Below are positions 1 to 64,000 of a stretch of 64,000 nucleotides of DNA, in pieces (within the stretch, counting starts at the first letter, position 1; each line of letters begins with the position of its first letter). The notes beneath the pieces were generated by a model. The model made no database searches and was not told where the DNA came from. It saw only the letters and a program-made list of their open reading frames with translations. Source of the DNA: a bacterium HR29 (GTDB lineage: Bacteria > Chloroflexota > Dehalococcoidia > Tepidiformales > Tepidiformaceae). The position numbers and the translations under genes were made by a program. Location of the stretch: positions 841,602 to 905,601 of the forward strand of contig BEIF01000001.1 in assembly GCA_002898215.1 (NCBI GenBank), given 5' to 3'.

Positions 1-579
1 GTGGAGCTGGCTCGCTCCTTCGGCTACCTCGTGGTCGAGGGCGACGCCGCGGACGAACGCGTTCTCAATCGCGCCGGCATCGCCCGTGCGCGGACGCTCC
101 TTGCCGCCAGCGACTCGGATGCCGGCAACACGTACATCACCCTGACGGCGAAAGCCATCAACCCGAACTGCTACGTGGTCGCTCGTGTCGGCTACCCGCA
201 CAACGAAGAGAAGCTCAAGCTCGCAGGGGCCGACCGAGTGCTTTCGCTGTACACCCTCGGCGGGCGGAGGATGGTGCTCTCCGCGCTCCAGCCGCTGGCC
301 GCGGACTTCATGGACACGTTGGCGGCGGGGCGTCACGGCGACCTCGTCCTCGCGGAATTCGAGGTCAGCGCCGGCAATCCCCTGGCGGGACGGACCTGCT
401 CCGAACTCCTGGCGAACACCCGCAACGCGACCCTGCTGGGGATTCGAACCCATGACGGTGAGCTGGTCGTGGGACCGCGAGGCGACTACATCCTGAGTCC
501 GGGCGATATCGTCATCGTTCTGGCCGAGGAGCGCGACATCGCGGCGATGAGCTCCGGCGGGGTCGCACCGACGGCCTAA
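1..579 (+). CDS. RCK (TrkA-N/TrkA-C) regulatory domain protein of a K+ channel/transporter; 5' end lies outside the window
   Basis: The ORF runs from the window edge. The translation shows the distal part of a TrkA-N Rossmann domain (AASDSDAGNTYITLTAK..GADRVL) followed by a TrkA-C-like domain (DLVLAEFEV..GDIVIVLAEE). The first codon is not a credible start. Confidence 0.65.
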   Translation: MELARSFGYLVVEGDAADERVLNRAGIARARTLLAASDSDAGNTYITLTAKAINPNCYVVARVGYPHNEEKLKLAGADRVLSLYTLGGRRMVLSALQPLAADFMDTLAAGRHGDLVLAEFEVSAGNPLAGRTCSELLANTRNATLLGIRTHDGELVVGPRGDYILSPGDIVIVLAEERDIAAMSSGGVAPTA

Positions 580-729
580 CTCCTCGCCGGAGCTCCGCGA
601 GCCCTCCGTCGACGCGGAACGCCCGTCCCCTGGCCCATCCGTGCCGTCCGCGCGTGCTCCCGCGCGAACCAGGGTGAACGGGACGACGGACGTCCAGGGG
701 AAAACGCGGCTATCCCCATCGCCACGGGC

Positions 730-844
730 TCAAAGATGCGCGGTAAGCCCTCCGTCGACGTGGAACACCTGGCCGGTCACGAAACCGGCGGCATCCGACG
801 CCAGCCAGACCGCGAGCGGCCCCAGTTCGTTCGCCTTGCCGCGG
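730..844 (-). pseudogene. Detached 3' fragment of the SDR gene (copy 1 of the tandem repeat); encodes ..[34 protein letters not shown]-stop with no upstream body
   Basis: Stop codon tca at 730-732 is in the same position within the unit as the real stop at 1057-1059. There is no start codon or N-terminal domain. Confidence 0.75.
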
Positions 845-893
845 GGACGACGGACGTCCAGGGGAAAACGCGGCTATCCCCATCGCCACGGGC

Positions 894-1007
894 TCAAAGA
901 TGCGCGGTAAGCCCTCCGTCGACGTGGAACGCCTGGCCGGTCACGAAACCGGCGGCATCCGACGCCAGCCAGACCGCGAGCGGCCCCAGTTCGTCCGCCT
1001 TGCCGCG
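894..1007 (-). pseudogene. Detached 3' fragment of the SDR gene (copy 2 of the tandem repeat)
   Basis: Stop codon at 894-896. Same reading as copy 3 except for one substitution (V to A). Confidence 0.75.
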
Positions 1008-1056
1008 GGACGACGGACGTCCAGGGGAAAACGCGGCTATCCCCGTCGCCACGGGC

Positions 1057-1851
1057 TCAAAGATGCGCGGTAAGCCCTCCGTCGACGTGGAACACCTGGC
1101 CGGTCACGAAACCGGCGGCATCCGACGCCAGCCAGACCGCGAGCGGCCCCAGTTCGTCCGCCTTGCCGAAGCGGCGCATCGGGATGTACCGGAGGAGGCG
1201 GTTCTGGCTTATGTCGTCTGGCCCGCGTCCCGGAGTCCAGTCCATCCACCCGGTGGAGATGGCGTTGACGGTGATGTTCCGCGGCGCACCCTCCTGGCTG
1301 AGGACCCGCACCAACCCGAGGATGCCGGCCTTCGCCGCCCCGTACGCGGCGAGATGCGAGAGGCCGCGCTCGCCGAATACGGGCGTGACGAAGATGAGCC
1401 GGCCGGCCCGTCCCTGCGGCAGCTCTCGGAAGAAGGAGCGAGCGAGATGGAACGCCGCGGCCAGGTTGCCTTGGATCGCCCGCGCGAACTCGGCGTCCGA
1501 GGTGTGCTCGATTGGCTTGGCGACGAAGGTGTCGCCGGCGAACACCGCAATATCGGGCGCCCCGAACTCCTTGACGAGTTGCCGCATGCTCACCTGCACG
1601 TTCGTCCCGAGGGAGGCATCCCAGGCTTGGGAGAAGGTGACCCGGCCGAGTTCGACGATCTGCTTGCTTGCCCGCTTGGCGGCCATCACCTCCTCGCCAT
1701 CCGGTGTGGCCGAGGCAGTGGCCACGTCGGCGCCGGCTTCCGCCAGCGCCAGGGCGATCGCTTCGCCGGCGGGCGTGCCGAAGCCCACCACGACAGCGCG
1801 CTTTCCCGTCAGGTCGAACCCTGGCTTCCGTTCCCAGTCAGCCATCGTCAT
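1057..1851 (-). CDS. Short-chain dehydrogenase/reductase (classical SDR, FabG-like)
   Basis: ATG at 1851 is preceded by AGGAGG. Rossmann N-terminus (GKRAVVVGFGTPAG), catalytic AAYGAAKAG (YxxxK), and the C-terminal GQVFHVDGG typical of SDRs. The start forms an ATGA overlap with the stop of the upstream SDR. Confidence 0.85.
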   Translation of the reverse strand: MTMADWERKPGFDLTGKRAVVVGFGTPAGEAIALALAEAGADVATASATPDGEEVMAAKRASKQIVELGRVTFSQAWDASLGTNVQVSMRQLVKEFGAPDIAVFAGDTFVAKPIEHTSDAEFARAIQGNLAAAFHLARSFFRELPQGRAGRLIFVTPVFGERGLSHLAAYGAAKAGILGLVRVLSQEGAPRNITVNAISTGWMDWTPGRGPDDISQNRLLRYIPMRRFGKADELGPLAVWLASDAAGFVTGQVFHVDGGLTAHL

Positions 1852-2672
1852 GCCTCCTGCGCAGCGAGCGGGCTGTAGCCGGTGGGTGCGATACCCCCGG
1901 CGAGGCCGCCGCCATCGATGACGAACGTCTCGGCAGTGATGTAGCTCGACGCATCGGAGCAGAGGAACACGCAAAGGGGGCCGAGCTCCCACGCTTCCCC
2001 GAGCCGACCCACGGGGATGAACCGGCCCCGCTGGGCGAGAAATTCGCGCGCCTGGTCGCTCTCCGCCGGCGCTTGGGCCACGAATCCCGGGATGATGCAG
2101 TTCACCCGGATCCCCTCGCCGACCACCTGCGCCGCCACGCTCTTCGTGAGGGAGATCACGCCCGCCTTCGCAGCGGCGTATCCGAGCGAATCCGGCGCCG
2201 CACGGAGCGCCGTCCCGCTGGCGACGTTCACGATGACGCCGCCGCCACCCTGGGCCCGGAACTGGCGGATCGCCGCCCGGGAGCAGTAGAAGGTGCTGTA
2301 CAGGTTGACTTCGATAGCGTCGTGCCAGTCGGCATCGTCCAGGTCCCAGATTCGGGCCCCGGCGCCGCGACGGTCTCCGATCCCCGCGTTGTTGACCATG
2401 ATGTCGAGGCGGCCAAATTCGGCTACGGTGCGCGCGATGAGCGCATCGCACTCCTCGCGGTGCTGCACGTTCGTGGGCACGACGAGGACGCGGCGCCCCG
2501 TCCTCTCCCGGATGAACGCGGCCGTGTTTTCCAGCGCCTCGGCGCCGCGGGCGGCGATGCACACATCCGCGCCGGCAGCCGCGAGCGCCAGCGCCATCTC
2601 CCGTCCGAGGCCGCGGCTGCCGCCAGTCACAATCGCCGTCTTGCCGTCGAGCCGCAACCGTTCGAGCACCAT
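1848..2672 (-). CDS. Short-chain dehydrogenase/reductase (classical SDR)
   Basis: TGGSRGLG cofactor motif, NNAG, and YAAAKAG catalytic motif. GAGGAGG lies upstream of ATG 2672. The longer ORF in the track (to 3323) is Arg/Pro-rich and overlaps uppP. Confidence 0.88.
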   Translation of the reverse strand: MVLERLRLDGKTAIVTGGSRGLGREMALALAAAGADVCIAARGAEALENTAAFIRERTGRRVLVVPTNVQHREECDALIARTVAEFGRLDIMVNNAGIGDRRGAGARIWDLDDADWHDAIEVNLYSTFYCSRAAIRQFRAQGGGGVIVNVASGTALRAAPDSLGYAAAKAGVISLTKSVAAQVVGEGIRVNCIIPGFVAQAPAESDQAREFLAQRGRFIPVGRLGEAWELGPLCVFLCSDASSYITAETFVIDGGGLAGGIAPTGYSPLAAQEA

Positions 2673-2734
2673 CGGGGCCTCCTCGTATTCGGCGTCCGCG
2701 CGCATCCTACCCACCGGCGCCGGTTCGCGCACCA

Positions 2735-3553
2735 TCACGTCACGCGAATGGCTCCGACGAGGAGGGTCAACGCCGCGGCAGCCCACCGGTAGTAGACGAA
2801 CGGCCGCAGCGACCGCGTGCGCAGGAAGCGGAGGAGCCAGGCGATCGCCAGGGCCCCCGTCGCCGCGGCGACGGCCATCCCGACCAGCGGCGTGAGCACA
2901 CCACCCTCCGCCTGCGGCAGGTCCCGGGCTTCGAGCACGAAGGCTCCGACGAACGCCGGTGTTCCGAGGAGGAAGGCGAAGCGGGCCGCTTCCTCCCGGC
3001 GCAGGCCGAGCAGGAGCCCCGCCACGATCGTCGCCCCGGAGCGCGATACACCCGGTACGAGCGCCAACGCCTGCCCGCAGCCGATGAGGAAGGCATCCGC
3101 CGGACCGAGGACCTTGGCGTCTGGGGTGCCGCTCGCCCTGCGATCGACGACCAGCATGACCGCACCGAAGAGCGCGAGGGTGCACGCGACGAGCCACGGC
3201 TGACGCACGTTCGACTCGAACCAGTCGTTGAAGAGCAGTCCGATGACGCCCGCGGGGAGCGTTCCGACCGCGATCAGGGCCGCCATCCGGGTCCCCGGTG
3301 CCACAGCGTGCCAGCGGAAGCATCGGCTGCGGAGGTCGCCCGCCAGCCCTGCCACCATTCCCACCCAGTCGCGCCAGAAGTAGCCCAAGAGTGCGATGAG
3401 GGTGCCCGCGTGGAGGGCGACGTCGAATGCGAGCCCCTGGTCGGGCCAGCGGAAGAGCGCCGGGACGAGGATGAGGTGGCCGGAGGAGGAGACAGGGAGG
3501 AACTCCGTCAACCCTTGCACGATGCCGAGCACGATCGCCCGCAGGAACTCCAC
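2735..3553 (-). CDS. uppP: Undecaprenyl-diphosphate phosphatase
   Basis: 272 aa polytopic protein. The N-terminus LGIVQGLTEFLPVSSSGHL and the central PGVSRSGATI are UppP/BacA signatures. Confidence 0.9.
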   Translation of the reverse strand: MEFLRAIVLGIVQGLTEFLPVSSSGHLILVPALFRWPDQGLAFDVALHAGTLIALLGYFWRDWVGMVAGLAGDLRSRCFRWHAVAPGTRMAALIAVGTLPAGVIGLLFNDWFESNVRQPWLVACTLALFGAVMLVVDRRASGTPDAKVLGPADAFLIGCGQALALVPGVSRSGATIVAGLLLGLRREEAARFAFLLGTPAFVGAFVLEARDLPQAEGGVLTPLVGMAVAAATGALAIAWLLRFLRTRSLRPFVYYRWAAAALTLLVGAIRVT

Positions 3554-3604
3554 GAGAGCAGGGTCGTCGGGGCAGGCCCTACGGGCAATCGACGCGGAAT
3601 TCCC

Positions 3605-3633
3605 TGGAAAAGGCCTCAGCGAATTCGTACCAT
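3605..3633 (+). promoter_or_regulatory. Candidate leaderless-type promoter of sbcD (-35-like TGGAAA 3605-3610, 17-bp spacer, -10 TACCAT 3628-3633, ATG 6 nt downstream)
   Basis: Hexamers read directly. There is no Shine-Dalgarno sequence before ATG 3640. Confidence 0.35.
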
Positions 3634-3639
3634 TCGTCT

Positions 3640-4926
3640 ATGCGCGTGATCCATTTCGCCGACCTCCACATCGGCGTGGAGCGGTATGGGCGCCCGCTCC
3701 CGGATCGTCCGTGGAACTCCCGGGTGCAGGATTTCCTCGACGCGTTCGATTTCTTGGTCGATTACGCCATCGCCGAGGGCGCCGACGCCGTCATCTTCGC
3801 GGGGGACGCCTACAAGGACCGGGAACCGAACCAAACGTACCAGCGGGAGTTCGCTCGCCGCATCCGTCGGCTCTCCGAGGCGGGCATCGCGACCTTGCTG
3901 CTGGTCGGCAACCACGACCTCGGGGGCGCCGAGGGCCGCGCCCACGCCCTCGAGATCTACCGCGAGCTGGGCGTGCCCAACGTGTGGGTGGGCGATAACG
4001 CCTGGTTCGCCACGAACGGCATCCGGCCCATCCTTCTGCAGACCCGGAGCGGCCCCCTGCAGGTGGCCATCCTTCCGTGGCCCCAGATCGGCCGTTACAC
4101 GGCGCGCAACCCCGACGCAGCAAGCGAGCCGCTGGAGGCGGTGTTCGACCGTGTCCGTGCCGAAATGGCCAACGTCATCCGCCTCCAAGCCGAGAGCCTC
4201 GACCCCGACGTGCCCGCCATCCTAGCGGCGCACATCACCGTCGACGACCGCTTCGTCCTCGAGCGCCCGGGCAGCGAACAGCAGATGCAACTCGGGACCG
4301 CCCCGGTATTGTCCAAGGCGAGCCTCTCCGCGCATTCCTTCGATTATGTCGCCTTGGGGCATTACCACAACCGGGTGCAGCTCGACCTCCACACGCCCAC
4401 CTTCTACGCCGGCTCGTTGCAACCGGTCGACTTCGGGGAGGAGGGGGAGCGGAAGGGCTTCGTCGTGTTCGACCTCGACCCGCGGAGGCCCAAGGGCGCG
4501 CGCATTGGTGGCAGCGGCACGCCGCGCTTCGTGGACGTCCCGACGCGGAAGTTCGTAACAATCGAGGTCCGCCCGAAGGAGCCCGACCCCATGCCCGAAG
4601 TGCTCGCCGCCGTGGAGCGGCGGGACATCCGCGACGCGATCGTTCGGGTCACGGTCCACCTGGACGAGGACCAGCGTCAGCACTTCCACCCGTTCGAAGT
4701 CCGGCGCCTCCTCGAGGAGGCCCATTATGTCGTGCACGTCGCCACTCCCCTCCCCGAGCGTCCGCGGTTCAGCCTTCCCGTCGGCGTCGAGGTCCGGGCC
4801 CTCTCCCCCGTCGATGCCCTGGACCACTACCTCCGCGCTCGGAAGGTGCCCGATGCGCGGCGGGAGAAGCTGCTCACAGCGGCGCGCGAGCTGGTGGAGG
4901 ACACGTTGGGGAGCGAGAACGCGTGA
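3640..4926 (+). CDS. sbcD: Exonuclease SbcCD, nuclease subunit D (Mre11-family metallophosphoesterase)
   Basis: N-terminus MRVIHFADLHIG, plus GDAYK and GNHD phosphoesterase motifs. The stop overlaps the GTG start of sbcC. Confidence 0.88.
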   Translation: MRVIHFADLHIGVERYGRPLPDRPWNSRVQDFLDAFDFLVDYAIAEGADAVIFAGDAYKDREPNQTYQREFARRIRRLSEAGIATLLLVGNHDLGGAEGRAHALEIYRELGVPNVWVGDNAWFATNGIRPILLQTRSGPLQVAILPWPQIGRYTARNPDAASEPLEAVFDRVRAEMANVIRLQAESLDPDVPAILAAHITVDDRFVLERPGSEQQMQLGTAPVLSKASLSAHSFDYVALGHYHNRVQLDLHTPTFYAGSLQPVDFGEEGERKGFVVFDLDPRRPKGARIGGSGTPRFVDVPTRKFVTIEVRPKEPDPMPEVLAAVERRDIRDAIVRVTVHLDEDQRQHFHPFEVRRLLEEAHYVVHVATPLPERPRFSLPVGVEVRALSPVDALDHYLRARKVPDARREKLLTAARELVEDTLGSENA

Positions 4927-7490
4927 TCCCGCGGCGAATTCGGCTCCAGAACTTCCTCTCGTACCGCGAGTGCACGGTCGATTTCACAGGGCTCCACCTG
5001 GCCGTACTCTCGGGCGCCAACGGCCACGGAAAGTCGGCTCTGCTCGACGCGATGACGTGGGCCCTCTGGGGCGAGGCGCGTGGCGCACGCGACGCGGACC
5101 GCATCCGCGGAGACGGAACCGCCAAGGAGATGCTGGTCGATTTCGAATTCGAGAGCCACGGCGCGGTGTACCGGGTCATCCGGCGGTTTGTGCCCGGCAA
5201 AGGCTCCCGCCTCGACTTCCACCAGATTCTCCCCGACGGCACCGCCGTGCCCCTCGGTGGCTCGCGGATCACCGATACCGAACGGGAGATCGTCCGCCGT
5301 CTCCACCTCGACTACCAGACGTTCGTCAACAGCGCCTTCATCGCCCAGGGACGGAGCAACGAGTTCACCGCCAAGCTCCCCAGCGAGCGGAAGGAGGTGC
5401 TGCGGAACATCCTCGGCCTGGAGGAGTACGAGCTCCTCGCGCAGCGAGCAGCCGAGCTTCGCAAGGAGGTGCAGGGAGAGCTCCAGCGAGTCGAAACCCG
5501 AGTGGAGGAGCTGTCCGAAGCCACGAAGCAGCTCGACACGGTGGCGGAACAGCTCCGCGCGCTCGACGCGCAACGCACCCAGTTGGCCAACGACCTCGCA
5601 GCCGCCGAAAGGGAGCTCGCCGCCCTCCGCGAGGCCGAAGCCCGTCGGCAGGAGCTCGCTCGGCGCGTCGAAGACCTCGCGGAGCAGTGTGCCCGGCTCG
5701 CCGAGGCGCTCGAAGCAAACCGAAACGCCGAGCGCCAGAGCCTGGAGGATCTCCAGGCATGCGAGGCGGTGGCGGCAAAACGGACCGAGGCGGAAGCCCG
5801 GTACCTCGAATTGCAACGACTGCGACAGGAGGAGCAGGCGCTCGCCGAGCTCCAGCGAGCCCACCTTCGACTCTCCGAGCGGAAGCGGGAGTTGGAGCAC
5901 CAGCTCGACCTCGAGCGGCAGGGCCTCATCGTGCTCCTCCAGCAGAAGCAACAGAGCCTCGCCGATTGCCATGGGTACATTCGGGAGGCGGAGAAGACCG
6001 CCGCCGAACTCGCTGAGCTGGAAGCGCGTGCCCAGCAACGGGCGGAGCGGGAGAGCGCCATCGCCGACATGCGCCGGCGGGCCGAGGAGCTGCGCCGCGA
6101 AGCGGAGGGGAAGCTCGGCGAGGCGCGTACTCTCCGCACCCAGGCCGACGAGCTGAAGAGCCAGGAGGAGCAGCTCCGCGCCGCAGCCGGAGCTCCCGAA
6201 TGCCCAATCTGTCACCAGCCGCTCACCCCCGAGCACGTCGAGCGCGTTCTCCAGGAGTCGGCGGAGCGACGGCGGGCGATGGGCGACCGGTTCCGAGCGC
6301 TCCGCGCCGAGGCCAGCCAGCTCACCGAGGAGGCGGACGAAATCACCAAGGAAGCGGACCGCGCCCAGCAAGAGCTGGAAAAGGAGGCCCGCGCCGACCA
6401 ACAACGGCTTGTTCTCCTGGAGACGACCCGCCGGGCAGCGGAGGAGGCGAGCCGAGCGATCCCCACCCTCGAGGAGGAAATCCGAGCGACCGAGGAGCGC
6501 CTCGCGCGGGAGGAGTTCGGCGAGGCGATCCGTAAGGAGCTCCGCCACCTCGACGACGAGTTGGCAGCCCTCGGCTACGACGCTGCCCGCCACGAGACGC
6601 TGCGGAGCGGTATCGCCGCCCTTCAGGACGCCGAGGCAGCGTGGTTCGAGGTGCAAAGGGCAGCCCAGCAAGCTGCCTGGCTGAGGGACCGGCTCACCCA
6701 ACTCGCGGAAGACCGCCGCCGGCTCGAATCGGAGCAGCAGCAGACCGCAGCGCGCCTCTCCGAACTGCAGCAGACCCTCGCGACCTGCGAGGACGTCCGT
6801 CCGCGCCTCGAAGAGGTAGAAGCGCGTCGAGCATCCCTCCAGGCGGAGCTGAACGAGGCCAACACCGCCTTCGGACGGCTGGAAGAGCGGCGCCGGCTGC
6901 TGGAGGCGATGGCAGCCGAAGCGGCCGAGCTCCGCGACCGTCTCACCTCCCTGCGCGAACAAGCCGACCTCTACGCCGAGCTGGCGAAGGCGTTCGGTCG
7001 CGACGGCGTTCAGGCGATGCTCATCGACGAGGCCGTACCGCGCATTCGCGAGATCGCGAACACCCTCCTCGACCGCATGACCGGCGGTCGAATCCACGTG
7101 GACATTCGCACCCAGCGCGAGCTCGTCTCGAAGCAGGGGAAGCAGCAGGAGACGCTCGAAATCCGCGTGAGCGACGAGCTGGGCAACCGCGCCTACGAGA
7201 TGTACTCCGGAGGCGAAGCCTTCCGGGTCGATTTCGCGCTTAGGATAGCCCTTGCGAAGATGCTCGCCGAGCGCTCGGGTGCCACCCTGGCTACCCTGAT
7301 CGTCGACGAGGGGTTCGGGACGCAGGACCGAGACGGTATCGACCGGCTGGTGGAGGCCCTGAACGCCATCGCGCCGGAGTTCCGCCTCATCCTCGTCGTG
7401 ACCCATCTCGACGAGCTGAAGGAGCGGTTCGAGCGCCGGATCGAAGTGCAGAAGGACCCCGAGCGGGGCTCAGTCGCGCGGGTCGTGTGA
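4923..7490 (+). CDS. sbcC: Exonuclease SbcCD, ATPase subunit C (Rad50/SMC-like)
   Basis: GTG at 4923. Walker A (GANGHGKSALLDA), a long Glu/Arg/Leu coiled coil, a CPICHQP zinc hook near the middle, a C-terminal signature (YSGGEAFRV) and Walker B (LIVDEGFG). Confidence 0.9.
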   Translation: MIPRRIRLQNFLSYRECTVDFTGLHLAVLSGANGHGKSALLDAMTWALWGEARGARDADRIRGDGTAKEMLVDFEFESHGAVYRVIRRFVPGKGSRLDFHQILPDGTAVPLGGSRITDTEREIVRRLHLDYQTFVNSAFIAQGRSNEFTAKLPSERKEVLRNILGLEEYELLAQRAAELRKEVQGELQRVETRVEELSEATKQLDTVAEQLRALDAQRTQLANDLAAAERELAALREAEARRQELARRVEDLAEQCARLAEALEANRNAERQSLEDLQACEAVAAKRTEAEARYLELQRLRQEEQALAELQRAHLRLSERKRELEHQLDLERQGLIVLLQQKQQSLADCHGYIREAEKTAAELAELEARAQQRAERESAIADMRRRAEELRREAEGKLGEARTLRTQADELKSQEEQLRAAAGAPECPICHQPLTPEHVERVLQESAERRRAMGDRFRALRAEASQLTEEADEITKEADRAQQELEKEARADQQRLVLLETTRRAAEEASRAIPTLEEEIRATEERLAREEFGEAIRKELRHLDDELAALGYDAARHETLRSGIAALQDAEAAWFEVQRAAQQAAWLRDRLTQLAEDRRRLESEQQQTAARLSELQQTLATCEDVRPRLEEVEARRASLQAELNEANTAFGRLEERRRLLEAMAAEAAELRDRLTSLREQADLYAELAKAFGRDGVQAMLIDEAVPRIREIANTLLDRMTGGRIHVDIRTQRELVSKQGKQQETLEIRVSDELGNRAYEMYSGGEAFRVDFALRIALAKMLAERSGATLATLIVDEGFGTQDRDGIDRLVEALNAIAPEFRLILVVTHLDELKERFERRIEVQKDPERGSVARVV

Positions 7491-7573
7491 GCGCCCCGGC
7501 GCGCGTTGCCGCGCTCCCGCCCGGTTGGTAGATTGGCGATGGACGCCCGCGACGGTGCGGGCGGCGAGTCCGC

Positions 7574-7647
7574 GGCAGGGTAGCTCAGCTGGTCAGAGCG
7601 CACGACTCATAATCGTGAGGTCGGGAGTTCGAGCCTCCCCCCTGCTA
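7574..7647 (+). tRNA. tRNA with anticodon CAT (elongator Met, or Ile2 if lysidine-modified); CCA not encoded
   Basis: Manual cloverleaf: acceptor ggcaggg/ccctgct, D arm gctc..gagc, anticodon stem cacga/tcgtg with loop ctCATaa, T arm gggag-ttcgagc-ctccc. It lacks the three G-C pairs in the anticodon stem that mark initiator tRNA. Confidence 0.85.
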
Positions 7648-8223
7648 CGACCGTTCAGGAACCGCGTCCCCGGTGCAGAGGTGCCAGCCCTGAGCGAGAA
7701 GTGTCCGCGCGAGGCGTGCGCCGGGGCAGTGTGCCACGACCACCCGACCATCGAAGACCCCGTAGACGCGCGTGAACCGCTTTCCGTCTCCGGCGATGGA
7801 CTCCCAGAGGTCCCGGAAAGCGGCTCGTTCGGCTGGCGTGGGTTGGACAGGCCTGTCCCCGGGCAGGTCGCGCCACGACACGGCGCGCAAGAGCGCGGCC
7901 ACCGACTCCACGCCGAAGCGGACTTCCTCGACCACCGTTGCCGGCAGGCCGAGCTTCGCGGCCTGGTCGGCGACGCACCGCATCACTGCTGCCTCCCAGG
8001 CGTCGACGCGAGACCGCGTCGGCGCGGACAGGGCCGCCATGGCAGCGGCGACCTGCTCGTCGCGCAGGGCGTCCTCCATCGCCTCGACGGCCTCGAACAG
8101 CCGCTCGGCGAAGCCCTCGGGCGTCTTCGACAGGAGGATTCGGCGGTCATCGACCGCGACGACCCGACGGGCGCCTTCGACGCCCCGTTCAGCCAGCCAG
8201 ACGTCCAACCCTTCCGGTCTCAT
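7645..8223 (-). CDS. Hypothetical protein (192 aa, soluble, no motif recognised)
   Basis: Start overlaps the stop of the upstream universal stress protein (ATGA), which suggests co-translation. Composition is protein-like and not Arg/Pro-skewed. Confidence 0.5.
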   Translation of the reverse strand: MRPEGLDVWLAERGVEGARRVVAVDDRRILLSKTPEGFAERLFEAVEAMEDALRDEQVAAAMAALSAPTRSRVDAWEAAVMRCVADQAAKLGLPATVVEEVRFGVESVAALLRAVSWRDLPGDRPVQPTPAERAAFRDLWESIAGDGKRFTRVYGVFDGRVVVAHCPGARLARTLLAQGWHLCTGDAVPERS

Positions 8224-8750
8224 CCCGTCTCCGCCACGGCGTGGGGCCCGACCACGAGCACCGGGACCGGGGCCTGACGGATGACGCGTTCGGCTACGCT
8301 CCCGAAGAGCGCATGAGCGAGGCCGGCGCGGGCCCGCGTGGCCATGGCGATGCCATCGGCGCCCAGCCGCGCCGCCGCAGCGGCGATGGCAGCCGCCGTG
8401 TCCTTCGCACCATCGACCTCCACCCGCACCACCACCCCCGGAAAGTACCGCCGTGCGACCTCGCGCAGGTAGTCCTCACGCTCCGCGTGCACTCGTGCGA
8501 GGGCCTGCGTTCGGTCCTCGGCTGGCCTCGGTCGGGGCTCCTCGACCGTGAGTCGCTGCCCCATGACGGTCCCGGCAGGCGCGATGGGTTCGCCCAGCGG
8601 CGCCGTCGAAGTGGGCACGGCATGAACCTCGTCGGGATGGACCACGTGGTAGAGGACGACGTCGGCATCCAGAGTCCAAGCGAGCGCCGCGATCGTCGGG
8701 CACACACGTTCGCCCGCCTCGGTTCCATCGAGCGGTACGAGGATTCGCAT
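8220..8750 (-). CDS. Universal stress protein (UspA family)
   Basis: MRILVPLDGTEAGE N-terminus and the C-terminal G..GSVAERVIRQAPVPVLVV motif typical of Usp. Start chosen at ATG 8750, because the track ORF extends upstream into non-protein-like sequence. Confidence 0.8.
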   Translation of the reverse strand: MRILVPLDGTEAGERVCPTIAALAWTLDADVVLYHVVHPDEVHAVPTSTAPLGEPIAPAGTVMGQRLTVEEPRPRPAEDRTQALARVHAEREDYLREVARRYFPGVVVRVEVDGAKDTAAAIAAAAARLGADGIAMATRARAGLAHALFGSVAERVIRQAPVPVLVVGPHAVAETG

Positions 8751-8894
8751 TGCCCTGCCCTCCCCTGTGATGGGCGGTAGCGTACCGGAACCGGCATGCC
8801 GATGCGACGCCGAACGACGGGTCGCGCGGGTACCGAACGGACACCGTTTCGGCGGTACCGGCAGGCGCCCAATGTGGTGTAGGATGACAGCGCG

Positions 8895-11800
8895 GTGTCG
8901 TTGGCAATTCCAACGGCGGAGGGCCTGCTGCCGGGAGCGGGGCGCGTGCCCCGCCTGCCGCGTGACCTCCTGCCGCGGCCGCGGCTCATCGACCGGTTGC
9001 ACGCTGCCATCGGGAGCGGGCTCATCGTCGTTCAAGCGCCTGCTGGATACGGCAAGACGACGCTGCTCGCGAGCTTCGTCAGCGATAGCTCGCTCCAGTT
9101 CGAGCCTATCTGGCTCACCGCCGACGCGACCTGCCGAACGCAGGAAGGGTTCGCCGACCGGTTCGCGGCAGCGGCCCTCGGTGCGGACGCCTGGGCACCG
9201 GTGAGCATCACGCTCGGCGAGGACTATCGTTCGTACCTCGCCGCCGTGCTTCACCGGTGGCGCGAGCGGTGCGACCGGCCCCCCATCATCGTGCTCGATG
9301 CGCTCGAGGAGCTCGGCGCCGATGCACCGGCATGGGCGCTTGTGGACTGGCTGGCGGAGGCCGTGCGCGATTGGGGCGAACTCGCGCTCGTGTCGCGCGA
9401 GCCCATTGCCCGAAGGGCGCTGGACCGTCGTCTCGCCTCGGGCGAATCGCTGGTGCTCGGCCCGAACGAGCTCCGGTTCACCGCAGAGGAGTTGGAAGAG
9501 CTGTGTCGCAGACGGGAAGCCGCCGTCGACCCGCAGGAGTTGCTCGAGCTGACAGGGGGCTGGCCCGTGGCGGTCATGAGCATCCTGCGGGGGGCGGTTC
9601 CCCTCGAAGGAGCGAGGCGGGCGCTCGCCGGAAGCACCTGGGACCGGTACCTGCTGGCCGAGGTCTGGCGGTCGGTTCCGAGCCCCCTACGGCCGGTGCT
9701 CCTCCGCCTTGCGCTCCTCCCGGCATGCGAACCCGATGTCGCCGTGGCTGTCGTCGGCTCCGAGGCGTGGGAGGCTGCAGCGCGCTGGGCCCAGGAGGTT
9801 GGGCTCATGGCCGAACCGCACGGGCGCGGCGGACTGCGTCTGCTCCCGCCGCTGCGCGACTTCCTGAGGCATGAGTTCGGGCGAGTCGACCCGGCGGGGA
9901 TGCGGGAAGCGTCCCGGCTTGCGGTCGAGGCGTACCTGTTTCGGGGCAACGCCTTCCTCGCGCTTGCAACCGCAACGGAGCTCCGCGCCGAGGAGGAGGT
10001 GGAGCGCGTCCTCCGTTCGCACGCTCGGGAGCTCATCGAGCGGGGCGCGTTCGACCTGCTCACGAGAGCGTTCGCCTTGGTGCGTGCGGAGCGGTTGGAA
10101 GGAGACGCGGTCCTCCGGGGCCTCCGCGCCCGAGCGTGGTCCCTGGGCGGCGATGCACGGCAGGCGCTCGAGGAGGGGCGAGCGTTGGCCGAGGACCCGT
10201 GCGCGCCGGCGGAGGCGCGGTTCCACGGGCTGCTTGCCGCCGTTCGTGCCGCCCGCTTACTCGGCCGCCAGCGCGAGGCGCTCGACCTCCTGCAGCGGGC
10301 GGCGGAGCTGGCAGGCCAGCTCGACACCGCGGCCCAGCGAGAGCTCGCATGGTATGAGGCCCATACCCTCCTCGCCCTCAATTCCGAGTTCTCGCGGGCT
10401 GAACGGCTGTTGCTCTCCGTAGCTCAGGCAGAGATGCAAGGACCGCTCGCCTTGCTGGCGCAGTCAGCGCTCGGCCAGTCGCTCGGCATGCGAGGTGACA
10501 TCCCCCGCGCCATCGAATGCCTCTCGAAGGCTGCCGTCGGATGGAGAGCTCTTGAATCCCTCGGCAATCTCCCCTGGGTCCTCAACAACCTCAGCATGGC
10601 TCACCTCGCTGCCGGCGATACGGCCAGCTCCGTGGAAGCGGCGAAAGCGGCGCTTGCCGCGGCGCGGGCCGCTCGCAACCGGAGAGCGTGCGCTTATGCG
10701 ATGGCCTCACTGGGCGACGCCCTTCTCGCGGACGGAGCCGCCGATGCTGCCGTCGCCTGTTACCGAAAAGCACTCGACGAGTGCCAGGAGCGCGTCGCAG
10801 ACGAGGCCCTCGCGGCGATGGTCATCGCCGGACTGTCGGCCGCGTCCCTCGCCCGCGGCGACCTCGTGCAGGCGGACGTGTACGCCAAGCGCGCGAACCT
10901 TATCGCGGAGACGCTCGGCAGTCCGTACGAACTCGCCGTGTGCCGGCTCCAGGCGGGGATGTTAGCCAGCGCGGCTGGCAACCACGTTGCGGCCCTCGCC
11001 GCCTGCGACGAGGCCGTGGCCCTAACGAAGCGGATCGAAGCCTTCGGGCTCCTCCGTCAAGCCCTGTACCGCCGCGCGATGGCCGCCTTCCGCGCAGGTA
11101 AGAGGGCTGCCGCCGAGGCCGACGTTCACGAGCTGGCAACCCTGCTCGAACAGCCGTGGCAAGCGGCCGCGGTGGCGCTTCTGGCCCGGGAGGACCCGCT
11201 CTTCGCCCAGTGGGCTGCCTCACGGGACGTCCTTCCTCCCTTCGCCCGTGAGCGTCTCCGGACGGCCACCTTCGCCGCCGGCACCGAACCGGACCCCGGG
11301 GCCTTCGCGCCCTACCCGTCGATCCGGGTCGAGTCCCTCGGGAAGCTCATAATCTACAAGGAGGGACACGTCGTTCCCGAGGCCGCCTTCGCGAGCGCCA
11401 AGGCGATCGAGTTCTTCCTCCTCTTCCTGGCCCGTCGGGAAGGGCTGGCCAAGGAGCAGGCGGTCGTCGAGCTGTACCCCGACTTGCCGCCTGCGCGCTG
11501 CAACAGCGCCTTCCACTCCAACCTGTACCGGGTCCGGAAGGCCCTCTACCCCGAGTGCATCGTGAAGCGGGGGCACACCTACCTACTGAATCCCGACGGC
11601 GAATTCGTGTGGGATGTGGACGAGTTCCGGCGCACGCTCGAAGCTGCCCGCCAGGCGCCCGCTGGCTCGCGCAAGCGGGCGGAGCTCTTCGAGGAGGCGG
11701 TGCGCCGGTACCACGGTCCCTTCGCCGCGACGGTGCAATCCGAATGGGCCGCCACCCTGCGCGCGGAACTGGACCGAGGGGCCGTGGAAGCGCTGGCTAC

Positions 11801-12056
11801 GCTCGCCGGATTCCACGCCGCCCGTGGCGAGTTCGAGACGGCTGCCGGCTATCTGGAGCGGGTCCTAGCCGCCGATCCCCTCAACGACGAGGCCGCCTAC
11901 CACCTGGCTCGGTTCCGGGCACAGGGCGGGAACGCCATGGCGGCGCTGGCCGTTATCGACCGCTTCGCGGAGGTCCTCCGTCGCGAGCTGGGAGAGGAGC
12001 TCCCCGAGCGGCTGCGCCGGCTGCGGCGGGCGATCGCGACGGGCGCTGCCAGCTGA
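8895..12056 (+). CDS. Large transcriptional regulator. N-terminal STAND/LAL-type P-loop NTPase, central TPR/helical-repeat sensor region, C-terminal SARP-type winged helix plus BTAD domain
   Basis: Walker A in LIVVQAPAGYGKTTLLASF, preceded by the PRLIDRL typical of MalT/LAL regulators. About 550 aa of Ala/Leu-rich repeats follow. The C-terminus IRVESLGKLIIYKEGHVV..AKAIEFFLLFLA..FHSNLYRVRKAL is an OmpR/SARP wHTH. It is followed by WDVDEFRRTLEAAR..AELFEEAVRRYHGPF..WA..LRAELDR..YHLARFRAQGGNAMAAL.., which is BTAD. Confidence 0.8.
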   Translation: MSLAIPTAEGLLPGAGRVPRLPRDLLPRPRLIDRLHAAIGSGLIVVQAPAGYGKTTLLASFVSDSSLQFEPIWLTADATCRTQEGFADRFAAAALGADAWAPVSITLGEDYRSYLAAVLHRWRERCDRPPIIVLDALEELGADAPAWALVDWLAEAVRDWGELALVSREPIARRALDRRLASGESLVLGPNELRFTAEELEELCRRREAAVDPQELLELTGGWPVAVMSILRGAVPLEGARRALAGSTWDRYLLAEVWRSVPSPLRPVLLRLALLPACEPDVAVAVVGSEAWEAAARWAQEVGLMAEPHGRGGLRLLPPLRDFLRHEFGRVDPAGMREASRLAVEAYLFRGNAFLALATATELRAEEEVERVLRSHARELIERGAFDLLTRAFALVRAERLEGDAVLRGLRARAWSLGGDARQALEEGRALAEDPCAPAEARFHGLLAAVRAARLLGRQREALDLLQRAAELAGQLDTAAQRELAWYEAHTLLALNSEFSRAERLLLSVAQAEMQGPLALLAQSALGQSLGMRGDIPRAIECLSKAAVGWRALESLGNLPWVLNNLSMAHLAAGDTASSVEAAKAALAAARAARNRRACAYAMASLGDALLADGAADAAVACYRKALDECQERVADEALAAMVIAGLSAASLARGDLVQADVYAKRANLIAETLGSPYELAVCRLQAGMLASAAGNHVAALAACDEAVALTKRIEAFGLLRQALYRRAMAAFRAGKRAAAEADVHELATLLEQPWQAAAVALLAREDPLFAQWAASRDVLPPFARERLRTATFAAGTEPDPGAFAPYPSIRVESLGKLIIYKEGHVVPEAAFASAKAIEFFLLFLARREGLAKEQAVVELYPDLPPARCNSAFHSNLYRVRKALYPECIVKRGHTYLLNPDGEFVWDVDEFRRTLEAARQAPAGSRKRAELFEEAVRRYHGPFAATVQSEWAATLRAELDRGAVEALATLAGFHAARGEFETAAGYLERVLAADPLNDEAAYHLARFRAQGGNAMAALAVIDRFAEVLRRELGEELPERLRRLRRAIATGAAS

Positions 12057-12064
12057 AACCCTCC

Positions 12065-12098
12065 CGCGAGAATTTCGCGAGAAGCAGCTCCGTAGCCT
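12065..12098 (+). promoter_or_regulatory. Direct repeat CGCGAGAA x2 with exact 11-bp periodicity (12065-12072 and 12076-12083), followed 9 nt later by a -10-like TAGCCT (12093-12098). Candidate SARP-type activator site and promoter for the small ORF
   Basis: Repeats read directly. Their geometry matches what is established for SARP targets: direct repeats on one helix face, just upstream of the -10. Confidence 0.4.
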
Positions 12099-12143
12099 CC
12101 AGCTGCCCAGAAAGAGAGAACCGGGCACGCGAAGGAGGAACGG

Positions 12144-12233
12144 ATGAAGGCACGACTCATCACCGCCGCGCTGGCCGCCGCCGCTCTCGCCGCCGTGGCC
12201 CTGGGTGGTGCCGCACCCTGGATGCACTACTAG
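12144..12233 (+). CDS. Small ORF (29 aa), MKARLITAALAAAALAAVALGGAAPWMHY. It is essentially a signal peptide or single TM helix plus a 5-7 residue aromatic tail. Not in the ORF track (under 60 aa)
   Basis: Strong SD (GGAGG 12134-12138, 5-nt spacer) before the ATG. Third-position GC is high. It lies 88 bp downstream of the regulator on the same strand. Confidence 0.45.
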   Translation: MKARLITAALAAAALAAVALGGAAPWMHY

Positions 12234-12265
12234 GGAGCAGCGGAAGGTACCATTCCACACCGCGG

Positions 12266-12871
12266 ATGAATGCCAACGATGCCGCGCGGGGGCTCGCGAG
12301 ACTTCGGCGGATGTCTCGCGAGCCCTTGGCATTGCTCGGCGCACTCTCCCTCTTCTTCCTGCAAGACCTCGCGATATCGCGAATCGGGCCCGAAAGCTCG
12401 CTGGCATGGCTCCGGGCTTCCGCCTTCTTCGCGGCGACCCTCCTGTTCGTCGCTTTGGCCCTCGTCTTGCGGCGATACGTCGCCGCATGGGTCGTGGCCG
12501 CCGGCATCCTGATGAACTTCATTCCCATGGCAGCTCACGGCGGGCTGATGCCCATCGCCTACGAGGTCATCGCGGCGACCGGCGAATTCCCAGAAGTCAC
12601 GCCCGCGACCATCGGCTCCCAAGTGGAGAACTCGAAGGATGTCGTCCTCTGGCGTGAGGACGTGCGCTTCTACTTCCTCTCCGACCGGTTCTTCGTATCG
12701 GTGCCCGTCTACGGCCCCAACATCTACAGCTTGGGGGACTTCGTCGCCTTCGGTGGCGTCGCGCTCGGCGTGGCCGAGCTAGCCCTCTACGCTGCGACCG
12801 GTAACCTGCCCCTCGCGGCGGCGGCACGCTCCCTCCGCCGCCTTCCGAAGCGAGCTCCCTCCCCGAGCTGA
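12266..12871 (+). CDS. Polytopic membrane protein, DUF5317-like
   Basis: Hydrophobic segments, plus NFIPMAAHGGLMP and YSLGDFVAFGGVAL, which resemble the conserved DUF5317 blocks. The start is uncertain: ATG 12266, or ATG 12311 (MSREPLALLG..). Confidence 0.6.
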   Translation: MNANDAARGLARLRRMSREPLALLGALSLFFLQDLAISRIGPESSLAWLRASAFFAATLLFVALALVLRRYVAAWVVAAGILMNFIPMAAHGGLMPIAYEVIAATGEFPEVTPATIGSQVENSKDVVLWREDVRFYFLSDRFFVSVPVYGPNIYSLGDFVAFGGVALGVAELALYAATGNLPLAAAARSLRRLPKRAPSPS

Positions 12872-12943
12872 GCCCAAGGGTCGCTGCTCGAACTTCTCAA
12901 CTATCGTAAACCTCTCGATGATTCCCCTTCCCCGATAAGTTTT

Positions 12944-12962
12944 TTGTGGTAGCCTAGCTTCG
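12944..12962. promoter_or_regulatory. Weak DtxR/IdeR-like iron box candidate (ttgtggtagcctagcttcg) in the AT-richer region upstream of the ABC importer
   Basis: 12 of 19 matches to the palindromic consensus TTAGGTTAGSCTAACCTAA as I recall it, with the core TAGCCTA intact. It lies 43 bp upstream of ATG 13005. Confidence 0.2.
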
Positions 12963-13004
12963 GCCGGCCAAGCATTCCGAACCGAGGAGAGGCATTCGAC
13001 GACG

Positions 13005-14021
13005 ATGCTCCGCCAGTTCCGTTTCGCGTCTCGGAAACGGCTTCTCACCCTCACCATCGCCGTCGTCGCTACCGCAGCCCTTGCCGCCTGCGGGGGCGAC
13101 GACGCCGAGCCCACACCGGCCGTCACGCCGACCGCGGCCGCGGCGACCGAAACGGCGGCCGCGGAGCCGACGCCCGCGCCCGCCTTCCCCTTGACGATCA
13201 CCGACTCCTTGGGCCGGAGCGTCACCATCCCCGCGAAGCCCGAACGGGTGGTGGCGATGAGCCCCTCCGTGGTGGAGACGCTCTTCGCCCTCGGCGTCAC
13301 ACCGGTAGGACGCCCCGAGACGGCGAAGTACCCGCCCGAGGCCCAGAACGTGGAATCCTTCGGCACGAGTTACCAGCCGAACCTCGAGCGGATCGCCGGG
13401 ATGCGGCCCGACCTCGTGATCGCCGATGCGACCATTCAGGCCCAACTCGTTCCCGCCCTCGAGGGCCTCGGAGCGCCGGTGGTAGCTATCGATTTCAGCG
13501 GCGTCGACCGGGTCATCGAATCGCTGCGGACCATCGGCCGCCTGGTGGGCGTGCCGGAGAAAGGCGAGGAGCTGGCCAAGGAGATCGAGGACCGCATCAC
13601 TGCTGTCACCAGGAACCTCCCCGCACAGCGGCCGAAAGTAGTCGCCATCATCGCCGCGGGCCCCGAGCAGTACTTCGCAGCCAAGCCGAGCTCCTACATC
13701 GGCACCATCATCGAGAAGCTCGGGGCCGAGAACATCGTCTCGGAAGACGAGCCCGTGGGCCGGGTCGCAGGCTACACCAACCTCAGCCAGGAGCGACTGG
13801 TCCAGGCCAACCCCGACGTCATCATCTTCATCAATCCGGTTCCGGGCGCGCCGCCGCTCTCGCAGACACTCCGAAACAACCCGGCCTGGGCGGGCCTGAA
13901 GGCTTTCCAAGAAGGGCGCGTGTTCGACGCCGATCCCGTGATTTATGTCCAGTCCGCCGGGCCGCGAGTCGTGCAGGCCATCGATGAGCTCGCCAAGCTC
14001 TTCTATCCGAGCAGCCGCTGA
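13005..14021 (+). CDS. ABC transporter substrate-binding lipoprotein, iron-siderophore/cobalamin (FecB/BtuF, PBP type 8) family
   Basis: Lipobox LAACGG after a signal peptide. Mature part has SVTIPAKPERVVAMSPSVVETLFALGV..RPDLVIA, typical of Peripla_BP_2 proteins. Confidence 0.85.
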   Translation: MLRQFRFASRKRLLTLTIAVVATAALAACGGDDAEPTPAVTPTAAAATETAAAEPTPAPAFPLTITDSLGRSVTIPAKPERVVAMSPSVVETLFALGVTPVGRPETAKYPPEAQNVESFGTSYQPNLERIAGMRPDLVIADATIQAQLVPALEGLGAPVVAIDFSGVDRVIESLRTIGRLVGVPEKGEELAKEIEDRITAVTRNLPAQRPKVVAIIAAGPEQYFAAKPSSYIGTIIEKLGAENIVSEDEPVGRVAGYTNLSQERLVQANPDVIIFINPVPGAPPLSQTLRNNPAWAGLKAFQEGRVFDADPVIYVQSAGPRVVQAIDELAKLFYPSSR

Positions 14022-15027
14022 GCCGAGGTTCGGGTTCGCCGGGAGCCGGGGCCGCGCCGCGGCGTGGCTCCGGCTCCTTCTGCTTACGGCCCTCCTCGCA
14101 CTCGTGATGATGGCCGCCATCGGCACGGGCCCGCTCCTCTTCTCTCCCTCGGAGGTCGTGCGGGCGCTCGTCTCTTCCCACGACTCCCTCGCGCACACCG
14201 TCGTCTGGGACCTCCGCCTCCCTCGCGTGCTGCTGGCGGTCTTCGTGGGGGCGAATCTCGCGGTGAGCGGAGCGCTCCTCCAAGGGGTGACACGCAATCC
14301 CCTCGCCGATCCTTACCTCCTCGGCATCTCCGCTGGCGGCGTCTTCGCCGCCGTCGCCACCCTCACCGTGCTCCCGGGCATCGGCCCCGAATGGCGCGCC
14401 GCGGTAGCGTTCGGGGGCTCCTTGGCGGCAGGCGGGTTCACCTATCTAGCCGCCTGGAAGGGAGGCATCTCGCCGACGCGGCTCATCCTGTCGGGCGTGG
14501 CGCTCTCGTCCCTCCTCACCGCCTTCACCTCGACCCTCCTCGTCACATCCACGACCTCAGCGCAGATCGCCGTCAGCTGGTTGGTCGGCGGGTTCTTGGG
14601 CCGTGGATGGGACCACTTCGCCTGGCTTTGGCCGTACTCCGCTGCCGGGCTTTCGGGAGCGCTGCTTGCGTCCCGGCACGTGAACATCATCGTCCTTGGC
14701 GACGAGGTCGCCACCAGCCTCGGACAACGGGTCGAGCGGGTACGCCTTCTCCTCGTGGCTGTGGCGGCACTGCTCGCCGGGAGCGCGGTCTCCGTCGCCG
14801 GGCTGATCGGGTTCTTCGGGCTGGCGGTGCCGCACATCGCGCGGTTCCTCTTCGGCTCCGACTATCGGCTCGTCATCCCGGCCTCGGCACTCCTCGGCGC
14901 CCTCCTGATGGTCGTTGGCGATACGGCGGCGCGCACCATCCTCGACCCCCGCGAGCTGCCGGTCGGCGTCCTCACCGCGGCGATGGGGGCGCCCTTCCTG
15001 CTCTACCTCGTGCGGAGGCGGGCATGA
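13984..15027 (+). CDS. ABC transporter permease, FecCD/BtuC family
   Basis: VWDLRLPRVLLAVFVGANLAVSGALLQGVTRNPLADPYLLGISAG is the FecCD signature region. The start is uncertain: ATG 13984 overlaps the SBP gene, and there is no in-frame start after 14021. Confidence 0.8.
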   Translation: MSSPSSSIRAAAEPRFGFAGSRGRAAAWLRLLLLTALLALVMMAAIGTGPLLFSPSEVVRALVSSHDSLAHTVVWDLRLPRVLLAVFVGANLAVSGALLQGVTRNPLADPYLLGISAGGVFAAVATLTVLPGIGPEWRAAVAFGGSLAAGGFTYLAAWKGGISPTRLILSGVALSSLLTAFTSTLLVTSTTSAQIAVSWLVGGFLGRGWDHFAWLWPYSAAGLSGALLASRHVNIIVLGDEVATSLGQRVERVRLLLVAVAALLAGSAVSVAGLIGFFGLAVPHIARFLFGSDYRLVIPASALLGALLMVVGDTAARTILDPRELPVGVLTAAMGAPFLLYLVRRRA

Positions 15028-15824
15028 ACGTTCTCGAGGCACACGCTCTCGAGCTGGGATACGAACGGCGCACGGTCGTATCGGTACCCCACTTGGCCAT
15101 TGAGGCCGGCGCGTTCCTGGTCATCGTGGGCCCGAATGGCTCCGGGAAGTCGACCCTGTTGCGCGGCCTGGCACGGGCCCTGCGTCCGAAGACAGGCGCG
15201 GTCCTGCTCGACGGTAAGGCAATCGCCCGTCTACGGCCGAGGGAGATCGCCCGACGGCTTGCGCTCCTGCCGCAAGCGCCCATCGCGCCGCCCGATATCA
15301 CCGTCGAGGAGCTCGTGTGGCGCGGCCGTCACCCCCACCTCGGCTTCTTCGGGCTCGCCAAGCCGGCCGATCGCGACGCGGTCGAATGGGCGATCAGCGC
15401 AACCGACCTCGGACCGCTACGCGGCAGGCCGGTGGGGCAACTCTCCGGCGGAGAGCGCCAGCGAGTTTGGATTGCCATGGCCCTGGCGCAGCAGCCGGGC
15501 GTTCTCCTCCTCGACGAGCCGACCACCTACCTCGACATCGGCCATCAGCTCGAGGTGCTGTCGCTCCTCGAACGGCTCAACAGGGAACACGGGCTTACCC
15601 TCCTGCTCGTGCTCCAGGACCTGAACCAGGCGGCACGGTTCGCGCGTCGGCTCATCGTGATGCAGCAGGGGCACATCGTCGCCGACGGCCCGCCGGCCGA
15701 TATCCTGACCGCCGACCTCTTGCGGGATGTCTTCGGCGTCGAAGGGGAGGTCGTACGGCGAGACGGGCAACCGCCGCTGGTGCATGCCCTTCGTCCAGCC
15801 CCGCGTTCCGACCATCCGCGCTAG
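15024..15824 (+). CDS. ABC transporter ATP-binding protein (FepC/FecE-like)
   Basis: Walker A GPNGSGKSTLL, signature LSGGERQRV, and Walker B LLLDEPT. The ATG overlaps the permease stop (ATGA). Confidence 0.9.
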   Translation: MNVLEAHALELGYERRTVVSVPHLAIEAGAFLVIVGPNGSGKSTLLRGLARALRPKTGAVLLDGKAIARLRPREIARRLALLPQAPIAPPDITVEELVWRGRHPHLGFFGLAKPADRDAVEWAISATDLGPLRGRPVGQLSGGERQRVWIAMALAQQPGVLLLDEPTTYLDIGHQLEVLSLLERLNREHGLTLLLVLQDLNQAARFARRLIVMQQGHIVADGPPADILTADLLRDVFGVEGEVVRRDGQPPLVHALRPAPRSDHPR

Positions 15825-16954
15825 CGGAAGGCGCGGAAGAACGCCCGCACATCCTCGAGGAGGAGGTCGGGCTCCTCCAGGGCGGCGAAGTGCCCGCCAC
15901 GCGGCATCTCCGTCCAACGCTCCAGCCGGAAGAACGGTTCGACCCACCGCCGGGGAGCGACCCACGGCTCCTTCGGGAACACTGCTACAGCCGTCGGAAC
16001 CTCGATCCGCTTCGACGGGACGATGCTCGAACGGTCGCGGAACGCTTCGTAGTACAGCCTCGCCGCGCTGGCAATGCTGTTCGGCGCCCAGTAGAACATG
16101 AGGTTCGTCAGCAACGTGTCCTTCCCGAACTTGGCGTCGACGTCCCCGCCGCAGTCGCTCCAGGTCCGGAACTTCTCGACGATCCAGACGGCGAGCCCGG
16201 CGGGCGAGTCCGCTTGAGCGACGGCGAGAGACATGGGCTTCGTGCCCTGAATACGGCTGTAGCCCGTTTCGAGGGCATCCCATAGGGCCCGGCGTTCGAC
16301 GACCTCCCGCTCCTCGGGTCGAAGCTCGGACGGCTGCGGCACGACGACGAAGTTGAGGTGGAGGGCGCGCACCTCATCGGGAACGAATTCGGCCATCTTC
16401 GTCGAGACGATGGCCCCCCAATCGCCGCCTTGAAGCCCCCATCGCCGGTAGCCGAGGACATCACGCATCAGCGTCCGAAAGGCGCGGGCGATGCGGGCAG
16501 GGCTCCAGCCCGGCTCCTGAGGCTTCCCGCTGAAGCCGTACCCCGGAAGGGCAGGGATGACGACGTCGAAGGAGTCTTCCGGGGCTCCGCCGTACGACGC
16601 GGGGTCGGTGAGGGGCCCGATGAGCCGGTAGAACTCGTAGATCGAGCCGGGCCACCCGTGAACGAGCATCAAGGGGAAGGGACGCGGTCCCTTCCCCCGA
16701 ACATGCCAGAAGTGAATGTCGACGCCGTCGACGGTGGCGAGGTATTGCGGGTAGGCGTTGAGCGCGGCTTCGTGGCGTCGCCAATCGTAGCCGTCGGCCC
16801 AGTAGGCGCAGAGCTCCCGCACGTAGCCGATGTCGGCGCCGTAATCCCAGCCCGTGCCCGGGATCGCGTCGGGCCAGCGCGTGCGCCTCAGGCGTTCGCG
16901 GAGGTCAACCAGGACGTCGTCGGGGACGGCGATGCGATACGGTCGTGGCTCCAT
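15821..16954 (-). CDS. Epoxide hydrolase (alpha/beta hydrolase with N-terminal EHN domain)
   Basis: N-terminus PYRIAVPDDVLVDLRERLRRTRWP, the HGWPGSIYEF oxyanion motif and a GGDWG nucleophile region. -10-like TATGAT (16968-16963) lies 8 nt before the ATG. Confidence 0.85.
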   Translation of the reverse strand: MEPRPYRIAVPDDVLVDLRERLRRTRWPDAIPGTGWDYGADIGYVRELCAYWADGYDWRRHEAALNAYPQYLATVDGVDIHFWHVRGKGPRPFPLMLVHGWPGSIYEFYRLIGPLTDPASYGGAPEDSFDVVIPALPGYGFSGKPQEPGWSPARIARAFRTLMRDVLGYRRWGLQGGDWGAIVSTKMAEFVPDEVRALHLNFVVVPQPSELRPEEREVVERRALWDALETGYSRIQGTKPMSLAVAQADSPAGLAVWIVEKFRTWSDCGGDVDAKFGKDTLLTNLMFYWAPNSIASAARLYYEAFRDRSSIVPSKRIEVPTAVAVFPKEPWVAPRRWVEPFFRLERWTEMPRGGHFAALEEPDLLLEDVRAFFRAFR

Positions 16955-16992
16955 GAGGCCCCATCATACGGGCCCTAGGAGCCTCCATGAAC

Positions 16993-17403
16993 CTAGGCGA
17001 GCTGTGCCGCCAGCGCCTCCGCGTCGGCGAAACCGAAGTTCACTGCCCGCACCCGGCGTTCGCCGTCGACCACCACCGTCGAGGGCACGGTGAGGATGTT
17101 GAACCGGCGCACGACCTCGGGCGCCTCCAGCGCGTGCACCTTTCGCACGAAGACGCCTCGCTCCCGCTCGAGCCGGACGAGGGCCGGCTCCTGAAGCTGG
17201 ACGCACTGGGCGCACCGCTCGCTCCACACGTAGATGATGCTCGGCCGGCCCGGAGGCAAGCCAAGGCGGTCGGCGAGGTCACCGAGGTGTGCGCCGCGAT
17301 GCCGTGCAGCGAGGTTTCGCGACCAGGTGCGCACCCCGGCCGCCCCGGCGCAAACCAGCCCCAGGATCCCGGCAGCGGCGACGAGGCGCAGGAGTTCGTC
17401 CAT
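16993..17403 (-). CDS. Membrane-anchored thioredoxin-fold protein (CxxC)
   Basis: N-terminal TM helix, a CAQC redox motif, and the TVPSTVVV cis-Pro region typical of the thioredoxin fold. Confidence 0.7.
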   Translation of the reverse strand: MDELLRLVAAAGILGLVCAGAAGVRTWSRNLAARHRGAHLGDLADRLGLPPGRPSIIYVWSERCAQCVQLQEPALVRLERERGVFVRKVHALEAPEVVRRFNILTVPSTVVVDGERRVRAVNFGFADAEALAAQLA

Positions 17404-17405
17404 GG

Positions 17406-17852
17406 CTATCGGGCCTCCGCGGAGCGGGGCAGGAGGCCGGCGCGCTCGAGCTGGAAGTAGAGGAAGCAGCCCGCGCAGAATCCGAAGAGGAGGTTCACCA
17501 GGGCGAGCGCGACCACGAGCCAGGCGAGAGCCCAGCCAACGAGCGGGGCACTCAGCAACAGAGCCAGGAAGCTCCCGAGAAGGAACGTCCCTCCCAGACC
17601 TTGCGCGAAGCGGTGGGGTGTCGGGTCCTCGTCGACCGGCCGGGGCCTGAGAAGCCCGAGCCGGACCGCCCCGTGGCGGTATACCTGTTTGAAGAGGGAG
17701 AGTGGCTCCCACGCCGTGCCGGCGAGCATCACCGCCGCGACGGCGAGGATCAGCCATCGCCCGGGACCGTCACCCAGCACGAAGGCAGCGACGACGCCCG
17801 CGACGATGCAAGCTTGATTGAAGCGGAGCGCGTTCCGGTCGACACGCGGCAT
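17406..17852 (-). CDS. DUF4395 family membrane protein
   Basis: 148 aa with 4 predicted TM segments and a C-terminal FGFCAGCFLY motif characteristic of DUF4395. It sits immediately upstream of the thioredoxin-like gene. Confidence 0.65.
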   Translation of the reverse strand: MPRVDRNALRFNQACIVAGVVAAFVLGDGPGRWLILAVAAVMLAGTAWEPLSLFKQVYRHGAVRLGLLRPRPVDEDPTPHRFAQGLGGTFLLGSFLALLLSAPLVGWALAWLVVALALVNLLFGFCAGCFLYFQLERAGLLPRSAEAR

Positions 17853-17858
17853 AGGCGC

Positions 17859-17888
17859 ATTGTCGACCTTCTCGCTCTACTTTGTCAA
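17859..17888 (-). promoter_or_regulatory. Leaderless-type promoter: TTGACA (17888-17883), 18-bp spacer, GACAAT (17864-17859), then 6 nt to ATG 17852
   Basis: Hexamers read directly on the minus strand. No SD is present. Confidence 0.5.
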
Positions 17889-17952
17889 GCGACCCCGGGG
17901 CCTTCCCGCGCCTTGACCCGGCACGGAACGCCTTCGCACAATTGGCACGGGT

Positions 17953-18028
17953 GCTGAGGTAGCTCAGTTGGTAGAGCACCGCACTGAAAATGCGGGTGTC
18001 CCCAGTTCGAATCTGGGCCTCAGCACCA
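17953..18028 (+). tRNA. tRNA-Phe (GAA), CCA encoded
   Basis: Cloverleaf: gctgagg/cctcagc acceptor, anticodon loop ctGAAaa, T loop ttcgaat. Possible promoter: TTGACC 17913-17918 and CACAAT 17937-17942. Confidence 0.92.
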
Positions 18029-18042
18029 TCGTTGTCTCCTTC

Positions 18043-18834
18043 CTAGCGACCCCTCCATTGCGGCTCGCGCTTCTCGGCGAAAGCCCTGGGGCCTTCGATA
18101 GCATCCTCGCTCCGCCTCCGGCGCTCCTCCCACTCGAACCGCGCTTGCGCCGCCTCGGGGAGGGTCATGTCGAGCCCGCGCATTGCGGATTCCTTGGTCG
18201 AACGCACGGAGAGCGGCGCGCACCGGAGGATATCCTCGACCCACCGGTCCACCGCAGCATCGAGCTCGGCCAGGGGCACGACCTCGTTCACGATCCCGAT
18301 TTCGTATCCCCTCCGCGCCGAGAAGTGCCGCCCGGTCAGCATGTAGCCCATCGCCACCTTCAGCGGCACTTGACGCGGGAAGCGATGGACACCGAGCGCC
18401 CCTGCGATGAGCCCCCGACGCGGCTCGGGCAGGCCGAATTCGGCGTGTTCCGCCGCCACGATGATGTCGCAGGCTAGGGCAAGCTCGAATCCACCGCCCA
18501 GCGCGTACCCGTTCACCCGCGCGATGATCGGCTTGAACAGGTCGAAGCGGTGCGTGAGCCCTCCGAAGCCGCCCTTCGGGAAGGTGATGCGCGGCCGCTG
18601 GTCCGCCGGGAGGCGCGAAATCTCCGCCGTCCACTTCAAGTCGTTCCCCGCGCTGAACGCTCGGTCCCCCTCGCCCGTGAGGACAGCGATCCACAGGTCG
18701 TCGTCGGCCGCGAAGTCATCCCAAACCTGGTCCAGCTCTTCGTTCGCGGGCCCGTGGAGCGCGTTCATGACCTCCGGTCGGGTAATCGTGACGTAGGCGA
18801 CGTGACCCTTCTTCTCGTAGCGGCAGAACTGCAT
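18043..18834 (-). CDS. Enoyl-CoA hydratase/isomerase (crotonase) family protein
   Basis: [29 protein letters not shown], and [17 protein letters not shown] motifs. GAGAAGGAG SD lies before ATG 18834. Confidence 0.88.
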
Positions 18835-18875
18835 GCGATGCTCCTTCTCTGCGTTTGATGATCCGCCAGCGCCGG

Positions 18876-20174
18876 TCACTCCCCCGGCAGGCGGACGACG
18901 CCTCCTCGAACGAGCTCTGCGATTTCGCCTTCACTGAGCCCAGCCCAGGCGAGGATAGCCGCCGCGTCGGCCGAGAACATCGGTGCCGGACGAGGCGCCC
19001 CGACGCTCGCCGGCTCCATCCGCACGGGCGGCTTCGGCTGGCGTATCGGTCCCACGGCCGGATGCTCCAGCGTGTAGAAGAGGTCGTTCTCGGCCGCCTG
19101 GGGATGGTCGAAGACCTCCTCCGTGAGCAGCACCGGGACAGCGGGGACATCGGCGGCTTCGAGCCGTTGGAGCCATTCCGCCGTCGTGCGCTCGCGGAAT
19201 GCCGCCTCGAATCGGCGCATCTTCGCCTCGTGCTCCTCGGCAGGGAGCGCGGCGGCAAGCTCGAAGACCTCCCCCTGCACCGCGGGGTCGTCGATCCCGA
19301 GCACCTCGCACAGCTTCCGCCGCTGCCGGTTGTTGAGGCAGGCGACGGCGATGAGCGAATCCGCCGTCTGGTAAACACGGTAGTAAGGCGCCGTCGCCCG
19401 CTGGAGGCCGAGCCCGGTCCGAAACGTGAGCATCTCCTCGTAGGTGCGCCCATGCTCGCGCGCAGCGTGGACAGCGGCGAGCATGCGTTCCCGCGGCTCG
19501 CGGTCGTACCGCTCGAGCTGAAGCATCGGGCGGTACTGGATTGCCAGGCCGACGGCGAACAAGGAGAGCTCGATTCGCTGGCCTTCGCCCGTGAGGGCCC
19601 GCCGATACAGGGCGGAGGCGATGGCGAACGCCGCGTACATCCCGGTCGAGAGGTCGGCCGGGGCGAAGGACGTGATCCCGACCGGCACCCCTCGCTCGAC
19701 CTTCCGCTCGAAATCCATCATCCCGGTGAGGGCCTGCACGAGGAGGTCGAAGCCCGGACGTCCCGAGTAGGGCCCCCGTTCGCCGAACGCCGTGATGGAA
19801 CAGTAGATGATGTCCGGCCGCAGTCGGGCCACGTCTTCGTACCGCAGGCGAAGGCGTTCGAGGGTCGAAGGCCGGTGGTTGACGACCACGACGTCGGCTT
19901 TGGGCACCATGCGGTCGAAGACGGCTCGCCCTGCGGGCTTTTCGAGGTCGAGGGCGATGCTCCGCTTGCCGCGATTGACGCCAATGAAGTAGCGGCTTTC
20001 CCGGCCGACCACCGGTTGCTGGCGGCGCCAATGGTCTCCCTCGATCGGCTCGACCTTGATGACGTCGGCGCCCAGGTCGGCGAGCATCATCGTCCCGTAA
20101 GGACCGGCGACGTACTCGGTGAGGTCGAGCACGACCACACCCTCGAGCGGCGCCCCGCCATGGACGGGGATCAT
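18876..20174 (-). CDS. CoA transferase, family III (CaiB/BaiF)
   Basis: [33 protein letters not shown] and [16 protein letters not shown] motifs. Start taken at ATG 20174. Confidence 0.88.
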
Positions 20175-20237
20175 GGCCGGGCCCCCTCCACCGGCCGAGC
20201 GTGACGCACGCCACAACCCAAGCGTCCTCCCTGCGCG

Positions 20238-20516
20238 ATGCTTCTGCCCATGACGCGCCCGTGCGCTGTGTTCGTGTGGCTGGGTGCGGCGGCCGTCATC
20301 GGTGCCGCCATCGGCTCGCAGCGAGCCCTTCGGAGCAGCGAGGGCGAGCAGAGCCACATGGCTGGGCGGTCATCGGCCGAGTGCATGTTCCTCCTCGACG
20401 CCAACGGCGTTCCCGGGTTCGCGTGGTCGGACACGGGCGAGCCCTGTGGGGAGCACCCCCACGGGCCGTTCCCCGACGGCGTGGATTCTACGCCAGCTGG
20501 TCGAGGTATTCGCTGA
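20238..20516 (+). CDS. Possible small membrane-anchored protein (92 aa); low confidence
   Basis: This is the only ORF with high third-position GC in an otherwise unexplained 313-bp gap. It has an N-terminal hydrophobic helix (CAVFVWLGAAAVIGAAIG). It has no SD, and its 3' end overlaps the convergent gene by 29 nt. Confidence 0.3.
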   Translation: MLLPMTRPCAVFVWLGAAAVIGAAIGSQRALRSSEGEQSHMAGRSSAECMFLLDANGVPGFAWSDTGEPCGEHPHGPFPDGVDSTPAGRGIR

Positions 20517-21441
20517 GCCCGTACCCCACCCGCTGGCCATCGAGAAGGTACTCGGTCATCCCCTCGCCGATGTGCGTCAGATGACCGGCGCGCCGGTTCC
20601 GGAGGGGAATGAAGCCGCGCACCGTACCCTCGACCCGGTGCTTCGTTCCATCCTCCAGCGTGACGATGGCGCGAAGGGCGCGGTGGTAGTTCGTCCCCGG
20701 CTCGTATTCGGATTCGAGTTCGACGTCGGCGATGCGCCGAAGCTCATCGCCGTAGTGGAACACGCCACCCTTCCGGTCGCCGACGACGGAGATCACCATT
20801 CCGAGGTCGTCGCCGAAATTGCCGGTGATCCACCGGTAGTCGGCGATCGACTGCCAATACCGCGGGCCCCAGGAGTGGTCGCGCAGCCCGTAACCCCGGA
20901 GCGGCATGGGTTCCTCCCCTTCGAGCTGGACCGTGCCGGTGACGCGCATGTGCTGCTCGTAGTGGGCACGTGCGAACTCGTTATCGCTCTCGCCGGGCTG
21001 GGCCACATGCCCGTAGATGGGCCCGACTCCCTCGTGGAGGAGGTCGATCACAAGTCGCCGGTGGGGGTTCTCCTTGAAAGCGCTCGAGGGGTCCCGCATG
21101 GCGCGAGGGTCGCGGAGGTACACCACCGAGCCGTCATACACGGTTCGGAGCCGCTCCCCCGGCTCCAGCACATCGACGCGCAGGCCGCCGGCGTTCCAAG
21201 CATCGTTCGAGGTGATTTGGGGCCGCTTGAAGTTGAAGAGGGCCGACCCGTCAGGCTGGAACACCACGACGGTTACTTCCGCGTACCCCTCGTTCGCCCG
21301 ATTCCCGATTCGGAGGAAGCCGCCGAGCTGCCGCTCCCGGTCGAAGAAGTTGAAGTAGACCGATTCGTTGAAGTGCTCCTCCGGACCGAGGGGGTGGGGG
21401 TAGTCGTCTTCGGGCCGGACGTTACCGTAGATTCGCACCAT
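20488..21441 (-). CDS. Conserved hypothetical protein (317 aa, predicted all-beta; family not confidently recognised)
   Basis: Clean ORF with a GGAGGGAG SD and protein-like composition. It lies upstream of the CoA-transferase/crotonase pair on the same strand. Confidence 0.7.
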   Translation of the reverse strand: MVRIYGNVRPEDDYPHPLGPEEHFNESVYFNFFDRERQLGGFLRIGNRANEGYAEVTVVVFQPDGSALFNFKRPQITSNDAWNAGGLRVDVLEPGERLRTVYDGSVVYLRDPRAMRDPSSAFKENPHRRLVIDLLHEGVGPIYGHVAQPGESDNEFARAHYEQHMRVTGTVQLEGEEPMPLRGYGLRDHSWGPRYWQSIADYRWITGNFGDDLGMVISVVGDRKGGVFHYGDELRRIADVELESEYEPGTNYHRALRAIVTLEDGTKHRVEGTVRGFIPLRNRRAGHLTHIGEGMTEYLLDGQRVGYGLSEYLDQLA

Positions 21442-21572
21442 CGCACTCCCTCCAAACGCCCTGTTGGGCGTCGGGGCGATTGTACGCCGTTACTTTGGGC
21501 GGTGCGAAGCTTTTCCGCCGGAGGGCTGCCGGCGTGCGAACGACCCGCGAATGCCAACCTGGCCGAAGCGGC

Positions 21573-21758
21573 CTACTGGAAGAGGCGGAATCCTGGCGAG
21601 TCCGCGATCGCGTTGCCGAGCATGCTCAGGGCGGTGACGGCAGCCAGGGCGACGAAGGCGAGGATGAGGGCGTACTCCGCGAGGCTCTGGCCCTCATCGC
21701 GGAATCGCCATGCCTTGCGGTCGCGTACCCGGCCGGGCGTTCTGCGCAGCGCGTCCAC
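21573..21758 (-). CDS. flp: Flp/Fap-family type IVb prepilin (third, unlinked copy)
   Basis: Flp motif G/QSLAEYALILAFVALAAV (G-XXXX-EY followed by a hydrophobic stretch). GTG start with a GGGAGAG SD. Confidence 0.8.
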   Translation of the reverse strand: MDALRRTPGRVRDRKAWRFRDEGQSLAEYALILAFVALAAVTALSMLGNAIADSPGFRLFQ

Positions 21759-21795
21759 GTTTGCTCTCCCTTCTGCGGTCCGTCCTCCCTACTGC

Positions 21796-22773
21796 TCACA
21801 TTCGACACTCCGGAGCGGGGGCAACGGGAACTGCAGGAGGAGAAGGCGTTGCACCGGCGTGATCGGCCACGGCCTCGGAACCCCGCATGGCCATCCAAAT
21901 CTCCAAAGGCACGTCGGTGATCACCGTTGTCGCTCCGAGTTCGAGGAGCCGACAGACGAGGTCGATGGTCTCTTGGCCACGAAAGCTCCGAACCGTCCAG
22001 GCCGCGAGGGCGACACCCCGCTGAGCGAGCTCCCTTCCGAGCGGCAGCCCGAGCTCTCCAATCCTGAGGATGGTTCCGATGTCGACCATTAGCTCGACGC
22101 ACCCGGGGACGAGCGCCAGGAGGTCGTCGAGCCGGGCAGCCAGGTACCGTTCGAAGCTCCAGCCGCGGTCGCCGGCGTAGGCGGCGTCGTCCCGGAAGCC
22201 CCAGGTCCCGGTGCGGCGGGGAGCGCCGGCCGTCCACCAACGCGGTGCGGACGAAGGAACGTAGCGGAGATGCAGCCAGGGGTCGAAGGCGACCGTCAGC
22301 CCCTCCGTCGCAAGCATGCGCAGGTTCCAGTGGGCCTGCGAACCCACGATGACGTTCGGTCCCAGGGGCCGGAGCACTTCGGCCAGCGCCCGCACCTCGC
22401 CGGGCGTCATCGGTCCCCGGCGCTTCAAGTCCACCTGGAGAAGGCAGCCCCAGCCAGCGAAGAGCGGCACCACTTCGGCGAGGCGCGGTAGGTGCGGAAC
22501 CTCTTCGGAGGCGACGGTCCGAGCCGGAACCTTCCGGCCTCGCACCTGGAAGATCTCGTCGTGACTGAGAACTGGGACGTCGTCGGCCGTGAACGTCACG
22601 TCGAGCTCGACCCGCTGGGCTCCAGCTTCGACGCAGGCTGCAATGCTGCTCAGCGCGTTGGGAGGGTCCCCTTCGGTGAGCCGTCCCTGGTGACAGGTGA
22701 GAACCGCCCGTCGCCCACGATGGGCGACGGAGAAGAGCGGCTCCTCATCGACCCCCACACTCATACGATGCAC
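21796..22773 (-). CDS. Glycerophosphodiester phosphodiesterase (GDPD) family protein
   Basis: FSVAHRG near the N-terminus and VELDVTFTADDVPVLSHD, matching the GDPD H-R-G / E-x-D / H-D pattern. Start could be 22773 or 22764. Confidence 0.65.
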   Translation of the reverse strand: MHRMSVGVDEEPLFSVAHRGRRAVLTCHQGRLTEGDPPNALSSIAACVEAGAQRVELDVTFTADDVPVLSHDEIFQVRGRKVPARTVASEEVPHLPRLAEVVPLFAGWGCLLQVDLKRRGPMTPGEVRALAEVLRPLGPNVIVGSQAHWNLRMLATEGLTVAFDPWLHLRYVPSSAPRWWTAGAPRRTGTWGFRDDAAYAGDRGWSFERYLAARLDDLLALVPGCVELMVDIGTILRIGELGLPLGRELAQRGVALAAWTVRSFRGQETIDLVCRLLELGATTVITDVPLEIWMAMRGSEAVADHAGATPSPPAVPVAPAPECRM

Positions 22774-22813
22774 GCGGTTGTGTTAACAAGCGAGGGCGGA
22801 GAGGATCGGGTCG

Positions 22814-23863
22814 ATGGACGACGCTGCCTTGGCGGCCGAACGGCTCCGCATCTACGCCTTGCAGGACGGCGCCGTGCGCGCGCGGACGCTCGCGTTCTGT
22901 CTCCGTATCGGTCTCTTCGACGTCCTGGAGGAGCGCCCCCTCACCTCGGAGGAGCTCGCCGAGCGCTTCGGTTTGGCCCCCCGGGTGTATCCAACGCTGC
23001 TGGCCTTCCTCGCTGCGCAGCGGCTCATCGAGCGCGGCCCGGACGGCCGTTGGCGGAACACGCCCACTGCCTCGCACTTCCTGGTGAGAAGCAGCCCCCG
23101 GTATGTCGGCGGGCGGGCGCTCCTCTTCGACGGCTTCTACGAAGCGATCGGGCATCTGGACACCGCCCTCGCCACCGGCCGGCCCTGGACTCCCGCGGGC
23201 CAACACGACATGTTCGCCGGTTTCTCGCCCGAAGAGCAGCGCTGGTTCGCCGAGGGGATGCTGGCGAACGCCATCCACGGCGGGGAAGCCCTCGTACGGA
23301 CCGTGGACTTCGCGCCCTTCCGGAGGTTGCTCGACGTCGGCGGCGGCCCGGGCGGATACACCATCGCCATCCTGCGCGCACACCCTCACATGGAGGCGAC
23401 GATCTTCGACCTTCCCGGCGTCGACGGCATCGCGCGGGAGAACATCGAGCGGGCAGGTCTCGGCGGCCGCGTGAGCTTCGCAACGGGTTCCTTCTTCGAC
23501 GACCCTCTCCCTCGAGGGCACGACGTCCTCCTCCTCTCCAGCATCCTGCACGACTGGGAGGACGACGATTGTGCGCGCATCCTGAGGGCGTGCTACGAAG
23601 CGCTCGAGCCCGGGGGAACGATCGTCGTGACCGAGCCGATGCTGGCTGACGATTTCACCGGCCCGGACCACCCTTCGGTTTCCGGGCTGACGATGGCGCT
23701 GTTGGGGGGAAGGAACAGGACGCGGCGCGAGATCGCCGCGATGCTGGAAGCGGCCGGCTTCCGGGACACGTGGTGCGGGCCGCTGGGGGAACAGAACAGC
23801 ACGGTCACGGCACGGAAGCCGCAGCTTCGCAGCAATGAGGGGCCAGTGCTAGACTCGGGGTGA
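22814..23863 (+). CDS. Class I SAM-dependent O-methyltransferase (Methyltransf_2/COMT-like, with N-terminal dimerisation wHTH)
   Basis: LLDVGGGPGGYTIAIL SAM motif and a DLP motif. The N-terminal LFDVLEERPLTSEELAERFG resembles the dimerisation domain. Candidate leaderless promoter: TTGTGT, 17 bp, GAGGAT, 7 nt, ATG. Confidence 0.8.
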   Translation: MDDAALAAERLRIYALQDGAVRARTLAFCLRIGLFDVLEERPLTSEELAERFGLAPRVYPTLLAFLAAQRLIERGPDGRWRNTPTASHFLVRSSPRYVGGRALLFDGFYEAIGHLDTALATGRPWTPAGQHDMFAGFSPEEQRWFAEGMLANAIHGGEALVRTVDFAPFRRLLDVGGGPGGYTIAILRAHPHMEATIFDLPGVDGIARENIERAGLGGRVSFATGSFFDDPLPRGHDVLLLSSILHDWEDDDCARILRACYEALEPGGTIVVTEPMLADDFTGPDHPSVSGLTMALLGGRNRTRREIAAMLEAAGFRDTWCGPLGEQNSTVTARKPQLRSNEGPVLDSG

Positions 23864-23898
23864 GCGTCGCCGCTGGGACGGCGCTGGATGGCATCGGT

Positions 23899-23974
<76 letters not shown>

Positions 23975-23975
23975 T

Positions 23976-24563
23976 TCATGCGGCCCGGCGGAAGACAACC
24001 GGCGCAGCAGCCCGTCGAATCCACTGGCGTTCGAGGGGCATCGGAACCGGGCGCGCCGCGACCAGGTGTTCCATTCCCGCGAGGATCTCGGCCCGCAAGC
24101 AGTGCTCCGCCGCGCGGAGCTGTACGAGCGAGTAGGGGACCAGCAGCGTCAGCCCCGCCGCGAATTCGGTCCAACTCCAGCCCGTCGGTCGAGTGTGCGT
24201 CGCAGCGGAGTATCCTGCCGCAGCGGCGAGCGTGATTCCGACCAGAATCCAATCGGCGAAGCCTGGCCGCGGCAGCGGCTGGCGCCGCCCCAGCCGGAGG
24301 TTCCAACCGAACTGTACCATCGAGCCCGCCGTCCGCAGCGCTGCGAGCGGGAAGGCGGCCGGCCCCAAAGCCCCGCGGAAGAGCACCAAGACCCATGCAT
24401 ACGCGAGCCAGACCCGGCGCCAGCGCGCCGACTGCCTCCACGTCCACCACGCCGGCAAGGGGAGGTTCACGATCGGAGCATCGGCCGGGACGGCACCCTG
24501 GCGCAGGGTCGATGCTGCCGTCAGCGGCCTTTCCTCATAGCCGTCATTCCATTGCCGTATCAT
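23976..24563 (-). CDS. Hypothetical membrane protein (195 aa, about 4 TM)
   Basis: Trp/Leu/Ala-rich hydrophobic segments. It is divergent from the ECF sigma gene. No family motif recognised. Confidence 0.45.
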   Translation of the reverse strand: MIRQWNDGYEERPLTAASTLRQGAVPADAPIVNLPLPAWWTWRQSARWRRVWLAYAWVLVLFRGALGPAAFPLAALRTAGSMVQFGWNLRLGRRQPLPRPGFADWILVGITLAAAAGYSAATHTRPTGWSWTEFAAGLTLLVPYSLVQLRAAEHCLRAEILAGMEHLVAARPVPMPLERQWIRRAAAPVVFRRAA

Positions 24564-24586
24564 AGTTTCCTCTTAGTGGATTTCCC

Positions 24587-24613
24587 GTAACACGGTGGGG
24601 GTTCGCTCCGTCT
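24587..24613 (+). promoter_or_regulatory. ECF-type promoter candidate: GTAAC (24587-24591), 17 bp, CGTCT (24609-24613), about 50 bp upstream of the ECF sigma gene
   Basis: Resembles the generic ECF pattern (G)GAAC-N16-17-CGTC. ECF sigma genes are usually autoregulated. Confidence 0.35.
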
Positions 24614-24664
24614 TTCCGGTTAGCAGGGCGCGGGGTCGAGCCGCGAGGCCCTGGAATTTGCGGG

Positions 24665-25228
24665 GTGGATGCCATGGAGCTGGCAGTCAACACGGCATTG
24701 CCTGCCGTGGCGGCGGTACCTCGTGCTCGCGAACAGGAGTCCGAATGGATCGACGCGCTGTTTCGGCAACATTGTGACCGCATTTTTCGCTACGTCTTCG
24801 CGCTCGTCGGGGATGCTTCGGCAGCGGAGGACGTTAGTGCGGAGGTATTCGTCCGCGCCTGGCAGCGGCGCAACGCGCTCCGGGACGAGTCCCGAGCCAC
24901 AGCCTGGTTGCTGGCGATCGCTCGTCACCTCGCGACGGACTACGTCCGCGGTTGCGTGCGTCGCCGGCAGTACGAAGTTCCCCTCGGGCAGTTCGACCTC
25001 CCTCCCCCCGAGGAGGTGGGGGAGCCGGCGAGCGACGACCGCATCTGGAGATTCTTCCGACGCCTCACGACGGAGCAGCAGCAGGTGCTGTACCTCCGCT
25101 TCGTCGAGGGCCGTCCCCATGAAGAGGTGGCCAGGACCTTGGGCCGGACCCCCGGTGCCGTCCGCGCGGCGCAGTTTCGGGGGCTGGCACGAATGCGGCG
25201 CCTGCTGGAGGAAGACCATGACCGGTGA
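24665..25228 (+). CDS. ECF (group 4) sigma-70 family RNA polymerase sigma factor
   Basis: Region 2 (IFRYVFALVGDASAAEDVSAEVFVRAW) and region 4 HTH (LTTEQQQVLYLRFVEGRPHEEVARTLGRTPGAVRAAQFRGL). Confidence 0.88.
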   Translation: MDAMELAVNTALPAVAAVPRAREQESEWIDALFRQHCDRIFRYVFALVGDASAAEDVSAEVFVRAWQRRNALRDESRATAWLLAIARHLATDYVRGCVRRRQYEVPLGQFDLPPPEEVGEPASDDRIWRFFRRLTTEQQQVLYLRFVEGRPHEEVARTLGRTPGAVRAAQFRGLARMRRLLEEDHDR

Positions 25229-25547
25229 GGAGACACCGCAGGAGCGAGAGCGCCTGCTGGACCGGTGCATCGATGCCCTTCTCTCCGGGCGCTCCTGGCG
25301 GGAGGAGCTGTCGGGGAGAGGTGCCACCGGGGAAGAGCTCGAGCTCCTCATGCAGGTGGCTGAGGAGTTCCTCGAGGCGACCCGCCGGCTCCCGCCGCCT
25401 GCCCGGCACCGCTCCTTCCGGATCTGGCGCCGAATTGCCGGGGCGACGGCGGAGCTGTTCCGCTTCCGCGTCCACGCCCGCGCTTTCGAAATCCGAGCTC
25501 GCGGCAGGGCAGTAGTCGCCGCCTTCGTCGCTGCGCTCCTGGGGTAA
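25218..25547 (+). CDS. Putative anti-sigma factor or hypothetical protein (109 aa)
   Basis: Overlaps the sigma gene by 11 nt, the usual sigma/anti-sigma arrangement. There is no HxxxCxxC zinc motif, and only a short C-terminal hydrophobic tail. Confidence 0.4.
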   Translation: MTGEETPQERERLLDRCIDALLSGRSWREELSGRGATGEELELLMQVAEEFLEATRRLPPPARHRSFRIWRRIAGATAELFRFRVHARAFEIRARGRAVVAAFVAALLG

Positions 25548-25644
25548 GCCGTCAGCCGCGCGAAGAGTCCGCCGGCGCGCTGCCGGGTGGCCGGAGGAAC
25601 AGGCGGACCGAACCATCACTCCGCCATGAAGGAGGACCGGGACC

Positions 25645-25830
25645 ATGCAGGAACTCATTCGAAGGGTCGTCGTCTGGGCGCAAGCCCGCCAGCTCGAACG
25701 GGGCCAAGGCGTGATCGAGTACGCCCTCATCGTCGGTCTCGTTTCGATCGTCCTCGCCGGTGTGCTCGCCACCGCCGGCACCGGCTGGATCAATGCGGTG
25801 ACGGCCGAAGTCACCGACGCGTTGAGCTAG
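25645..25830 (+). CDS. flp: Flp/Fap-family type IVb prepilin (flp-1)
   Basis: GAAGGAGGA SD. Flp motif G/QGVIEYALIVGLVSIVLAGV. Confidence 0.88.
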   Translation: MQELIRRVVVWAQARQLERGQGVIEYALIVGLVSIVLAGVLATAGTGWINAVTAEVTDALS

Positions 25831-25838
25831 CGCCGTTC

Positions 25839-25899
25839 GGAGCGGGAGGGTTCGGCCCGCCACCGGTTCGAGCCGAGCGGCCGGAACCTCTCCCGCTCC
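25839..25899 (+). other. Long imperfect stem-loop (ggagcgggagggttc .. gaacctctcccgctcc) between flp-1 and flp-2
   Basis: 14-15 bp arms with one bulge, read directly. It starts 9 nt after the flp-1 stop and ends 9 nt before the flp-2 SD. No U-tract follows. Confidence 0.5.
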
Positions 25900-25918
25900 A
25901 GCCCTTCAGGAGGACGGA

Positions 25919-26080
25919 ATGACGTGGGATGAAGTGCGCGAGGCCGGCCAGAGCGCCGTCGAGTACGCGCTCGTCATCGGCCTGGTTTCCGCCGTGGCCG
26001 CGGTGATCCTCGCACACACCGCCCCCGCTTGGCTTGAGTCCATCGTCTCGCTAGCCGACACGGCCCTCGGGGACGCCTGA
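25919..26080 (+). CDS. flp: Flp/Fap-family type IVb prepilin (flp-2, 53 aa; absent from the ORF track)
   Basis: AGGAGG at 25908-25913 with a 5-nt spacer to the ATG. Translation: MTWDEVREAG/QSAVEYALVIGLVSAVAAVILAHTAPAWLESIVSLADTALGDA, which carries the Flp motif. Confidence 0.82.
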   Translation: MTWDEVREAGQSAVEYALVIGLVSAVAAVILAHTAPAWLESIVSLADTALGDA

Positions 26081-26526
26081 TGGGGGAAAGCAGGAGGTCG
26101 CACATGCCTACGGGCATCGGCGAAAAGCGGGAGCAGGGTCAGGCCGTCTTGGAGATGGCTCTGGCCGTTCCCTTCCTCCTTGCCTTCCTCTTCCTCATCG
26201 CCGACATGGCGCTGCTTGGCTACTCCTACATCAGCGTCACGAACGCGGTCCGCGAAGGGGCGCGGTGCGGAGCCGTCGGGGGCACCGATGCCGCCATCGC
26301 AGCCCGCGTCGAGAAGACGAGCGGCGGCCTCGCGAACTTCGCAGGTGTCACCTCCATCGACCGCGGGCCGGCCATCGGCGACGACATCTCCGTCACCGCC
26401 TCCTACGACTACGACTGGATAACGCCGGTCGGGCTCATCCCAGGCCTTTCGGGAACCTTCGCCTTCTCCAAGGAGGCCACGATGCGGATGGAAACGACCC
26501 CGCCGTACACGAGAGGGAGCTGCTGA
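26080..26526 (+). CDS. tadE: TadE-like pseudopilin
   Basis: Processing-type motif G/QAVLEMALAVPFLLAFLFLI followed by a TadE domain. The start overlaps the flp-2 stop. Confidence 0.8.
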   Translation: MGESRRSHMPTGIGEKREQGQAVLEMALAVPFLLAFLFLIADMALLGYSYISVTNAVREGARCGAVGGTDAAIAARVEKTSGGLANFAGVTSIDRGPAIGDDISVTASYDYDWITPVGLIPGLSGTFAFSKEATMRMETTPPYTRGSC

Positions 26527-26528
26527 CC

Positions 26529-27641
26529 ATGGCGCATCCAGCAGGTCAACGCAAGGGGCGTGGGGCGGGAGAGAGCGGCCAGATGCTGGTCACAGTGGCG
26601 CTGCTCTCGGTGGTGGTGTTCATGCTGGCGGCCATCGCCACGGAAACGTCGCTCATCTGGATCCAGCGCCGCAACCTGCAGAACGCCGCCGACGCCGCCG
26701 CTCTTGCCGGCGCCCAGCAACTCCCCGAAAATCCCGCGGCGGCACTCACCGACGCCCAGGCGTGGGCAGCGAAGAACGTGCCCGGGCTCGCGTCGTTCCA
26801 AGCGCAGCTCTTCGACGGCAATCGCGCCATCCGTGTCACCGTGGGGAAGCCGGCCGCGACCGTTTTCGGGAGCTGGTTCGGCTACGGCGGATTCGCCATC
26901 AGCGCCCGGGCCGCAGCGCGCGTCGCGCAACCGCTGCTTCCGGGCACCGGCGTGGTGCCGCTCGCCGTTGCAGACACCGCTTTTTCCTGCGCTTCGGCCG
27001 GCACCTGTACGACCGTGACCCTCAAACAGTGGTCGGGCAACAACGACGACCCCCGGAGCTCGTACCAGCTCATCGATATCGATGGCCGGGGAATCGCGGG
27101 TTTGGGAGCCGGCTTGGTAGGCGGCTCACGGAACCCCATTACCGACCCGGTGGATCAGCAGACGGGGAATACCGGACGCTCACTCGCCGATGGGCTGGCG
27201 TACCGCATGCAGGCTGCGGGAGCGAACCAGTGCCTCACGTGGGAGCATGTGGCGCCCGGGGGCGTGCTCAACGAACGCTGTAACCCGCTGACGCAGGCCG
27301 CACGGGGGACGCGTGCGGACTACCCGGAAGCCCAGCCCACCGCCGTCATCGTCATTCCCGTCGTAGCAGCCTTCTGTCAGGGGGGCTGCGACCTCGACAT
27401 CGTCGGAGCGGGGTTCGAACCGCGCCTTTTCGCCTTCTTCTGGATCGATTGGTCCCAGACGCAGCCCCGCTGTCGAGCGCCCGGCAGCGGAGGAGGTGGC
27501 GGGGGCCGGCCGCCGGGACAGTGCGAGATCGTCGGGCGCTTCATCCTCGAGCACCGGGCTCCCATCTCGACGTACGTCCAGGACGGCCTCGGCGACTTCG
27601 ACGACGACGCCCTTCTGAAGGTCATCCAGCTCATCGAATGA
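26529..27641 (+). CDS. TadG/TadE-G-like pilus assembly protein (Tad-type pseudopilin with large C-terminal domain)
   Basis: N-terminus GESGQMLVTVALLSVVVFMLAAIATE..LQNAADAAALAGA matches the 'Flp pilus-assembly TadE/G-like' domain. Confidence 0.75.
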   Translation: MAHPAGQRKGRGAGESGQMLVTVALLSVVVFMLAAIATETSLIWIQRRNLQNAADAAALAGAQQLPENPAAALTDAQAWAAKNVPGLASFQAQLFDGNRAIRVTVGKPAATVFGSWFGYGGFAISARAAARVAQPLLPGTGVVPLAVADTAFSCASAGTCTTVTLKQWSGNNDDPRSSYQLIDIDGRGIAGLGAGLVGGSRNPITDPVDQQTGNTGRSLADGLAYRMQAAGANQCLTWEHVAPGGVLNERCNPLTQAARGTRADYPEAQPTAVIVIPVVAAFCQGGCDLDIVGAGFEPRLFAFFWIDWSQTQPRCRAPGSGGGGGGRPPGQCEIVGRFILEHRAPISTYVQDGLGDFDDDALLKVIQLIE

Positions 27642-27673
27642 CCGCGCCACTCCGCGCGTCCGGAGGAAAGGAC

Positions 27674-28492
27674 ATGGCACAAGCACGAACATTCTCTCTG
27701 CGAGGAAGCAGCCGCACGGGGCTCCTGCTCGCCGCCGTCCTGGCGGCAGCGACCGGGGTCCTCGTTTACCTCGCGCTTCAATCGAACGCGGGGGGTGAGT
27801 CCCGGGAGACCGCCGGCGGGGCGAGCACGCGCACGGTCGTCGTGGCGGCACGTGACATCCCCGCCGGCACCGTCATCTCGCCCGGCATGCTGCGCCTCGC
27901 TCCCGTCGACGCCGAGGACACCCTGGCGGGCGCTCTCACATCGCTCGACGCGGCGATCGGCCAAGTGGCGCGCATTCCGATCTACTCGGGAGAGCAGGTC
28001 ATCGCAGGCAAGCTCACGGCCGCTCCGCTGGGCGAAGGCCTCGCCTACGTCGTACCCCCGGGCATGCGGGCGATGGCGGTCGAGGTGAACAAAGTCGTCG
28101 CCGCCGGTGGGAACGTGCGACCCGGCGAGCGTGTGGACGTCTTCGCCGTCATCGAAACGACCCGTGAAGACGCGACGGGCGCGCGCCAGAGCGTCCAGCA
28201 AAGCCTTCTCCTCGCTCAGAACGTCGAAGTCCTCGCCGTCGAACAGCGGATCATCGAACGGGCTCCGGGGGCGACCAGCAGCGACGGTACGCTCGCCGAC
28301 CAACCCGAACCGGACCCCGCGGCGACCGTCGTAACCCTGGCGCTGCCTCCGGACGTCGCCCTCCGCGTCCTGCTCGCCGACGAGCGGGGAGCCATCCGTC
28401 TGGCCGTACGCCCGGCAGGAGAGGACGCGACCGTGCCTGCCCTCGCGGTCGCCCAGGATGAGCTCGTCCCACTGACGGGGGGAGGAAGGTGA
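27674..28492 (+). CDS. cpaB: Flp pilus assembly protein CpaB/RcpC (SAF domain)
   Basis: N-terminal TM helix. VVVAARDIPAGTVISPGML (SAF), then RAMAVEV..GNVRPGERVDVF (RcpC). Confidence 0.85.
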   Translation: MAQARTFSLRGSSRTGLLLAAVLAAATGVLVYLALQSNAGGESRETAGGASTRTVVVAARDIPAGTVISPGMLRLAPVDAEDTLAGALTSLDAAIGQVARIPIYSGEQVIAGKLTAAPLGEGLAYVVPPGMRAMAVEVNKVVAAGGNVRPGERVDVFAVIETTREDATGARQSVQQSLLLAQNVEVLAVEQRIIERAPGATSSDGTLADQPEPDPAATVVTLALPPDVALRVLLADERGAIRLAVRPAGEDATVPALAVAQDELVPLTGGGR

Positions 28493-28496
28493 GGAG

Positions 28497-29705
28497 ATGC
28501 CCCGTAATCCGCTCGTGATGATCGTCGACGAGAACGTGCCCTTCCGGCAGGAGCTGCAGGCGATGCTGGCGCCGGCGAAGCTCGCCGTGGTCGCCGACTG
28601 CGGCTACGGGGTCGAGGCAGCGAGCCTCGCGGAAGAGACCCGCCCGGATATCGTCCTGGTGGCCATCGCCGAGCCGCACCTTCGCGCCCTCCAGACGATC
28701 GAGGCGATCCGCGTCATCGCACCGGAGACGCCCATCGTGGCCTACGCCGCGAATCCGGACTTTCGCATCGTCCGGCAGGCGATGCACGCGGGCGTCCGCG
28801 ACCTCCTTCCCATGCCCCTGAAGCGGGACGAGCTGCTCGGCTCGCTCCAACGGGTATTGGCTGCGCCGATACCGAGCGAGGGGGGATTGGACCAGGACGA
28901 GCCCGCCCGGCCTGCCTCCGCCGGCGTCGTCCTCACCGTGTTCGGCGCCAAGGGTGGCATCGGCAAGACGACCATCGCCACGAACATCGCTGTCGCGATC
29001 GCCAAACGGGCGCAGAACTCCGTCCTGGTCATCGACCTCGACACCCGCTTCGGCGACGTCGCGATCATGTACGACCTCGAACCGCAGGTCACCGTCGCCC
29101 AACTCGCTTCCCAGGTCCGGACGCTCGAACGCGCCACCTTCCGGGCCGCGCTTCAGCGCCACGCCTCCGGCGTCTGGGTCCTGCCATCGCCGAAGCATCC
29201 GAGCGACTGGCGGACGGTCGACCCGGACGACATTCGCGACCTCGTGCGCTTCGCCGCCCGCCTGTTCGATTACGTCATCCTCGATACGCCTGGCGCCTTC
29301 AACGACATCGTCGGCAGTGCCCTCGAGGTGGCGACGCAGGTTCTACTCGTCACGAGCGTCGATATGGCGAGCATCAAGGACACGGCCTTCGTGCTCGACC
29401 TCCTCGAAAGCGAGGGGTTCCCGAAGGAGCGCGTCTATCTGACCGTGAACCACGCCAACGGCGCGAACGCCATCCGCGCCGCCGACGTCGCACGCGTGCT
29501 CCGCACTCCGGTCTTCTGGGAGATCCCCCACGACGATGAGGTGGTGACGGCGTCGCAGCTCGGCAGGCCGGTCGTCTTGGTGAAGCCGAGGTCCAAGGTG
29601 TCCCGGAGCTTGGCCGAGCTCGCGGCGAAGATCAGCGGGGCTTCCGCACCCGAACCCAGGCGGCGCGGACTGTTCCGCCGTCTCGCGCCGGTCTCCGCCG
29701 GATAG
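28497..29705 (+). CDS. cpaE: CpaE/TadZ-like ParA/MinD-family ATPase with N-terminal atypical receiver domain
   Basis: The receiver-like N-terminus lacks the phospho-acceptor Asp (DIVLVAIAEP) and the conserved Lys (DLLPMP). Deviant Walker A: GAKGGIGKTT. Confidence 0.85.
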   Translation: MPRNPLVMIVDENVPFRQELQAMLAPAKLAVVADCGYGVEAASLAEETRPDIVLVAIAEPHLRALQTIEAIRVIAPETPIVAYAANPDFRIVRQAMHAGVRDLLPMPLKRDELLGSLQRVLAAPIPSEGGLDQDEPARPASAGVVLTVFGAKGGIGKTTIATNIAVAIAKRAQNSVLVIDLDTRFGDVAIMYDLEPQVTVAQLASQVRTLERATFRAALQRHASGVWVLPSPKHPSDWRTVDPDDIRDLVRFAARLFDYVILDTPGAFNDIVGSALEVATQVLLVTSVDMASIKDTAFVLDLLESEGFPKERVYLTVNHANGANAIRAADVARVLRTPVFWEIPHDDEVVTASQLGRPVVLVKPRSKVSRSLAELAAKISGASAPEPRRRGLFRRLAPVSAG

Positions 29706-29717
29706 GAGGACTGCGCC

Positions 29718-31109
29718 ATGCGTGACTTGGGACGAAGCGACGGCCTCGCGACCTTCCGGTTCTCGACCTCGCACCGCGAGGGGGGGTTGGCAGCACGCCT
29801 GGCGGGGAGCGACGGCCAGGTCCTGGCGCCGCCGCGGGGTCCCGATGAGCTCGACCTCGTCGCCGAGCTCCATGAGGCGCTCATCGAGTCGCTGGACACG
29901 AATGCGCTCAACGCCTCCTCGCCGAAGGCCGCGCGCGAACTGGTCGCCGACGCGGCCGAGCAGCTCGTCGGCCAGCGGGAGCTGTCCGTCTACGGGGAGG
30001 CGCGCCAGCGACTGGTACGGGCCGTCGTCGACGAAGTCCTCGGGCTCGGCCCCATCCAGCCACTCGTCGATGACGACTCGGTCAGCGAGATCATGGTCAA
30101 CGGGCCGAACCACGTCTGCGTGGAGCGGAACGGGGTCATTTCCCTCACGGATGTCCGCTTCCGCGATGACGAGCACATTCGGCGGCTCGCCGAGCGCATC
30201 CTTTCGGCGATCGGGCGACGGGTCGACGAGGCGGCGCCGATGGTCGACGCGCGGCTGCCTGACGGCTCCCGGGTGAACATCACCATGCCGCCGGCGACGC
30301 CGGAGCACCCAACCATCACCATCCGCAAGTTTCGCCGTGACCGGTACACCATCGAAGACCTTATCCGTGTCGGAACCCTCGATGAGCGTCTTGCAGAGTT
30401 CCTCGGGACGTGCGTGACCTACCGCCGGAACGTCCTCGTTTCGGGCGGCGCCGGGTCGGGGAAGACGACGCTGTTGAACGCGCTGTCCGCCTTCATCCCA
30501 AGGTCGGAGCGGATCATCACCATCGAAGACCCGGTCGAGCTCGCCTTGCAGCAGCGGCACGTCGTCCGGATGGAGGCGAGGCCGCCCGACATGCAGGGAC
30601 AACACGCTATCACCCAGCGCGACCTCCTGCGCAACGCGCTGCGCATGCGCCCGGACCGCATCATCATCGGCGAGATCCGCGGTCCGGAAGCCTTCGAGAT
30701 GCTCCAGGCGATGAACACCGGCCACGAGGGTTCGCTGAGCACCGTCCACGCCAACAGCACGCGTGATGCCCTCGCCCGCGTCGAAAACATGGTGCTGATG
30801 TCCGGCGTCGATCTACCGGTCCATGCCATCCGCGAGCAGATCGCGTCGGCGCTCGATGTGGTGGTTCAGCTCCAGCGCTTCGCGGACGGGAGCCGGCGCA
30901 TCGTCCGCGTGAGCGAAGTGACGGGCATGGAGGGGCTCACGGTCACGCTGCAGGACCTCTTCGTCTTCCGCAGCACGGGCCTGGACGACGAAGGGCGGGT
31001 CACGGGCCGGTTCGAGCCAACCGGCATTCGCCCGACCTTCAGCGAAGCCATCGAGCTGCAGGGCGGGGTGCTGGCGCCCTCGCTCTTCCTGTCGGAGGGG
31101 TGGCGATGA
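29718..31109 (+). CDS. cpaF: CpaF/TadA secretion ATPase (type II/IV secretion NTPase)
   Basis: Walker A GGAGSGKTT, Asp box IITIEDPVEL, Walker B RPDRIIIGEIRG, His box GHEGSLSTVHAN. Confidence 0.92.
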   Translation: MRDLGRSDGLATFRFSTSHREGGLAARLAGSDGQVLAPPRGPDELDLVAELHEALIESLDTNALNASSPKAARELVADAAEQLVGQRELSVYGEARQRLVRAVVDEVLGLGPIQPLVDDDSVSEIMVNGPNHVCVERNGVISLTDVRFRDDEHIRRLAERILSAIGRRVDEAAPMVDARLPDGSRVNITMPPATPEHPTITIRKFRRDRYTIEDLIRVGTLDERLAEFLGTCVTYRRNVLVSGGAGSGKTTLLNALSAFIPRSERIITIEDPVELALQQRHVVRMEARPPDMQGQHAITQRDLLRNALRMRPDRIIIGEIRGPEAFEMLQAMNTGHEGSLSTVHANSTRDALARVENMVLMSGVDLPVHAIREQIASALDVVVQLQRFADGSRRIVRVSEVTGMEGLTVTLQDLFVFRSTGLDDEGRVTGRFEPTGIRPTFSEAIELQGGVLAPSLFLSEGWR

Positions 31110-32071
31110 CAGCGCTGGCAGCGGCGATCCTCGCCGGCATGACGGTGTTCGTGCTCGCCGGCGCGCTCACGGGGCAGTTCGGTCGCTCCTACCGCCGGGC
31201 GCTCGACCGGGCCGCCGCCGTCGCAGCCCGCGGGTCTGCCTCGGGAAGGGCCAGGCGGACGCACCTCCTGCGCCGCGACAGCTTTGCCCGGAGCGCTTCG
31301 GTCGCCTCCGTGCTGCGGCGGTGGGAATGGGCGAAGACGCGCGCCGTGTTGCTCGACCGGGCGAACGTGCCGCTCAAAGTGAGCGAGTGGGTGCTCCTCC
31401 TGGCAGGCACCTTCGCTCTGTTGGCCGTGGCCGGCACAGCGGTAAGCGGCCTCCCTCCCGCTGGGGTTCTCTTCGGGATCGCCGGTGTTCTCGGGTGGGA
31501 GCTCTGGCTTCGAGCACGGGCGCGAGCTCGCCTGAACAAGTTCGAGCAACAGCTCCCGTGGGCGCTGGACGTGATGGCGACGTCGCTTCGGTCCGGGTTC
31601 GGCGTCATGGAGTCCGTCGCGACCGTCGCCCGCGAGGCCGAGCCTCCGCTGGCACAGGAATTCCGTCGCCTCCTGGAGTTCTCACGCATGGGCGGGCCCT
31701 TCGAGGAGGGCCTCGAAGCGATGACCGACCGCATCGGGAGCGCCGACCTGCGCATCGTCGCCCGCGCTCTGGCGGTCCACCGGAAGGTCGGCGGCAACCT
31801 CGCCGCCATTCTCGAGTCGGTGGCCCGGACGATGCGTGAACGGGAGGAGCTTCGCGGGCACGTGCGGGCCCTGACGGCACAACAGCGGCTCGGCGGCTTG
31901 GTCGTCGCGCTCCTGCCGCTCTGGATCGTCGGGTTCTTCCTCGTCGCCGACCCTGACTTCATCTCTCCGTTGTGGAAGGAGCCGGTGGGGCGCCTCCTGC
32001 TCGCCTTCGCCGCAGGCATGGAGCTCGCTGCGTTCATCGTGATGCGGCGCATCCTGGCCATCGAGGTATAA
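31100..32071 (+). CDS. tadB: TadB (type II secretion system F-family inner membrane protein)
   Basis: T2SSF-type domain (LPWALDVMATSLRSGFGVMESV..). GTG 31100 or ATG 31106 overlaps the cpaF stop. Confidence 0.85.
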   Translation: MAMTALAAAILAGMTVFVLAGALTGQFGRSYRRALDRAAAVAARGSASGRARRTHLLRRDSFARSASVASVLRRWEWAKTRAVLLDRANVPLKVSEWVLLLAGTFALLAVAGTAVSGLPPAGVLFGIAGVLGWELWLRARARARLNKFEQQLPWALDVMATSLRSGFGVMESVATVAREAEPPLAQEFRRLLEFSRMGGPFEEGLEAMTDRIGSADLRIVARALAVHRKVGGNLAAILESVARTMREREELRGHVRALTAQQRLGGLVVALLPLWIVGFFLVADPDFISPLWKEPVGRLLLAFAAGMELAAFIVMRRILAIEV

Positions 32072-32074
32072 GCC

Positions 32075-32971
32075 ATGGAACTCGCCGCCGCCCTCCTTGC
32101 TGCCGCAGCCGCCTTCGTGCTGGTGTACGCCCTCGCGACCCCCAACCGTCAGGCAGTGGAGCTGCTGCAGCGGCTGAACAGGCACGAACGCAGCCTCGAC
32201 CCGGAGCGGGCCGCGATGCTCGCACAGCCGTTTACCGTGCGAGCGGTGGGGCCCCTCGCCCGGCGCGTGCGCCGAACGGCCGCCGCTGTCCTGCCGACCT
32301 CCCTGCTCGACTCGGCGGAACGGAAGCTCATCCTGGCCGGAGAGCCCATCACGTTGCACGTCTTCGTGTTGTTCCAGGCGGCCGCCGGGGCCGCCAGCCT
32401 TTTCGCGGCGATCGCCATCCTCGCCCGAGATCTGCCCGCCGGGGCGACCGTTGCTGGTCTGGCGGGCTGCGCTCTGGGTGCCGCCGCACCAGCCCTCTGG
32501 TTGCGGTGGCGCATCCGGCAGCGCCAGGCCCGAATCCTCAAGGAGCTGCCCGACGCCGTCGACCTCATCGTGACCTTGGTCGAAGCGGGGATGGCCATCG
32601 ATGGTGCCCTGGCCGAGGTCGCGTCCGAAACCCAAGGCCCGCTCGGCGAGGAGCTCGGGATCGCGGTGCGGGAAACCACGCTCGGGCGAAGCCGCAGGGA
32701 CGCCTTGCTCGGCGTCATCGAACGCACGCAGGTACCAGAGCTGAGGGCATTCATCCATTCGCTGATCCAAGCCGAGCAGACGGGGGTCCCCGTCGGACAG
32801 GTGCTGCGGAGCCAAGCGGCCCACGTACGGCTCCAGCGGCGTCAACGGGCCGAGGCGCAGGCGCAGCGGGCACCGGTGAAGATGGTCATCGTCCTGGTCA
32901 CGCTCGTACTGCCGGCAATGCTGCTGCTGGTGGTAGGGCCGGCGTTGCTCCGCATGGCCGACCGGCTGTAG
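32075..32971 (+). CDS. tadC: TadC (type II secretion system F-family inner membrane protein)
   Basis: T2SSF-type domain (LPDAVDLIVTLVEAGMAIDGAL..). Last gene of the cluster. Confidence 0.85.
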   Translation: MELAAALLAAAAAFVLVYALATPNRQAVELLQRLNRHERSLDPERAAMLAQPFTVRAVGPLARRVRRTAAAVLPTSLLDSAERKLILAGEPITLHVFVLFQAAAGAASLFAAIAILARDLPAGATVAGLAGCALGAAAPALWLRWRIRQRQARILKELPDAVDLIVTLVEAGMAIDGALAEVASETQGPLGEELGIAVRETTLGRSRRDALLGVIERTQVPELRAFIHSLIQAEQTGVPVGQVLRSQAAHVRLQRRQRAEAQAQRAPVKMVIVLVTLVLPAMLLLVVGPALLRMADRL

Positions 32972-32997
32972 GCGAGCGAGCGGCCGACGGACACGCA

Positions 32998-34092
32998 CTA
33001 CGGAACGAGCCGTTTTGCCCGGAGGCGCCGGATGAGCGACCTGAACATGTCCTCCGTGTCCATGCAGGCGTGGAATCCGGCCTGACGCAAGGCGATGGTG
33101 CTGTTGAGGAGCGGCTGCGGGCTCTCCCGCATCGCCAGGAGCATGTCGGTGTAGACGATGGAGTTCCAACCGCAGAATGCCACCGGGTCCCGCGGGGCCA
33201 CCAACCCGTACCGTTCGACGGCACGTGCCCAGTCGCGCCTCCGACGGGGTAGTTCTTCCGCGAGCGACTGCGGCCGGTGTTCGCCCGGGGCGAGCCGGAA
33301 CTCGTCGGCGATGGCCGGCCACACCCATCGCCACTGGAAGACGTCGCCGTTCGTGATGTTGAACGTCCGGTCGCGAGCGGCAGGGGACTCCGCCGCCCAG
33401 ACCAGGGCCCGAGCGAGGAGGTCAGCATCCACCGCCTCTTGGATCGCCAGCCCCGAGCCACGCCCGGGGAAGTGCAGGGGCTCGCCTGCCTCCTGTTGGA
33501 CCACAGCCCACACGGCGATGGGCAGCATCGGATTCATGTTCACCCCGGCTGCATCGCCGTAGATCACCGTCGGCCGGAAGATGGTGAGCCCCCACTTCCC
33601 GTCCCGCTGCTTTCCCCGCAGGTAATCCTCTTGGAGCCAGTAGAAGTTCGGATGTTCGACACGCGGCTCGCGTTCACGCAGCGGAATGCGGATGGTCGTT
33701 CGGTCCACCGCCGGGTGGTGCACGCCGTACGCCTTGGTGCCCTGGAGGAGCAAAACGTGTTCCAGCGGCGCGCTCTCGGCGAGCGGCTCGAAGAGATTCC
33801 GCAGCATCCGCGCGTTCCGCTCCATGAGGGCCGGGTCGGTCCACCCGGGGAAGAGCCCCGGCTGCTCCTCGAGCGCGGCGAACACGAGGTGGGTCACGTC
33901 GGAGAAGCGAGGTCGCATCGCCCGGCAGGCAGCCTCGTCCAGGAGGTCGAGCGCCAGATGCTCGACTCCTTGGAGGGGTGGAGGCCGCCGGGAAACTCCG
34001 AGGACTCTCCAGCCGGCAGCAGCGAAGGCTCGGGCCGCCGCCGAGCCCACGAGCCCCGAGGCCCCCGCGATGAGGAGTGTTTTCGCCGACAT
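32998..34092 (-). CDS. Extended SDR / NAD-dependent epimerase-dehydratase family oxidoreductase
   Basis: N-terminal LIAGASGLVGSA Rossmann motif. 364 aa, in the progesterone-5-beta-reductase-like size class. Confidence 0.7.
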   Translation of the reverse strand: MSAKTLLIAGASGLVGSAAARAFAAAGWRVLGVSRRPPPLQGVEHLALDLLDEAACRAMRPRFSDVTHLVFAALEEQPGLFPGWTDPALMERNARMLRNLFEPLAESAPLEHVLLLQGTKAYGVHHPAVDRTTIRIPLREREPRVEHPNFYWLQEDYLRGKQRDGKWGLTIFRPTVIYGDAAGVNMNPMLPIAVWAVVQQEAGEPLHFPGRGSGLAIQEAVDADLLARALVWAAESPAARDRTFNITNGDVFQWRWVWPAIADEFRLAPGEHRPQSLAEELPRRRRDWARAVERYGLVAPRDPVAFCGWNSIVYTDMLLAMRESPQPLLNSTIALRQAGFHACMDTEDMFRSLIRRLRAKRLVP

Positions 34093-34197
34093 CCGTTCCC
34101 ACTGGCGGCGAATAGGCGCGCCGCCAGCGGCATCGTACTGCCGACCGGCTCCACCCCGCGAGCGGCGGGTAGGAGCCGGCCGCGCCGCCGCCGTGAC

Positions 34198-35580
34198 TCA
34201 GCCAATGCAGCACGTCATCACGGAGATGTCCCGTGTGAACGCGTGCGCGGCCAGCTTGACAGCCTCGGAGTAGGTAGGGAAGACGTGCACCGCGTCGATG
34301 ATGTCGTGCACCGTGAGGCGGAAGCGGACCGCGAGCGCTACCTCGTGAATGATCTCCGCCGCGTTCGTACCGCAGGCGTAGCCGCCGCGGATGCGTCCCC
34401 CGCGGTCGACCGTGAGCTTGATGGCGCCGACCGTGTCCTTCGCCGCGATCGCTCGCGGAAGCTGCGAGAAGAACACCGTGCGGCAGTTGCAGTAACGGGT
34501 GCGCGCCATCGACTCGGCCTCGGTGAGGCCGACGCCCGCCAATTGGGGCGAGGTGAACACCGCCCAGGGCACCGTGTCGTAGTCGATGGCGTCCCGACGC
34601 CCCTCGAGGGCGTTCGAGGCAGCGAGGGCGCCCTCCTTCGCGGCCACGGTCTCGAGCGGCATCCTGCCGACCACGTCGCCGGCAGCCCACAGTCGGTGGC
34701 CCGCCTCGTACCACGCCGCCGCCTTGACGAAGCCACGTTCGTCGAGCTGTCCCCCGGCGGCCTCGACGCCGAGCCCTTCGGTGTTCGGGCGAATGCCCGT
34801 TGCGACCAGGATCGCCTCGGCCTCCACCCACAGGTCGTCGGCGCAGCGAATCCGGTGCGGAGGTCCCGGTCGGACGGACTCGATGCGGACGCCGGTAACG
34901 ATGCGAATCCCCTCGGCCTGCAGCGCCTCGCGGAGGACCGCCGCGATCTCCGGCTCGGCGCGGGGCACCACTTCGGGCGCGGCTTCGATGACGGTCACCT
35001 CGGAGCCGAAGCGGGCGAAGATCTGGGCGAATTCGAGGCCGAGCGGGCCTCCACCGATGACCGCCAGGCGCCGCGGCGCCTCCTCGAGTTCGAGCGCTTC
35101 GACGTTGGTAAGGAACCCTGCCTCGCGGAGCCCCGGGATCGGGGGAATGGCGGCCCGCGCCCCGGTGGCGATGAGGATGTGCCGCCCCTCGACCTCGTCG
35201 TCGCCTACCCTGATGCGCCCGGGCCCGACGATGGTCGCCCTCCCAGGCCGGAACTCCACGTGTTCGAGCGCACCCAAGACATCGAGGTAGTTCCGCTGCC
35301 GGAGGGTGGCGACCAGTTCGTCCTTCTCCCGCTTCGCCGCCGAGAAGGAAGGCAGGGGAGTCTCCGCCGTCGGCACCGAGCTGAAGTGGCTGCTGCGCCG
35401 GCTGTGCAGTGCGTCCGCGATGGCGAGGAGGTGCTTCGAGGGCACGCAACCGACGTTGACGCACGTCCCCCCGATGGGCAGCCCCGCGTTGACCATGAGC
35501 GTCTTCGCGCCGAGGTCGTTGGCGCGGGTTGCGGCGGCGAACCCCGCGGCCCCTCCGCCGATGATGACGAGGTCGTACAT
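34198..35580 (-). CDS. merA: Mercuric reductase, core enzyme without an N-terminal NmerA metal-binding domain
   Basis: FAD motif VIIGGGAAG, redox-active GGTCVNVGCVPSK, and the diagnostic C-terminal vicinal Cys pair (..DISVMTCCIG-stop). Confidence 0.85.
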   Translation of the reverse strand: MYDLVIIGGGAAGFAAATRANDLGAKTLMVNAGLPIGGTCVNVGCVPSKHLLAIADALHSRRSSHFSSVPTAETPLPSFSAAKREKDELVATLRQRNYLDVLGALEHVEFRPGRATIVGPGRIRVGDDEVEGRHILIATGARAAIPPIPGLREAGFLTNVEALELEEAPRRLAVIGGGPLGLEFAQIFARFGSEVTVIEAAPEVVPRAEPEIAAVLREALQAEGIRIVTGVRIESVRPGPPHRIRCADDLWVEAEAILVATGIRPNTEGLGVEAAGGQLDERGFVKAAAWYEAGHRLWAAGDVVGRMPLETVAAKEGALAASNALEGRRDAIDYDTVPWAVFTSPQLAGVGLTEAESMARTRYCNCRTVFFSQLPRAIAAKDTVGAIKLTVDRGGRIRGGYACGTNAAEIIHEVALAVRFRLTVHDIIDAVHVFPTYSEAVKLAAHAFTRDISVMTCCIG

Positions 35581-35626
35581 GCTGCGCTCTCCTGCTTCTT
35601 CGTGCTCGGGCCAGGCGCCCCCCCCT

Positions 35627-36067
35627 CTACGGCGACGCCCAGCCCCCCTCCACCGCCCGCAAGCATGGACAGGGCGCCGACGCCCGAAGCCGCGTTTCGC
35701 CCGGCGGAAGCTCCCGGATGTCCGCCTCGAGGAGGGAGAGCTGCTCGTCCATCCGTTCGAGCTCGCGGCGACGGATGGCGAGCTGCGCCCGAGCCTCGTG
35801 GAGGCGGCCGAGCAGCTCCTCTCGGAGCGCCCCGCAACTCGCATCGTGGACGAGATGCGCGAGCTGGCGGATCGCATCGAGGGGGAGGCCGAGGTCCCGC
35901 AGCCGGCGGACGAACCGCAACACCTCGACGTGCTCCTGGCTGTAGACCCGGTATCCCGACGGAGCGCGAGGCGCCCGCGGCAACACCCCGACCCGTTCGT
36001 AGTACCGAATGGTGTCGGCAGAGAGGCCGCACGCCCGCGCCGCTTCCTGCACCCGAAAGCTTCTCAC
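35627..36067 (-). CDS. merR: MerR-family metal-responsive transcriptional regulator
   Basis: GTG 36067. HTH FRVQEAARACGLSADTIRYYERVGVL, a coiled-coil dimerisation helix, and Cys78 plus a C-terminal CPC. It is on the same strand as merA, directly upstream. Confidence 0.8.
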   Translation of the reverse strand: MRSFRVQEAARACGLSADTIRYYERVGVLPRAPRAPSGYRVYSQEHVEVLRFVRRLRDLGLPLDAIRQLAHLVHDASCGALREELLGRLHEARAQLAIRRRELERMDEQLSLLEADIRELPPGETRLRASAPCPCLRAVEGGWASP

Positions 36068-36074
36068 GCCCCCC

Positions 36075-36105
36075 AAGGTAGACCTTGGAGCGACTCCAAG
36101 GTCAA
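36075..36105 (-). promoter_or_regulatory. MerR-type promoter/operator: TTGACC (36105-36100), 19-bp spacer containing the dyad ACCTTGGAG-CGA-CTCCAAGGT (36082-36102), -10 TACCTT (36080-36075), then 7 nt to GTG
   Basis: Read directly. The over-long 19-bp spacer carrying a dyad is the established hallmark of MerR-family activated promoters. Confidence 0.75.
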
Positions 36106-36204
36106 GCCGTGCTCCGCGCCTGACACGAGGGGAAGCCGAGGGTATCATGGGCGCGGCCGCTACCGTGGCGGCTTCCGTCACTCCCAACTTCTCGAGGTCG
36201 CCCG

Positions 36205-36900
36205 ATGTCGTTCGCTGCCGTGCTTGCCCAGGCCCGCTCGGAAGGTCGTACCCTGCTCACCGAGGTCGAAGCGAAGAGCGCCCTCGCCGAGGCCGGCATC
36301 CCGGTCGTCGAAACCCGACTTGCCCGGTCGCGAGAGGAAGCGCAGCGCATCGCCGGCGAGCTTGGCTTCCCTGTCGTGCTCAAAATCGTGTCGCCCGACA
36401 TCGCCCACAAGAGCGATGTCGGGGGCGTGAAGCTGAACCTCGCCGATGCGGAGGCCGTCGGCCGCGCCTGGGATGAGATCATGGCGGCCGTTCGAGCGGC
36501 CGAGCCGACGGCCCGCATTGAGGGCGTGTCGGTGCAGCGCATGGCGAAGCCGGGCATCGAGGTCATCGTGGGGATGACGACCGACCCGCAGTTCGGGCCG
36601 GTGATGATGTTCGGCCTGGGCGGGATCATGGTGGAGGTCTTGAAGGACGTCGCCTTCCGGCTGGTCCCACTCGAGGAGAAGGACGCCGCCGAAATGATCG
36701 ACGAGATCCGCGCGCGTCCCATCCTCGACGGCGTCCGCGGCCAGCCGGGCGGCGATATCGCCGCCCTGCGGCAGCTCCTGCTCGCCGTATCCCGGTTCGT
36801 GGAATCGCATCCCGAGGTGCGAGAGCTTGACCTGAACCCCGTCTTCGTCTACCCCGACGGCGTCGTAGCCGTCGATGCCCGCATGGTCGTGGCGGAGTAA
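36205..36900 (+). CDS. ADP-forming acetyl/acyl-CoA synthetase, beta (ATP-grasp) subunit
   Basis: 231 aa. FPVVLKIVSPDIAHKSDVGGVKLNL (conserved His region) and the ELDLNPVF C-terminal motif. Confidence 0.8.
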   Translation: MSFAAVLAQARSEGRTLLTEVEAKSALAEAGIPVVETRLARSREEAQRIAGELGFPVVLKIVSPDIAHKSDVGGVKLNLADAEAVGRAWDEIMAAVRAAEPTARIEGVSVQRMAKPGIEVIVGMTTDPQFGPVMMFGLGGIMVEVLKDVAFRLVPLEEKDAAEMIDEIRARPILDGVRGQPGGDIAALRQLLLAVSRFVESHPEVRELDLNPVFVYPDGVVAVDARMVVAE

Positions 36901-36905
36901 CGGCC

Positions 36906-38321
36906 GTGGCCGTACCCGGACACCGCCTCGACCGGATGTTCAACCCCCGGACCGTGGTCGTCATCGGCGACAAGGGGCCGGGGTACATGTGGCTCCACAA
37001 CAACCTGCCGTTCAAGGAGCGGGGCGGAAACCTGTATTCGGTCCAGATCGACCCGGCGCAAATTCCCGGTATCGAGGCGCTGGGCGTCCAGAACTTCACC
37101 TCCCTGAAAGAGGTGCCCGAGCCGATCGACTACGCGGTCGTGGCGGTTCCCCGGCAGGTCGCGCCCCGGGTGCTCCAGGACCTCATCGACGTCGGAGCGG
37201 GGGGCGCCGCCTTCTTCACGTCGGGCTTTGCCGAAACGGGCGAAGAGCTCGGCATCAGGCTGCAGCGACAGCTTCAGGAGATGGCCCGGGCAGCGAATTT
37301 CAACCTCGTTGGCCCGAACTGCATGGGCCTCTACCTGCCGAAGGTCGGCGTCCGCTTCGCGGTGGATGCGCCAGTGGCCGACGACGGACGTATCGCGTTC
37401 CTCTCCCAGTCGGGCACGCACGGCATCATGTTCTCGCTCGTCTGCGGAACGCTGGGCCTCCACCTCAGCCGGGCGGTGAGCTTCGGGAACGCGATCGTTC
37501 TCGACGTGAGCGATTACCTCGAGTATCTGGCCGCGGACGACGAAACGGACGTCATCGCCATGTACGTGGAGGGGGTGCGCGACGGTCGCCGTTTCTTCGA
37601 GACCATGAAGCGGACGGCAGCCAGGAAGCCCGTGCTCGTCTGGAAGGGCGGTCAGACGGCCGCGGGTGCCCGGGCGACGATGTCGCACACGGCCTCGCTG
37701 GCGGCGCCCCAGGCGATCTGGGATGGCATGATGCGCCAAGTTGGCGCCATTCCTACGAACAGCCTCGACGAAACCGTCGACGTCGTCCAAGCCCTCACCC
37801 GAGTTAAGGCCGTGCGGGGCCGGCGAATGGCCCTCTTGGCCCAAACCGGTGGGCAGTCGGTTTCCATCACCGACGCCTTCGCCAAGGCGGGGTTCGAGGT
37901 GCCCCGCTTCACCGAGAGGACGTACGCCGCGCTGGCGGAGTTCTTCAACATCATCGGAGGAAGCTACCAGAACCCCCTCGACATGGGCGGCACGATCCAA
38001 GGCAACCCGGAAGTGCTCGACCGCATCCTGCGCATCGTCGATGCAGATGCGAACGTCGACGGGATAGCCATGGAGATGTCCGCCATGTTCGGCGTGCGTC
38101 AGTGGAAGCGAAACCCTCAGGCGTTCGACGCCATGCTCGACGTGCTGGCGGCCCACCGAGAGCGCTCCGAGAAGCCCTTCCTGGTCGTGATGCACCCGGC
38201 ACACGAGGAGGCGTGGCTCGCGGAAAACCGCCGGCGTCTCACGGACCGAGGGTTGGCGGTCTACCCGAATTTCGAGCGGGCCGCACTGGCGCTGGCGCGC
38301 GTCGCGGGCGTGCTGCGGTAA
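36906..38321 (+). CDS. ADP-forming acetyl/acyl-CoA synthetase, alpha subunit (CoA-binding plus ligase-CoA domains)
   Basis: MFNPRTVVVIGD.., DYAVVAVP, NFNLVGPNCMG, the phospho-His region ATMSHTASLA, and 471 aa. Confidence 0.8.
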   Translation: MAVPGHRLDRMFNPRTVVVIGDKGPGYMWLHNNLPFKERGGNLYSVQIDPAQIPGIEALGVQNFTSLKEVPEPIDYAVVAVPRQVAPRVLQDLIDVGAGGAAFFTSGFAETGEELGIRLQRQLQEMARAANFNLVGPNCMGLYLPKVGVRFAVDAPVADDGRIAFLSQSGTHGIMFSLVCGTLGLHLSRAVSFGNAIVLDVSDYLEYLAADDETDVIAMYVEGVRDGRRFFETMKRTAARKPVLVWKGGQTAAGARATMSHTASLAAPQAIWDGMMRQVGAIPTNSLDETVDVVQALTRVKAVRGRRMALLAQTGGQSVSITDAFAKAGFEVPRFTERTYAALAEFFNIIGGSYQNPLDMGGTIQGNPEVLDRILRIVDADANVDGIAMEMSAMFGVRQWKRNPQAFDAMLDVLAAHRERSEKPFLVVMHPAHEEAWLAENRRRLTDRGLAVYPNFERAALALARVAGVLR

Positions 38322-38325
38322 GCAC

Positions 38326-39723
38326 TCAGCGGCCGGTCATCCTCCAAGGGTCGAGGACGCGCTCGAGCTCCTCCGCCGGAAGGACGTTCGCCTCGAGGGC
38401 GACCTGGCGGATGGATTTCCCGGTGCGAAATGCTTCGTTCGCCAGCTCCGCCGCGCGGTCGTAGCCGATCACGGCCGCGAGCGGGGTGGCCAAGGCCAAG
38501 CCGTACTCCACCAGCCGCGGCCCGTTCTCCGTGGCTGCCAGGCCGTCGATGCACTTCTCGGCGAAGACGTCGCAGGCGCGAGCGAGGAGCGAAATGCTCT
38601 GGAGCAGGTTGTGGGCGGCGACCGGGAGCATCGTGTTCAGCTCGAAGAATCCCCACTGGCCGGCCATGGCGATCGTGGCATCGTTGCCAACGACCTGAGC
38701 CGCGACCTGCACCACCGCCTCGGGAATGACCGGGTTCACCTTGCCCGGCATGATGGAGCTCCCCGGCTGAAGGGCCGGGAGCTGCAGCTCGTAGAGGCCG
38801 GCGCGCGGACCGCTCCCCATGAGCCGAATATCGTTGGCGATCTTCACGAGCGACGTCGCCAGCACGCGCAGCTGCCCGTGGGCCTCGACGATCGCGTCGA
38901 TCGTCGCCTGCGCTTGGAAGTGGTTGGTCGTCTCGCGGAGCTGGAGCCGCTCGGCTTCGTTGATGTAGGCGAGGGCTCGCGCCGCGAACTCCGGGTGCGT
39001 ATTGATCCCCGTACCCACGGCGGTGCCCCCCAACGCCACCTCGCGGAGGGCCTCCGCCGCCCGCGTCACGCGCTTCCGCCCGCGCTCGATCTGCCCGGCG
39101 TACCCCTCGAACTCCTGCCCCATGCGGATGGGGGTCGCGTCCATGAGGTGCGTCCGCCCGGTCTTCAGCACGCCGTCGAACTCCCGTGCTTTCCGCTGCA
39201 GCGCATGCTCCAGCCGGTAGAGCGCAGGCAGGAGCTCCCGATTGATGAGGAGCAGGGCGGCCAAATGGATCGCCGTGGGGATGACGTCGTTCGAGGATTG
39301 GCCCTTGTTGACGTGGTCGTTCGGGTGCACGGGGCGATACACGCCCCGTGGGCCGCCTCCCAGCAGCTCGTTCGCCCGGTTCGCGATGACTTCGTTCGCG
39401 TTCATGTTCGTCGACGTTCCGGAACCGGTCTGGAAGACGTCCACGATGAACTGGTCGTCGAATTTCCCGGCGATGACCTCCTCCGCCGCCTGTACAATCG
39501 CCCCGGCTAGCTCCTCGGGGAGAAGCCCGAGGTCACGGTTGGCGAGCGCCGCCGCCCGCTTGATGTTTCCCAGGGCACGAATGAAGACCCGCGGAAACCT
39601 GAGGCCACTGATGGGGAAGTTGGCGGCCGCCCTCGCCGTATCGATGCCGTAGTAGGCGTCCGCCGGAACCGGGAACTCGCCCAGCGCATCCCGTTCGACC
39701 CGGACCGCTTCGTCCCTGCTCAT
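38326..39723 (-). CDS. Aspartate ammonia-lyase / class II fumarase superfamily enzyme (SS-loop is aspartase-like)
   Basis: GSSIMPGKVNPVIPE signature: VIPE is aspartase-like, whereas fumarase has TQCE. However, QTGSGTSTNMNANEVIANRA is fumarase-like. Confidence 0.8.
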   Translation of the reverse strand: MSRDEAVRVERDALGEFPVPADAYYGIDTARAAANFPISGLRFPRVFIRALGNIKRAAALANRDLGLLPEELAGAIVQAAEEVIAGKFDDQFIVDVFQTGSGTSTNMNANEVIANRANELLGGGPRGVYRPVHPNDHVNKGQSSNDVIPTAIHLAALLLINRELLPALYRLEHALQRKAREFDGVLKTGRTHLMDATPIRMGQEFEGYAGQIERGRKRVTRAAEALREVALGGTAVGTGINTHPEFAARALAYINEAERLQLRETTNHFQAQATIDAIVEAHGQLRVLATSLVKIANDIRLMGSGPRAGLYELQLPALQPGSSIMPGKVNPVIPEAVVQVAAQVVGNDATIAMAGQWGFFELNTMLPVAAHNLLQSISLLARACDVFAEKCIDGLAATENGPRLVEYGLALATPLAAVIGYDRAAELANEAFRTGKSIRQVALEANVLPAEELERVLDPWRMTGR

Positions 39724-40160
39724 CGAAGCCCTCCGTCGCTCTCCGGGTCCGCGGCGATGACGAAAACATCGAGACGCCGTAGCCGCGGACCGTCGAATTC
39801 ACAGAAATACACGCCCTGCCATGTACCGAGCGCGAGTTTTCCGCCCTCCACTGGCAGGGTGACCGAGACTCCCACCAATGAGGACTTGATGTGGGCGTCG
39901 CTGTTGCCCTCGGCGTGCGCATACCCGCTATCGCGAGGAACCAGACGTCGAAGGTGCTCGAGGAGGTCGCGCTGGACATCCGGGTCGGCGTTCTCGTTTA
40001 CCGTGATCGCCGCCGTCGTATGGGGGACGAAGAGCGTGCAGAGGCCACGGGCTACGCCAACCCGGAGGAGGAGGCTTTGTACATCCCGCGTGACATCGAT
40101 GAGCTCTTCGCGGCTTCGCGACCTGACCTGGAGAGTGAACCGCTGCATGGGAAGCATCAT
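39720..40160 (-). CDS. YjbQ/UPF0047 family protein (secondary thiamine-phosphate synthase-like)
   Basis: LCTLFVPHTTAAITVNENADPDV..GNSDAHIKSSLVG motifs. Start set at the ATG that forms an ATGA overlap with the maf stop; the track start 40181 is also possible. Confidence 0.75.
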   Translation of the reverse strand: MMLPMQRFTLQVRSRSREELIDVTRDVQSLLLRVGVARGLCTLFVPHTTAAITVNENADPDVQRDLLEHLRRLVPRDSGYAHAEGNSDAHIKSSLVGVSVTLPVEGGKLALGTWQGVYFCEFDGPRLRRLDVFVIAADPESDGGLR

Positions 40161-40795
40161 GGGCCGTTCCGGTCGGGGCACGCTTCACAGCGAGGATACG
40201 CTGCGGACGGCGCCTCCGCCGGCAATCCGAGGGCACGCAACCCCCGCCAGGCGACCCAGAGCGGTAGGCCTACCACCGCGCAGTAGCACCCCTCCAAGCG
40301 AGCCACGGTAGGGACGTCCTCATCCTGGATAGCGTACGCCCCAGCCTTGTCCATGGGCCGTCCGCTGGCGACGTAGGCAGCGATCGCCGCGTCGTCGAGC
40401 TCGGCGAGCCAGACCCGCGCCTCCGAGTGGCCGACCCAGACCTCCCCAGCGTGGACGACGGCCGCTGCGGTGACGACCGTGTGGGGCCGGCCGCGAAGAG
40501 CGCGCAGCATCGCTGCGGCCTCGTCGGGAGACGCCGGCTTCCCGTAGTGACGGCGGCCATCGTGCACGACGGTGTCGGCGCCCAGAACGACCGCGTCCGG
40601 CAGGCCGGCGGCGACGACCGCTGCCTTGGCAAGCGCTAGCCGCCGCGCGTCGGCAATCGGGTCGTGCCCGAGCACCTCTTCGACGTTCGGCTCCCGCGCG
40701 TCGAAGGCCGGCACGAGGGCCCGCAACAGCTCCCGCCGCCTCGGCGACGCGGAGGCGAGGACGACCGGCGGTGAACCGGAACGGCCTGCGCTCAC
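40157..40795 (-). CDS. maf: Maf-like nucleoside triphosphate pyrophosphatase
   Basis: VVLASASPRRRELL, GADTVV, and DKAGAYAIQ motifs. GTG 40795 forms a GTGA overlap with the rlmD-like stop. Confidence 0.85.
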   Translation of the reverse strand: MSAGRSGSPPVVLASASPRRRELLRALVPAFDAREPNVEEVLGHDPIADARRLALAKAAVVAAGLPDAVVLGADTVVHDGRRHYGKPASPDEAAAMLRALRGRPHTVVTAAAVVHAGEVWVGHSEARVWLAELDDAAIAAYVASGRPMDKAGAYAIQDEDVPTVARLEGCYCAVVGLPLWVAWRGLRALGLPAEAPSAAYPRCEACPDRNGP

Positions 40796-42015
40796 CGGCC
40801 CTCCGCCAGCTCGAGCTTGGCGACGCACTCGATGTGGGCCGTCTGTGGGAACATGTCGAGGGGCGTCACGCTGAGGAGCCGATAGCCGCCGCTCACCAAC
40901 GTCCGCAGGTCGCGGGCGAGGGTTGTGGGATTACAGGAGACGTACACCAGCTCGTTGGGCCGTAGGCGGAGGATCGCGTGTAACGCCTCGGGCAAGCACC
41001 CGGCGCGGGGCGGGTCGAGAAGCATCACGTCTGGCACGGGAAAGAGGTACGGCAACAGCTCTTCGACCTTTCCTTCCCGCATCTCCACGTTCTTCGCCTG
41101 GGCAAGGTTCGCGGTGGCGTCGCGGACTGCCGAAGGCGACTCCTCGATAGCGATGACGCGGTCGAAACGCTCGGCGAAGATGATGGCGAACGTCCCCACG
41201 CCGGCGTACGCATCGACGAGCAGCCTGCCGCGCGCCGGGAGAGCTTCGCCGATGAGCCGTACCAGGGCCTCGGCCTGCTCATGGTTCACCTGGAAGAAGG
41301 AGGAGGCGCTGACGCGGAAGGTGAAGCCCGCCAGGCGTTCCCGGTACCACGCCTGTCCGGTTTCGAAGCTCACGCCCTCGATTCGAGGGTAAACGAGGTA
41401 CTCGCCCGTGCTCGGGTCGATCCGCACCTGGATTTGGTGCAATCCGGCGCCCTTGCCCTGCAGTTCGGGCAGGATGCGGTTCACGAACGGATGGGCGATG
41501 GGGCACTCCTCGACCTTCAGGAGCCGCCGGCCCCTCCGGGTGATGAACCCCACATCGCCGTACTTCCGCCCCGTCGAAAAGCGGACGTGGTTGCGATATC
41601 CCCACGGCTCGCGGGCCCCGACGATGGGCCGGACGACGCTCGGGTCGAGCTTCCCGATCCGTTGGAGCTGCTCCCTTACGGCCGCTTCCTTCGCCGCAAG
41701 CTGCGCCTCGTAACGCAGGTGCTGGAGCTGGCATCCGCCGCACTGCCCGAAGTAGCGGCACCGCGGCTCCACGCGGTCCGGGGACGGCTCGAGAACCCGC
41801 ACCGTCACCGCCTCCACGTAGTCGGGATAGACCCGTTCGACCTCGGCTTCGACGAGCTCCCCCGGTGCCGCGAAGTCGACGAAGATGACGCGTCCGTCGT
41901 CGAGCCGGCCCATCCCCGAGCCACCGAACACCAAGTCTTCGATGCGAACCGTGACGAGGCGGTCAGCATCGGCAAGGGCGCGGTCCCGGGCCGTCGTGCG
42001 GGCGTGAGCGCTCAC
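40792..42015 (-). CDS. 23S rRNA (uracil-5-)-methyltransferase RlmD/RumA family (TRAM, Fe-S and SAM MTase domains)
   Basis: TRAM N-terminus (GSGMGRLDDGRVIFV), Cys cluster CRYFGQCGGCQLQH, SAM motif DAYAGVGTF, and a catalytic VSCNP region. Confidence 0.85.
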   Translation of the reverse strand: MSAHARTTARDRALADADRLVTVRIEDLVFGGSGMGRLDDGRVIFVDFAAPGELVEAEVERVYPDYVEAVTVRVLEPSPDRVEPRCRYFGQCGGCQLQHLRYEAQLAAKEAAVREQLQRIGKLDPSVVRPIVGAREPWGYRNHVRFSTGRKYGDVGFITRRGRRLLKVEECPIAHPFVNRILPELQGKGAGLHQIQVRIDPSTGEYLVYPRIEGVSFETGQAWYRERLAGFTFRVSASSFFQVNHEQAEALVRLIGEALPARGRLLVDAYAGVGTFAIIFAERFDRVIAIEESPSAVRDATANLAQAKNVEMREGKVEELLPYLFPVPDVMLLDPPRAGCLPEALHAILRLRPNELVYVSCNPTTLARDLRTLVSGGYRLLSVTPLDMFPQTAHIECVAKLELAEGR

Positions 42016-42067
42016 GATGTCCAGCTTAGGAAGGGGCAGCCTCGCGGGCGAGCGTAGGCGGGAGTTC

Positions 42068-42082
42068 GTGTACCGAGTACAC
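42068..42082. promoter_or_regulatory. Perfect 6-3-6 palindrome GTGTAC-CGA-GTACAC overlapping a -10-like TACACT (42078-42083), 6 nt before the nadB ATG
   Basis: Read directly. This position is where a repressor operator of a leaderless nadBC transcript would lie. Confidence 0.35.
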
Positions 42083-42089
42083 TAACTCC

Positions 42090-43637
42090 ATGGCAGCACC
42101 GGCGCCCCGGTACAACCTCATCGTCGTCGGCAGTGGCATCGCGGGGCTGTTCGTAGCTCTGGAAGCCCACCGGGCGGGATTAGGGCCCGTGCTGGTGCTC
42201 ACGAAGGGGAGCATCGACGATTGCAACACGCGGTGGGCCCAGGGCGGCATCGCCGCCGCGATCGGGCCCCAGGACTCGCCGGAACAGCACTTCCAGGACA
42301 CCGTAGCGGCGGGCGCCGGGCTCGTCGACGAGGTGGCGGCCTGGATCCTCTGCAGCGAAGCCCCACGGCGTGTCCGCGACCTCATCGAGTACGGCGTCTC
42401 CTTCGACTCCCTCGGCGGGGAAGTCGTCCTCGGTCGAGAGGCAGCCCACAGCCGGGACCGGATCCTCCATGCCGGCGGCGACCGCACCGGAGCCGAAATC
42501 GAGCGCGCCTTGTCGGCGGCGGTGCGGCAGCCCGGTATCACCGTGCTCGACTTCACCGCGGTGACGCGGCTGCTGGTGGGCGACGACGGCGCGGAGGGAG
42601 TCGAGGCCGTGCACGCCGAGGGCGGACAGACGGAACGCTTCCTCGCGCCGTACGTCGTGATTGCGACCGGTGGCGCCGGCCAGCTGTACGCCCACACGAC
42701 GAACCCGGACGTCGCCACAGGGGACGGCCTCGCCCTGGGGTTCCTCGCCGGCGCCGAGGTGATGGATGTCGAGTTCGTCCAATTCCACCCTACGGCGTTC
42801 GCCGCGCCTGGAGCGCCGCCGTTCCTCATCTCCGAGGCCGTTCGCGGTGAGGGGGCGGTTCTGCGGAACCGGCGCGGCGAGGCGTTCATGACCCGTTACG
42901 ACGAGCGAGCCGAACTCGCTCCCCGCGACGTGGTGGCGCGGGCCATCGTTGCCGAAATGCGCCGCGACGACGCGGAGTGCGTCTACCTCGATTGCCGCTC
43001 CCTCAACGGCGTCGACCCTGCGGCACGCTTCCCAGGGGTGTACGCGTTCTGCCGCTCCCAGGGGATCGACCTTCGCCGGGACCTGGTGCCGGTGGCGCCG
43101 GCCGCCCATTACTTCATGGGGGGACTCCGCACCGACACTTGGGCTCGGACAACCGTGCCGGGGCTGTACGCCGTCGGCGAGGCGGCCTGCACGGGCGTTC
43201 ACGGCGCCAACCGTCTGGCGAGCAACTCGCTCGTGGAAACGATCGTCTTCGGCAAGCGGTGCGTCGAGTCGATCGCGACGGGAGAGCGCGCAGCAGCTCC
43301 GCCGCACCCCGAGGCGATCCCCTTCTCGCCCGCGCGTCGCCTCCCGCCGGACAAACGCACCCTCCAGCGCCTGATGTGGGATGCCGCCGGGATCGAGCGC
43401 GAGGAGCGAGGCCTGGCCAGCGCCCTCGAAACGCTCCGGCAGTGGCCCCACGACGACGACCATGCCGCGCCCGACCGGGACCTGCTCGAACGGCGAGCCC
43501 TCGCCCTCGTCGCCGAGCTCGTACTGGAGGCAGCCCTCCGCCGAACGGAGAGCCGTGGAGCTCACTTCCGGCGCGACTACCCGGAGCCGGACGACATCCG
43601 CTGGAAGCGGCACCAGGTGTTCCATTATGTCGATTGA
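42090..43637 (+). CDS. nadB: L-aspartate oxidase
   Basis: VVGSGIAGL FAD motif, WAQGGIAA, HxGGxxxD-like HAGGDRTG, and C-terminal ESRGAHFRRDYP. Confidence 0.92.
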   Translation: MAAPAPRYNLIVVGSGIAGLFVALEAHRAGLGPVLVLTKGSIDDCNTRWAQGGIAAAIGPQDSPEQHFQDTVAAGAGLVDEVAAWILCSEAPRRVRDLIEYGVSFDSLGGEVVLGREAAHSRDRILHAGGDRTGAEIERALSAAVRQPGITVLDFTAVTRLLVGDDGAEGVEAVHAEGGQTERFLAPYVVIATGGAGQLYAHTTNPDVATGDGLALGFLAGAEVMDVEFVQFHPTAFAAPGAPPFLISEAVRGEGAVLRNRRGEAFMTRYDERAELAPRDVVARAIVAEMRRDDAECVYLDCRSLNGVDPAARFPGVYAFCRSQGIDLRRDLVPVAPAAHYFMGGLRTDTWARTTVPGLYAVGEAACTGVHGANRLASNSLVETIVFGKRCVESIATGERAAAPPHPEAIPFSPARRLPPDKRTLQRLMWDAAGIEREERGLASALETLRQWPHDDDHAAPDRDLLERRALALVAELVLEAALRRTESRGAHFRRDYPEPDDIRWKRHQVFHYVD

Positions 43638-44484
43638 ACCCCCGCCGCCCTCGATCGTGGCCGAGGCCGTTGCCCGCGCCCTCGCCGAGGACAGGGCTTT
43701 CGACGATGCCGCAACGCTCGGTGCGATCCCGGCCGATGCGGCAGCACGCGGGGCGTTCGTCGCCCGGGAGGCGGGGGTGCTGGCAGGAATGCCGGTTGTC
43801 GCCGAGGTCTTTCGGCAGCTCGACGCACGCGTTCGCGTTGTGCCCCACCTGGGCGAGGGGGAGCGCTTCCCTGCCGGAACCGTGCTCGCCACGGCCGAGG
43901 GTCCCGCTCGCGCCCTGCTCCAGGGCGAACGGACGGCGCTCAACTTCCTGCAGCGGCTTTCGGGCATTGCTACCCTAACGCGTTCCTTCGCGGACGCCGT
44001 CGCGGGGACGGGGTGTCTCATCCTCGACACCCGCAAGACGACGCCCGGTTTGCGTGACCTCGAGAAGTACGCGGTCCGCTGCGGCGGGGGCGCCAATCAC
44101 CGCCGCGACCTCGCTTCGATGGCGATGCTGAAGGACAACCACCGTGAGCTCCTCGCGCGGGCAGGGGTAAGCATGGCCGAGGCCGTGCGCCGGATTCGGG
44201 CACGGACACCCGGCATCGGCGTCGAAATCGAAGTCGACACCCTCGCCGAACTCGAGGAGGCGCTGGCAGCGGGGCCCGATTGGGTCCTGCTGGACAACAT
44301 GCCGCCGGCGGAGCTGCGAGAGGCCGTCCGACGGACGGCCGGCCGGGCGAAGCTGGAAGCGAGCGGAGGGGTCACCCTGACGACCGTGCGTGCCATCGCC
44401 GAAACGGGCGTCGACGCCGTCTCGGTCGGGGCGCTGACGCACGGCGCTCGGGCGCTCGACATCGCCCTCGATTTCGAGTTCTAG
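43627..44484 (+). CDS. nadC: Nicotinate-nucleotide pyrophosphorylase (carboxylating)
   Basis: ERTALNFLQRLSGIAT, DTRKTTPGLR, KYAVRCGGGANHR, and MLKDNH motifs. Overlaps the nadB end by 11 nt. Confidence 0.92.
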   Translation: MSIEPPPPSIVAEAVARALAEDRAFDDAATLGAIPADAAARGAFVAREAGVLAGMPVVAEVFRQLDARVRVVPHLGEGERFPAGTVLATAEGPARALLQGERTALNFLQRLSGIATLTRSFADAVAGTGCLILDTRKTTPGLRDLEKYAVRCGGGANHRRDLASMAMLKDNHRELLARAGVSMAEAVRRIRARTPGIGVEIEVDTLAELEEALAAGPDWVLLDNMPPAELREAVRRTAGRAKLEASGGVTLTTVRAIAETGVDAVSVGALTHGARALDIALDFEF

Positions 44485-45404
44485 TCGGGCGCGCTCCCGA
44501 GCATCCCCCGGGCACGCAGGACGCCCTCCTCCGGTTCGCGCTGGTCGATCTCGAAGGTGACGAGCGGGCTGCGGGCGGCCAAGCGCCGCACCCGCTCCCA
44601 GTCGATGCTTCCGTTCCCTGGCGCCCGGTGGTCGAGCAGGCGGCGCACGTCGTGGGCATGAACCCCGACGAGCCGAAGCCCCGGTGCGCGCTCCCAGCGA
44701 CTCCGCGGGACCAGCCGCAGCCGCGCGAGGACCTCCACGTGCCCGACGTCGTGCCAATAGCCGACCGCGCGGGGGTCGAGACCGGCCAAGAGGAGCACGG
44801 CCTCCTCCGGCAGGGGGATCTCGTGGGCGTGGAGTCGCGTCTCGATCCCGATGACGATGCCCGCAGCCGCAGCCGCGGCGACGAGCGCCTCGAGCGAGCG
44901 CCGGGCCGCCTCCAGATACGGCTCAGCCGTCGACCGCCTCCACGCCAGCAGCTCCGTGGCCACTTGCCGCGCCTCGTCCGTTCGGAGCGCGTCCCGGTCG
45001 AACAGCTTCCGGAGCTGCCGCTCCAGCGGGTGGAGCCGGTCCCCCTCGGGTGGGTCCACGTGGCCGAGGTGGACGACGACCCGCTGAGCCCCCAGCCGTT
45101 CGGCGAGCCGAACCGAGCGCAGCGCCTCCTCCACCGCCGCGACCCGTTCCCGCTCGTCGAGCGAAGCGAGGTTGAGGGCGCTGTTGGGGCGGCCGTCAGC
45201 CAACAGGCGGAAAGGGGCCGGAGCGTGCACGGAGACGACGGGCAGGGCCCCCTCGGCGGCGATGGCATCGACCTTCTCGGCCGCGGTCGAATGGGAGATC
45301 TCGATGGCCTCGAACCCAGCCTCACGGGCGAAGCGGGCGAAGGCGCCGCCGTCATCGAAGCGCGGCTGCTGGGCGTACATCGTGGAGAGCGCGACCAACG
45401 TCAC
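44481..45404 (-). CDS. Sugar phosphate isomerase/epimerase (xylose isomerase-like TIM barrel) family protein
   Basis: FEAIEISH.. , SVHAP, VVVHLGH, and GIETR pattern typical of AP_endonuc_2 TIM barrels. Confidence 0.6.
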   Translation of the reverse strand: MTLVALSTMYAQQPRFDDGGAFARFAREAGFEAIEISHSTAAEKVDAIAAEGALPVVSVHAPAPFRLLADGRPNSALNLASLDERERVAAVEEALRSVRLAERLGAQRVVVHLGHVDPPEGDRLHPLERQLRKLFDRDALRTDEARQVATELLAWRRSTAEPYLEAARRSLEALVAAAAAAGIVIGIETRLHAHEIPLPEEAVLLLAGLDPRAVGYWHDVGHVEVLARLRLVPRSRWERAPGLRLVGVHAHDVRRLLDHRAPGNGSIDWERVRRLAARSPLVTFEIDQREPEEGVLRARGMLGSAPD

Positions 45405-45676
45405 GGCCCCCGCCCCGTACGGCTGATGATGCGGGCGAAGGTGACGAGGCCGGCTAGGCTCGCGGCGGCTGCGAAGCTCGCGGCGAGGCCGCCCCCGCCG
45501 GTGAAGCCGGCGAAGGGAACGATGAGCCCTCCGGTGACGCCCGCGAGGGCCGCCAGCGGAAGCGTCGCGAGGCCGGCGTTCCCGCGCGTCGCCACCGAGC
45601 CAGCAAGCCAGGCGAGCAGCCCGCAGGCGAGCCAGCCGAGCACGAAGAGCCCGACGAACACGGCATCGAAGAGCAC
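45401..45676 (-). CDS. GlsB/YeaQ/YmgE (transglycosylase-associated) family small membrane protein
   Basis: Three Gly/Ala-rich TM helices. GTG 45676 lies just after the rseP stop. The longer track ORF would overlap rseP. Confidence 0.55.
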   Translation of the reverse strand: MLFDAVFVGLFVLGWLACGLLAWLAGSVATRGNAGLATLPLAALAGVTGGLIVPFAGFTGGGGLAASFAAAASLAGLVTFARIISRTGRGP

Positions 45677-45686
45677 GGGGAAGCCC

Positions 45687-46883
45687 TCAGGTGACGAGCC
45701 GGGCGATATCGAAGTACGTGACGATGGCCACAAGGCTCAGCAGCGCGGCCATACCGGCGAAGTGGATGAGCCCCTCCACTTCCGGCGAGAGTCGTTTCCC
45801 TCCCCGCAGCACTTCGATGCCCAACATGAGCACCCTCCCTCCGTCGAGCCCGGGCCAGGGTAGGAAGTTGAACACGGCCAAGCTGAGGCTGAGCAGGGCG
45901 GCAAGCTCGATGAGCGCGCGCCAACCAGCCTCGCTCACCACCTGGCTGGTGGTGTCGGCGATGCCCACGGGACCAGTGAACACCGGCTGGTCGTCGGTCG
46001 CGGCGCCTCCACCACCGCCGATTCGCACGCGCACCTCGTTGATGGAAAGCTGCACCGTTTCGAGCAGGGAGCGCATACCCCTCGGGACCGCCTCCCACGG
46101 CGGATAGGCAACCCGCTCGGTGAAGGGGTAGATGAGCTGGCAGTTGGCCGGGTTGCCCTGGTCGTCGACGTCGGAGCAGACGGTGGGCGGCCCCACGGTG
46201 ATCCCGGTGGGCCCTTGCCCTGCCGGCGGGTGCCAACGGGCGTAGACGTACGCCTTCAGGACCGCTCCGCCACGCTTGATCACCCACTCCTGCGTTTTCC
46301 CCAGGTGCAGGCGGCTGGCGTAGATGAGTTCGTTGACGTTGGCGACCTCGCGGCCCTCGACTTCGAGCACGATGTCGCCCGGCTGCAATCCTTGCATCGG
46401 GGGGCTTCCGTCGGGCATTTCGCCCACGATGCGCGCCTCGGCAGCGGGCGACCCCGGAGCGACCGACGTCACCTGGGCGAGCGAAAGGGACCGCTCCCGC
46501 GGGACCATGAAGCTGACGCTCATCAGCACGACCGCGAGGAGCGCGTTCATCCATACCCCCGCCGAGAGCACGACGAACCGCTTCCACCTCGCTGCGGCGG
46601 CGAGCGAGCGCGGGTCGGAGGGATCTTCCTCCCCCAGGAGCCGGACGAATCCGCCGAGGGGAAGCCAATTCACCGTGTACTCCGTTTCCCCCCGACGCCA
46701 CGCGAGCCCCTTGATCCGGGGCGGGAAGCCGATGGCGAACTCCAGGACTTTGATCCCGAAGGCCTTCGCCGCCAGGAAGTGGCCGAGCTCGTGGATCACG
46801 ACAAGCGGCACGAGCACCAGCACGAAAAGCCCCGCCGCCCGGAGGATGCCGAACACGTCTGCCCCGGCGAACTCCATTACCAC
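45687..46883 (-). CDS. rseP: Site-2 (M50) zinc metalloprotease RseP with PDZ domain
   Basis: HELGHFLAAK (HExxH), a PDZ region (GLQPGDIVLEVEG), and the C-terminal NFLPWPGLDGG motif. Classical position after dxr. Confidence 0.9.
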   Translation of the reverse strand: MVMEFAGADVFGILRAAGLFVLVLVPLVVIHELGHFLAAKAFGIKVLEFAIGFPPRIKGLAWRRGETEYTVNWLPLGGFVRLLGEEDPSDPRSLAAAARWKRFVVLSAGVWMNALLAVVLMSVSFMVPRERSLSLAQVTSVAPGSPAAEARIVGEMPDGSPPMQGLQPGDIVLEVEGREVANVNELIYASRLHLGKTQEWVIKRGGAVLKAYVYARWHPPAGQGPTGITVGPPTVCSDVDDQGNPANCQLIYPFTERVAYPPWEAVPRGMRSLLETVQLSINEVRVRIGGGGGAATDDQPVFTGPVGIADTTSQVVSEAGWRALIELAALLSLSLAVFNFLPWPGLDGGRVLMLGIEVLRGGKRLSPEVEGLIHFAGMAALLSLVAIVTYFDIARLVT

Positions 46884-48067
46884 GCTCCTGCCGGGACCGC
46901 GCCCGCGACCTGGCGCGCCCAGGCGTCGGCGGCGAGCACCTCTTCGAGGGAAGGGTCCGGAATGGGCTCGTGGCGCTCCAGTGCGCGTTCGATGACCGCG
47001 GGGATGTCGAGGAAGCCCAGCTCTCCGGCGAGGAAACGGGCAACCGCCACCTCGTCGGCCGCGGCCATGACAGCAGGGTACGTCCCGCCAAGCCGTCCCG
47101 CCTCCATCGCCAGCCGCAGACAGGGAAACCGGTCGAAGTCCGGTTTCCCGAAGGTGAGCTGGCCGTACGCGGCGAGGTCGAGGAGCGGCGCCACCGGTTC
47201 GGGCAGCCGCTTCGGATAGGCGAGCGCGCAGAGGATCGGCAGCCGCATGTCCGGCACACCGAGCTGGGCCTTCACGCTGCCATCGCTGAACTCGACGAGC
47301 GAGTGGATGACCGATTCACGGTGGATAACCACCTCCACGCGCTCCATCGGGACGCCGAAGAGCCATGCCGCCTCGATGGTCTCCATCCCCTTGTTCATCA
47401 GGGTGGCGCTGTCGACCGTGATCTTCGGGCCCATCCGCCAGGTCGGGTGATCGAGCGCCTCTTCGGGAGAGACCCGCGCCAGCTCGTCGAGGGTCCGGTC
47501 CCGGAACGCGCCGCCGCTCGCCGTCAGGATAATCCGCCGAATCGCGTGCCCTTCCTCTCCCCAGAGGCTCTGCCAAATGGCGGAGTGCTCGGAGTCGATG
47601 GGCCGGAGCTCCCCACCCGAGCGCTCCAGTTCGCGCCTCACGAGGTGACCGGCCATCACGAGAACCTCTTTGTTCGCGAGCGCCACCGCCTTGCGCGCGC
47701 GGAGCGCCGCCAGCGTCGGCAGAAGCCCGGCCGCGCCCACGGTCGCGACCACAACCAGGTCGACGTCCGGATGCGCTGCGATCTCCTCCGCCGGCAGCCA
47801 GACGGCCCCGACGCTCCGGACTGCGTCCTCGAGCACCGGCGTCCGCTCGAGGGCATCGACGAACCGGGGCCGCACCTCCACCACCTGAGCGGCGAGAAGA
47901 TCCGCGTTCCGTCCGGCGCTCAGGGCGACGACCTCGAACTCCCGTCGGTACTTGGAGACGACGTCGAGCGTCTGCCTGCCGATGGATCCGGTCGAACCGA
48001 GAATCGCTAGACGCGTGCGGCGCTCTTCCACGGGTCCATCGTACCGGAGGAAGGCACGGCGACACAT
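46877..48067 (-). CDS. dxr: 1-deoxy-D-xylulose 5-phosphate reductoisomerase
   Basis: LAILGSTGSIGRQTLDV, LANKE, DSEHSAI, NKGMETIEA motifs. The start is uncertain: ATG 48067, or GTG 48031, which gives the usual short N-terminus. Confidence 0.9.
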   Translation of the reverse strand: MCRRAFLRYDGPVEERRTRLAILGSTGSIGRQTLDVVSKYRREFEVVALSAGRNADLLAAQVVEVRPRFVDALERTPVLEDAVRSVGAVWLPAEEIAAHPDVDLVVVATVGAAGLLPTLAALRARKAVALANKEVLVMAGHLVRRELERSGGELRPIDSEHSAIWQSLWGEEGHAIRRIILTASGGAFRDRTLDELARVSPEEALDHPTWRMGPKITVDSATLMNKGMETIEAAWLFGVPMERVEVVIHRESVIHSLVEFSDGSVKAQLGVPDMRLPILCALAYPKRLPEPVAPLLDLAAYGQLTFGKPDFDRFPCLRLAMEAGRLGGTYPAVMAAADEVAVARFLAGELGFLDIPAVIERALERHEPIPDPSLEEVLAADAWARQVAGAVPAGAW

Positions 48068-48187
48068 CGGAGCGGAAACCTGCCGGCAACCCGGCACCTC
48101 GATTCGCCCCGCTGGCTCGGTCGCGAAGGGCCGGCGCGAGCCGAGCCCCGTACAGCCCATGCTGCGCCAGCGGTACACTGGCGGTGC

Positions 48188-48264
48188 GGGCGATTAGCTC
48201 AGATGGTCAGAGCACCTCGCTTACAACGAGGGGGTCGGAGGTTCGAGTCCTCCATCGCCCACCA
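48188..48264 (+). tRNA. tRNA-Val (TAC), CCA encoded
   Basis: Cloverleaf: gggcgat/atcgccc acceptor, anticodon stem cctcg/cgagg with loop ctTACaa, T loop ttcgagt. -10-like TACACT at 48174-48179. Confidence 0.92.
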
Positions 48265-48955
48265 GGGCGTCCACGAAGACGGTGACGTAGAGCCAGGTCT
48301 TGCCGACGCGGAGCACGGCCACGCCGACGTACCGGAAGGCTGGCTCCAGGATGTTCGCCCGGTGCCCGGCACTGGCCATGAGCCCCTCGAAGGCCACCGC
48401 CACCGTTCGGTCGGCCGGGAAGTTGTTTCGAGCCAGGTTTTCCCCTGCGAGCCGGTAGACGATCCCGCGAGCCTGAAGCTCCGTGAAGGCGCTCGCCCCG
48501 TCGGGCCCGACGTGGGCGAAGTAGTTCCGCCGCGCGAGGTCTTCGGCTCGCGTCCGAGCAACGGCATCGAGGCGCGAGTCGCGGATGAGCGAGGGCAACC
48601 CCATCGAGGCGCGGGCATCGTTCATCCGCGCGAGGAGCTCGTCGGCGAGGAGAGCCGCGGGCTCGCCGGGTGCCGAAACATCGACGCCGCTTGGTAGCCG
48701 GCCCACCGGCGCTGGCGTCGCGGACGCAGCCGCGGCAGGGGGCGACGATGGTGGAACTTCGGTAGCGGTTCGGGAAATGGAAGCCGTAGGGCTCGGCCCA
48801 GGCTGAACGGGGGTCGACGCTTCGATCGGAGGGTCGGCGTGGGAGACCTTTACGGCGGGCCCAGGCCCGGCGTCGTGATAGGCCAGCAGCCCGCCCCATA
48901 CGCTGCACGCCGCCGCCGCTGACAACACGAAGGGGAACCGCACCAGCGTCCGCAC
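48221..48955 (-). CDS. Secreted CAP/SCP (YkwD-like) domain protein with Pro/Ser/Ala-rich linker
   Basis: GTG 48955 gives a signal-like N-terminus (RTLVRFPFVLSAAAACSVWGG). The C-terminal domain LDAVARTRAEDLARRNYFAHVGPDG..GENLA..HRANIL is the CAP signature. The last 44 nt run antisense into tRNA-Val. Confidence 0.7.
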   Translation of the reverse strand: MRTLVRFPFVLSAAAACSVWGGLLAYHDAGPGPAVKVSHADPPIEASTPVQPGPSPTASISRTATEVPPSSPPAAAASATPAPVGRLPSGVDVSAPGEPAALLADELLARMNDARASMGLPSLIRDSRLDAVARTRAEDLARRNYFAHVGPDGASAFTELQARGIVYRLAGENLARNNFPADRTVAVAFEGLMASAGHRANILEPAFRYVGVAVLRVGKTWLYVTVFVDALVGDGGLEPPTPSL

Positions 48956-49026
48956 GTCGTGGGCATCGGCAGCGCGGCGGCGAGGTGCATCGGCGGTTTC
49001 CCCGAACCGGCAAGGGAAGGAAGCGC

Positions 49027-49779
49027 ATGGTCTCGACCCGTCGGCTGGCAGGCGATGGGCTGCCGAGTTTGGTGGGCGCGCCGGTGGCCGTGGTGGCACC
49101 GGACCTGCCCCGGGCGAACCTTCGCGCGCGCGAACTGGAGCAGTTCGGGTACGCGGTTCACGCCGTCGACGCGAGCGCCCCGCTCGAGGGCGAGCCCTGT
49201 CACTGGGACGCCCTCGCGGGAGTCGTGATCGAGGGGAACGGGGCACGCATCCTCCCCCAGAAGCTGGCCGAGGCCGTCCGGCAGCGTACCGAGGCGCCCA
49301 TCCTCGTGGTCGGCAGCAGCGGCACGCTCGAAGAGATGGCCGCCTGCATCGAAGCGGGCGCCGACGACTACTGCCGTCCCGGCACACCGGCAGCGGAAAT
49401 CGACCTCCGGCTGCGAGCCATCGCCCGCCGCGCCGCCCGCTTCTCCGCGCCACGCCCCGCCGATGACCGCCTCCAGATCGGCGACCTGGAGATCGATTTC
49501 GGAACGCAGACGGTCCGGAAGCGAGGTGAGGTAATCCCCCTCTCGCCGACGGAGTTCCGCCTGCTGGCAACCTTGGCGGAGCGAGCCGGCCACGTGGTAC
49601 CAGCCCGCGCCCTCGTGGCCAGGGTGTGGGGTACCCAGTACGCCGACGAAACCCACTACCTGCGGCTCTACATCCGCTACCTCCGGCAGAAGCTGGAGGA
49701 CGACCCCAGCCGCCCGCGGTACATAGTCAACCGATGGGGCGCGGGGTACGCGCTCGAGGTTCCGCCCCGCGCAGCCTGA
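49027..49779 (+). CDS. OmpR/KdpE-like winged-helix response regulator with atypical, probably non-phosphorylatable receiver
   Basis: GGAAGGAAG SD before ATG 49027. The C-terminal LSPTEFRLLATLA..YLRLYIRYLRQKLEDDP..GYAL is a Trans_reg_C domain. In the receiver, the acidic pair is PD, the phospho-Asp position is Glu (GVVIEGNG), and the Lys position is Arg. Confidence 0.75.
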   Translation: MVSTRRLAGDGLPSLVGAPVAVVAPDLPRANLRARELEQFGYAVHAVDASAPLEGEPCHWDALAGVVIEGNGARILPQKLAEAVRQRTEAPILVVGSSGTLEEMAACIEAGADDYCRPGTPAAEIDLRLRAIARRAARFSAPRPADDRLQIGDLEIDFGTQTVRKRGEVIPLSPTEFRLLATLAERAGHVVPARALVARVWGTQYADETHYLRLYIRYLRQKLEDDPSRPRYIVNRWGAGYALEVPPRAA

Positions 49780-49834
49780 GGCGACTCGTGCGTGGTAGCA
49801 TCCGGGCACACTCACCTCACACAGGAGGTCCCCG

Positions 49835-50359
49835 GTGCTCGACGCGAAGCAGATCCTCCTGGACGGCCTGCGGGACATGCACGCGCTGCTCGACAAGGCC
49901 GTGGCCGACATGACAGTGGAGCAGCTCAACTGGCGCCCCGAGCGAGGCCTGTCGGCCTTCTTCAGCCTCTGGCACTACGTTCGCACCGAAGACAACATCG
50001 TGAACTTCGTCGCGCAGGGGCGGAACACGGTGTGGCTCGAGGGCGGCTACGACCAGCGCCTCGGCCTCCCCCGCACGAGCCAAGGCACCGGCATGACGCC
50101 CGAAGAGGCTGCGGCCGTCGTGCTCCGGGACCTCGATGCATGGCGTGCCTACCAGCGGGCAACGTGGGAGGCGACCCACGCCTTCGTGGCCGGGCTCGAT
50201 GCAGCGGAGCTCGAATCACGCGCCGTGACGATCAAGCCGCTGGGAGCGATGCCGCTCTGGAACGCGTTGTGGGGCGTCTGCCTCTCCCACGGCTACCGGC
50301 ACGTGGGCGAGATCGAGTACGTCCGCGGGCTGCTCGGCCTCGGCGGCCTCACCATCTGA
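49835..50359 (+). CDS. DinB-family (DinB_2) four-helix-bundle protein
   Basis: AGGAGG SD and a GTG start. LLDKAVADMTVEQLNWRP..SLWHYVRTED..HGYRHVGEIEY gives the DinB His triad pattern. Confidence 0.7.
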   Translation: MLDAKQILLDGLRDMHALLDKAVADMTVEQLNWRPERGLSAFFSLWHYVRTEDNIVNFVAQGRNTVWLEGGYDQRLGLPRTSQGTGMTPEEAAAVVLRDLDAWRAYQRATWEATHAFVAGLDAAELESRAVTIKPLGAMPLWNALWGVCLSHGYRHVGEIEYVRGLLGLGGLTI

Positions 50360-50424
50360 CGACTGCCTGCAGGCACCCTACTCCTCCCGTACGCTGGAGG
50401 GGAAACTGGCGGGAGGGCCGTCGC

Positions 50425-50880
50425 ATGGAGATGCCGAGCAAAGAGTCCATCGAGAAGATGTGGCGGTACGCCGAAAAGTACGCCGAGAAATCGGGGACGG
50501 TGTTCCACCCCGACCGTTCGGTGACCGAGGCGGTGATCCTCGGGCTCGCCCGCCACGTCGACCAGTACGGCCGGCCGCTTTGCCCTTGCAACTTCTACCC
50601 GGAGAAGAACCCCGACGGCACGTGGCCTGAAGGCCTCTACCTTCCGAAGGAAGAGGAGGTGAAGCGCCGGACGTGGATCTGCGCCTGCGATGAGATGCAA
50701 ATCTACAAATACTGTCACTGCCTCCTCTTCGTAACCCCCGAGGGTCTGCCCATCACCGAGTACCTGCCGGAAGACCACGAAGGCCGGCAGATTTACGGCC
50801 TCGTCAAAGACCCCACCCCGGGCAAAGGGCGTGCTTTGGCGAAAGCGCTGGAGAAGCAGCGCGCCACGGAGCGGCCTTAG
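50425..50880 (+). CDS. Ferredoxin:thioredoxin reductase catalytic (beta) subunit-like protein
   Basis: CPC..(x)..C.C..(x)..CHC cysteine pattern (LCPCNFYP, WICACDEMQIYKYCHCLLF), diagnostic of FTRc. Confidence 0.8.
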   Translation: MEMPSKESIEKMWRYAEKYAEKSGTVFHPDRSVTEAVILGLARHVDQYGRPLCPCNFYPEKNPDGTWPEGLYLPKEEEVKRRTWICACDEMQIYKYCHCLLFVTPEGLPITEYLPEDHEGRQIYGLVKDPTPGKGRALAKALEKQRATERP

Positions 50881-52332
50881 CTAGCGCCCGAACGTGAAAC
50901 GCACCACCGGCCCGGTGAGCTCGCCGGCCCGGGAGGCCGAGACCGCTCCCACATCCTCGTAGTACACCTCGACGAGCGCTTGCAGGCGCGTGTCGTCGAA
51001 CACGGTGAGGTTCGCCGGCGCGCCCTCGACGACGAGCGTCGCGCCCGGGGGGATCGCCGGGTAGGAGCGCCGGAGCTCCGTAACGAACTCGGCATTCTCG
51101 CGGCCCGCCTCTCGAAGCTCGAGCACGAAGTGGGCACTCACCGCCAGGGCAGCCATCGCACCCACGCCCGCCACGCCAGCCGCCAGCAATCCCCACCGCG
51201 CAGGTGGAGCGACCCTCCGTCGCGCGACTTCGGCTGCCTCCGTCGCGACTCCTGCCGCCCACAACGCGAAAGGGACGCCCGCCAGGTGCATCGTGCGACC
51301 GAAGGCGCCCATCACGAGGGTCGCGTCGGGCGCCAGCGCCAACGCGAACCAGACGAGGCACACGACGGGCGGGCTCCGGAGCCCCCACCGCCGGAGCGTC
51401 GCCGCGGCACCGACCACGAGCGCAGCGGACCCCCCCAACAGGATGGCCTCGGCAGCCGTGCGCAGCGGTCCCGAGTAGCAGCCGAGCGATGACGGGCACA
51501 CGGGCACGGCAGCCATTCCGAAGAACGCGCCGTAGTTCGCCCAGATATGCCACCCGAGGTCGAACCCCCCGGTCACAGGCCGTTCGAGCCGAACCCAAGC
51601 CTGTACCCCCGCGAGCGCGACCGCCAGGAGGGCGATCGGCAGCCAAGCCGTGGCGACTCCGGCGCGGGCGCGGGAAGCGGAAGTCCCTTGCAGCAGCCAA
51701 GCAAGGGCGGGATAGACCGGCGCGAGCGCCAGCGCTGACGGATGGAAGAGGCACGCCACGAGGAAGAGAATTACAGCTGCTGCGAGCCGCACGCCCGACC
51801 CGCGCTCGAGCCAGGCGACCCACGCCACGAGGCTTCCCAACGCCGGCAGCGTGGCCGCCACCCGATTCGAGCCGCTGATCCACGCCACTGCCTCGGCGTA
51901 GGCGGGGTGCAGGGCGAAGAGGGCTGCGGCGAGGTTCGCGGAACCGCGGGAAAGCCCCACGGAACGCCCCAGGCGGCGGACGAGGACCGCCGCCGCGAGG
52001 TGGAGGACGATGGCGGTGACATGGTATCCGGCTGCCCGTAGCCCGAACACTTCGTACTGCAACCGGAACCAGATCGGCCACAACGGACGGTAGCGGTCGA
52101 ATTCGGGGAGCGAGCCGACGTCCGTGACGTCGAAGGAGCGGCGAACGTAATCCCAGAACCCGATGCTGCGGGCGGAAGCGAGGAACCACGGGTCGTCGAA
52201 CGCGAACCAACCGTCGATGGCGAGCGCCTGAACCCCGGCCGCCGCGGCCAACGCGGCGAGGAGGAACCACGGCGAGACCAGCAGCCCGCCCGTTTGCCCC
52301 TCGGCCTCCGTGGCGGCTGCGGCGACGGCCAT
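50881..52332 (-). CDS. Polytopic membrane protein, probable GT-C fold glycosyltransferase (PMT/ArnT-like)
   Basis: About 11 TM segments. The N-terminal loop with DD (FAFDDPWF) and the FRP/HL..A pattern resemble PMT_2-type enzymes. The function call is tentative. Confidence 0.5.
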   Translation of the reverse strand: MAVAAAATEAEGQTGGLLVSPWFLLAALAAAAGVQALAIDGWFAFDDPWFLASARSIGFWDYVRRSFDVTDVGSLPEFDRYRPLWPIWFRLQYEVFGLRAAGYHVTAIVLHLAAAVLVRRLGRSVGLSRGSANLAAALFALHPAYAEAVAWISGSNRVAATLPALGSLVAWVAWLERGSGVRLAAAVILFLVACLFHPSALALAPVYPALAWLLQGTSASRARAGVATAWLPIALLAVALAGVQAWVRLERPVTGGFDLGWHIWANYGAFFGMAAVPVCPSSLGCYSGPLRTAAEAILLGGSAALVVGAAATLRRWGLRSPPVVCLVWFALALAPDATLVMGAFGRTMHLAGVPFALWAAGVATEAAEVARRRVAPPARWGLLAAGVAGVGAMAALAVSAHFVLELREAGRENAEFVTELRRSYPAIPPGATLVVEGAPANLTVFDDTRLQALVEVYYEDVGAVSASRAGELTGPVVRFTFGR

Positions 52333-52377
52333 CCTCGACGCCTCCCGGTGCGGCGGTGTGAACTCGAGACGCCGCGC

Positions 52378-53649
52378 TCAGCTCGCCGCGGCTGCCCGGG
52401 CTGCCTCCACAACCTTCTCCGCCGCCTCGCCGAGTTCGGCGGCACGGATGACGGAGATTCCCGCCTCGCGAAGGAGCGCCTCGCCCTCGGCGAGGTTCGT
52501 CCCCACCAGCCGCATGACGATGGGGACGCGAATCTCCATCTGTCGGAACGCCTCGATGACGCCCTGGGCGATGATGTCGACCCTGGCCATCCCCCCGAAG
52601 ATGTTGATGAGGATGGCCTTCACCGACGGGTCCTCGAGGATGACCCGAATGGCGTTCACCACGCGCTGCGCGTCGTTGACGGTGCCGATGTCGAGGAAGT
52701 TCGCCGGCTCCCCGCCCGCGAGCTTGATGACATCCATCGTCGCCATGGCCAGGCCGGCGCCGTTCACGATGCAGCCGATGTTGCCTTCCAGCTTGATGTA
52801 GTTCGCGATGCCGAGCTCCTGGGCACGCACCTCGAGCGGGTCCTCCTGCTCCCGGTCGCGCAGTGCTGCCAGGTCCTGTCGCCGGAAGAGGGCGTTATCG
52901 TCGAGGTTGAATTTCGCGTCGAGGGCGAGGAGCCGGCCGTCGGCGGTCACGACCAGGGGGTTGACCTCCACCAGGCTCGCATCGTTGTCGACGGCGCAGC
53001 GATAGAGGCCCTCGGCGAGCTTCGCGAGCTGCGCGGAAAGGTCGGGGTCGGCGAAGCCTAGCCGTGCGGCAAGGACGCGGCCGATGTACGGCTGGTAGCC
53101 CGCAGCTGGGTTCACCGGAAGCCGGACGATCGCATCCGGATTCCGCCGGGCCACCACCTCGATCTCCTGCCCGCCCTCGCTCGACGCGAGGATGAGCGGA
53201 GAGGCCGTCGCCCCGTCAACGATGATGGAGAAGTAGTATTCGCGCACGACGGACGATTGCTCCTCCACGAGGACGCGGCGGACCGGCTTCCCTTCCGGAC
53301 CTGTCTGGATGGAGACGAGGACTTTACCGAGGATGTTCGCCGCTTCCCGTTCGGCCTCTTCGGGCGAATCGACCAGACGAACACCGCCGACGCGGGGACC
53401 CCGTACCTGGCCTTCATGAGCGGCCGGGTCGCTGAGGAGGCTGCGGTACATCGCGGGCGCCTCTTCGGGCGCCACGATGCGGCCCTTGCCGCGCCCCCCG
53501 GCATGGATTTGGGCCTTGATGACCGCTTTGCCGCCCAACTCCTGCGCGATGGCACGGGCCTCTGCCGGCGTGGCAGCGACACGGCCGCGGGGCACGGGCA
53601 CGCCGTAGCGCGCGAACAGCTCTTTCGCCTGGTACTCGTGGATCTTCAC
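52378..53649 (-). CDS. sucC: Succinate--CoA ligase beta-subunit family protein (divergent, with insertion)
   Basis: MKIHEYQAKELFARYGVP, HAGGRGKG, NIGCIVNGAGLAMATMD, and INIFGG motifs. It is 423 aa versus the usual ~390. Confidence 0.8.
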   Translation of the reverse strand: MKIHEYQAKELFARYGVPVPRGRVAATPAEARAIAQELGGKAVIKAQIHAGGRGKGRIVAPEEAPAMYRSLLSDPAAHEGQVRGPRVGGVRLVDSPEEAEREAANILGKVLVSIQTGPEGKPVRRVLVEEQSSVVREYYFSIIVDGATASPLILASSEGGQEIEVVARRNPDAIVRLPVNPAAGYQPYIGRVLAARLGFADPDLSAQLAKLAEGLYRCAVDNDASLVEVNPLVVTADGRLLALDAKFNLDDNALFRRQDLAALRDREQEDPLEVRAQELGIANYIKLEGNIGCIVNGAGLAMATMDVIKLAGGEPANFLDIGTVNDAQRVVNAIRVILEDPSVKAILINIFGGMARVDIIAQGVIEAFRQMEIRVPIVMRLVGTNLAEGEALLREAGISVIRAAELGEAAEKVVEAARAAAAS

Positions 53650-53732
53650 ACGCGACTCCAGAGGGGAACTGGGACTGAGGGAAGCCTACCAGCGCCGCGC
53701 CCTAGGTTGAACCACCGCGAAGCTCCCTTCGG

Positions 53733-53817
53733 CGGAGAGGGTGGGATTCGAACCCACGGAGGCGAACGCCTCGGCCGTTTTCAAGACGGCTCCCTTCAAC
53801 CACTCGGGCACCTCTCC
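53733..53817 (-). tRNA. tRNA-Ser (TGA), long variable arm, CCA not encoded
   Basis: Cloverleaf on the minus strand: ggagagg/cctctcc acceptor, anticodon stem gccgt/acggc with loop ctTGAaa, variable arm gaggcgttcgcctc, T loop ttcgaat. -10 TACAAT (53830-53825) lies 7 nt before the mature 5' end. Confidence 0.9.
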
Positions 53818-53842
53818 GAGAGCCATTGTACGGCCCCGCGCC

Positions 53843-53869
53843 TTAGCACTCTTGACGTTTGAGTGCTAA
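53843..53869. promoter_or_regulatory. CIRCE element (HrcA operator): TTAGCACTC-N9-GAGTGCTAA, a perfect match to the consensus
   Basis: Read directly: ttagcactc ttgacgttt gagtgctaa. All 18 specified positions match the established CIRCE consensus. The element is AT-rich in a ~70% GC context. Confidence 0.85.
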
Positions 53870-53924
53870 CGCCGGAAGAATGGAGCCGACGCACGGATTG
53901 CACAGCCCAGCGGGGGAGAAGACG

Positions 53925-54167
53925 ATGCCGACCTACGAGTATCAGTGCCAGGAGTGCGGGGCGACCTACGAGCTCCAGGAGAGCTTCACAGCCGCCTCGA
54001 CGCACACCTGCCGGAAGTGCCAACGGGGAACGGCGAAGCGGGTGCTCCATGCCCCGCGGATCGTCTTCAAGGGGAGCGGCTTCTACGTCACCGATAACCG
54101 GAAGGGCTCGCCTTCCGATTCCGACTCCTCCAGCGAGAGCGTGAAGTCCGAGTCGGCGGCCTCGTAG
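53925..54167 (+). CDS. FmdB-family zinc-ribbon protein (CxxC..CxxC) with Ser/Asp-rich tail
   Basis: MPTYEYQCQECG..HTCRKCQ..VFKGSGFYVTD is the canonical FmdB/TIGR02605 pattern. GGGGGAG SD. Confidence 0.8.
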   Translation: MPTYEYQCQECGATYELQESFTAASTHTCRKCQRGTAKRVLHAPRIVFKGSGFYVTDNRKGSPSDSDSSSESVKSESAAS

Positions 54168-54246
54168 GGCGCCTGGAGGAATATTCGTTCACCGCGAAGG
54201 AACAGCCTTTGGGGCGCGCGCGCCGTAGGGTATACTCGCGCCCGAG

Positions 54247-55560
54247 TTGAGCGCTACCGATCGAGCCCGGGGGGTGCATCCTCGTGGCGTCGCGGCCCGG
54301 CGCCGCATCCTGGCCGCCGCGCTGGAGCTCTTCCTTTCGGAGGGCTACGAGGCGGCCACGGTCCGCGCTATCGGCCGCCGTGCAGGCGTTTCGGATTCGG
54401 CGCTCTACTACTACTTCGAAAGTAAGGCAGCGATCCTCGAAGCCCTCCTCGTGGAGCCCCAGTGGCCGTACCCGGAGCGCCCCATCCGCACGGTCGCCGA
54501 CCTCCGTCAGCTCGCCCTAGACCAGTTCTCCGCCTGGCTGCAGAACGCCTCGCTCGTCCGCCTCACCATGCGGGAGGCGCTTTCCGGTCAGCCGCTGGCG
54601 CGCCACTTCTCGGTCCGCATGACCCAACTGGCGGAGCAGCGGATTTGCGATGCGGCGGCGAAGGTCTTCCCTCCCGACGAAGCGGAGGCCGTCAGCGAAG
54701 CGCTCGATGCAGTGCGCTTCGGTGCCATCGCCGACGCCCTCCTCCACGCTGTCGACCAGCTCGAACGGTACGCATCCTCCGAGGAATACCGCGCTTGGTT
54801 GGCCACATTGGTCGATTTGGTCCTTCCGGAGGCGGCTCCGGGGCCGCCATCTGCGCCCATCGTTCCGTTCCCCCGCGCGACGGAGCTTCGCCTCGATGCG
54901 GACGGCTCGCACCGACCGGACGACGAGGCCGGAGGAGGGCCGCGCGAGTCCATCCGTCGTACGCCACGGGAGCGGGGAAATGAGCGCACGCGGGAGCGGA
55001 TCCTGCAGGCGGCGGCGGAGCTCTTCGCCGAACGCGGCTTCGATGGAACGTCCATGAAGGCGGTGGCTGCGCGGGTCGGCCTGTCCGACGCCGCGCTCTA
55101 CTACTACTTCCGCTCGAAGCACGAACTCCTCGAAGCGCTCTGGGACATCCCCGAAATCCGGCGCTTCGGGGGCAGGGAACAGCCCGAATTCCCCTCCACG
55201 CTCGCCGAGCTCGTCGATGCCGTGGCGGACACCATCGCCGCCCAGGACACCATCATCCGCCTCACAGCCGTGCGCACCCTCGCCGGCGACCGAACGGCCC
55301 GCTCCCTCCGCGAGTACACGCTCGCCCGGTGGAGGCAGTACCTCCTCCGCTGGCTGGAACGCCGCCTCGCCTTGCCTCCCGGCCGACGCGAGCGCGTGGC
55401 CGACGCCCTCACGCTCGCGGTCCTGGGGACCGTGTATCCCGCACAGATTCGCTACGGTACCGACGCGCCATCGTACTTCCGCAGTCCCGAGTATCGAGGC
55501 AGGCTGCTCCGGACCGCGGAGCGGCTCGTGGGAGGGGCGGTCCCGGCCGCCGGGAGTTGA
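54247..55560 (+). CDS. Tandem (duplicated) TetR-family regulator: two complete TetR units in one 437-aa chain
   Basis: Two HTH regions: RRRILAAALELFLSEGYEAATVRAIGRRAGVSDSALYYYFESK and RTRERILQAAAELFAERGFDGTSMKAVAARVGLSDAALYYYFRSK. Each is followed by about 150 aa. TTG start, with an upstream TATACT -10 (54231-54236). Confidence 0.75.
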   Translation: MSATDRARGVHPRGVAARRRILAAALELFLSEGYEAATVRAIGRRAGVSDSALYYYFESKAAILEALLVEPQWPYPERPIRTVADLRQLALDQFSAWLQNASLVRLTMREALSGQPLARHFSVRMTQLAEQRICDAAAKVFPPDEAEAVSEALDAVRFGAIADALLHAVDQLERYASSEEYRAWLATLVDLVLPEAAPGPPSAPIVPFPRATELRLDADGSHRPDDEAGGGPRESIRRTPRERGNERTRERILQAAAELFAERGFDGTSMKAVAARVGLSDAALYYYFRSKHELLEALWDIPEIRRFGGREQPEFPSTLAELVDAVADTIAAQDTIIRLTAVRTLAGDRTARSLREYTLARWRQYLLRWLERRLALPPGRRERVADALTLAVLGTVYPAQIRYGTDAPSYFRSPEYRGRLLRTAERLVGGAVPAAGS

Positions 55561-55568
55561 GCGCAGGC

Positions 55569-56054
55569 ATGCGGCTCGTCATCCAGCGGGTGAACCGCGC
55601 CAGTGTCACCGTTGGCGAACAGCAGGTATCCGCCATCGGGCAAGGCATGCTGGTGTTGGTGGGCATTCGCCGTGGCGACACGGAGGAGACCGCACGCCAG
55701 CTCGCCCGGAAGACCGTCGAGCTCCGCATCTTCGAGGACGCCGCAGGATTGATGAACCGTTCGCTCCTGGAGACGGGCGGCGAGCTGCTGGCCGTCAGCC
55801 AGTTCACCCTCTACGCCGATGCCCGGCGCGGCCGTCGCCCTTCGTTCGCAAAGGCGGCACCGGCGGAGGCAGCCCGGCCCATCTTCGAGGCCTTCTGCCA
55901 GGCCGTCGAAGACGCCGGCGTACCCTGCCGACGGGGAGCCTTCGGCGCCGAGATGCTGGTGGAGCTCATCAACGACGGGCCGGTGACGATCGTCCTCGAC
56001 TCCGACGAACTGGCACGTCCGCGCCGGCAACGCAATGATGTGGGGGAGCCCTGA
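55569..56054 (+). CDS. dtd: D-aminoacyl-tRNA deacylase
   Basis: MRLVIQRV.., LLAVSQFTLYAD..GRRPSF, and NDGPVT motifs. Confidence 0.9.
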   Translation: MRLVIQRVNRASVTVGEQQVSAIGQGMLVLVGIRRGDTEETARQLARKTVELRIFEDAAGLMNRSLLETGGELLAVSQFTLYADARRGRRPSFAKAAPAEAARPIFEAFCQAVEDAGVPCRRGAFGAEMLVELINDGPVTIVLDSDELARPRRQRNDVGEP

Positions 56055-56084
56055 ACGGCGCCACGACCTGCGGGGACCAAGCCG

Positions 56085-57824
56085 ATGCGGATGACCCGAT
56101 TCGTAGTGAAGACGCTGCGGGAGGCGCCCTCCGAAGCGGAGACGCCGAGCCATCGCCTCCTGCTGCGAGCGGGGCTCGTCGTCCCGCTGGCAGCCGGTCT
56201 CTACTGCTTCACGCCCTTCGGCTGGCGGGTCGCTAGGCGCATGGAGGCCATCATCCGCGAAGAGATGGACCGCTCCGGTGCGCTCGAGGTTCACCTCCCC
56301 GCGCTCCAGCCCATCGAGCTCTGGCAGCAGTCGGGACGGGACCGCGCCTTCGGCCCGGTGCTGTTCCGCCTGCAGGACCGACGGGAGCGGTGGTTCGCCC
56401 TCGGTCCCACGCACGAAGAGGTCGTCAGCTTCCTTGCCGCTCGCCACATCCAGAGCTACCGCGACCTTCCCTTCACGCTGTACCAGATTCAGACGAAGTT
56501 CCGCGACGAGATTCGTCCGCGCGGGGGCCTCATCCGCTTGCGCGAGTTCATCATGATGGACGCCTACAGCTTCGACGCCGATTGGGAGGGGCTCGACCGC
56601 TCGTACGAGGCAGCCTTCCAGGCGTACCTACGAATCTTCGCCCGGGCCGGCATCCCGGTCATCGCCGTCGAGGCGGATTCCGGCGCCATCGGCGGAAAGG
56701 ACAGCCAGGAGTTCATGTACCTGACGGAGGTGGGCGAGGACACCATCCTCCGCTGCGAGCGCTGCGGGTATGCGGCGAACGCCGAAAAGGCCGACTTCCG
56801 GCGGCCGCCGCCGATCCCCGGTGAACCCCGGCCCCTGGAGAAGGTAGCTACCCCCGGAGCATCCACGATCGCCGAACTGGCGGCCTTCCTCGGCATCGAG
56901 CCCCGGGCGACCTGCAAAGCTGTCTTCTACGAAGTGGACGGGCGCCCCGTGTTCGTCGCCATCCGTGGAGACCTCGACGTGAACGAGGTGAAGCTGAAGA
57001 ACACGCTCAAGGCGAAGGACCTCGCTCCGATGGGAGAGGAGGCGGTACGGCGCGCGGGACTCGTCGCGGGATATGCGTCGGCCATCGGGTTGCCCGCCGG
57101 GATTCTGGTTGTGGCGGACGAGAGCGTCGTCGACGCCCCCAACCTCGTCGCCGGCGCGAACGAACCGGGTTTCCACCTCCTCAACACGAACTACGGCCGG
57201 GACTGGCGGGCCGATATCGTCGCCGATATCGCCCTGGCCCGGGCGGGCGACGGCTGCCCCCGCTGCGAGGGCACCCTCGAGACCCGACGCGGGATCGAGA
57301 TGGGGCACGTCTTCAAGCTCGGTACGGTGTACGCGGAGTCCATGGATGTCCGCTACCTGGACGAGCGCGGAGACCAGCGCCCGGTGGTCATGGGCTGTTA
57401 CGGAATCGGCCTGGAGCGGATGATCGCCGCCTGCATCGAGGCGAATCACGACGAGGACGGAATCATTTGGCCGCCGGACGTCACCCCCTTCGACGCCCAT
57501 ATCGTGGTGCTCAACGCCGACCGCCCCGAGGTAGCCGATACGCTCGCCGCCCTCGAGGCGAGCTTCGCCGCTGCCGGCTTGGACCCGCTGGTCGACGACC
57601 GCGACGAGTCGGCCGGAATCAAGTTCAAGGACGCGGACTTGCTGGGCATTCCCGTCCGGCTCACCGTCAGCCCCCGAGCCCTTCAGCAGGGCGGCGTGGA
57701 GGTACGGCGGCGGCGGACGGGCGAGACGCGTATCGTTCCGGCCGCCGAAGCGGTACAGGCGGTGCGCACAATCCTGGAGGAGGAGTCGGGAGCGGTGGGA
57801 GCCGCTCGAACGCTTGCGTCGTGA
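56085..57824 (+). CDS. proS: Proline--tRNA ligase (bacterial type with editing insertion)
   Basis: Class II motifs (FRDEIRPRGGLIRLREF, GIEMGHVFKLG, GCYGIGLER), 579 aa. Confidence 0.92.
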   Translation: MRMTRFVVKTLREAPSEAETPSHRLLLRAGLVVPLAAGLYCFTPFGWRVARRMEAIIREEMDRSGALEVHLPALQPIELWQQSGRDRAFGPVLFRLQDRRERWFALGPTHEEVVSFLAARHIQSYRDLPFTLYQIQTKFRDEIRPRGGLIRLREFIMMDAYSFDADWEGLDRSYEAAFQAYLRIFARAGIPVIAVEADSGAIGGKDSQEFMYLTEVGEDTILRCERCGYAANAEKADFRRPPPIPGEPRPLEKVATPGASTIAELAAFLGIEPRATCKAVFYEVDGRPVFVAIRGDLDVNEVKLKNTLKAKDLAPMGEEAVRRAGLVAGYASAIGLPAGILVVADESVVDAPNLVAGANEPGFHLLNTNYGRDWRADIVADIALARAGDGCPRCEGTLETRRGIEMGHVFKLGTVYAESMDVRYLDERGDQRPVVMGCYGIGLERMIAACIEANHDEDGIIWPPDVTPFDAHIVVLNADRPEVADTLAALEASFAAAGLDPLVDDRDESAGIKFKDADLLGIPVRLTVSPRALQQGGVEVRRRRTGETRIVPAAEAVQAVRTILEEESGAVGAARTLAS

Positions 57825-57856
57825 TGCTATACTTCACGGGTAGGCAGACCTGAGAC

Positions 57857-57881
57857 AGGTGGGCTCTCGCCCACCTTTTTG
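57857..57881 (+). terminator. Rho-independent terminator after proS: aggtgggc-tctc-gcccacct followed by TTTTT
   Basis: 8-bp GC-rich stem, 4-nt loop and a T-run, read directly. It ends 9 nt before the nusA ATG. Confidence 0.75.
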
Positions 57882-57889
57882 TTGGAGCT

Positions 57890-59440
57890 ATGAAGAACGA
57901 GTTCTTGCTCGCCATCAGCCAGCTCGCCGCGGAAAAGAACCTGCCCAAGGAAGTGGTCATCGAGGCGGTGGAGGCCGCGCTGGCCGCTGCCTACCGCCGG
58001 GACGGGGAGAACGCACCCAATCTTTACGTCAAGATCGACCCGGACACGGGCGAGATCCACGCCTATCAGCAACGGGTGGTCGTCGAAGAGGTCACCGACC
58101 CGCAAGTGGAGATCTCGGTGGCGGATGCGCGGCGGTACAAGCGGGACGCGAAGCCGGGCGACATCCTCGACTTCGAGATGAAGCTCCCGCAGAACGCCGG
58201 GCGCATCGCCGCCCAGACAGCGAAGCAGGTGGTTCTGCAACGGCTGCGGGAGGCGGAGCGTGAGGCCATCTACGAGGAGTACGCCGGCAAGGAAGGCGAG
58301 CTCGTCGTGGGCACGGTGCAGCGCATCGACCCGCGCCAGGCGCTCCTCCTCATCGGCCGGGGTACCGAGGCCGTCTTGCCGGCTTCGGAGCAGGTGCGGA
58401 ACGAGCATCTCCGGCCGGGACAGCGGGTGAAGGTCGTCATCCTCGAGGTGCTGCGATCGGCGAAGGGTCCGCAAATCATCGTGAGCCGCGCTCACCGGAA
58501 CCTGTTGCGGCGGCTCTTCGAGATGGAAGTGCCCGAGATCGCGAACGGCCTCGTCGAGATCAAGTCCATCGCCCGCGAGGCGGGCTACCGAAGCAAGGTG
58601 GCCGTCCACGCCCGGGACGCGAGCATCGACCCGATCGGCGCCTGCGTCGGCCTGCGGGGCACGCGCATCCAGAACATCGTCAACGAACTGAACGGCGAGC
58701 GGATCGACGTCATCAAGTGGGACCCGAACCCGGCGAACTTCGTGGCGAACGCCCTCAGCCCCGCCCAGGTCCTCGACGTGGAGGTGCACCCGCACGAGCG
58801 GCGGGCGGTGGTCATCGTGCCCGACAAGATGCTCTCCCTCGCCATCGGCAAGGAGGGCCAGAACGCGCGCCTGGCAGCGAAGCTCACGGGCTGGCGCATC
58901 GACATCCACAGCCAGTCGGCGGTGGAGCGCGCAGCGGCGGGCACGGCGCCCGAGGCACCCTCGACCTTCGTGCCCTACCAGCCGGGCGAGGAGCCCGATA
59001 TCGACCTGGTGGCCGAGGAGGCACCCGCAGCGCCGACTGCCCCCGCGCCCGCCACCCCCGCGGTCGAACGGCCCGCGACCGCCGCGGAGGCCGCTCCTGT
59101 GCCCGAAGCGCCCGCCCCACCATCCGAGCCAGAGCCGGAAGAGGAGTTCAGCTTCGCTGCCGCCATCGCCGAAATGGAGGTGCCCGACCGCGAGGAGCGC
59201 GAGTCGGAAGAGTACGGCATCGAGGAGTTCGAGGAAGAGGAGGAGGAGTACGAGATCCCCGTCGCAATCGTCGAAGAGGAGCGGCCGAAGGCCCTGCGCT
59301 TCGCCGAGGAGATCCTGCCGCGAATCGAGGAAGAGGAAACAGCGAAGAAGGCGAAGAAGAAGCGGAAGGGCCCCCGGCCGCGGCTGGAGGAGGACTTCGA
59401 CGAGATGGAGGAGATCGACTACCACGGCCGGATCCACTGA
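57890..59440 (+). CDS. nusA: Transcription termination/antitermination factor NusA with a long acidic low-complexity C-terminal extension
   Basis: NTD ([23 protein letters not shown]), S1, and KH1/KH2 ([24 protein letters not shown]; [22 protein letters not shown]). About 170 aa of Glu/Pro/Ala-rich tail follow. Confidence 0.92.
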
Positions 59441-59449
59441 GGGAGGACG

Positions 59450-59761
59450 ATGGTTCGCGGCCGGGGTCCCCGGACGAAGCACGTTCCGATCCGTACGTGC
59501 ATCGGCTGCCAAGAGGAATCTCCCAAGCGGGAGCTCCTCCGCATTGTCCGAACGCCGGAAGGCCGCGTGGCCGTCGACCCCACCGGCCGAATGCCAGGCA
59601 GAGGAGCCTACCTCCACCCTCAGCGGGCGTGCTGGGAGAAAGCGCTGAAACGCGGTAGCATAAGGTACGCACTGAAGATCACCCCGGCACCTGACGATGT
59701 CGAGGCGCTGCGAGCGTTCGGCATGAGCCTGCCGGAAGACAAAGGCGACGACGCTCCATGA
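59450..59761 (+). CDS. ylxR: YlxR/RnpM (DUF448) family RNA-binding protein
   Basis: RTCIGC....ELLRIV....D..GR.PGRGAYL motif. Canonical position between nusA and infB. Confidence 0.88.
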
Positions 59762-61557
59762 CCTCACGCACGACCTCGCAGACCAAGACCCAACCGGCGA
59801 AGACCGTCCGCATTCCCGACGCGCTGACGGTGAAGGAGCTCGGCGACATCCTGGGCGTGTCGCCCATCGAAGTCATCAAGCGGCTGATGACGCACGGGAT
59901 CATGGCGGCGCTGAACAACACCATCGACTTCCGCGCCGCGGAGCTCGTAGCGAAGGACTTCGGCTTCACTGCCGAGCTCGAGCAGCCCGAGATCGAGCCC
60001 GTACAGGAGGAGCCGGTTCTTTCCGACGAGGAAACGCCCGACGATCCCTCACAGCTCGTCGAGCGGCCGCCCGTGGTGACCGTCCTCGGCCACGTCGACC
60101 ATGGGAAGACCTCGCTCCTCGACGCCATTCGAAAGACGCGCGTCGCCGCCAGCGAAGCGGGCGGCATCACCCAGCACATCGGCGCCTACCAGGTCACGCG
60201 CAACGGGAAGACGATCACGTTCATCGACACGCCCGGCCACGCCGCCTTCACGGCGATGCGCGCCCGCGGCGCCCGCGTGACCGATATCGCCGTCCTCGTT
60301 GTCGCCGCCGATGACGGGGTGATGCCCCAGACCATCGAAGCCATCAACCACGCGAAGGCGGCGAACGTTCCCATCATCGTCGCCATCAACAAAGTGGACT
60401 TGCCCCAGGCGAACCCCGACCGTGTCAAGCAGCAGCTCCTCGAGCACGGCGTGGTCGTCGAGGAGTACGGTGGAGACTCCCTCGCGGTCGAGGTCTCGGC
60501 GGTCAAAGGCACCGGCATCGACGACCTGCTCGAGGCAATCAACCTCGTCGCCGAGCTGCTGGAGCTGAAGGCGAATCCCAATCGTCCGGCCAGCGGGTAC
60601 GTCATCGAAGCGAAGCTCGACACCAGCCGCGGGCCCGTGGCCACCCTCCTCGTCAAGAACGGCACCCTGCGACGTGGCGACGCGCTCGTCGCCGGGGAGG
60701 CCCCCGGCAAGGTGCGCGCCATGTTCGACGAGAACGGCCGGCAGGTGAACGAAGCCGGGCCCTCGAAGCCTGTACAGGTGATGGGCCTGGAGCAGGTTCC
60801 CGAGGCGGGCGACCGCTTCCGCGTCGTCGCGGACGAGAAGACGGCACGGCAGATCGCCGAGGAGCGGCGAAGGGAGCGCGAAGCACGCGAGCAGCCTGCC
60901 CACGCTCACGTGGCCCTCGACACGCTGTTCAACGAAATCAGCGCCGGCAAGCTGAAGGAGCTCATCCTCATCGTGAAGGCCGACGTCCACGGGAGCGTCG
61001 AGGCCATCAAGACCGCCCTGGAGGGGCTGAGCACGCCCGAGGTGAAGGTGCGGATCATCCACGCGGCGCCCGGTCCCGTCACCGACTCCGATGTGATGTT
61101 GGCCGAGGCGTCGCGCGGGATCATCATCGCCTTCAACACCCGCATCGAGCCGACGGCGAAGAAGCGGGCCGAGCAGTCGGGCATCGAAATCCGGAGCTTC
61201 CGCATCATCTACGAGCTCATCGACGCCGTGCAGCAAGCCCTCACCGGCATGTACGAACCGGTGTTCGAAACCGTGGTCGACGGCCACGCGGAAGTCCGGG
61301 CCGTCTTCAAATCGAGCCGGGTCGGGCAGATCGCCGGCTGCTACGTCACCGACGGCACGATCCGCCGCGGAAGCTGGGTTCGCGTGCTGCGCAACGGCGA
61401 GGAAATCGCCCGGGGCCGGTGCGAATCGCTCAAGCGGTTCAAGGACGACGTCCGCGAGGTGCAGGCGGGTTACGAGTGCGGCCTCACCATCGGCGGGTTC
61501 GACAAGTTCCAGGAAGGCGACGTCCTCGAGTTCTACCACGAAGAGCGCGTGCGGTAA
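59758..61557 (+). CDS. infB: Translation initiation factor IF-2 (short N-terminal region)
   Basis: G domain [25 protein letters not shown], plus the C-terminal beta-barrels. Confidence 0.95.
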
Positions 61558-61591
61558 GTCCGCCTCCGCGCCCGACTGATGGGGTGAGGCG

Positions 61592-61963
61592 ATGAGCAGG
61601 CGGACCGAACGGGTCGGCGAGCTCCTCCGACAAGAGCTGAGCGAGCTCCTCGTGCGAGGCGTGAAGGACCCACGGGTCGAGCACGGCCTCGTCTCGGTGA
61701 CCGCGGTCGACGTTTCGCCCGACCTCCGGTACGCAACCGTGTACGTCTCCCACCTCGGCAGCGAGGAGGAGCGCGCGGAAGTCCTCGAGGGGCTGGAGCA
61801 CGCGGCAGCCTACCTGCACAATGAGCTGGTGCGCCGCCTCTCCATGAAGCACGTCCCCCGACTCCGGTTCCGCTTCGACCCGTCGATCGAGCGGGGGGCA
61901 CGGCTCTCCGTCCTCATCCGCCAACTCTCTCGCAAGGACGCCGAGCCGGAGCATGACGTTTAG
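61592..61963 (+). CDS. rbfA: Ribosome-binding factor A
   Basis: RVGELLRQELSELL..DPRV..VSVTAVDVSPDLRYATVYVS pattern. Confidence 0.9.
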   Translation: MSRRTERVGELLRQELSELLVRGVKDPRVEHGLVSVTAVDVSPDLRYATVYVSHLGSEEERAEVLEGLEHAAAYLHNELVRRLSMKHVPRLRFRFDPSIERGARLSVLIRQLSRKDAEPEHDV

Positions 61964-62873
61964 GCAGCCGCAGCGCGACCGCCTCCACGGCGTACTCCTT
62001 GTCGACAAGCCCCCGGCGTGGACGAGTCACGACGTGGTGGCGAAGGTGCGCCGCCTCAGCGGGGAACGCCGCATCGGCCACACCGGCACGCTCGACCCGA
62101 ACGCCACGGGCCTCCTGGTGCTCTGTCTGGGCCGCGCCACCCGCCTCGCCGAGTTCATGACCGCCCTCCCGAAGACGTACGAGGGCGAGATCGCGCTCGG
62201 GGTGCGGACGGATACGGATGACGCTGACGGCAACGTCCTCGAGGAGCGGCCCGTTCCGGCGTTCGACGAGGCGCGCCTCCGCGAGCTGGAGGAGGCGTTC
62301 ACCGGTGAACTCCTCCAGCGGCCTCCTGCCTACAGCGCCGTGAAGGTCGACGGCGAACGCTCGTACGCCCTTGCCCGGCGCGGCGAAGCCGTCGAGCTGC
62401 CGCCCCGGCTGGTGACCGTCTACGAGCTGCGCCTCCGCCGGATAGCGCCGGACCGCTTGGGGATCCGCGTGCGATGCAGCGCCGGATGCTACGTCCGCGC
62501 CCTCGCCCGCGACATCGGCGAGGCCCTCGGGTGCGGTGCCCATCTCGCCTCCCTCGCGCGGACCGAGGTGGGCGTGTTCCGGCTCTCCCAGGCCCACACC
62601 CTCGACCAGCTCGCCGCGGCGAGTGCCGAGGGACGCCTCCCGGAGCTCATCTTGCCGCCGGACGAAGGGGTCGCTTCCTACGAGGCGGCGATCGTGACTC
62701 CCTCTCGCGCTTGGCGACTCGCCCACGGGGAGCTCATCGGCCCTTCCCCTCGCCCGTGGCGACCGAGCGAACTCGCCCGCCTCTACGATACCCGGGGAGA
62801 GTTCATCGGCATGGGCCGGGTGCTGGAAACGGGGCACATCCGCCCGCTCAAGGTGATCGCCGAAACGGGGTGA
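61953..62873 (+). CDS. truB: tRNA pseudouridine(55) synthase
   Basis: GVLLVDKP.GWTSHDVV..R....R.IGHTGTLDP.ATGLLVL motif with the catalytic Asp. Confidence 0.92.
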   Translation: MTFRQPQRDRLHGVLLVDKPPAWTSHDVVAKVRRLSGERRIGHTGTLDPNATGLLVLCLGRATRLAEFMTALPKTYEGEIALGVRTDTDDADGNVLEERPVPAFDEARLRELEEAFTGELLQRPPAYSAVKVDGERSYALARRGEAVELPPRLVTVYELRLRRIAPDRLGIRVRCSAGCYVRALARDIGEALGCGAHLASLARTEVGVFRLSQAHTLDQLAAASAEGRLPELILPPDEGVASYEAAIVTPSRAWRLAHGELIGPSPRPWRPSELARLYDTRGEFIGMGRVLETGHIRPLKVIAETG

Positions 62874-62896
62874 CCGACGATTCGATGCCAAACGTC

Positions 62897-62924
62897 TTGA
62901 CAGGATGCCAGGCGGCGCTATCAT
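62897..62924 (+). promoter_or_regulatory. Sigma-70-type promoter candidate: TTGACA (62897-62902), 16 bp, TATCAT (62919-62924), upstream of the DUF5679 gene
   Basis: Hexamers read directly. Confidence 0.45.
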
Positions 62925-62998
62925 GCCAGCGAGCTGCGGCGATTTGCGAAATTGCATAGGCGATCGCGCAATTCGCCGTCGAGGAAGGAGGGCAAACC

Positions 62999-63142
62999 AT
63001 GGAGGCGTATTGCCTGAAGTGCCGCACGCGGCGCGAGATGAAGGACGCCAAGGCGGTCACGATGAAGAACGGCAAGCCGGCAACCCAAGGAGTGTGCCCG
63101 GTCTGCGGCACCACCATGTACAAGATCGGGAAGGCATCTTAG
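62999..63142 (+). CDS. DUF5679-family small zinc-ribbon protein (47 aa; absent from the ORF track)
   Basis: GAGGAAGGAGG SD. Translation: MEAYCLKCRTRREMKDAKAVTMKNGKPATQGVCPVCGTTMYKIGKAS, with a CxxC..CxxC pattern. I recognise this as a small protein widespread in high-GC Gram-positives and Chloroflexi. Confidence 0.75.
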   Translation: MEAYCLKCRTRREMKDAKAVTMKNGKPATQGVCPVCGTTMYKIGKAS

Positions 63143-63909
63143 GGAGCCAGTAGCCCCATCACCTCGCGAAAGAGCGCCGCGTTGGCGGCGACGGCCGAGG
63201 AGCGGGGGGTGGGGGCGCCGGGCCAATCGGCGATCCTCCCCCCCGCTTCGGTGATGATCGGCTCGAGGGCGGCAACGTCCCAAAGGTTGAGTTCGGGGTC
63301 GAGCATTACCTCCGCTCGACCGGAAGCCACGAGCACGTAGCCGTAGCAATCCCCCCACGTGCGGGCCAGATGCGCGCGCCGAAAGAGCTCCGTGCCTCCC
63401 GGACGGGAGACGACCGCCCGCCAATCCGTCGCCAGGACGGTCGCCTCCTCGAGCGTGCCCAGGGAGGAAACGCGGCACGGCGCGCCGTTGCGGTACGCCC
63501 CGAGTCCGCGCGCTGCCCAGAGCGTCTCGCCCACCGCGTGACAGGCCACCACCCCCACGAGCGGCGTTCCCCGCCATTCGAGAGCGATGAGCGTCCCGAA
63601 GAGCGGCACGCCGTGCACGAACGCCTTCGTGCCGTCGATGGGGTCGACGATCCACCGCCCGGGGACCGCGCCGGCAACCTCCCCGTACTCTTCGCCGAGA
63701 AACCCGAAGCCCGGGGTCTCGCCGGCGAAGTACTCCCGCAGGAGGAGCTCGGCTCGACGATCCGCCTCGGTCACCGGTGTCGCGTCGGCCTTCAGCTCCG
63801 CCGATACTCCCTGCCAGTAAAGGCGAAGGATCACCTCGCCGGCACGGCGCGCCCCCTCGAGGGCGAGAGCGAGGAGGTCCTTCAGCTCCGAAGTGGAGAG
63901 GTCGCTCAT
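63139..63909 (-). CDS. Inositol monophosphatase family protein (HisN/histidinol-phosphatase-like)
   Basis: EADRRAE, WIVDPIDGT, and WDVAA motifs. ATG 63909 forms an ATGA overlap with the upstream gene. Confidence 0.8.
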   Translation of the reverse strand: MSDLSTSELKDLLALALEGARRAGEVILRLYWQGVSAELKADATPVTEADRRAELLLREYFAGETPGFGFLGEEYGEVAGAVPGRWIVDPIDGTKAFVHGVPLFGTLIALEWRGTPLVGVVACHAVGETLWAARGLGAYRNGAPCRVSSLGTLEEATVLATDWRAVVSRPGGTELFRRAHLARTWGDCYGYVLVASGRAEVMLDPELNLWDVAALEPIITEAGGRIADWPGAPTPRSSAVAANAALFREVMGLLAP

Positions 63910-64000
63910 GCGTCGTCGCCGGGGAGCGCGCCTTCCGCGCGCAGAGCGAGGAGCGCCTCCCGCCACGCCTCCAGCGTGCGGGCGATGTCCTCGGAGGTGT
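63906..64000 (-). CDS. 3' end of an unidentified gene (..TSEDIARTLEAWREALLALRAEGALPGDDA-stop); remainder lies outside the window
   Basis: In-frame reading to the window edge, ending in a TGA that overlaps the next start. Confidence 0.3.
   Translation of the reverse strand, partial: TSEDIARTLEAWREALLALRAEGALPGDDA

Follow-up and report, generated by a model that had tools for sequence, protein, structure and literature searches.

Three adjacent genes on the forward strand of bacterium HR29, encoding a large, putatively ATP-switched activator, a very small peptide that is either membrane-bound or secreted, and a DUF5317 membrane protein, constitute, as judged by comparison of related loci, a cassette that is kept across Chloroflexota. 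The cassette lies in a 64-kb window, by which we mean the whole stretch of DNA that was analysed. Among the loci compared, the linkage of regulator, micro-ORF and DUF5317 holds over deep divergence. The triad was found in all 16 close loci that included upstream DNA, and also in the distant loci L018 (where the regulator is 25% identical), L024, L026, and L027. An all-against-all comparison of genes revealed that only the regulator and DUF5317 are common to all loci. The nearest relatives of HR29 are Dehalococcoidia MAGs; the host organisms are uncultured.

The micro-protein gene

The micro-protein gene is located at positions 12144 to 12233 (+ strand), separated from the stop codon of the regulator gene on the same strand by an 87-nt gap. 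Its 29-aa product, MKARLITAALAAAALAAVALGGAAPWMHY, consists of MKAR, a 16-residue hydrophobic helix, and the tail GGAAPWMHY. A Shine-Dalgarno sequence, AGGAGG (12133 to 12138, +), is present 5 nt before the ATG, and GGAGG is retained in related loci. The ORF is not annotated in HR29. Five variants of the micro-protein have been gene-called in public data, none of them with a name, and no curated family was matched by any of nine micro-proteins.

Comparison of homologues revealed that changes in the micro-ORF concentrate at the third codon position, as in one comparison with 1, 0, and 12 changes at the first, second, and third positions, respectively. The synonymous and non-synonymous codon differences were 12 and 0 between L008 and L010, 15 and 2 between L002 and L012, and 15 and 6 between L005 and the window. 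The length and the stop position are conserved in 14 distinct sequences, and the peptide motif survives where the DNA is no longer alignable. At the level of sequence, this pattern demonstrates a genuine, translated gene of 29 codons whose protein is under purifying selection. A small ORF with a strong Shine-Dalgarno sequence had been proposed as a gene in a first-pass annotation of this DNA, and the selection pattern, together with a homologue in every related locus, bears the proposal out; the search it had called for, for a conserved short ORF downstream of regulator orthologues, found one in 16 of 16 related loci. Each sequence feature that the annotation had listed was found in the DNA. 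It is very improbable indeed that the ORF is a spurious Ala-rich product of high-GC DNA, as the annotation had allowed, or an upstream ORF that acts in regulation irrespective of the amino acids it encodes. Ala-rich ORFs are common in high-GC DNA, this one had escaped annotation in HR29, and the hairpin that follows it is attenuator-like. However, the excess of synonymous change, the conserved length, stop and Shine-Dalgarno sequence, and the persistence of the peptide motif beyond DNA alignability all contradict both versions. An overlapping gene on the opposite strand left no sign in the frame plot, and the substitutions follow the + frame. The HR29 genome, so far noted solely for a PET hydrolase, gains by this analysis a clearly translated 29-aa gene.

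A candidate SARP-type promoter and its regulator

Eight bases past the regulator stop (12056) begins a candidate SARP box (12064 to 12085, +), made up of two 11-bp direct repeats, cCGCGAGAatt (12064 to 12074) and tCGCGAGAagc (12075 to 12085), which share the core CGCGAGA and occupy the −35 position. The octamer CGCGAGAA accordingly occurs at 12065 to 12072 and at 12076 to 12083, 11 bp from start to start, and the pattern can also be written as TCGCGAGA-N3-TCGCGAGA. The exact motif CGCGAGA-N4-CGCGAGA is present once in the 64-kb window, against 0.03 occurrences expected. A −10-like hexamer, TAGCCT (12093 to 12098, +), lies 9 nt after the second octamer and 7 bp after the 3′ 11-mer. SARP targets have direct repeats 11 or 22 bp apart, with the 3′ repeat about 8 bp from the −10 and overlapping the −35, and the afs box of AfsR is formed by two 11-bp repeats overlapping the −35, with 8 contacted bases each (PMC10936776). 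On comparison of sequences, the stretch from 12064 to 12098 has this geometry, which the first-pass annotation had pointed out from the octamer repeat and the TAGCCT downstream.

The geometry is conserved in related loci. The repeats are nearly invariant in 16 of them, which comprise 14 distinct sequences with diverged flanks; TAnnnT is found at the same offset, 9 nt past GAGAA, in 14 of the 14 distinct clade sequences; and the repeats, the −10 and the micro-ORF occupy equal relative positions in all 16 related loci with upstream DNA. No sigma-70 −35 consensus is present at the cassette promoter. A scan for consensus promoters and terminators, which counted only hairpins with a loop of up to 8 nt followed by a T-run, found neither element. 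The missing −35 and promoter matches are expected for an activator-dependent promoter. Regulators of other lineages accompany other repeats (TGGCGAG with a spacing of 11 bp; TTTGGAG or TTTGTAG with one of 12 bp). Every such change of the repeat, also where the regulator is only 25% identical, goes with a change in the recognition helix. From the geometry and the conservation of the box, the predicted activation of the peptide gene by its neighbour regulator is well founded. An operator conserved so exactly makes the regulator-operator pair directly testable, or reusable as a genetic part. Between the −10 and the Shine-Dalgarno sequence, at the predicted transcript start, lies a 5′UTR stem-loop (TGCCC / GGGCA; 12104 to 12127, +). 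A stem of variable sequence could be discerned by eye in most of the 14 sequences compared, whereas minimum free energy folding gave few; it may serve as an mRNA stabiliser.

The regulator gene (8895 to 12056, +) encodes 1053 aa, in which a MalT-like STAND NTPase is followed by a TPR sensor and a C-terminal SARP module; NCBI lists the product, at 100% identity, under the name 'HTH-type transcriptional regulator MalT [bacterium HR29]'. The NOD, a P-loop NTPase with a winged-helix domain, extends over aa 18-452 (8946 to 10250, +). It matches MalT in PDB entry 8bob (E 8.6e-9 over aa 20-393), the P-loop families AAA_16, NACHT, and NB-ARC (aa 30-160), and, in precomputed data, PF25873 (WHD_MalT); the NCBIfam MalT match is partial, covering aa 18-452 with a score well below the full-length cutoff. 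TPR_12, TPR_MalT, and TPR_2 of Pfam mark the TPR sensor region at aa 521-745 (10455 to 11129, +).

The C-terminus consists of an OmpR-type wHTH at aa 809-906 (11319 to 11612, +), with the recognition helix NSAFHSNLYRVRKAL, and of a BTAD at aa 907-1047 (11613 to 12035, +; Pfam PF03704, E 4.4e-17). The wHTH thus directly precedes the BTAD, the arrangement that defines a SARP module. An AF2 model of the module (pLDDT 93.9) has a wHTH built of a beta-sheet, three helices, and a beta-hairpin. Its best Foldseek matches were AfsR (8hvr_I and 8k60) and EmbR (2ff4 and 2fez), with E values from 1e-10 to 1e-9 and TM scores of 0.68-0.77; the match to AfsR 8hvr_I reached E 9.6e-11 and TM 0.74/0.77 over 251 columns. 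Pfam Trans_reg_C is sub-threshold in the window protein and passes beside BTAD in homologues of the same architecture. The modelled structure demonstrates a SARP fold for the regulator, and the earlier description of a STAND-TPR protein ending in a SARP domain is confirmed by a complete module. No GerE/LuxR-type HTH was matched in a Pfam scan of the regulator. Of the 1053 residues, the module takes up 809-1047, behind the NOD and TPR regions. In small SARPs, and in large ones with a C-terminal NOD and TPR, it is N-terminal, and in this respect the regulator is unlike any studied SARP. A PDB profile search with the wHTH only returned designed beta-propellers, an artefact of one short motif; the profile of the whole C-terminus and the fold search were decisive.

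The arrangement recalls AfsR-AfsS of Streptomyces coelicolor, where the small ORF afsS adjoins afsR, the gene of its activator. Both systems have matching SARP folds and a small ORF as the regulated gene. In AfsR, too, a STAND-type NOD and a TPR region share one polypeptide with a SARP module, and at its target promoter, as here, a weak −10 is preceded by two 11-bp direct repeats that overlap the −35 (PMC10936776). The order here, however, is NOD-TPR-SARP in contrast to SARP-NOD-TPR in AfsR, with a NOD of the MalT-like kind; the small ORF encodes a hydrophobic peptide of one helix and not AfsS, a DUF5317 gene comes next, and the host belongs to Chloroflexota and not to Actinomycetota. With MalT and the LAL proteins the regulator shares the N-terminal P-loop NOD with a winged-helix domain, the TPR-like sensor, and the C-terminal DNA-binding output, except that a full SARP module (wHTH and BTAD) takes the place of the LuxR-type HTH. 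MalT itself binds direct-repeat arrays at promoters that have no −35. SARP-type promoter activation, which has been studied only in actinomycetes, would, as predicted here, extend to Chloroflexota with an inverted domain order.

DUF5317, the most constant partner of the peptide

The third gene (12266 to 12871, +, with an alternative start at 12311) encodes a 201-aa membrane protein with 4 predicted TM helices, in which a loop of 65 aa, placed outside the cytoplasm by the prediction, is conserved. Its reading frame was evident in a GC3 frame plot, and its sole Pfam match is DUF5317 (PF17248; E 4.6e-17, 62.8 bits against a gathering cutoff of 25). This gene had been overlooked in the first-pass annotation, as had the hairpin at 12290 to 12325 and the 5′UTR hairpin at 12104 to 12127. 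The family comprises 977 representative clusters at E ≤ 1e-3; its invariant residues are Q33, N84, G93, M95, D140, S155, G157, and D158. In the AF2 model (pLDDT 83.5), the invariant residues are predicted to lie in or beside the extracytoplasmic loop, and the cytoplasmic segments appear short. No fold relative of the model was found in the PDB (best E 1.3), and a literature search for DUF5317 returned no paper mentioning it. For this family of about 1000 sequence clusters, the cassette provides a first concrete genomic context and a testable partner. The motifs GGxMP, SKDxxL, and SxGD had resembled S26/S24 boxes and raised the idea of a signal-peptidase relative, which was dropped, there being no PDB relative. 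The micro-ORF as a split-off first DUF5317 helix or a frameshift was also rejected: its orientation, basic end first, is opposite to that of the N-terminal helix in longer members; this helix occurs together with a micro-ORF in L018 and L024; and the stop codon is conserved in all loci.

A 13-bp GC-rich hairpin (GGGCTCGCGAGAC-N10-GTCTCGCGAGCCC; 12290 to 12325, +) begins 57 nt past the micro-ORF stop, inside the 5′ end of the DUF5317 frame. Most of the 14 sequences have a hairpin of comparable strength at the corresponding position; that of L013 is weaker. In the sister clade, 95.6% of the cells pair, 3 pairs show compensatory changes, and the covariation exceeds that of 497 of 500 shuffles. 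No Rfam family matched either of the two hairpins at threshold. The hairpin in the window has no U-tract, which makes a terminator function uncertain.

In the nine distant loci with DUF5317, the micro-ORF was found upstream of it in seven, and in L018, L024, and L026 the two genes abut or overlap. In L023, L029, and L030, the micro-ORF and DUF5317 have no MalT-SARP regulator adjacent, and in two of the seven cases no regulator stands beside the micro-ORF. The more distant MalT-SARP regulators are adjoined by other genes. DUF5317 without a micro-ORF was observed in L025 and L028. These distributions suggest that the peptide gene follows DUF5317 and not the regulator, with DUF5317 as its most constant partner, which shifts the likely role of the peptide toward a membrane module.

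Proposed mechanism and competing explanations

In the reading that we favour, and whose chances we judge to be evenly balanced, the SARP regulator activates an operon whose micro-protein, inserted N-in/C-out, cooperates with DUF5317 on the outer side of the membrane. We infer the course from activator binding to peptide-DUF5317 contact as follows. [quoted passage not shown] The transcript would start near 12105 with the small 5′ stem-loop, followed by the strong ribosome-binding site and the 29-aa micro-protein. The hairpin after the micro-ORF probably ends or stabilises most transcripts, so that the micro-protein would be made in excess, and DUF5317 would be expressed by read-through past it. 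Inserted N-in/C-out, the micro-protein would place its conserved small-residue helix face and the G-A-A-P-aromatic junction at the outer leaflet, where it could meet the invariant polar cluster of DUF5317, either as a partner subunit or as a substrate; these two roles cannot be separated, since DUF5317 has neither a fold relative nor a literature. The ligand of the TPR sensor would be something other than the peptide. Against the membrane module, the read-through-limiting hairpin, the very strong Shine-Dalgarno sequence, and the triplicated genes of L023 suggest a large excess of peptide over DUF5317, which would fit a released peptide better than a stoichiometric subunit. Furthermore, DUF5317 is also found with no micro-ORF, and it often has HD-GYP genes as neighbours; its core role may thus be independent of the peptide.

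The HD-GYP genes bear on another possibility, that the outer loop of DUF5317 senses the tail, be it free or still anchored, and that DUF5317 is a small receptor signalling to, for example, HD-GYP c-di-GMP phosphodiesterases, with the regulator setting expression only. HD_5 (HD-GYP) genes lie next to or overlap DUF5317 in 4 of the 9 distant loci (L024, L025, L026, L030), a sensor kinase gene is located two genes downstream in L018, and the invariant polar residues face outward in the model. However, no HD-GYP gene was present among the cassette-flanking genes of the window or the genes common to the clade loci, the short cytoplasmic segments offer little for contact with a partner, and none of the three longest family members checked is fused to a signalling domain. 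We regard a receptor role as rather doubtful.

That the micro-protein is a membrane-active toxin or bacteriocin-like peptide, with DUF5317 as its immunity protein, seems distinctly improbable. Such a pair would be suited by the order of the genes, in which a small peptide of high hydrophobicity comes before a polytopic membrane protein, by the tight activator-dependent expression predicted here, and by the multiple copies in L023. Yet exporter and processing genes are absent, the peptide is neither amphipathic nor cationic, DUF5317 is found without the peptide too, and the cassette, which occurs in single copy and in synteny, shows deep conservation across lineages instead of a patchy distribution. 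PADLOC gave no match and viral contigs contained no DUF5317 relative; on the same two results, an anti-phage STAND system was also set aside.

The agr locus combines the AgrD pro-peptide with the polytopic AgrB and has an activator-dependent promoter with direct repeats. The cassette resembles it in that the gene of a small membrane-associated peptide stands beside the gene of a small polytopic membrane protein, with a promoter that likewise has direct repeats and is predicted to depend on an activator. Unlike agr, it has neither a histidine kinase nor a LytTR regulator, the gene order is different, and DUF5317 gave no AgrB match in Pfam and no fold relative in the PDB.

The first-pass annotation had proposed an RRNPP-type design for the regulator and the peptide, and this did not hold for the length and relationships of the receptor. 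As in Rap-Phr, PlcR-PapR, Rgg-SHP, and AimR-AimP, the gene of a cytoplasmic TPR protein adjoins a 20-50-aa ORF, whose product has basic residues at the N-terminus, then a hydrophobic core, and at the C-terminus a short tail. The 29 aa of the micro-protein are within the 10-100 aa of an RRNPP pro-peptide, and the 87-nt distance between the adjacent genes is in the RRNPP range (PMC10075063). The receptor, however, has 1053 aa against the 250-500 aa of RRNPP receptors (PMC10075063), and includes an NTPase switch and a different DNA-binding domain, that of SARPs. None of Rap, Rgg, NprR, PlcR, PrgX, and AimR appeared among the whole-protein PDB sequence matches or among the 50 fold matches listed for the C-terminal module. 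Also unlike RRNPP systems, the hydrophobic core leads to the tail with no pro-region in between, a conserved membrane protein is predicted to be co-transcribed, and the host phylum is Chloroflexota.

We consider it unlikely, on these differences and on those that follow, that the peptide acts as an autoinducer, its C-terminal 6-10 residues (e.g. APWMHY) being released by signal peptidase or DUF5317, accumulated, re-imported, and bound by the TPR region, so that the STAND switch is turned on and the same promoter activated. The MalT-type sensors have small molecules as their known ligands. No second SARP box was found elsewhere in the 64-kb window or in any locus, and so no output genes are evident. 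The tail GAAPFQSW is unchanged over 5-15 synonymous differences per pair (L002, L008-L012, L016), the opposite of pherotype diversification, and the peptide tracks DUF5317 even where no regulator is adjacent. In L027 and L029, the hydrophobic helix runs straight into A-P-W, the Pro coming directly after it and no small-residue (AxA-type) site lying by the tail. In L018 and L024, the N-regions are 20 residues long. Neither pair of homologues, by its sequence, appears to fit a simple signal peptide. For an autoinducer speak the n-h-c layout and the possible GGA/AP site of the window micro-protein, with G-G-A/A-P and A-G-A/A-P satisfying the −3/−1 rule in the window clade, and the tails that are constant within clades and different between them (APWMHY, APFQSW, APWGFF, APWMWG, QDMWPI). 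A high output is suggested by the strong Shine-Dalgarno sequence, the 5′ hairpin, and the post-ORF hairpin.

Broader still, and quite unlikely in our estimate, would be peptide signalling throughout Chloroflexota, with a 27-49-aa pro-peptide cut at G-A-A-P by DUF5317 as a new juxtamembrane peptidase, and an aromatic oligopeptide of the APWMHY/APFQSW type sensed by the STAND-SARP TPR region in a positive loop. If true, it would to our knowledge be without precedent, both as an RRNPP-like circuit outside Bacillota and as a case of a STAND transcription factor shown to have a peptide for its ligand. A released signal would open peptide communication in Chloroflexota, a phylum for which we know of none. 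Genes of the kind needed for re-import were seen at two distant loci only: at L027, an SBP_bac_5 gene adjoins the regulator, and at L023, three peptide genes in tandem, all behind separate repeat promoters, precede a DUF5317 gene that is followed by an Opp-type importer.

The regulator and its locus

The 1053-aa regulator ORF (+ strand, stop at 12056) is 100% identical to a "bacterium HR29" protein named MalT at NCBI, where the organism itself is entered as unclassified. Its N-terminal 450 residues resemble the P-loop NTPase and winged helix (NOD) of MalT (PDB 8bob, E = 8.6e-9; partial NCBIfam MalT match), and Pfam placed TPRs at residues 521-745 and a BTAD domain at residues 907-1047. Pfam detected no DNA-binding domain in the window regulator; in homologues of the same architecture, Trans_reg_C passes directly ahead of BTAD. 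The AlphaFold model of residues 785-1053 (pLDDT 93.9) comprises a sheet, three helices and a beta-hairpin wing followed by a helical domain. Its top PDB fold matches were the SARP domains of AfsR and EmbR (AfsR, 8hvr_I: E = 9.6e-11, TM 0.74/0.77 over 251 columns), and the remaining ones were generic TPR structures with E above 1e-4. The first-pass annotation was therefore correct in stating that the protein ends in a SARP domain. Automatic annotation already includes the combination of MalT and SARP, under the JGI name "MalT/DNA-binding SARP family", and we found no study of it in the literature. More distant regulators with MalT-NOD, TPR and C-terminal SARP parts lie directly 5' of genes for large secreted proteins of the Peptidase_S8 or PQQ-repeat type (related loci L019, L020-L021 and L022); thus the architecture is general and its local targets are varied.

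Direct reading recovered every sequence feature described earlier for the region: the octamer CGCGAGAA at 12065-12072 and, 11 bp on, at 12076-12083, a −10-like TAGCCT (12093-12098), a Shine-Dalgarno AGGAGG (12133-12138), and a 29-codon micro-ORF on the + strand from the ATG at 12144 to 12233. The next real gene by GC3 frame plot and Pfam, unmentioned in that description, encodes a DUF5317 membrane protein (about 12266 to 12871, same strand as the micro-ORF). The nearest genomic relatives are two Dehalococcoidia MAGs, whose regulators are 82% and 40% identical to that of the window, and 15 further loci came from searching metagenomes with the DUF5317 protein. All 16 loci with upstream DNA (14 distinct sequences, the window counted) share an identical order. 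The regulator gene end is followed by two or three copies of TCGCGAGA that recur every 11 bp; 9 nt further on comes TAnnnT, then a short stem-loop and GGAGG, and after these an ORF of 28-29 codons, a strong hairpin and DUF5317. Both the short ORF downstream of the regulator and the direct repeats are kept in all 16.

The genes 3' of the cassette (12939-15027) encode an ABC importer of the iron-siderophore or cobalamin type, with a Peripla_BP_2 binding protein and a FecCD permease. Since this synteny is limited to the closest clade (L001, L003, L005), the importer is probably unrelated. Between the regulator and an SbcC-like ATPase gene (4077-7490), two overlapping candidate ORFs (7525-8780) had no Pfam or PADLOC match.

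Promoter repeats and RNA hairpins

In SARP target promoters, direct repeats are spaced at 11 or 22 bp and about 8 bp separate the 3' repeat from the −10, and the AfsR box consists of two 11-bp repeats over the −35, the first 8 bp of each being contacted by the protein (PMC10936776). The SARP-site geometry claimed for the window agrees with these boxes: two 11-mers, each with eight conserved bases, at 12064-12074 and 12075-12085, and a −10 starting 7 bp after the second. A promoter scan found no −35 consensus in the micro-ORF promoter. The 64 kb contain a single exact copy of CGCGAGA-N4-CGCGAGA, where shuffles predict 0.03, and two-mismatch versions occur there at chance frequency. The repeats and positions T1, A2 and T6 of the −10 do not vary across the 14 distinct sequences, whereas divergence is seen in the spacer and flanks. 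In distant cassettes the repeats differ from those of the window clade, and the recognition helix differs too: TCGCGAG with an 11-bp period and helix CNSAFHSNLYRVR in the window clade, TGGCGAGCA at 11 bp in three pairs with QRSFFHSNLHRLR in L026, TTTTGGAGCC at 12 bp with VRLRFKNAIYRLR in L018, and TTTGTAG at 12 bp with MKMRFKTNMYRLR in L024. From these sequence features, the adjacent regulator very probably binds the repeats and activates the micro-ORF promoter. The closest known parallel in regulatory logic is AfsR-AfsS, where a large STAND-SARP protein activates an adjacent small ORF via two 11-bp repeats; the domain order of AfsR is reversed relative to the NOD-TPR-SARP order found here, which is MalT-like. 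L026 (3690-3910) has three copies of the pair TGGCGAGCA-N2-TGGCGAGCA, one every 43 bp, and a GA-rich (GAGA/GAAA) leader of about 60 nt separates the pairs from the micro-ORF.

A short stem between the −10 and the Shine-Dalgarno, different in sequence each time, was seen by eye in most of the 14 sequences (window: 12104-12108 paired with 12123-12127) and was recovered by minimum-free-energy folds in only a few; it is probably the transcript 5' end. Nearly all 14 have a GC-rich hairpin of 12-16 bp, 40-60 nt past the micro-ORF stop (window: 12290-12325), which is shorter and interrupted in L013. In the clade whose peptides end in QSW, the stem ATCGCCCG/CGGGCGAT has zero synonymous variation although it lies inside the DUF5317 reading frame. 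In its inner stem 95.6% of cells pair, both partners have changed in three pairs, and the covariation of 0.209 compares with 0.136 in shuffles (exceeded in 3/500). The other clade has a wholly different stem sequence; the constraint therefore acts on RNA structure. A T-rich tail follows the hairpin in a few loci and is absent in the window, and neither hairpin matched an Rfam family. The post-ORF hairpin could terminate some of the transcripts or stabilise their 3' end, leaving more peptide message than DUF5317 message. It overlaps the part of the DUF5317 gene that encodes the N-terminal tail, which is positively charged and poorly conserved (window 12266-12330; equivalents in L002, L006, L008-L012 and L016), and may also gate DUF5317 translation, because the sole in-frame start codon of L006 lies inside it.

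The micro-protein and DUF5317

Nearly all peptides have one of two tail types, MKARLITAALAAAALAAVALGGAAPWMHY (variants ..PWMDY, ..APIMHY and, in L005, MKARMLTAALTIAALVAVAVGGAAPWMHY) and M(T/A)R(L/F)..(hydrophobic)..LAGAAP(F/Y/I)QSW, plus one outlier (..TGPAPFMTW). Pairwise nucleotide differences are mostly at third codon positions, with 12 synonymous and 0 non-synonymous codon differences between L008 and L010, 15 and 2 between L002 and L012, and 15 and 6 between L005 and the window. The length is 28 or 29 codons in all pairs, and length and stop position are constant. The micro-ORF is thus evidently under selection at the protein level, and hence translated. The synonymous excess and fixed length and stop rule out both a spurious ORF and a leader ORF of irrelevant amino-acid sequence. 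Five variants are gene-called in public data, none of them named, and the window copy is not called; none of nine micro-protein variants matched a curated family.

The DUF5317 family comprises 977 representative clusters at E ≤ 1e-3, 18 of them close to the window's, and we found no paper mentioning it. Its model (pLDDT 83.5), for which no PDB fold relative was found, contains four TM helices, the third and fourth joined by a 65-residue loop that includes a small beta-sheet. By our reading of the positive-inside rule, both termini would be cytoplasmic and the conserved loop outside. The family-wide invariant residues (Q33, N84, G93, M95, D140, S155, G157 and D158; P96 and K124 nearly so) are all in this loop or in outer helix halves. 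The basic N-terminal residues of the micro-protein predict N-in/C-out insertion, which would put its conserved positions (A14, L15, A16, A19, G22, A23, A24, P25) and aromatic tail level with those residues. Their shared position suggests that the micro-protein contacts DUF5317 directly, as subunit or substrate. The pair matches no described system.

Distant loci and the role of the peptide

The comparison took in nine distant DUF5317 genes with about 30% identity to that of the window. A micro-ORF lies directly 5' in 7 of the 9 (none in L025 and L028), with tails ..GGGAPGAMGGSDGGG (L018), ..GAGAPVDGGGIGH (L024), ..AAGAQDMWPI (L026), ..ALAPWGFF (L027), ..TVAPWMWG (L029), ..AAAAPFIRG (L023) and ..SGAGARWY (L030). 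Downstream of a regulator of only 25% identity (P0014) in L018 lie repeats, an ORF for a single-helix protein of 49 aa with the end ..LGGGAPGAMGGSDGGG, and DUF5317. A MalT-SARP regulator accompanies four of the seven (L018, L024, L026, L027); L030 has classical N-terminal SARP regulators nearby, and L023 and L029 have no adjacent regulator. Yet more distant MalT-SARP regulators adjoin secreted-protease or other genes instead, and only the regulator and DUF5317 were common to loci in an all-against-all comparison. Because the micro-ORF stays with DUF5317 even without an adjacent regulator, DUF5317 is its most constant partner and the regulator its usual, non-obligatory controller.

The first-pass annotation had proposed a secreted pro-peptide sensed by the TPR regulator as an RRNPP-type receptor. 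The adjacent TPR regulator, the n-h-c layout, possible cleavage sites (GGA↓AP or AGA↓AP), clade-specific tails and features indicating high expression would suit such an autoinducer loop. So would L023 (2880-3365 and 4742-8474), where three tandem near-identical micro-ORFs (…TKLSWIVTLVAMTLATVAAQSPFF) each follow three CGGCGAG heptamers of 11-bp period and a fourth, different one lies ahead of DUF5317, with the genes of an Opp-type ABC importer (SBP_bac_5 and two permeases) directly 3'; L027 also has an SBP_bac_5 gene. In L023 no regulator lies within 4 kb upstream, hence there is no helix to compare. The RRNPP assignment failed, however, on receptor length (PMC10075063) and on the receptor homology tested. 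Moreover, no second SARP box is visible in the window or in any locus, so output genes are not evident; Pro directly follows the helix in L027 and L029; the N-regions of L018 and L024 are 20 residues long; the tail has stayed fixed through many synonymous changes instead of diversifying; and the peptide tracks DUF5317, not the regulator. We therefore rank first, at about even chances, a membrane-resident partner or substrate, and place the autoinducer loop second, as unlikely. As a whole, this is a SARP-type activator cassette in a new phylum and of a new architecture, with cargo of no assigned function; there is a modest chance of something much more novel.

HD-GYP (Pfam HD_5) genes adjoin or overlap DUF5317 in 4 of the 9 distant loci (L024 5128-5538, L026 4607-5260, L030 4862-6241, L025 2091-4028), which suggests a link of DUF5317 to c-di-GMP turnover; one is a GGDEF-HD_5 protein gene whose end overlaps the DUF5317 start. 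A signal sensed by DUF5317 and linked to these proteins is ranked third and seems rather improbable. Directly 3' of DUF5317, L018 (7455-7763) and L024 (4590-4919) carry ORFs of 102 and 109 aa with weak, sub-threshold matches to Pfam Frankia_peptide (RiPP-precursor-like; E 0.004-0.008).

Follow-up and report, generated by a model that had tools for sequence, protein, structure and literature searches.

The CIRCE element at positions 53843-53869 of the window (the whole stretch of DNA that was analysed, 64,000 nt) is read here, with a probability of about 0.87, as the operator through which HrcA would control the promoter of a ruc homologue, and the zinc-ribbon protein encoded by this gene as a Ruc-type product predicted to be repressed by HrcA. 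The link between HrcA and ruc is already known from M. tuberculosis, and the locus described here is an ordinary new example of it from the Chloroflexota.

The element consists of two arms (TTAGCACTC and GAGTGCTAA) separated by a spacer of nine nucleotides with the letters TTGACGTTT (complete element, TTAGCACTCTTGACGTTTGAGTGCTAA), and agreed with the consensus at 18 of 18 positions, with 0 mismatches. It was the sole CIRCE-type match within the 64,000 nt when up to three mismatches were permitted, and the chance expectation obtained with shuffled sequence was 0.01 match per window; the initial annotation had regarded a match at all 18 positions as essentially impossible by chance. The element, to which no strand was assigned, was predicted to be an HrcA operator by pattern match and by its presence at 21 of 22 loci of the same family (described below). 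It is placed between a gene for tRNA-Ser(UGA) on the minus strand and a gene for an 80-aa zinc-ribbon protein on the plus strand. In an Rfam scan of positions 53600-54300, no family besides tRNA reached threshold.

A promoter scan of positions 53650-54350 returned a sole sigma-70-type promoter, TTGACG-18-AAGAAT, on the plus strand. The -35 box (TTGACG, 53852-53857) coincides with positions 1-6 of the CIRCE spacer and the -10 box (AAGAAT, 53876-53881) follows after 18 nt; the right CIRCE arm lies in the -35/-10 spacer of this promoter and fills most of it. Both AAGAAT and the spacing of 18 nt fit the consensus only moderately well. Transcription of ruc would be expected to start near 53888, and because this position lies downstream of CIRCE, the element would not be transcribed from the ruc promoter; it should act as DNA only, and not as an mRNA element. 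The CIRCE elements of B. subtilis are found downstream of the -10 box and are transcribed. A role as a transcribed 5'-UTR stability element of the B. subtilis type was considered and rejected, since the conserved -35 box inside the element puts the start downstream of it.

The open reading frame of the 80-aa protein begins with the ATG at 53925, 55 nt past CIRCE and 6 nt after a Shine-Dalgarno-like GGGGGAG (53912-53918, plus strand), and ends at 54167. The protein matched Pfam Zn_ribbon_8 (PF09723, 45.8 bits) and the FmdB family of NCBIfam (TIGR02605, 58 bits), which bears out the earlier description of a plus-strand FmdB zinc-ribbon gene 55 nt downstream of the operator. FmdB-family proteins were originally named 'putative regulatory proteins'. 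Cys residues are present at positions 8, 11, 29 and 32 (CxxC...CxxC), and the sequence VFKGSGFYVTD (motif VFKGSGFYxTD) is carried in the layout MPTYEYQCQECG...THTCRKCQ...RIVFKGSGFYVTD. In the AlphaFold2 model, pLDDT was 94-96 for residues 1-40, modelled as a confident beta zinc ribbon of four beta strands, 81 for residues 41-50 and 46-57 for residues 51-80, a Ser-, Asp- and Glu-rich tail of low pLDDT with no secondary structure. A BLASTP comparison with the Ruc orthologue of Nocardia jejuensis gave 44% identity (E 1e-19), and the gene (53925-54167, plus strand) was designated a ruc homologue from PF09723, TIGR02605, BLASTP and AlphaFold2. The genome contains six FmdB-family paralogues, and of the six the gene at 53925-54167 alone has VFKGSGFYxTD, a disordered tail and CIRCE.

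The small M. tuberculosis protein Rv0991c (Ruc) combines a four-Cys zinc ribbon at its N-terminus with a C-terminus that is disordered. Heat induces it; it binds zinc, is turned into a holdase by oxidation and interacts with DnaK (Becker et al. 2020, PMC7448276). Its gene is induced by SigH, is one of just four genes under direct HrcA repression, and has an HrcA site that overlaps the SigH promoter (PMC7448276; the HrcA regulon data are those of Stewart et al. 2002, as cited there). Members of the Ruc family have a zinc ribbon of about 50 aa and a hydrophilic disordered C-terminal region of 7-61 residues (PMC7448276). The comparison with Rv0991c was made via peptides translated from the mutagenesis primers of PMC7448276 and via Nocardia and Rhodococcus orthologues, drawn from among the relatives of the window protein. 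The primer-derived peptides (MPTYSYE(C)TQ(C)ANRFDVV, DDALTT(C)ER(C)SGRLRKLF and AVGVVFKG) place Cys at positions 8, 11, 29 and 32 and VFKG at the end of the ribbon. The four Cys residues of the window protein are at the same positions as in Rv0991c, those of the C8S/C11S and C29S/C32S primers. The Nocardia and Rhodococcus orthologues (MPTYSYACTECDN[KR]FDIV, GKLRKLF and VGIVFKG) closely resemble the primer-derived M. tuberculosis peptides. The tail of the window protein, of about 30 residues, is shorter than that of M. tuberculosis Ruc and within the range of the family.

No Hsp33 was found in this genome, which fits the pattern described for the Chloroflexi, where Hsp33 homologues are rare or absent and Ruc is common (PMC7448276). 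Hsp33 (HslO) is the functional analogy that has been proposed for Ruc, with four zinc-binding Cys residues, activation by oxidation and transfer of clients to DnaK; the two proteins have no sequence or fold relationship.

The other parts of an HrcA regulon were searched for in the assembly (2.34 Mb, 4 contigs, 69% G+C). It contained five perfect CIRCE elements, one with one mismatch and one with two mismatches, the window site included, and a reversed control pattern gave 0 matches against these seven sites. The hrcA gene itself (C4:25839-26879) was identified by the equivalog model TIGR00331 (299 bits; cut-off, 197.2) and also by PF01628. Sites precede hrcA-grpE-dnaK (C4:26895), groES-groEL (C2:58303, with 1 mismatch) and a second groEL, groEL2 (C3:230202). 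Both hrcA and the further CIRCE sites that the initial annotation had proposed to look for are thus present in the genome.

Loci of ruc were obtained from 40 relatives, and 22 loci belong to the same family; the nearest named relatives are Tepidiformaceae, including Ca. Amarobacter (Chloroflexota). CIRCE was found upstream of ruc in 21 of the 22 same-family loci (15 perfect, 5 with one mismatch and 1 with three), about 37-73 nt before the start codon, and the linkage of CIRCE with the fmdB-like gene, another point that had been put forward for checking, is therefore kept in relatives. Promoter layout was compared in 23 CIRCE-bearing loci, these 21 and two from named Tepidiformaceae-type MAGs. 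In all 23, TTGAC[A/G/T] occupies the same spacer register (positions 1-5 = TTGAC) and an nAnnAT hexamer follows 17-20 nt (mostly 18) past the -35 box; the flanks outside the operator and promoter elements are not conserved. The lone same-family exception, L017 (genome G022), has lost the arms and kept TTGACG-N17-CACAAT and the divergent tRNA-Ser, and is, as far as its sequence tells, a natural de-repressed variant. At four more distant, Dehalococcoidia-type loci (L035, L037, L060 and L072), a perfect CIRCE is located just downstream of a TTGAC[AT]-N17-TAAAAT/ATAAAT promoter, that is, in a Bacillus-like position. In a phylum-wide sample, CIRCE (three mismatches or fewer) was present within 300 nt upstream of ruc at 17 of 80 loci, 5 from Chloroflexota, 7 from Actinomycetota (Nocardia and Rhodococcus among them) and 5 of 5 from Eremiobacterota, and no CIRCE-like site was detected elsewhere in the 80 loci, which were taken with up to 2.5 kb of sequence on either side of ruc. 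By these counts the linkage is an old one, widespread as well as specific.

The Eremiobacterota sites (MAG loci L057, L085, L087, L109 and L111) are CIRCE-like, with 2-3 mismatches and ATTGAC in the spacer, and lie just 18-22 nt before the ATG; their layout resembles the design with the -35 box in the spacer, in another phylum.

With the operator and promoter arranged in this way, an HrcA dimer bound to both arms would cover the -35 box and the promoter spacer, and because such a dimer overlaps the promoter, RNA polymerase would be occluded at normal temperature. HrcA activity needs GroEL, and the regulon is de-repressed when unfolded proteins titrate GroEL. Upon such titration at this locus, HrcA would become inactive and ruc would be switched on with groES-groEL, groEL2 and hrcA-grpE-dnaK, giving the predicted heat induction. 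By homology to Rv0991c, the product would release zinc on oxidation, act as an ATP-independent holdase and pass its clients to DnaK. The initial annotation had described the operator as having no chaperone gene nearby, which is incorrect because the zinc-ribbon gene itself belongs to the Ruc chaperone family. Its suggestion that a zinc-ribbon protein belongs to the heat-shock regulon is favoured by hrcA, by the other CIRCE sites and by the linkage in 21 of 22 loci; its remark that this would be unusual does not stand, since the gene is a homologue of Rv0991c, which is directly repressed by HrcA (PMC7448276).

Two other readings of the operator and of its gene were weighed against this one. It is extremely improbable that the CIRCE is a dead relic or a chance palindrome, given a match at every consensus position against the expectation of 0.01, a register with the promoter that is held fixed across more than 20 genera, and 80 sampled loci that are free of CIRCE-like sites elsewhere, up to 2.5 kb on either side of ruc. 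The operator could also be functional and the zinc-ribbon protein be a heat-shock-controlled regulator or nucleic-acid-binding factor in place of a Ruc-type holdase. The FmdB family (TIGR02605) is heterogeneous and has six paralogues in this genome, the only member assayed as a chaperone is that of M. tuberculosis, with about 44% identity across the zinc ribbon, and the gene is kept beside dtd and proS, not beside chaperone genes. Such a function is nevertheless quite unlikely for a protein with the Cys spacing of Ruc, VFKGSGFYxTD and a disordered hydrophilic tail, features lacking in the other five paralogues, and with HrcA co-regulation with groE and dnaK as in M. tuberculosis; a Ruc-type product is preferred.

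The divergent gene gave rise to a further alternative. The tRNA-Ser(UGA) gene (53731-53817, minus strand; ARAGORN, and Rfam RF00005 at 57.2 bits) is the sole copy with that anticodon in the genome. As described in the initial annotation, it is located on the minus strand and has a -10-like box, TACAAT (53830-53825), 7 nt from the mature tRNA 5' end and 12 nt from CIRCE; the box was assigned as part of the tRNA-Ser promoter from the sequence and from similar -10-like boxes ahead of tRNA-Ser in several relatives. With a 17-nt spacer, the -35 position would be 53848-53853 (AAGAGT), inside the left CIRCE arm, and the earlier proposal that HrcA would sit over the -35 position of the tRNA agrees with this. 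The tRNA 5' end is just 25 nt from CIRCE in this genome and in a relative of the same genus. HrcA bound at CIRCE could then repress the tRNA gene in addition to ruc, or in its place, and couple tRNA supply to heat shock. This is unlikely, because the tRNA adjoins ruc in just 7 of the 22 family loci, whereas CIRCE is kept in 21, and because in other genera the gap from tRNA to CIRCE is 36-38 or 50-51 nt, which leaves the tRNA promoter outside the operator. L017, moreover, retains the tRNA and its -10 box without CIRCE; AAGAGT is a poor -35 candidate, and no minus-strand promoter passed the scan of 53650-54350. Repression of a single-copy tRNA-Ser(UGA) in normal growth would also be costly and hard to square with its role. 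HrcA control of the tRNA gene, as suggested earlier, is thus disfavoured by the limited adjacency, the variable gap and L017. A short leader speaks against special control as well, since short leaders are usual in this genome: for 30 of 48 tRNA genes a TANNNT box was found 6-15 nt ahead of the mature 5' end, so that primary tRNA transcripts across the genome should carry leaders of about 0-8 nt. For the same reason the short leader is not special to the tRNA-Ser locus, the reading of 53731-53817 as a special leaderless tRNA gene was ruled out, and a near-leaderless transcript would not be the oddity it had been taken for. The tRNA gene is most likely a bystander, with a promoter that abuts the operator by chance in this genus. 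Steric interference with tRNA-Ser is conceivable in this genome given a -35 position inside the CIRCE arm, and as the operator overlaps the presumed divergent -35 in this genus, it may not act on ruc alone. Examples of the TANNNT box are those at 53818-53830 of the window and upstream of 48188.

Downstream of ruc, a gene for a tandem (two-domain) TetR regulator (54247-55560, plus strand; 437 aa, two TetR_N stretches) is present as the initial annotation had it, and is followed after 8 nt by dtd (D-aminoacyl-tRNA deacylase; 55569-56054, plus strand; TIGR00256, 171.6 bits) and, after a further 30 nt, by proS (prolyl-tRNA synthetase; 56085-57824, plus strand; NF006625, 713 bits). The tandem TetR gene was found after ruc in 10 of 33 relatives' loci tested, own locus counted; here, as in part of the relatives, it has been inserted between ruc and dtd. 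A predicted -10 box of its promoter is TATACT (54231-54236, plus strand). Of the 9 loci with the gene that were examined, 8 have this box 6-10 nt ahead of its start codon, which suggests an mRNA that is leaderless or nearly so and is made from the gene's own promoter. In this genome the first in-frame TetR start after TATACT is TTG at 54247, or GTG at 54274. The order ruc-dtd-proS is conserved (window 53925-57876 and loci L010-L046), with a ruc-dtd gap of 3-43 nt in relatives that have no TetR gene, and dtd appears to be the ancestral immediate downstream partner of ruc. Because these gaps are so short, dtd is probably co-transcribed with ruc in the TetR-less relatives, and in this family it is probably part of an HrcA-controlled transcript. 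From the ruc promoter onwards, the terminator scan gave no terminator-like site until a hairpin at 57857-57876, after proS, and read-through from the HrcA-controlled promoter into tetR, dtd and proS is possible. These features can be joined in a wider reading, to which we give little credence, in which HrcA and CIRCE act both ways here: ruc and the single-copy tRNA-Ser(UGA) would be repressed together, and the de-repressed transcript would read into tetR-dtd-proS, in line with the terminator scan. A spacer about 12 nt shorter would have moved the divergent -35 position into the operator arm. Were this so, the heat-shock repressor would be tied to decoding capacity and to translational quality control.

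The preferred reading, an operator acting on the ruc promoter, has clear parallels in known systems. As in M. tuberculosis (PMC7448276), the protein has the four Cys residues at 8/11/29/32, a ribbon ending in VFKG and a Ser-rich, disordered tail, and its gene has an HrcA operator that overlaps the promoter and would be co-regulated with groES and groEL. The two differ in the operator, here a CIRCE of perfect consensus whose spacer contains a sigma-70-type -35 box and there a site overlapping a SigH promoter, in the partners (here dtd, proS and the inserted tandem TetR gene), and in the host, a Chloroflexota member related to the Tepidiformaceae. With the CIRCE/HrcA systems of the B. subtilis type (hrcA-grpE-dnaK-dnaJ and groESL) the locus shares the 9-N9-9 inverted repeat, the repressor family and the presumed logic of GroEL titration, and the groES, groEL2 and hrcA operons of this genome carry CIRCE themselves. 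It differs from them in the -35 box inside the CIRCE spacer and in an element that would be upstream of the transcription start.

To a specialist the HrcA-ruc link at this locus is unsurprising. A link proven only in M. tuberculosis now extends to the Chloroflexota, where one family shows it in over 20 genera, and is also seen in Eremiobacterota and in several Actinomycetota. Such a distribution supports the view that Ruc has from ancient times been at the core of the HrcA heat-shock regulon, above all in lineages that lack Hsp33. The locus also provides an annotation rule, by which an FmdB-type gene with VFKGSGFYxTD and a disordered tail behind CIRCE is annotated as a Ruc chaperone and not as a 'putative regulator', and it is an example of a compact operator in which the CIRCE spacer contains the -35 box. 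In the literature on CIRCE or HrcA with FmdB, zinc ribbon or Chloroflexi, the Ruc paper (PMC7448276) alone was found.

Three further CIRCE sites of the genome are outside the window. A perfect element at C3:155021-155047 (L002, 1501-1527) is located between two divergent genes, a 51-aa CxxC...CxxC ORF (C3:154813-154965, minus strand) and a gene for a GPR1/FUN34/YaaH-family membrane protein (C3:155115-155834, plus strand). Among 24 relatives, the small ORF had one weak match, broken by a stop codon, and the YaaH-family gene had no match; near-absence in these relatives ruled out both as conserved members of the HrcA regulon, and the site looks like a strain-specific addition to it. A second perfect element, C4:23235-23261 (L004), lies between the dnaK stop (23335) and the start of the next gene (23214), which is on the same strand and weakly glycosyltransferase-1-like; that makes it a second operator, placed within or after the hrcA-grpE-dnaK operon at a point where dnaJ could have been expected. 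The CIRCE-like site C2:81801-81827 (L007), with 2 mismatches (TTATCACTG-N9-GAGTGCTAA), is upstream of a MarR-family gene.

When read towards the gene, the sites at hrcA (C4:26895), groES (C2:58303), groEL2 (C3:230202) and C3:155021 have the form TTAGCA-N18-TAAnnT, with TAAGAT, TAACAT and TAAACT as the TAAnnT forms, and on account of this form CIRCE resembles a -35/-10 pair at these four sites. The ruc site is unlike the other four, in that it reads TAACGC and carries a -35 box of its own in the spacer, which suggests that one genome uses two operator-promoter designs.
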